Assembly: GCA_016839765.1 (NCBI GenBank)
Contig: JAEOTP010000033.1
Span: forward strand, 1 to 16,082
DNA: 16,082 nt
From: Promethearchaeota archaeon
GTDB lineage: Archaea; Asgardarchaeota; Lokiarchaeia; Sigyniarchaeales; SOKP01
Direction: 5' to 3'
The stretch's first letter is position 1, and each line of letters starts with the position of its first letter. This document shows, in pieces, positions 1 through 16,082 of this stretch. The notes below the pieces were generated by a model. The model did no database searches and was not told the DNA's origin. It saw nothing but the letters and a program-made list of their open reading frames with translations. The position numbers were made by a program, and so were the translations under genes.

Positions 1-1
1 C

Positions 2-139
2 AGCACTTATTTCGATGCTACCGAAGATAGCAATCAATATTGGCTATGTGAAACTACAGATCAAGGGTGGATGGTTGGACAATTACCAGCTTCAGATCCC
101 TCTGATTTTTCAATTGTAGGTTATGCATTTGTCAATTAA
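2..139 (+). CDS. 3' end of an edge-truncated gene, probably an archaeal transglutaminase-like domain protein
   Basis: Frame 2 is open from the window edge: STYFDATEDSNQYWLCETTDQGWMVGQLPASDPSDFSIVGYAFVN* (TAA 137-139). YxxCETTxxGWxVGxLP resembles the C-terminus of archaeal transglutaminase-like proteins. Not in ORF track. Confidence 0.6.
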   Translation, partial: STYFDATEDSNQYWLCETTDQGWMVGQLPASDPSDFSIVGYAFVN

Positions 140-218
140 CTTATTTCTTGGCACTCCTTCAATTTATTAAATAACTTATCTTAATTTTTCATCCATCTCT
201 ACCTAATTTAATGGAAAA

Positions 219-734
219 TTATTCTAAGTTAACTACAATATCTCCAGAACAAATTTCTTGAGAATATAGTAAACATTTTTTAATTTTAGGCTCAACTTCA
301 TACTTAATTCCTAAAGCATCTAACCAACAACATACGCGAAAAATTACCCCACATTCATAATTTTCTTTTACCCCAATCATTTTCATCCCTTCAAAAGCAA
401 AGCATTTATTCATTTCCCAATGGATATGGCCTTCTTCAAGGAAGGTATAATTAAATCTCATAAAATCACCTTTTAATATACTAAAAGCATCATCAATGAA
501 TTGCTTGAGTTGGTCGAATTTTGTTATTTTTAGACTTTCCATCCCCATAGCCTTTTTAATTCTCTGAACTTCAAGCACCGAAAGATTTCTGATCGCACCT
601 TTATTTAATTTGTTGGCAACATCAATACCCAGCTCCTTCACAGAATTATAAAACCAAGACCCATCATGAGTCATCCAACATTTAACAAGAAGTTCTTTTA
701 ATTCATTTTTATCAAGTTGATTAAATAACGTCAT
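219..734 (-). CDS. DUF6125-like protein (V4R/ATC-hydrolase-like fold, possible metal binding)
   Basis: 171 aa; N-terminal KCWMTHDGSWF motif, and spaced Cys in KCFAF, YECG, KCLL and ICSG. Confidence 0.7.
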   Translation of the reverse strand: MTLFNQLDKNELKELLVKCWMTHDGSWFYNSVKELGIDVANKLNKGAIRNLSVLEVQRIKKAMGMESLKITKFDQLKQFIDDAFSILKGDFMRFNYTFLEEGHIHWEMNKCFAFEGMKMIGVKENYECGVIFRVCCWLDALGIKYEVEPKIKKCLLYSQEICSGDIVVNLE

Positions 735-780
735 AGAAGCTCATATTATTAATTTTTATTCACTTATTTTGAATATCTGA

Positions 781-1227
781 TTAAAAATTTTTAATGGCAC
801 CTTTAGTATCTATTATATCATTACACAATTTATCGCATTTTTGGATAAATTGATTGTTTCTTCCGATATGGAAAAACTCAACTTTTTCATATTTCTCACT
901 AAGTTGATAGACTTTACTACATAATTTTGATAAATGTGGGTAATTGATTTTCCACTTTTTATTGATTTGCTGGATTGCTAGATTGCTATCAGAAAAAATT
1001 TGGAGATGGCCTTTATGAAAGCTTTCAGCAGCTTTTAAAGCATTAATAATGGCTTGATATTCCGCTTGGTTGTTTGTAGCCTTTCCTATAAAACTAACAC
1101 CATGATGGATTATGGTATTATTATGTACAAAGAGGAAAGCACATGCAGCTGGACCAGGATTACCCCGTGCTGCACCATCCGTATAAATTTTTAGAATTTC
1201 TCCTTTTTTAATCAAATATTTACTCAT
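781..1227 (-). CDS. rnhA: Ribonuclease HI (short archaeal/Gram-positive type)
   Basis: YTDGAARGNPGPA, TNNQAEY, FSDSNL and CDKL supply the D-E-D-D carboxylates. Confidence 0.93.
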   Translation of the reverse strand: MSKYLIKKGEILKIYTDGAARGNPGPAACAFLFVHNNTIIHHGVSFIGKATNNQAEYQAIINALKAAESFHKGHLQIFSDSNLAIQQINKKWKINYPHLSKLCSKVYQLSEKYEKVEFFHIGRNNQFIQKCDKLCNDIIDTKGAIKNF

Positions 1228-1377
1228 AATATATTTTAAGATTTTAAGTTAATTTGAATAATTATATGATGCAAAATTATTGATTTTAATTAATAATAGC
1301 GGTTTTTATGTAGCATCTTTATTATATTAAATACAACTATAAATAGGTTAACAGTCTATATTTAATACTATCAAAAT

Positions 1378-1392
1378 TATTGTTAAACAATA
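1378..1392. promoter_or_regulatory. Palindromic candidate operator upstream of the PPOX gene
   Basis: TATTGTT-A-AACAATA perfect 7-1-7 inverted repeat 26 nt before ATG 1419; SD-like GGAGG follows at about 1408-1412. Confidence 0.45.
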
Positions 1393-1418
1393 TAATTAAT
1401 TAATTTGGAGGGAATTCA

Positions 1419-1892
1419 ATGGAATATACTCAATCTCCTGCATTAGAGAAAGAAGAGATTAATACTTTTCTTGAAAAGGCAAAAATTGCTCGAATCTGTA
1501 GTATTAATAAGGATGGTACGATTCATGCAGTACCAGTATGGTTCAATTATGATAATGGGAAAATACTAATTGGAACACCTAAAGCTAGCCATAGAGCGCG
1601 AAATATTAGACGTGATAATAATGTTACAGTATTGATTGATGAAACGGGTCCACCAACAAGAGGAGTTATAATTTATGGTAAAGCAACTATGGATGAAGAA
1701 GATATGGATCAAGCAGCCCATTCTATATTTAACAGGTATATGTCAGAAGAAGAAGCAAGGGGTTATTGGAAAGGTTTATCGGAATTAACAGAATGGGTAA
1801 AAGTAATTGTAGAACCTATTAAAATTGCGTCATTTGATTATAGTAAAGATAATAAGTATCGGGAAGCTACAACAAAATATATAAAAGATTAA
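1419..1892 (+). CDS. Pyridoxamine 5'-phosphate oxidase-like split-barrel protein (possible F420/FMN-dependent oxidoreductase)
   Basis: ARICSINKDGTIHAVPVWF and RARNIRRDNNVTVLID are typical PPOX-class motifs; SD upstream. Confidence 0.88.
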   Translation: MEYTQSPALEKEEINTFLEKAKIARICSINKDGTIHAVPVWFNYDNGKILIGTPKASHRARNIRRDNNVTVLIDETGPPTRGVIIYGKATMDEEDMDQAAHSIFNRYMSEEEARGYWKGLSELTEWVKVIVEPIKIASFDYSKDNKYREATTKYIKD

Positions 1893-1897
1893 ATAGG

Positions 1898-2467
1898 CTA
1901 TATTGGAGTAAATAATTGCTTGGTTTCTTCTCTCTCTGATTCATATTCATATAAATCATACCAATCCCATATTTCAAGAGCGAAATCTATAAATGCATGA
2001 CCCTTGGCCGTCAAGATGTTATCGACACGTATTAATCTTGTATCAACATAATTTTCTCTTGGAAAAGGGTCTATTTCATTTCTTTCTTCATACAATTTTG
2101 GTTCTTCTGAAGTTGTATATTTTATTTTATTGAGAAGGTCCATTTTAGCCAAAAATTCAGGTCCAGCACATATTGCTGCAACTAACTTATTTTGTTTATT
2201 CAACTTTTTGACTAACTGTTCCAGTTCTGGTTTTAATACTCTTTCAATTCCTCCTGGAATGAGAATTCCTTCTATGTCGTTCAATTCTAAAGCTTCGGAA
2301 ACTGTTTGATCCGGTAGCACAGTTAGGCCAGAGATGCTTTTTACAGCTGATTTCTCATACCCAATATAGATTACTTTATACTCATCAGTTTCTTCTAGAC
2401 CAGAACAAATAAAAGTAATTTCAAAATCAGCAAATGTGTTATAGATGAAGCATAATATCTTTTTCAT
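1898..2467 (-). CDS. DJ-1/PfpI family protein
   Basis: FADFE, LIPGG, AAICAGP nucleophile elbow Cys, NILTAKG. Confidence 0.92.
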   Translation of the reverse strand: MKKILCFIYNTFADFEITFICSGLEETDEYKVIYIGYEKSAVKSISGLTVLPDQTVSEALELNDIEGILIPGGIERVLKPELEQLVKKLNKQNKLVAAICAGPEFLAKMDLLNKIKYTTSEEPKLYEERNEIDPFPRENYVDTRLIRVDNILTAKGHAFIDFALEIWDWYDLYEYESEREETKQLFTPI

Positions 2468-2509
2468 ACACTCAAAAATGAAGTGTGTAATAAAAGGCTA
2501 CTTATTATT

Positions 2510-4870
2510 TTAGATTGTAGCATGTTCTGTTCTTCGAATAATCTCATCTTGCAGATCTGCTCCTAAATTAATGAAATAATCGCTATATCCTGCTACGCGA
2601 ACGATTAAGTTTCGATATTGTTCTGGATTTCTTTGGGCTGCTCGTAAGGTATCTGCCGAAACTACATTAAATTGAATGTGGTGACCATCCATTTTGAAGT
2701 ATGCTCTAATTAAGTGTGCTATTTTATTAATTCCTTTTTCATCTGTCAATAATTGAGGTGTAAACTTTTGATTTAGTAAAGTTCCTCCTGTTCGGAGATG
2801 ATCAATTTTTCCAGCAGATTTAACAACTGCTGTTGGTCCATTAATGTCCATACCTTGAACTGGGGATATTCCTTCTGATACAGGCGTAAATGCTTTCCTT
2901 CCATCTGGGGTTGCACCAGTTACTTTTCCAAAATAGACATGAACTGTTGTAGGAAGTAAATTAATGCGATGTACACCCCCCTTTGTATTGGGGCGATTAT
3001 TAACGGCATTATACGCAATTTCAAAAACTTGCTGTGTTAAATCATCAGCATAATCATTATCATTTCCATATTTGGGTGTTTCATATAATAATCTATGTTG
3101 AATCTCACTAAATCCATTAAAATTATTTTCAAGAGCTTTTAACATTTGCTCCATTGTTAACAGCTTATTATCAAATATATTGTATTTTAATGATGCTAAA
3201 CAATCAGTAATGCTTCCAGTTCCTACAATTTGAATATAAGAGGTATTATATTTTGCGCCTCCATCATTATAATCCTTTCCCTTTTTAATACAATCTTCAA
3301 TGATGATGGACATAAATACCGCAGGAACTTGAGCCCAAAGTCGTTCAATTATTTGATTTCCCTTTATTTTAATATTTATGAAATGATTAATTTGCTTTTT
3401 ATAAGCCTCGAATAAATCTTCAAATGTTTTAAAAGTAGTTGGATCGCCTGTTTTTAATCCAATTTGTTTGTTTGTAAGAGGATCTATTCCATTATGAAGA
3501 GTTACTTCAAGAATTTTTACCAAATTAAAATACCCAGTAAGGATGTATGCTTCTTTCCCGAAAGCACCAACTTCAACACATCCACTAGCACCTCCATTGC
3601 GAGCATCAATTAAATCTTTACCTTGTCGAGTTAATTCTTGGATGATGGCATCAGTATTAAATACAGAAGGTTGACCAAATCCAGTTTTTATAATATGGAG
3701 GGCTCGTTTCAAAAATTTATCTGGGGTTTTTTTACTTATTTGGACATTGCTGCTTGGCTGGAGTATTCGCATTTCTTCGATGATATCTAAAAGCATATAT
3801 GACATTTCATTAACGCCATCTGAACCATCTTCTTTTAAACCTCCTATATTAATATTGCAAAAATCTGTATATGTATTACTTTCTTCCGCTGTTATACCAA
3901 CTTTGGGTGGAGCAGGTTGGTTATTAAACTTTACCCAAAAAGCTTGTAAAAGTTCTAGCGTTTTTTCTTTAGTTAAAATACCTTTAGCAATATCCTCTAT
4001 ATAAAAAGGATATAGATGTTGATCTAAACGCCCTGGATTAAAGGAATCCCAGGTGTTAAATTCAGTAATAATCCCAAGATGAATAAACCAATAATGTTGA
4101 AGCGCCTCCCAAAATGTTCGAGGTGCATGAGCAGGTACATAAGAGCAAATCTCAGCTATCTTTTCTAATTCTTTTTTCCTTATTGGATCTGATTCAACTT
4201 CAGCTAGTCGTTTTGCCTTATTCGCATGGCGTTCTGCAAAGGTTATAATAGCATCCGCTGCTATATCCATTGCTATGAGTTGTTCTCTTTTATGAAACGT
4301 GTCAGTATCATTATAGAAATCTAATTCTTCTATGCTTTTTTTTATTTCTTGCTTAAAATCCAAGAATCCTTTTTTCCAGATATTATTTCCTGCAACAGTG
4401 TGCCCAGGAGCTCTCTGTTCCATGAATTCTGTAAAAATCCCTGCTTCATATGCATCTATCCATTCTTGATCAACTTGATTGAAAATTTTATCTCTAATTG
4501 ATTTATCTCTCCAAAAGGGAATAATGATATCACTCATTTCTTGTCTAGTTTCGTCAGAGACTTTAAACGATATTTTTTCTCGATTATTTAAGATTTCTAA
4601 ATCTTGTAAATTATGACAACAGACTTCAGGATAAGTAGGAGTTGCTTTGGGTTCTGGTCCACGTTCCCCAACAATTAATTCCCCTTCATTTATACAAATC
4701 CTCTTATTTTGCATAAGATATTCAAATGTTTTAGCTCTACCAACTGGTTTAGAAAACTTTTGACTAACACCTGTCTTGTAAAACTCAGTTATCAATAGAG
4801 CGCGTTCCAAAGAAAGATAAGGGATTGCATTTCGGCTTTGAGCCCGTAATTTTTTAATTCGTTCATTCAT
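2510..4870 (-). CDS. hypD: Glycyl radical enzyme, trans-4-hydroxy-L-proline dehydratase
   Basis: 786 aa; RVAGY glycyl loop, single-Cys SGCVE loop; HypD-diagnostic segments TEFMEQRAPGHT, WDSFNPGRLDQ, KFNNQPAPPKVG, ESNTYTDF, LTGY, LPTT. Confidence 0.92.
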   Translation of the reverse strand: MNERIKKLRAQSRNAIPYLSLERALLITEFYKTGVSQKFSKPVGRAKTFEYLMQNKRICINEGELIVGERGPEPKATPTYPEVCCHNLQDLEILNNREKISFKVSDETRQEMSDIIIPFWRDKSIRDKIFNQVDQEWIDAYEAGIFTEFMEQRAPGHTVAGNNIWKKGFLDFKQEIKKSIEELDFYNDTDTFHKREQLIAMDIAADAIITFAERHANKAKRLAEVESDPIRKKELEKIAEICSYVPAHAPRTFWEALQHYWFIHLGIITEFNTWDSFNPGRLDQHLYPFYIEDIAKGILTKEKTLELLQAFWVKFNNQPAPPKVGITAEESNTYTDFCNINIGGLKEDGSDGVNEMSYMLLDIIEEMRILQPSSNVQISKKTPDKFLKRALHIIKTGFGQPSVFNTDAIIQELTRQGKDLIDARNGGASGCVEVGAFGKEAYILTGYFNLVKILEVTLHNGIDPLTNKQIGLKTGDPTTFKTFEDLFEAYKKQINHFINIKIKGNQIIERLWAQVPAVFMSIIIEDCIKKGKDYNDGGAKYNTSYIQIVGTGSITDCLASLKYNIFDNKLLTMEQMLKALENNFNGFSEIQHRLLYETPKYGNDNDYADDLTQQVFEIAYNAVNNRPNTKGGVHRINLLPTTVHVYFGKVTGATPDGRKAFTPVSEGISPVQGMDINGPTAVVKSAGKIDHLRTGGTLLNQKFTPQLLTDEKGINKIAHLIRAYFKMDGHHIQFNVVSADTLRAAQRNPEQYRNLIVRVAGYSDYFINLGADLQDEIIRRTEHATI

Positions 4871-4874
4871 TTTA

Positions 4875-5675
4875 TTAACCTCCTATTGAAATATTAAAAC
4901 CAAAGGATTCAAATTTAGTCCTAATTTTTTCCATTTGATCTTTAGTAGGTTCTGGAATATTTTCCATTTTGTTAAGCATTCTTAAACGGAAATATTTATC
5001 CTTCCCTATTTTGTGATAAGGAAGAAGGTCTATTTTCTGTATATGCTTTAAGCCTAATATATATTCTGCCAAATTTATAATTTCATCATCCATATCGTTT
5101 ATAGTAGGAATAATTGGAATCCTAATAAATATCTCTTTTTTCAGATCAACAAGCATTTCAAGGTTCTTAAAAATTGTCTTATTTGAAACTCCAGTGTATT
5201 TTTCATGATTCATACTATCATAAAACTTTAGATCATAAAGAAATAAATCCACATATTTAACAATTTCTTTTAATTCTTCCATAGGTCCATAACCACATGT
5301 ATCTAAGGCTGTATGGATTCCTTCTTTTTTGCACTCTTTTAAAAGTAAACGCAAAAAGTTAGGTTGGGAAAGTGGTTCTCCGCCAGAGAAAGTTGCTCCT
5401 CCTCCAGATTCTTCATAAAATATTCGATCCTTTAATATTTCTGAAATAACGTCATTGACAGAAACAATTCTACCAATTTCTTTCTTAAAATTACTTGAAG
5501 TTTTTAAATCAGATTCTTTGGATTGAATTTTTTGGAGTTTAAAACTCTGAGATTCAGGATTATGACACCACCAACAATATAAGGGGCATCCTTTTAGAAA
5601 TACAGTTGTACGAATACCAGGTCCATCATGGATAGCAAACTTTTTAATATCAAATATTACTCCAGTTTCTTCCAA
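4875..5675 (-). CDS. Glycyl-radical enzyme activating protein (radical SAM), short form with no ferredoxin insert
   Basis: HDGPGIRTTVFLKGCPLYCWWCHNPE (CxxxCxxC), SGGEP; TTG start with GGAG upstream; stop is 4 nt before the hypD start. Confidence 0.95.
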   Translation of the reverse strand: MEETGVIFDIKKFAIHDGPGIRTTVFLKGCPLYCWWCHNPESQSFKLQKIQSKESDLKTSSNFKKEIGRIVSVNDVISEILKDRIFYEESGGGATFSGGEPLSQPNFLRLLLKECKKEGIHTALDTCGYGPMEELKEIVKYVDLFLYDLKFYDSMNHEKYTGVSNKTIFKNLEMLVDLKKEIFIRIPIIPTINDMDDEIINLAEYILGLKHIQKIDLLPYHKIGKDKYFRLRMLNKMENIPEPTKDQMEKIRTKFESFGFNISIGG

Positions 5676-5863
5676 ATATATTTTTCTCCGTTTAGTGTAA
5701 ATCGTCTAACTATTTAATTATAAATTTGCAATAATAAAATTATAACTATTAGTGTAAAAAAATTTCCTTTTTATTTAATAAGAGAACAAGAGATAATCAA
5801 GTTTGAACTCAGGGAAAGAAAAAGATTTTATAGCGATTAAGATCGTATGAATAGTTCAATGAT

Positions 5864-6082
5864 CTACCATGCAGAATGATCTAAAATTGCATTAGTAGGA
5901 CAAACGTCTTGGCATGCCATACAATCAGTACACTGAGCGATTTTACTTGCGACAACCTTACCATCTACAAGTTCATATACTTCTGCAGGACAAACATCTA
6001 CACATTCTGCAACACCTATACATAGATCTAGATCAATCTCTACCCAATGATCGTTATCTTCCCATTTCTTTATATTGACCAT
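5864..6082 (-). CDS. Dicluster ferredoxin, probably [3Fe-4S]+[4Fe-4S]
   Basis: CIGVAECVDVCP (second Cys replaced by Val) and CTDCMACQDVCP. Confidence 0.9.
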   Translation of the reverse strand: MVNIKKWEDNDHWVEIDLDLCIGVAECVDVCPAEVYELVDGKVVASKIAQCTDCMACQDVCPTNAILDHSAW

Positions 6083-6134
6083 TTTTATCTAAACTTCAAA
6101 TAGAATTTTAATATTAAAAAATATTTAATACCAT

Positions 6135-7373
6135 TTAAATTTCTAAAGGTTTCACATTTGATGAGATAGAAGGTTTTCTATTATCGAATCCAAATTTTAA
6201 TACTTGAAAACTCAAAAGAAATGGAGTTATACTCAATAAACTTAAAATAATACCAAATAAGTAAGGGATTGGACTAGATAATAAGAATCCACCTATTAAA
6301 GGACCTAAAATTTGAGACATATTATCAAGCGAGGTACTGATCCCCATAATTTTGCCTTGGTTTCGAAAATCAACTGACCTGCTGGTAAATCCAATTGTGA
6401 TTCCCCTTGAGGTTGCTCCAGAAAAACTTATATAAAAAAGTAAAATTACTATTTGCCAAATTTCTGATATAAACCCAAGGAAAAAATAACCGAAAATGTA
6501 GCTTCCTAAACCTAAAATAGCAGTTTTTGGATCTCCTAGACGGGTACGGAGTTTATTAAAGAAAAATGCTCTAAAAAATACTTGAAATAAACCCATGGAG
6601 GAGAGGAGTAAACCAATCGTCTGTGCATTTAAATTTAATCTAATAGCACCAAAAAGGCTAAAAGTTGTTTGGAAAACTCCTGCAGCAATAACTAAAAAGG
6701 TATATTGAAGTAGAAGAATCATTGTTTTTTTGTTTTTCCATACAGATGGCCGTCCATTATTAATAAACTCGTTGTTATTATTTATCAATTCTTCAAACTG
6801 GGAAGTTTTCATTGGCAATGTTTCCTTTAGAAAAATTGCGGTAATAGTAATAGTAAAGCCTGCTAAAATACTTGCTAAAACTGCAGGACCTAGAATTCCA
6901 AATGGAGATAAAAACCCTCCTACTGCAGGTCCAATTAAAAATGCTAAAGTGAATGTGATTCCAATATTAGTCATCTGTTTAGGCCGATCATTTGGCGGTA
7001 CTACGTCCCCTATAACAGCTCTTGAAATAGGAAATTGACCACCAAAAATCCCATCCACTATTCTTGCCAAGAATAACATTTGGATATTTTGTGAAAATGC
7101 TAAAATTATGAACCCTGCTAATGTTCCTGCTTGAGATATCAATAATAATGGCTTTCTTCCGAATTTATCACTAAGTTTTCCTAAAATTGGTCCAAAGAAA
7201 AATCCAAATATTGCATTTGAGCTAAGCAGTAATCCAATAACAAGGGGAGAACTATTATAAACATCCATAAAAAAGGGTAAATAAGGTAATATAATACTAA
7301 ATCCTAAGATATCTACAAAAACAGCAGCCCATAAAGGAGTTAATCGTGGATACTGCATTGAAATTTTTTTCAT
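6135..7373 (-). CDS. MFS transporter, TetA/DHA1-like
   Basis: 412 aa, about 12 hydrophobic segments; DILGFSIILPYLP, motif A GKLSDKFGRKP, LARIVDGIFGG, motif C IGPAVGGFL. Confidence 0.93.
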   Translation of the reverse strand: MKKISMQYPRLTPLWAAVFVDILGFSIILPYLPFFMDVYNSSPLVIGLLLSSNAIFGFFFGPILGKLSDKFGRKPLLLISQAGTLAGFIILAFSQNIQMLFLARIVDGIFGGQFPISRAVIGDVVPPNDRPKQMTNIGITFTLAFLIGPAVGGFLSPFGILGPAVLASILAGFTITITAIFLKETLPMKTSQFEELINNNNEFINNGRPSVWKNKKTMILLLQYTFLVIAAGVFQTTFSLFGAIRLNLNAQTIGLLLSSMGLFQVFFRAFFFNKLRTRLGDPKTAILGLGSYIFGYFFLGFISEIWQIVILLFYISFSGATSRGITIGFTSRSVDFRNQGKIMGISTSLDNMSQILGPLIGGFLLSSPIPYLFGIILSLLSITPFLLSFQVLKFGFDNRKPSISSNVKPLEI

Positions 7374-7506
7374 ATATAACTAAAATAGAAGACCAACTTT
7401 AAGGATAGAGTTAATATTTTATTAAAATTCTTAGACCTATTCAAAAATAATACAGTTAAAAATCAACCTTCTATTTTTAATTATAATTAATTTTTGCATT
7501 AGAGAA

Positions 7507-8526
7507 CTAACTCCTATACTCATCTCCACAATCACCAATTATTTGAAATAGATCATTTGATTTAGAACTTATAGTTTCAATTTTTTGTATATCTTCTTGA
7601 TCTAATGAAAAGCTAAAAATTCTTGAGTTTTCTTTAATATGTTCAGAAAGGCCTAATCTTACACCAATTATTGCTCCAACTACAATTGGCTTTTCTAAAA
7701 TATAACGAACAGCAACGTTTGCAATGCTCACATTATGCTTATTAGCTATATTTTTTAAAGTTTTGAGCATTTTCTGAAAAAGATTCCAATCCCCCCATCG
7801 ATCGATCATATTCTTATATTTATAAAGAGAAGCGGTATTTAATTGCTGCCTATTAGGTTCTGCTTTTCCAAGGTATCTCTCAGTTAATAATCCTCCGCAC
7901 AAAGTACCATATGCTAGTAATTTAATTCCATACTTTTCGCATAAATCTGCCATGTATGTTTCAGGTCGTCTATCGATCAATGAATATTGAACTTGATTAG
8001 ACACAACATTTATTCCCATATTTAAAAATTCTTTAACATGTTCTGTATCAAAATTAGTTAATCCTAAGCTGGCAATTATCCCTTCTTGTCTTAAATCATC
8101 TAGAAATTCAATAGCTTTAAGATAATTTTTGTCTTGATAATCCCACCAGTGAAATTGAACCATATCTAGAACATCCATACCCATACGTCTTCTTGATATG
8201 TTAATAGCTTCTTCAACTATTTCTCTTGTTATTTTTTGTGGTCTTGGCACCCATTTCGTAAAAAACCTTACCTCCTTAAGGATCTCTTCTTTCTTTTGTT
8301 TAATCATAAATTCTCTAAGTATTTTTACGTAATCTTCAGCAGGTCCATAATGGTCTGCTAAATCCCATGTTATAAATCCGTGATCTATGTGTCTTTCCAT
8401 ACTTTTTATTGCTTGTTCTTTATTTATGTGTCCATGCGCACCGGAAACTTGCCACATTCCATTCAAAATGCGACAGATTTTAAGGTTTTGATTTAAATTT
8501 GTTCTGCTTTCTGAAGGTAATTTCAT
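7507..8526 (-). CDS. Aldo-keto reductase
   Basis: NGMWQ, WDLADHYGPAE (D/Y), FTKW (K), QFHWW (H), LGLTNF, NQVQYSLIDR. Confidence 0.93.
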   Translation of the reverse strand: MKLPSESRTNLNQNLKICRILNGMWQVSGAHGHINKEQAIKSMERHIDHGFITWDLADHYGPAEDYVKILREFMIKQKKEEILKEVRFFTKWVPRPQKITREIVEEAINISRRRMGMDVLDMVQFHWWDYQDKNYLKAIEFLDDLRQEGIIASLGLTNFDTEHVKEFLNMGINVVSNQVQYSLIDRRPETYMADLCEKYGIKLLAYGTLCGGLLTERYLGKAEPNRQQLNTASLYKYKNMIDRWGDWNLFQKMLKTLKNIANKHNVSIANVAVRYILEKPIVVGAIIGVRLGLSEHIKENSRIFSFSLDQEDIQKIETISSKSNDLFQIIGDCGDEYRS

Positions 8527-8583
8527 GATATTTGCCTATTTAAATTATTATCAAATTTAATATTGCTAGAAATATTTTTCCAA

Positions 8584-8616
8584 ACTTAAAGGAATTCTAT
8601 AAAAATTATAAGATCT
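8584..8616 (-). promoter_or_regulatory. Shared upstream element, copy 1 (aldo-keto reductase promoter)
   Basis: + strand ACTTAAA-GG-AATTCTATAAAAATTATA-A-GATCT; near-identical to 15410-15441. Confidence 0.65.
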
Positions 8617-8648
8617 TAAATTTATTTTAAAAAAATATACTAGGTTAA

Positions 8649-8726
8649 ATATATTTAGCCTCTGATAATTCCTCCTGGGTCACAGGAGCAATAATTTCCG
8701 TAGATGGAGGATTATCTGTAAATTAA
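8649..8726 (+). pseudogene. C-terminal remnant of a short-chain dehydrogenase/reductase gene
   Basis: Translates IYLASDNSSWVTGAIISVDGGLSVN*, the canonical SDR C-terminal motif; preceded in frame by TAA (8646-8648), no start codon. Confidence 0.8.
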
Positions 8727-8727
8727 A

Positions 8728-9009
8728 TTATAAACTTTTTCTTTCCCATCTCTCAATTATTTCAAATGAATTTTCTATGTGATCTTTAATAACAGTATAG
8801 AGCTCATCATAATTATTTCTTATAATATGAGTGATGAAACGTAATAAAAAAGCATTATTTATAAATTTAATAAGGCTTTCTCTTTGTTTTGGAATTAAAT
8901 TATCCCAAATCTTCTTAATATAATTGATGCGTCTATTCTTTTCCTCAATTAATTTATTAATAAACCACTCTTCAAAAGAAGTTAAGTTTCTAAATAAATA
9001 TCCCATCAA
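8728..9009 (-). CDS. Small hypothetical helical protein
   Basis: 93 aa ORF filling an otherwise empty gap; TTG 9009 or ATG 9006 start; TTTAAATA TATA-like box about 25 nt upstream; no family recognised. Confidence 0.6.
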   Translation of the reverse strand: MMGYLFRNLTSFEEWFINKLIEEKNRRINYIKKIWDNLIPKQRESLIKFINNAFLLRFITHIIRNNYDELYTVIKDHIENSFEIIERWERKSL

Positions 9010-9090
9010 AAATGTAATGATTATGACTCTATTTAAAGTATCATTTTCACAAAACTATTTATAGTAATACTTCAAACAAGCTTAAAATGG

Positions 9091-9103
9091 AAAAAAAAAA
9101 AAA
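9091..9103 (-). terminator. T13 tract, candidate archaeal terminator of the fasciclin gene
   Basis: 13 A on + strand, 25 nt past the minus-strand stop at 9129. Confidence 0.5.
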
Positions 9104-9128
9104 TAATAGGTAGCCACTTAATGAGATT

Positions 9129-9530
9129 TTAGGAAGGTAATATTACCTTATCAATAACATGAATGATCCCGTTATCAGTTTCTATATCTGCGTTAATAAC
9201 GGTTGCATCATTTACTTTTACTCCATGAGTGGCATCTATAGTAATTTCCTGTCCTTGTAGAGTTTTTACCTTCATAGTCCCTGAAAGGTCAGTCGATTTC
9301 ACTTTTCCTTCGATTCCATGATATAAAAGGATTCCTTTTAATTTTTCAGGTTCTTTTAATAAGGAATTCAGAGTTTCAGAAGGAATCTTAGAAAAGGCAT
9401 CATCAGTAGGAGCAAATATAGTAAATGGTCCTCCAGTTGATAATGTATCTACAAGGCCAGCAACTTCAGCAGCTTTTAGTAAAGTTGAAAAGCTACCAGC
9501 TTCTTTCGCTACTTCTACAATATTTGGCAT
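9129..9530 (-). CDS. Single-domain fasciclin (FAS1) protein without signal peptide
   Basis: H1 FTIFAPTDDAF, YH motif, H2 NGIIHVIDKVILP. Confidence 0.95.
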   Translation of the reverse strand: MPNIVEVAKEAGSFSTLLKAAEVAGLVDTLSTGGPFTIFAPTDDAFSKIPSETLNSLLKEPEKLKGILLYHGIEGKVKSTDLSGTMKVKTLQGQEITIDATHGVKVNDATVINADIETDNGIIHVIDKVILPS

Positions 9531-9783
9531 ATTTAATAATACTCCATATTTTTAATTTTTATTTAGCATTAAAATTTAAGAAGATATACTATTAATAAAT
9601 TCCAATTATAAAGTATTAATAGCAAATTTTTGGAAAGAAGACAAATTTTCCCCATTTAATTATCCTCCTTTTACTAGATTTAAGTTTTACGACAAAATAC
9701 ATTACTTAATAATAATTTGAAAAATAAACTGAAAATTAATAACTTATAATTTAGTCTATATTTAAAAATAACATTGGAAAAAT

Positions 9784-10479
9784 ATGAAATTATTAGGATT
9801 AATTGGTGGAATGAGTTGGGAAAATACTATTGAGTATTATCGGGTTATAAATGAAATAATAAAGTCTGAATTAGGTGGTTGGAGTTCAGCAAAAATCTTG
9901 CTCTATTCTGTAAATTTTGATAAAATTTTTTCTTTACAAAATCAAGGAAAATGGAATGAAATTGCCGAAATTATTATTGATATTAGCAAGAGATTAGAAT
10001 CCGCAGGATGTTCATGTATAGTTATGTGTTCTAATACTATTCATAAAATTGCTGATGATGTAGAACGGGAAATTTCAATCCCTTTGCTTCATGTCATTGA
10101 TGAAACAGCAAAAGTTATAAAATTAAAGAATATAAGTACTGTAGGTTTGTTAGGCACCAAATTTACAATGGAGGATGGATTTTATGTTAATAGATTACAA
10201 GGCAGCCATAAAATTAACGTAAATTTACCAGATAAGGAAGAAATTAATTATATTAATGAAGCTATCTATATGGAATTTGCTCAAGGGCAATTTTTAAATT
10301 CAACGAAGTCTAAATTTTTACAGATTATTAATAAATTAAAAATTAATGGCGCTAAAGGAATCATTCTCGGGTGTACAGAAATTCCACTGCTAATTAATTC
10401 AAAAGATGTTGATATCCCATTATTTGATACGTTAAAGATTCATTTAGAAGCAGCTGTAAAATTTGCTTTATCTAAATAA
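9784..10479 (+). CDS. Aspartate/glutamate racemase family protein (YgeA-like)
   Basis: GLIGGMSWENT, CSNTIH, GLLGTKFTM, ILGCTEI. Confidence 0.92.
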   Translation: MKLLGLIGGMSWENTIEYYRVINEIIKSELGGWSSAKILLYSVNFDKIFSLQNQGKWNEIAEIIIDISKRLESAGCSCIVMCSNTIHKIADDVEREISIPLLHVIDETAKVIKLKNISTVGLLGTKFTMEDGFYVNRLQGSHKINVNLPDKEEINYINEAIYMEFAQGQFLNSTKSKFLQIINKLKINGAKGIILGCTEIPLLINSKDVDIPLFDTLKIHLEAAVKFALSK

Positions 10480-10588
10480 TTTTTCTTTGACTTTTGCTCC
10501 GCTTATTACTCCCAAAACTCCTCAAGCTAATGCTAAATTGAAAGTTAGTTCAATTATAAAATAATTAAAAAATATTCAAAAAAAATAA

Positions 10589-11578
10589 TTAAAAATCTAT
10601 ATTTTGCCCTATTCCTTTTTCTAAGGCTCTATCATACACAAGTTTTCCAACAGCAACATCTTGAGCACTGATTCCAACAGATTTAAATACGGAAATTTCT
10701 GAATCTGAAGTTCTTCCCGGTTCTTTTCCTGTTATAATATCTCCTATTGAAATAATATCATTTTCAGTTATAATTCCCTCACTTATCGGAATTAAATAAT
10801 CCCCAGCTTCAGCTAAACATGCTTTCTTTAATCCAGCAACTCGTAAAGAAGCTCGTTTAATTATTATTGAATCTAATTCTCGAGATTCTGGAGCGTGTGC
10901 ACCTATAGAAGAGATATGGGTACCCTCGACCACCTTATCCCCCATGAAAAGTGGTATTGTACTTGTAGTTGCAGCAACAATAATATCAGTATCAGATAAA
11001 AGGTCATCGCCTGAATTAGTAATTTCAACATTTATTCCTAATTCACTTTCAATTTCATTTTTAAATTCTTCAGCTGTTTCTTTTTTTAAATCAAATACTT
11101 TACATTTTTCTAATTTTCGATTTAATCCCCAATAAACTCCATGTACTTGTTTTCTTGCTTGTACTCCAGCACTATATATTCCTAATGTCGTACTATCCTT
11201 TCTTGCTAAATATTTAACTGAAACTCCAGTAGCAGCTCCCGTTCGTATTGCTGTAATGAGGCTTCCATCCATAATACCTACAATATCGCCAGTATTTATA
11301 TCTTGGACCATAACTTTTGCTAAAACTGTTGGCATATTATACTTTTCAGGATTTTGTTTGTATACTGATACTATTTTAGTTGCTAGAGCACTCATTTCGC
11401 CACCAATAATTCCAGGCATTATTAGTGTCAATCCCGGAGCAGGATCTGTTATTGCAATTCGTTGAGGAACAATCGCATTACCTAAAGTTAATTGTTTATA
11501 AGCTTCCTCAACATATTTCAATGCATCTTGCATTGTGAGTAAACTCGCAACATTTTCTTTTGTTAATATTCTTACCAT
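10589..11578 (-). CDS. Ornithine cyclodeaminase/mu-crystallin family protein (archaeal alanine dehydrogenase or ketimine reductase-like)
   Basis: ITAIRTGAA, SAGVQA, HISSIGA, RELD, VFKSVGISAQDVA. Confidence 0.92.
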   Translation of the reverse strand: MVRILTKENVASLLTMQDALKYVEEAYKQLTLGNAIVPQRIAITDPAPGLTLIMPGIIGGEMSALATKIVSVYKQNPEKYNMPTVLAKVMVQDINTGDIVGIMDGSLITAIRTGAATGVSVKYLARKDSTTLGIYSAGVQARKQVHGVYWGLNRKLEKCKVFDLKKETAEEFKNEIESELGINVEITNSGDDLLSDTDIIVAATTSTIPLFMGDKVVEGTHISSIGAHAPESRELDSIIIKRASLRVAGLKKACLAEAGDYLIPISEGIITENDIISIGDIITGKEPGRTSDSEISVFKSVGISAQDVAVGKLVYDRALEKGIGQNIDF

Positions 11579-11676
11579 TTTGAAAAATCAACTTCTTTTT
11601 ATTAAACAGATTCTATAATCTTGATTTCATGCAGTGTGAAATTATAAAATTCAAGGAAATTTAAATCTAAACATTT

Positions 11677-11934
11677 TTAAAAATTTACAATTTTACTATC
11701 CCTCTCCATATTATTTGAAAACCTCTTATTTATCCAAATTGCATACTGAATTCTTGTTAAAAGTAAGAGCCCAGCAAGGAATAATCCTATCCCAATAGCT
11801 AATAGAAATTGAAATTCTTTTTCCCCTATTAGCCTAAAAAGTATAAGCCAGATTATTAGTATTATTATTGCTATAATTATAATTAGAAATGAAATCTTCC
11901 TGATTTTTCTATTTACTCTATCGAATTCTTCCAT
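11677..11934 (-). CDS. Small two-TM hypothetical membrane protein
   Basis: 85 aa; two hydrophobic stretches flanked by basic residues. Confidence 0.6.
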   Translation of the reverse strand: MEEFDRVNRKIRKISFLIIIIAIIILIIWLILFRLIGEKEFQFLLAIGIGLFLAGLLLLTRIQYAIWINKRFSNNMERDSKIVNF

Positions 11935-12014
11935 TAATTAAAATTCAAGAAGATTTAATTTAATAATTTCATGATTATAATTCAATATTTAAAGTTTTAA
12001 ATGGTAGAAATAAG

Positions 12015-12434
12015 ATGAAAGAATTAAAGACCAGTTTGCATCATGCTCATCTATTTGCATCAAACGTGGATGAAAGTATACGTTTTTATGTTGAAATGTT
12101 TGGAGCAGAAATTCTTTTTGATTTAAAGATGGCAGGAGCTCGAAATGTTATGATAACAATTGGAACATCAAAAATTAATTTCTATGATCAACCGCCAAAA
12201 GATACAGGAAGAGGGGCAATTCATCATTTAGGCATAGAAACTGATGACCTTAAAGGTCTTGTGGCACATATGAAAAGTAAAGGATATAAGTTTAGAAACC
12301 AAATTAAAAGTTTTGGACCATTGAAGTATGTTATGGTTGCGGGTCCAGATAATGTGCTTTTTGAGCTTTTTGAAGTTATAAAAGAAAAAGTTACTCAGGA
12401 GCAATACAATTTAATCTCATCTTTAGTCATCTAA
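12015..12434 (+). CDS. VOC/glyoxalase family protein
   Basis: LHHAHL, SIRFYVEMFG, IHHLGI, GPDNVLFELFE. Confidence 0.9.
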   Translation: MKELKTSLHHAHLFASNVDESIRFYVEMFGAEILFDLKMAGARNVMITIGTSKINFYDQPPKDTGRGAIHHLGIETDDLKGLVAHMKSKGYKFRNQIKSFGPLKYVMVAGPDNVLFELFEVIKEKVTQEQYNLISSLVI

Positions 12435-12441
12435 AGAATTA

Positions 12442-12466
12442 TAGGTATAAATTTTAGGTATAAATT
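12442..12466. repeat. Tandem direct repeat TAGGTATAAATT x2
   Basis: Copies at 12442-12453 and 12455-12466 between convergent stops. Confidence 0.6.
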
Positions 12467-12501
12467 AAAAAAAAAGGATTTCTTAAATTTAGGTTGTTAT
12501 T

Positions 12502-13545
12502 CTATACAGAATATCTTTGGTTAATATTTGTCTGAAATTGAATATGAGGTCTTTGATGAGCTTGAGCTTGATATCCGCCTCTTTTTGAGACTAAATAAAA
12601 TTGCGCCATGGTGCCGTTATGTACTAGCGTTATACCGCGCCATTTGTTATCATTCGAGTTAAACTCAACTACATTTCCAAGTCCTATTCCTTCTCGAGTA
12701 GAGAAGTTAAAGGTTAGCTTCTGCAAAATGCTAATAATTTCATCATGATAATCGTTTGAATTTTCCTTAAATGGTTTATCTTTAAATCTTAATGCTTCAA
12801 TTGCAAAAGCTTTAAAGATATCATTACTCATATAGTTCCATGCATAAGAGTTAGCGTAAAATTCAATTCCAATAAACTCTCCATTTATAAATACTGCTAT
12901 TCCGCATTGATTTTCGACGTTCTTAAAGTTATTAATGATTTTTTCAGTTTGTTTTTCAGATATTTTCGTCATTTCGAGATAACTTTGAGTAGGTGCTACT
13001 TTCATGGCGTACTTCATCTCGGCTCTATGAGACTGAATCTCCCCCCAAACTGCTGCTTGACCACTTGCTGAAATTGCCTCATAAGCAACATTTGGGTGAA
13101 TTCTCATTTTTGATGATTTGAAGCTTCGTCCTTTAGTGTAATTCCAACGTGACTGTTCTACGCATTTTGCAGGTATAGTATATTTTTGTTTGCCTTTTCC
13201 TGGGTTTCCACTTAATACCCTTTGCTTACCTCCTACTGGGAGTAAAATAGGTTCCCAAATTGTACGGTCCTGCTTTCCACCATGGACAGTCATTCCAAAT
13301 GGAATTAATATTTGCTTTTCGCTCTTGTTTATAACTTCTAATTGACTTACAGCTTCAGTTTCAATTATTTCTATTAATCCAGATTCTTCTGCTTCTTTAA
13401 TACTAATAAAATCTATAAATTTATCATCTTGAATAATAATGGGTATAACAGTCATATTTTCATAAGCTTGAGGTGTCCCTAATTTAAGAAAACTTAATGG
13501 ATTTTTAAAAATTGACTCAACAATTTCAATACTTTCACTTTTCAA
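12502..13545 (-). CDS. ARPP-1 (DUF6569) family protein
   Basis: NMTVIPI, VSQLEVIN, GGKQDRTI, CVEQSRW, QAAVW, NQCGIAVFING motifs; TTG start 2 nt after the regulator stop. Confidence 0.8.
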   Translation of the reverse strand: MKSESIEIVESIFKNPLSFLKLGTPQAYENMTVIPIIIQDDKFIDFISIKEAEESGLIEIIETEAVSQLEVINKSEKQILIPFGMTVHGGKQDRTIWEPILLPVGGKQRVLSGNPGKGKQKYTIPAKCVEQSRWNYTKGRSFKSSKMRIHPNVAYEAISASGQAAVWGEIQSHRAEMKYAMKVAPTQSYLEMTKISEKQTEKIINNFKNVENQCGIAVFINGEFIGIEFYANSYAWNYMSNDIFKAFAIEALRFKDKPFKENSNDYHDEIISILQKLTFNFSTREGIGLGNVVEFNSNDNKWRGITLVHNGTMAQFYLVSKRGGYQAQAHQRPHIQFQTNINQRYSV

Positions 13546-13547
13546 AT

Positions 13548-13967
13548 CTAATCTTCCTCCAATTTATTATTTCTAATAATTTTTTTTTCTCCGTGGTTAG
13601 GCATTTCCTCTTCATAGAGAGGATCAACAAATTGATTAACAATCTTCTTGCCGTTTTTCGTAAGTTCAACCCCATAAGAGACTTTAAGTTTTCCTTTTTT
13701 ACTCAAACCGTTGATTCTTGTACCCCTTTCCACTTGAAATTCAGTATCTGTTAATTCTTCTTTATGCGTTTTAACTAAACCTCCTTTTTTAAGAGCATTC
13801 AGATGGTAATTTAGGTTTTGCTTTTCTATTCCTATATTATCCGCAATATCTATTGGCCTTTGAGACTTTTCAGAAAGTTCTTTCATGATATCAACTCTTA
13901 CAGGGCTCCGAAATACAAGCCCAACCTTATCGAAAATTGGCATTTTCTTTTCTTTTTTTTTAGCCAT
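13548..13967 (-). CDS. ArsR/SmtB-type winged-helix transcriptional regulator
   Basis: RSPVRVDIMKEL...DIADNIGIEKQNLNYHLNALKKGGLV; extended wing; YGVELTKNGK. Confidence 0.85.
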   Translation of the reverse strand: MAKKKEKKMPIFDKVGLVFRSPVRVDIMKELSEKSQRPIDIADNIGIEKQNLNYHLNALKKGGLVKTHKEELTDTEFQVERGTRINGLSKKGKLKVSYGVELTKNGKKIVNQFVDPLYEEEMPNHGEKKIIRNNKLEED

Positions 13968-13982
13968 ATAATCACATCATTA

Positions 13983-14025
13983 ATAGTAAAAACTTTTTTT
14001 ACTATAAAAATTTTTACTGTAAAAA
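13983..14025. promoter_or_regulatory. Overlapping inverted/direct repeat array, candidate operator of the ArsR-ARPP-1 operon
   Basis: ATAGTAAAAA-CTT-TTTTTACTAT (13983-14005); tandem TTTTTACT(A/G)TAAAAA at 13996-14010 and 14011-14025. Confidence 0.6.
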
Positions 14026-14201
14026 TAAATATTCATTTGCATATTTAAATGTTTGTCTTTTTCATTAATAATTTCAGGTTTGAAAAGGAAAATTAATAGA
14101 AATGAAAAAAAGAAATTAATTTTAAATGGATTAAAGAAGGGATACTCTTTCTATTCTTTTTATTCATATAATTATTAAAATTAAAGGTATAAACTTAAAT
14201 A

Positions 14202-14444
14202 TTATTGTTGTTCATTTGAATTAAGTTTTTTAAAATAGTGATTAATTAAAGAGCAGCCTCTATTATTCTTACCATCTTTATACCCTTTCCCATCGCATAA
14301 GTGGCAGAGACACTTCCAATAAACAAATTTTTTTCCTTGGTAATAGTATTGAATCTGCTCACAAAGATTTTTTGCGATATGCTCAGGTATTGGAACTGTT
14401 AAAGAATCTATATAAAATGAATATAATAGAGTCATAATTATCAA
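14202..14444 (-). CDS. Small Cys-rich hypothetical protein (start uncertain)
   Basis: IPxxxAxxLCxxI ... CLCHLC ... NRGCxLIN; 5 Cys; the real start may lie downstream of 14444. Confidence 0.6.
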   Translation of the reverse strand: MIIMTLLYSFYIDSLTVPIPEHIAKNLCEQIQYYYQGKKFVYWKCLCHLCDGKGYKDGKNNRGCSLINHYFKKLNSNEQQ

Positions 14445-14505
14445 ATAAATGAGATTAATATTAAATCATCTCTGGACCAATTTTTAAAAATGCTTTTATT
14501 CAGCT

Positions 14506-14523
14506 AAAAAAAAAAAAAAAAAA
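14506..14523 (-). terminator. T18 tract, candidate terminator of the heliorhodopsin gene
   Basis: 18 consecutive A on + strand, 17 nt past the stop at 14541. Confidence 0.55.
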
Positions 14524-14540
14524 GAAAATTTTTAACATAT

Positions 14541-15386
14541 TTAACCTGTCGGAGAGAACACACCTGCAAAAACAAGCCATGCTAGAAATGTTTTTGAAAC
14601 AAGACTTAATAACTGATATACTCTTTCGCCATATAAGTAATCCTTCCATTTACCGACTCCTTTATATTGAAGAATCATGTTAATTGCGAACGTATTAAAG
14701 AAAAGCAATTCAATTCCATAAATCATATAAACAAACCAAGGAATTCCGGGTCCAACAGAAACATCGGTATTAATAAAGTATGCGGTGATTACGATCCATG
14801 GTACTGCTCCAGCGATCACACCCAAATAGTAGGGTGTCCAATTAATCTTCTCTTTTAATTTCCTTGTGTATACGTTATAATTCTCCATAACTAATCCGAA
14901 CATATTCATTAGAAAATTAGAAACAAATATCATAAAAAGAGACCAAAAATCAAGGACACCGAAAAACAATGCAATCAAAAAAATCATAACAGAGCTAGAA
15001 AAAGCATATTCAAACCAACGTATTTTATTAACCCCTCTTTTTAGATCCCTTACATATTTTTTGTTTAGGGGATAAGCGATCAAGAAATGTGCTAACGCAG
15101 ATAATAATAGAAAGGTTCCAACAAGCGCACCTAACGCAGTGAAGGTGAAAAATACTTCTATAACTGGCCCAAAAGTAGGTGGAGGTCCAGGATCAAAATT
15201 TTGATAAAAGGTATAGATATCTGCCGAAAAGCCTAATTGGGGTAAGAATCCGAATATAACCATCAGTAAACCCTGAATTAAATGCAAAAAAAACATATTC
15301 CGATTGAATTTCCTTAGATAATCGAAAGAAATATCAGATTTTGGGATTAACCACTCATCTTTTAAATCATTATCAGTAGAGTTCAT
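14541..15386 (-). CDS. heR: Heliorhodopsin
   Basis: 281 aa, 7 TM; LRKFN...LHLIQG, SALAHF, RWFEYAFSSSVM (counterion Glu), GLVME, GERVYQLLSLVSKTFLAW (SxxxK retinal lysine). Confidence 0.96.
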   Translation of the reverse strand: MNSTDNDLKDEWLIPKSDISFDYLRKFNRNMFFLHLIQGLLMVIFGFLPQLGFSADIYTFYQNFDPGPPPTFGPVIEVFFTFTALGALVGTFLLLSALAHFLIAYPLNKKYVRDLKRGVNKIRWFEYAFSSSVMIFLIALFFGVLDFWSLFMIFVSNFLMNMFGLVMENYNVYTRKLKEKINWTPYYLGVIAGAVPWIVITAYFINTDVSVGPGIPWFVYMIYGIELLFFNTFAINMILQYKGVGKWKDYLYGERVYQLLSLVSKTFLAWLVFAGVFSPTG

Positions 15387-15409
15387 ATTTCAAAAAATGA
15401 GAACTTCAT

Positions 15410-15441
15410 ACTTAAAATAATTCTATAAAAATTATAGATCT
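15410..15441 (-). promoter_or_regulatory. Shared upstream element, copy 2 (heliorhodopsin promoter): TATA-like box plus palindrome
   Basis: ACTTAAA-AT-AATTCTATAAAAATTATA-GATCT; perfect TCTATAA-AAA-TTATAGA at 15422-15438; minus-strand TTTAAGT lies 24-30 nt before the ATG. Confidence 0.65.
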
Positions 15442-15487
15442 GTGGTGAGCTTTTGTTTTAAAAACTATGAAAAAATTAATTGAAATT

Positions 15488-15505
15488 AATGTTTAATAAA
15501 ACATT
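15488..15505. promoter_or_regulatory. Palindrome in the divergent heR / ATP10-like intergenic region
   Basis: AATGTTT-AATA-AAACATT (7-4-7). Confidence 0.35.
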
Positions 15506-15693
15506 GTTTAAAATTTTTAAATTTTAAAAAATAATCGGCATTCGATCATCTCTTATTAAATTTTTATCCTTATTTCAATTACTTAATATTTCATTATGCG
15601 ACTCCTTAAGTGCTTTCATTTTGATCTATTAAATAGTGATAAATAATGAACAATAAAAATAATTTTATAAAAACAACCTTTAAAGATGCTAAA

Positions 15694-16082
15694 ATGAAGT
15701 TTCCAGAAGTTTCAGGATCTAATTTAGAATTTAGAGAGTATAACATACCATATGATTTAGATGGTCAATATAATATTATTATAATCCCTTTCTGGCGTTC
15801 GCATCAAGTACTAGTGGACCAATGGGCTACTTTTTTAAATACTTTAACTAAAAAGTACCCTGATTTAGAGTATTACGAAACTCCCACTCTGAGTATAGGC
15901 TATAAAGTAATGAGATTTATGATTGATGGCGGAATGAGGGCTGGCATACAAATTAAGAGAATAAGGGAAAGAACAATAACACTGTATATTAATAAAAGAA
16001 AATTTAGAAATAAATTAGATATTCCAACTGAAAGAACTATTTCTCTTTTTTTAATAAACAGAGAAGGAGATATTTTATGGAG
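15694..16082 (+). CDS. Edge-truncated thioredoxin-fold protein, ATP10-like prokaryotic family
   Basis: Open to the window end: MKFPEVSGSNLEFREYNIPYDLDGQYNIIIIPFWRSHQVLVDQW...YETP...FMIDGGMRAGI...RTITLY...LFLINREGDILW; TTTATAAA box at 15664-15671; not in ORF track. Confidence 0.7.
   Translation, partial: MKFPEVSGSNLEFREYNIPYDLDGQYNIIIIPFWRSHQVLVDQWATFLNTLTKKYPDLEYYETPTLSIGYKVMRFMIDGGMRAGIQIKRIRERTITLYINKRKFRNKLDIPTERTISLFLINREGDILW

Follow-up and report, generated by a model that had tools for sequence, protein, structure and literature searches.

A conserved promoter module shared by heliorhodopsin and aldo-keto reductase genes points to a two-gene regulon in a lokiarchaeal family

The window, the whole 16,082-nucleotide stretch of DNA that was analysed, carries a heliorhodopsin (HeR) gene and an aldo-keto reductase (AKR) gene, both on the minus strand. 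The HeR gene (14541-15386) encodes a protein of 281 aa that matches PF18761 over profile positions 1-241 of 242 (E = 2.4e-85). A T18 run on the same strand (14506-14523) lies 17 nt past its stop codon and is a likely terminator, so that HeR would be monocistronic here. The AKR gene (7507-8526) encodes a protein of 339 aa matching PF00248 (E = 1.2e-64), the best solved relative of which is MtmW (E = 6.6e-20); no NCBIfam equivalog was found at cut-off. The catalytic tetrad Asp-Tyr-Lys-His is present as D55, Y60, K91 and H126, with D55, Y60 and H126 aligning with MtmW and K91 assigned from the FFTKW motif, a region that HMMER aligns ambiguously. Upstream of AKR, the last 25 codons of a short-chain dehydrogenase/reductase (SDR) gene remain on the plus strand (8649-8723; 76-84% identity by tblastn to the SDR C-termini of G015, G031 and G033). 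An ATP10-like gene (15646-16080, plus strand; 168 aa in G019) diverges from HeR and is cut by the contig end. The only regulator gene adjacent in the window encodes an ArsR protein (13548-13967).

The earlier note on this DNA had described a sequence shared by the two upstream regions, and this was present as described: stretches 8584-8616 and 15410-15441 share 7 + 18 identical bases, with five more past a 1-nt indel, and the two copies lie on the same strand, each 5' of a minus-strand gene (AKR and HeR, respectively). A repeat search paired the same stretches as a family (D8) of 30 nt and 90% identity. Read on the gene strand, a 29-base promoter module consisting of a dyad (TTATAATTTTTATAG), 6 nt and a TATA-like TTTAAGT precedes both genes. 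Before AKR, the 15-bp A/T dyad, a candidate transcription-factor site, occupies 8597-8611 (minus strand), the 6-nt spacer 8591-8596 (AATTCC) and the TATA-like box 8584-8590 (minus strand, TTTAAGT), which is conserved together with the dyad. Before HeR, the dyad reads CTATAATTTTTATAG (15423-15437, minus strand; conserved before 13 HeR orthologues) and the TATA-like box is again TTTAAGT (15410-15416, minus strand), for which more distant orthologues have TTTAAAT or TTTATAT. The TCTATAA-AAA-TTATAGA palindrome that had been noted upstream of TTTAAGT was confirmed in the HeR copy as a perfect 7-3-7 palindrome (15422-15438), but this form is peculiar to the HeR genes of the present genome (G000) and G019; most orthologues, and the AKR copy (TTATAA / TTATAG), are imperfect. 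The conserved unit is the 15-mer dyad (TTATAA-N3-TTATAG) plus the TATA box. The symmetry TATAA-N3-TTATA is found in nearly all copies and would suit a dimeric factor, and the dyad is equally readable as a direct repeat, TTATAR-N3-TTATAR.

Specificity was assessed within the 3.32-Mb genome, which is 96% complete. The shared 18-mer occurred in two places only, and a scan with a 27-nt consensus (25 specified bases) returned the AKR and HeR sites alone at up to two mismatches, the next best match having three. In a position-weight scan of the whole genome, the two sites scored 34.5 and 30.4 bits, followed by a match of 18.2 bits inside an ORF (C33:55303), and a simulated Markov-3 genome gave no match of 18 bits or more. 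The other exact copies of the 14-mer (C20:1684 and C22:45824) also lay inside ORFs. As intergenic DNA in this genome has a GC content of about 20%, in-genome similarity is weak evidence on its own. When 1,999 noncoding stretches were compared by all-against-all BLAST, the element pair (38.2 bits) ranked about 340th, with about 340 pairs scoring as well or better, as would be expected if two A/T-rich intergenic stretches resembled each other by chance. At such a base composition an in-genome match of this size is not significant by itself, and the present one became convincing only when relatives were compared.

Comparison with relatives placed the element above chance, as it is conserved and specific across genomes. 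The module was about 92% conserved before eight AKR orthologues sharing 67-100% amino acid identity, against 0.39 and 0.50 in its flanks, and the element identity before 13 HeR orthologues was 0.82, against 0.49 and 0.53. Conservation before orthologues, on which the earlier note had made its proposal depend, therefore held for both genes, with the flanking DNA randomised. The AKR dyad was invariant before the eight AKR orthologues; on metagenome contigs it preceded 14 AKR genes, in two cases with an A at the 11th base. All 15 zero-mismatch matches in 42 genomes of the genus preceded HeR or AKR, and a search of 185,579 species' genomes gave 13 matches, of which 11 were on contigs of this lokiarchaeal family with the element before HeR or AKR. 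Together with the restriction to two sites in the present genome, these counts are at odds with the suggestion, considered in the earlier note, of a common motif or generic core promoter. Among metagenome matches, 14 of 44 preceded AKR and one preceded HeR; the element was also found in two other genera (G235 and G281). One-mismatch matches before other genes of the genus were no more numerous than those of a reversed-pattern control. Chance resemblance is refuted by this conservation and gene-specificity over dozens of genomes and metagenome contigs, and its probability is negligible.

The position of the element was also fixed. The distance from dyad to ATG was 50-51 nt in all 13 HeR orthologues and 83-85 nt in most AKR orthologues, and in each of the 13 HeR orthologues the TATA-like box ended 24 nt before the A of the ATG (a 23-nt gap). 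An archaeal TATA box is expected about 24-31 nt upstream of the transcription start. Because of the constant dyad distance and the position of the box, the data fit a leaderless or near-leaderless HeR mRNA, with the TATA box setting the predicted start at or just before the ATG. For AKR, the same box would put the start some 34 nt ahead of the ATG, and the mRNA would carry a leader and a Shine-Dalgarno sequence; the putative promoter-to-start stretch (8527-8583, minus strand) was delimited by the dyad spacing and a G-rich patch, which lies at -13 to -9 in all AKR upstream regions and genome-wide, and the transcription start would be expected near 8560, with a 5' UTR of about 34 nt and an SD-like AGG at 8535-8537. 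The upstream regions of 15 tRNA genes (aragorn) gave no clean promoter consensus, the base composition of 1,862 upstream regions aligned at the ATG showed an SD-like G peak and no positioned TATA, word statistics yielded only TTTAAATA-type enrichment, and a literature search found no study of Asgard/Loki promoters. As no generic promoter model emerged, the TATA assignment rests on the spacing and on the substitutions among orthologues. The fixed 23-nt gap fits a promoter and bears against the element acting as RNA, in the form of a 5' UTR hairpin in both genes with the promoters further upstream. Although a 7-bp A-U hairpin is possible in the HeR copy, neither copy folded better than shuffled sequence did (z = -0.97 and +1.0), the AKR copy did not adopt this hairpin in its minimum-energy structure, and the palindrome's imperfection in most orthologues counts in the same direction; an RNA element was consequently judged highly improbable.

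A stronger competitor is that the two genes share an extended core promoter and no dedicated regulator exists: double TATA-like boxes and a BRE would descend from a common ancestral copy, for example through duplication when an HeR-AKR pair was split, and would be conserved only for the promoter strength they set. The similarity does span the spacer and the TATA box besides the dyad, and TTTAAAT-type words, to which the boxes of distant HeR orthologues belong, are common upstream in this genome. As the dyad is made of A/T only and its halves are TATA-like, an extended core promoter is conceivable instead of an operator. The spacer at 8591-8596 and the adjoining dyad end resemble the BRE consensus, which is treated as a lead only. 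An archaeal BRE is purine-rich and lies directly upstream of TATA, and tAGAATT, found in G000-type and AKR-type promoters, may be such a sequence; distant HeR orthologues do not keep it and have GGTTTT or GATTTT there. None of the three candidate regulators compared (ArsR and two HTH_10 proteins) tracked the element, which also suits a core promoter. The ArsR protein was rejected as a dedicated regulator, being present in many element-less genomes and not found in the element-bearing G007, G014 and G035. Two short HTH_10 proteins were likewise rejected, being near-universal in the genus or not found in element-bearing genomes. No other transcription factor was seen among the recurrent neighbours; about ten AsnC/Lrp-type proteins are encoded in the genome. 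However, a promoter conserved only for strength would be expected to drift among A/T words, as the HeR TATA box does, whereas the dyad is nearly invariant over 67-100% protein identity and is used by no other gene in the 42 genomes. Furthermore, the AKR of G014, G002, G031 and G015 keeps the element beside a different HeR paralogue that has a different promoter. A core promoter alone was considered a rather unlikely explanation.

Gene order in relatives also bears on the pair. HeR and AKR were found in tandem on one strand, with AKR lacking a dyad of its own, in G001, G011, G024 and G035, which form one clade of the AKR tree (support 100/98). An AKR gene lying behind HeR without its own element is the pattern that would be expected of co-regulated genes, and lends support to that interpretation. 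Any co-transcription in these genomes would have to cross the spacer between HeR and AKR, a long, T-rich tract with the potential to end transcription. In G002, G014 and G031 less than 2 kb separates the two genes, and the HeR contig of G015 carries an AKR fragment. HeR was present in 11 of 12 AKR-bearing genomes of the genus versus 9 of 25 without AKR (Fisher p = 0.002, kinship uncorrected). The AKR gene was not found in several complete genomes that carry HeR and the element (G022, G032 and G016), and the partnership is therefore facultative.

Photolyase, DUF1722, Stay-Green, SDR and PNPOx-like genes were recurrent neighbours of HeR and AKR, and the two genes are members of a recurring light-stress island (photolyase, DUF1722, Stay-Green and SDR), of which the ATP10-like gene is also a recurrent member. 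A relaxed dyad search of 21 neighbourhoods did not find the true dyad before island genes and gave two weak extra matches only, at DUF1722 and at a more distant HeR site. Some island genes diverge from the pair: SDR from AKR in G015, G031 and G033 (and, as the remnant at 8649-8723, here) and from HeR in G013, and the ATP10-like gene from HeR in G000, G019 and G063. The dyad might accordingly be bidirectional, serving the divergent SDR or ATP10-like gene and having become common to HeR and AKR through a past back-to-back position. This was considered improbable, given that the dyad keeps no constant distance to the divergent start (about 68 to about 220 nt), that the upstream neighbour of AKR in G002 and G014 is a co-directional MFS gene with the element unchanged, and that SDR has been deleted in G000 with the element intact.

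The shared element is therefore best read as a conserved, gene-specific promoter module, and it probably defines a two-gene HeR and AKR regulon in a family of the Promethearchaeia (Lokiarchaeia). The element is specific, conserved and fixed in its spacing, and HeR and AKR are physically linked in relatives; these findings indicate that the two genes may be switched together, and the earlier proposal of a heliorhodopsin regulon is supported to the extent that sequence comparison allows. In the proposed arrangement, the 15-bp A/T dyad, a 6-nt BRE-like spacer and a TATA box (TTTAAGT or TTTAAAT) would form one module, with the dyad centre about 45 nt upstream of the predicted start. A dimeric transcription factor most likely binds the dyad. 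As the dyad lies just outside BRE/TATA, recruitment of TFB/TBP (activation) would be more probable than blocking. We infer the binding of this factor, the sign of the regulation and a signal that may be light, carbonyl stress or retinal. Physiologically, a light-stress or pigment-handling response is most likely, in which the sensor HeR would be made along with a carbonyl reductase that clears reactive aldehydes generated by light or converts scavenged retinal and retinol into each other.

A further-reaching reading, offered only tentatively, is that HeR and AKR function as a pair under what would be the first stress or light regulon to be defined in Asgard archaea, the dyad then being the operator of a lineage-specific regulator. 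The reductase could possibly handle the chromophore, converting retinal to retinol or the reverse; as neither SQS_PSY (phytoene synthase) nor an RPE65-type carotenoid oxygenase had a match in the genome, retinoids would then have to be scavenged. A search for BCD was uninformative, matching none of the control genomes. Alternatively, HeR could bind the reductase and tune its activity under illumination, by analogy with the HeR partners glutamine synthetase and an ABC transporter.

Only a few heliorhodopsins are of known function, and no Asgard HeR was found among them in the literature searched; nor did the search find mention of a link between HeR and an aldo-keto reductase. The element and the tandem arrangement name AKR as a concrete candidate partner of HeR, a new pairing, and both genes stand alongside photolyase and Stay-Green in an island of light-stress genes. 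For Asgard transcription, the module offers a candidate operator of 15 bp with two target genes, a size that suits EMSA, DNA pull-down and in vitro transcription without a genetic system.

Would-be light control of photoprotection genes recalls the CarH/LitR operators. However, no MerR/CarH-type HTH was found in this 96%-complete genome, and the motif differs from CarH operators, which are generally direct repeats. Lrp/FFRP operators offer a resemblance, though not membership: a 13-bp palindrome is bound by a dimer of FL11 (PMC2995911), and the present element is likewise a 13-15-bp dyad with an A/T centre beside an archaeal core promoter. Unlike those operators, it occurs as a single site per promoter rather than in a cluster, and its TATAA half-site is not a described specificity. 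The single site was counted against an operator reading, Lrp-type targets usually being clustered (PMC2995911).

Heliorhodopsins have been coupled to other proteins before, as with AbHeR and glutamine synthetase (PMC9529153) and OcHeR and the OmrDE ABC transporter (PMC11109279), and ten HeR neighbour groups (PMC11109279) and links to glyoxalase and glutaredoxin (PMC8612252) have been described. As in these pairs, HeR is here genomically coupled to an enzyme gene, and SDR oxidoreductases and photolyase, published as frequent HeR neighbours, recur in this island. In contrast to them, aldo-keto reductase is absent from the published groups, and the coupling runs largely through a shared promoter element and not an operon. 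A parallel to such an arrangement is the bop regulon of Halobacterium salinarum, comprising bop, crtB1, brp and blp with an upstream activator sequence, Bat and Brz (PMC2253796). The present case differs in its unrelated sequence, in a heliorhodopsin that is not an ion pump, in an AKR that is not a carotenoid gene and in its Asgard host, and no Bat-type protein (GAF-PAS-HTH_10) was identified in the genome. The likeness lies in the layout: the upstream activator sequences of bop and crtB1 are similar (PMC2253796, citing Baliga & DasSarma 1999 and Baliga et al. 2001), a rhodopsin gene and the unlinked genes that serve it carry similar activator sequences just upstream of TATA, and the bop genes are co-regulated (PMC2253796).

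The window forms one of the 96 contigs (C5) of a 3.32-Mb genome of 29.7% GC, which encodes a TBP and is therefore that of an archaeon; its positions 15956-16082 overlap contig C48 (C48:1-127), into which it probably continues. The heliorhodopsin gene (HeR; 14541-15386, minus strand) was identified by a match to PF18761 (E = 2e-85) and the aldo-keto reductase gene (AKR; 7507-8526, minus strand) by a match to PF00248 (E = 1e-64). The AKR motifs D55, Y60, K91 and H126 are present, the protein is far from every solved AKR (nearest MtmW, E = 7e-20), and no NCBIfam equivalog cut-off was reached by it. A search of 400 genomes of the phylum placed AKR orthologues in this family only, plus one in a sister family.

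The two similar stretches that the earlier note had reported upstream of these genes were confirmed in the sequence as described. On the gene strand, each of the two promoters reads TATAATTTTTATAGAATT, two variable bases and then TTTAAGT, with 25 of the 25 specified bases identical between the copies; this element, composed of a 15-bp A/T dyad, a spacer and a TATA-like box, ends 24 nt before the ATG of HeR and 58 nt before that of AKR. No site beyond these two was found when the genome was searched with up to two mismatches. As its intergenic DNA is about 20% GC and the pair (38.2 bits) ranked only about 340th when 1,999 noncoding stretches were compared with one another by BLAST, the match within the genome was by itself insufficient to carry the claim. 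A weight matrix built from 19 distinct instances of the element scored 34.5 and 30.4 bits at the two sites; the third-best match in the genome, at 18.2 bits, was intragenic, and a third-order Markov simulation yielded zero matches at 18 bits or more.

Conservation was assessed by comparing HeR orthologues (78-99% identical) from twelve further species of the genus together with their upstream DNA. These retain TTATAATTTT[T/A]ATAG followed by a short spacer and a TATA-like box, which reads TTTAAGT in close relatives and TTTAAAT or TTTATAT in more distant ones, and the start of the dyad lies 50-51 nt from the HeR ATG in all orthologues, the DNA on either side having diverged. In eight stand-alone AKR orthologues (67-100% identity) the dyad is followed by AATTCY or a close variant and by TTTAAGTT, with 83-85 nt from dyad to AKR start in most of them. 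Two further genera of the family, represented by genomes G235 and G281, likewise have the element upstream of AKR, the G281 copy differing at one place in the dyad centre. Mean pairwise identity over the 29 nt of the element was 0.92 in the AKR set, where the upstream flank had 0.39 and the downstream flank 0.50, and 0.82 in the HeR set, with flanks of 0.49 and 0.53. A chance resemblance between the two promoters is excluded by these comparative data. A second semi-conserved, TAATWATAA-like box was seen at about 8553-8565 (minus strand) and at the same position in AKR orthologues, some 24-34 nt downstream of the AKR TATA, around the predicted start, and with TTATAA inside it in some species; it may represent an initiator region, or else a second half-site.

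With one mismatch allowed, the element pattern gave 24 matches in 42 genomes of the genus. All 15 exact matches lay upstream of HeR or AKR, and the one-mismatch matches elsewhere did not outnumber those that a reversed-pattern control gave. A scan with the exact pattern of one genome for each of 185,579 species returned 13 matches, 11 of them on contigs of this family, identified by length as those with the element upstream of HeR or AKR, one inside a Bacilli ORF and one on a short contig with no downstream gene. Metagenomes gave 44 matches, 14 upstream of AKR and one upstream of HeR, the others falling in very A/T-rich DNA with unrelated or absent downstream ORFs. Taken together, the genus, genome, all-species and metagenome scans indicate that the element is neither common nor a generic core promoter. 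A core promoter that sets strength only, inherited by both genes, is a possible but less likely reading, accounting poorly for an invariant dyad beside a drifting TATA box and for the absence of the element from other genes. The element is a real, conserved, lineage-specific cis-regulatory module. Among the metagenome matches, an identical 28-mer, TTATAATTTTAATAGAAATCTTTTAAGT, occurred on five contigs of 15-18% GC (L116, L123, L125, L136 and L152), 63 nt upstream of an ORF unrelated to HeR or AKR (194-197 aa where complete), and is probably a chance match in an extremely A/T-rich organism. Contigs that the genome set assigns to this genus are labelled 'Odinarchaeota' and 'Hodarchaeota', and on a contig of a 'Methanobacteriota' MAG the element is followed by no gene (L099, L106 and L096); labelling or binning errors are the likely cause.

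The two genes are also linked in position. In four genomes (G001, G011, G024 and G035) HeR is immediately followed, after a gap of about 50-75 nt, by a same-strand AKR that has no dyad of its own. These four form one clade of the AKR tree (support 100/98), from which the tandem arrangement looks like a single event; AKRs with their own dyad fall in at least three other clades, the backbone of the tree being without resolution. The tandem spacers (L041-L044) contain a T9-T10-rich tract that could end transcription, the genes being established as adjacent and their co-transcription putative. In G001 it closes with TTTTAAAC, some 23 nt ahead of the AKR start codon, and such a spacer may double as HeR terminator and weak leaderless AKR promoter. 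In G002, G014 and G031, where AKR has its element, under 2 kb separates it from a HeR that belongs to a second clade (52-54% identity), and G015 has a full AKR on a separate contig and an 87-aa AKR fragment on its HeR contig. Within the genus, HeR was present in 11 of 12 genomes with AKR versus 9 of 25 without it (p = 0.002, the related genomes not being independent).

Second-clade HeR genes (L084:12065-12871, minus strand, and on L085, L090, L092, L022 and L025) usually precede an Asp/Glu racemase and are transcribed from a predicted conserved promoter of their own, TTATAAATTATWTAAAAAAGTTTTTTATT, the leader being about 50 nt long. As its TTATAA-to-TATA distance is 20 nt, the same as in the HeR/AKR element, the two may be related. 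Recurrent neighbours of HeR or AKR were Stay-Green, an ATP10-like protein, a 719-aa methyltransferase-domain protein, an SDR, DUF1722, DNA photolyase, a PNPOx-like protein, Asp/Glu racemase and an MFS transporter. Stay-Green adjoins one or the other in 10 genomes; in G019 (L071:7595-8056, minus strand; PF12638, E = 2e-47) it lies behind an ATP10-like gene divergent from HeR, at a place that would fall past the right end of the window. The SDR is divergent from AKR in three genomes (G015, G031 and G033) and from HeR in one, and its last 25 codons survive in the window as a remnant (8649-8723, plus strand) 76-84% identical to those three AKR-divergent SDRs, a deletion having removed all else of the gene, its promoter included, to within about 32 nt of the AKR element. 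A bidirectional element serving such divergent neighbours fails as an explanation, because the distance from dyad to divergent gene varies and some genomes have a co-directional gene upstream of AKR. Published surveys list SDR oxidoreductase, photolyase, glyoxalase or redox genes, and not AKR, among HeR neighbours (PMC11109279, PMC8612252). Among the papers searched, none contains both 'heliorhodopsin' and 'aldo-keto reductase', and none has the HeR-AKR partnership.

The second box of the element would be a TATA box, as canonical TATA words replace it in distant orthologues and its gap to the HeR ATG is fixed. The HeR mRNA would be leaderless, fitting the 23-nt TATA-ATG gap, and AKR, which has an SD-like G patch at -13 to -9, would have a near-constant leader of about 34 nt from its predicted start. 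The dyad would be placed immediately 5' of the BRE, with its centre some 45 nt ahead of the predicted start. Archaeal activators are known to bind there, a repressor also being possible. The folding of an RNA hairpin was considered as well and gave no backing, leaving that reading without support. Most likely, the dyad is a putative operator of a dimeric factor co-regulating HeR and AKR.

Candidates for this factor were sought in the genome. An ArsR-type HTH gene, paired with ARPP-1 directly downstream of HeR (12502-13967, minus strand), was rejected as dedicated regulator, being present in many element-free genomes and not found in three element-bearing ones that are near-complete; the pair accompanies HeR only in the clade of the window's genome and occurs elsewhere in the genus without HeR. 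Two HTH_10 proteins, one of them encoded at C17:92542-93192, were rejected as near-universal in the genus or not found in element-bearing genomes, and no MerR/CarH-type regulator was found in the window's genome. About ten Lrp-type genes are present as further candidates. On C17 (35478-36458, plus strand), a 420-aa frame has a TBP repeat (PF00352, E = 4e-22) between two AsnC_trans_reg (RAM) matches; its product is an unusual TBP-like/RAM fusion.

The HeR/AKR island points to a light or photo-oxidative stress signal. The genome, 96% complete, gave neither a phytoene synthase nor an RPE65-type oxygenase match; retinal is therefore probably scavenged, so that a retinal- or retinol-handling role of AKR or the SDR is possible. 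The search for BCD gives no information either way, the control genomes being without a match. Alternatively, AKR would remove reactive aldehydes, or HeR would modulate AKR directly. A carbonyl-stress theme would fit the DJ-1/PfpI (1898-2467), glyoxalase (12015-12434) and PNPOx-like (1419-1892) genes of the window, all without the element.

The proposal that one regulator co-controls HeR and AKR was supported by conservation and specificity, which define a two-gene regulon candidate in Loki-type archaea. The element would add a further example to the archaeal upstream operators, which are known as a kind. Its dyad is similar in form to the 13-bp palindromic sites of Lrp/FFRP proteins (PMC2995911), a similarity that serves as no more than a lead. 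The bop regulon is the nearest precedent. According to the account in PMC2253796, the activator sequences upstream of bop and crtB1 are alike: there, as for HeR and AKR, a rhodopsin gene and a partner share similar sequences upstream.
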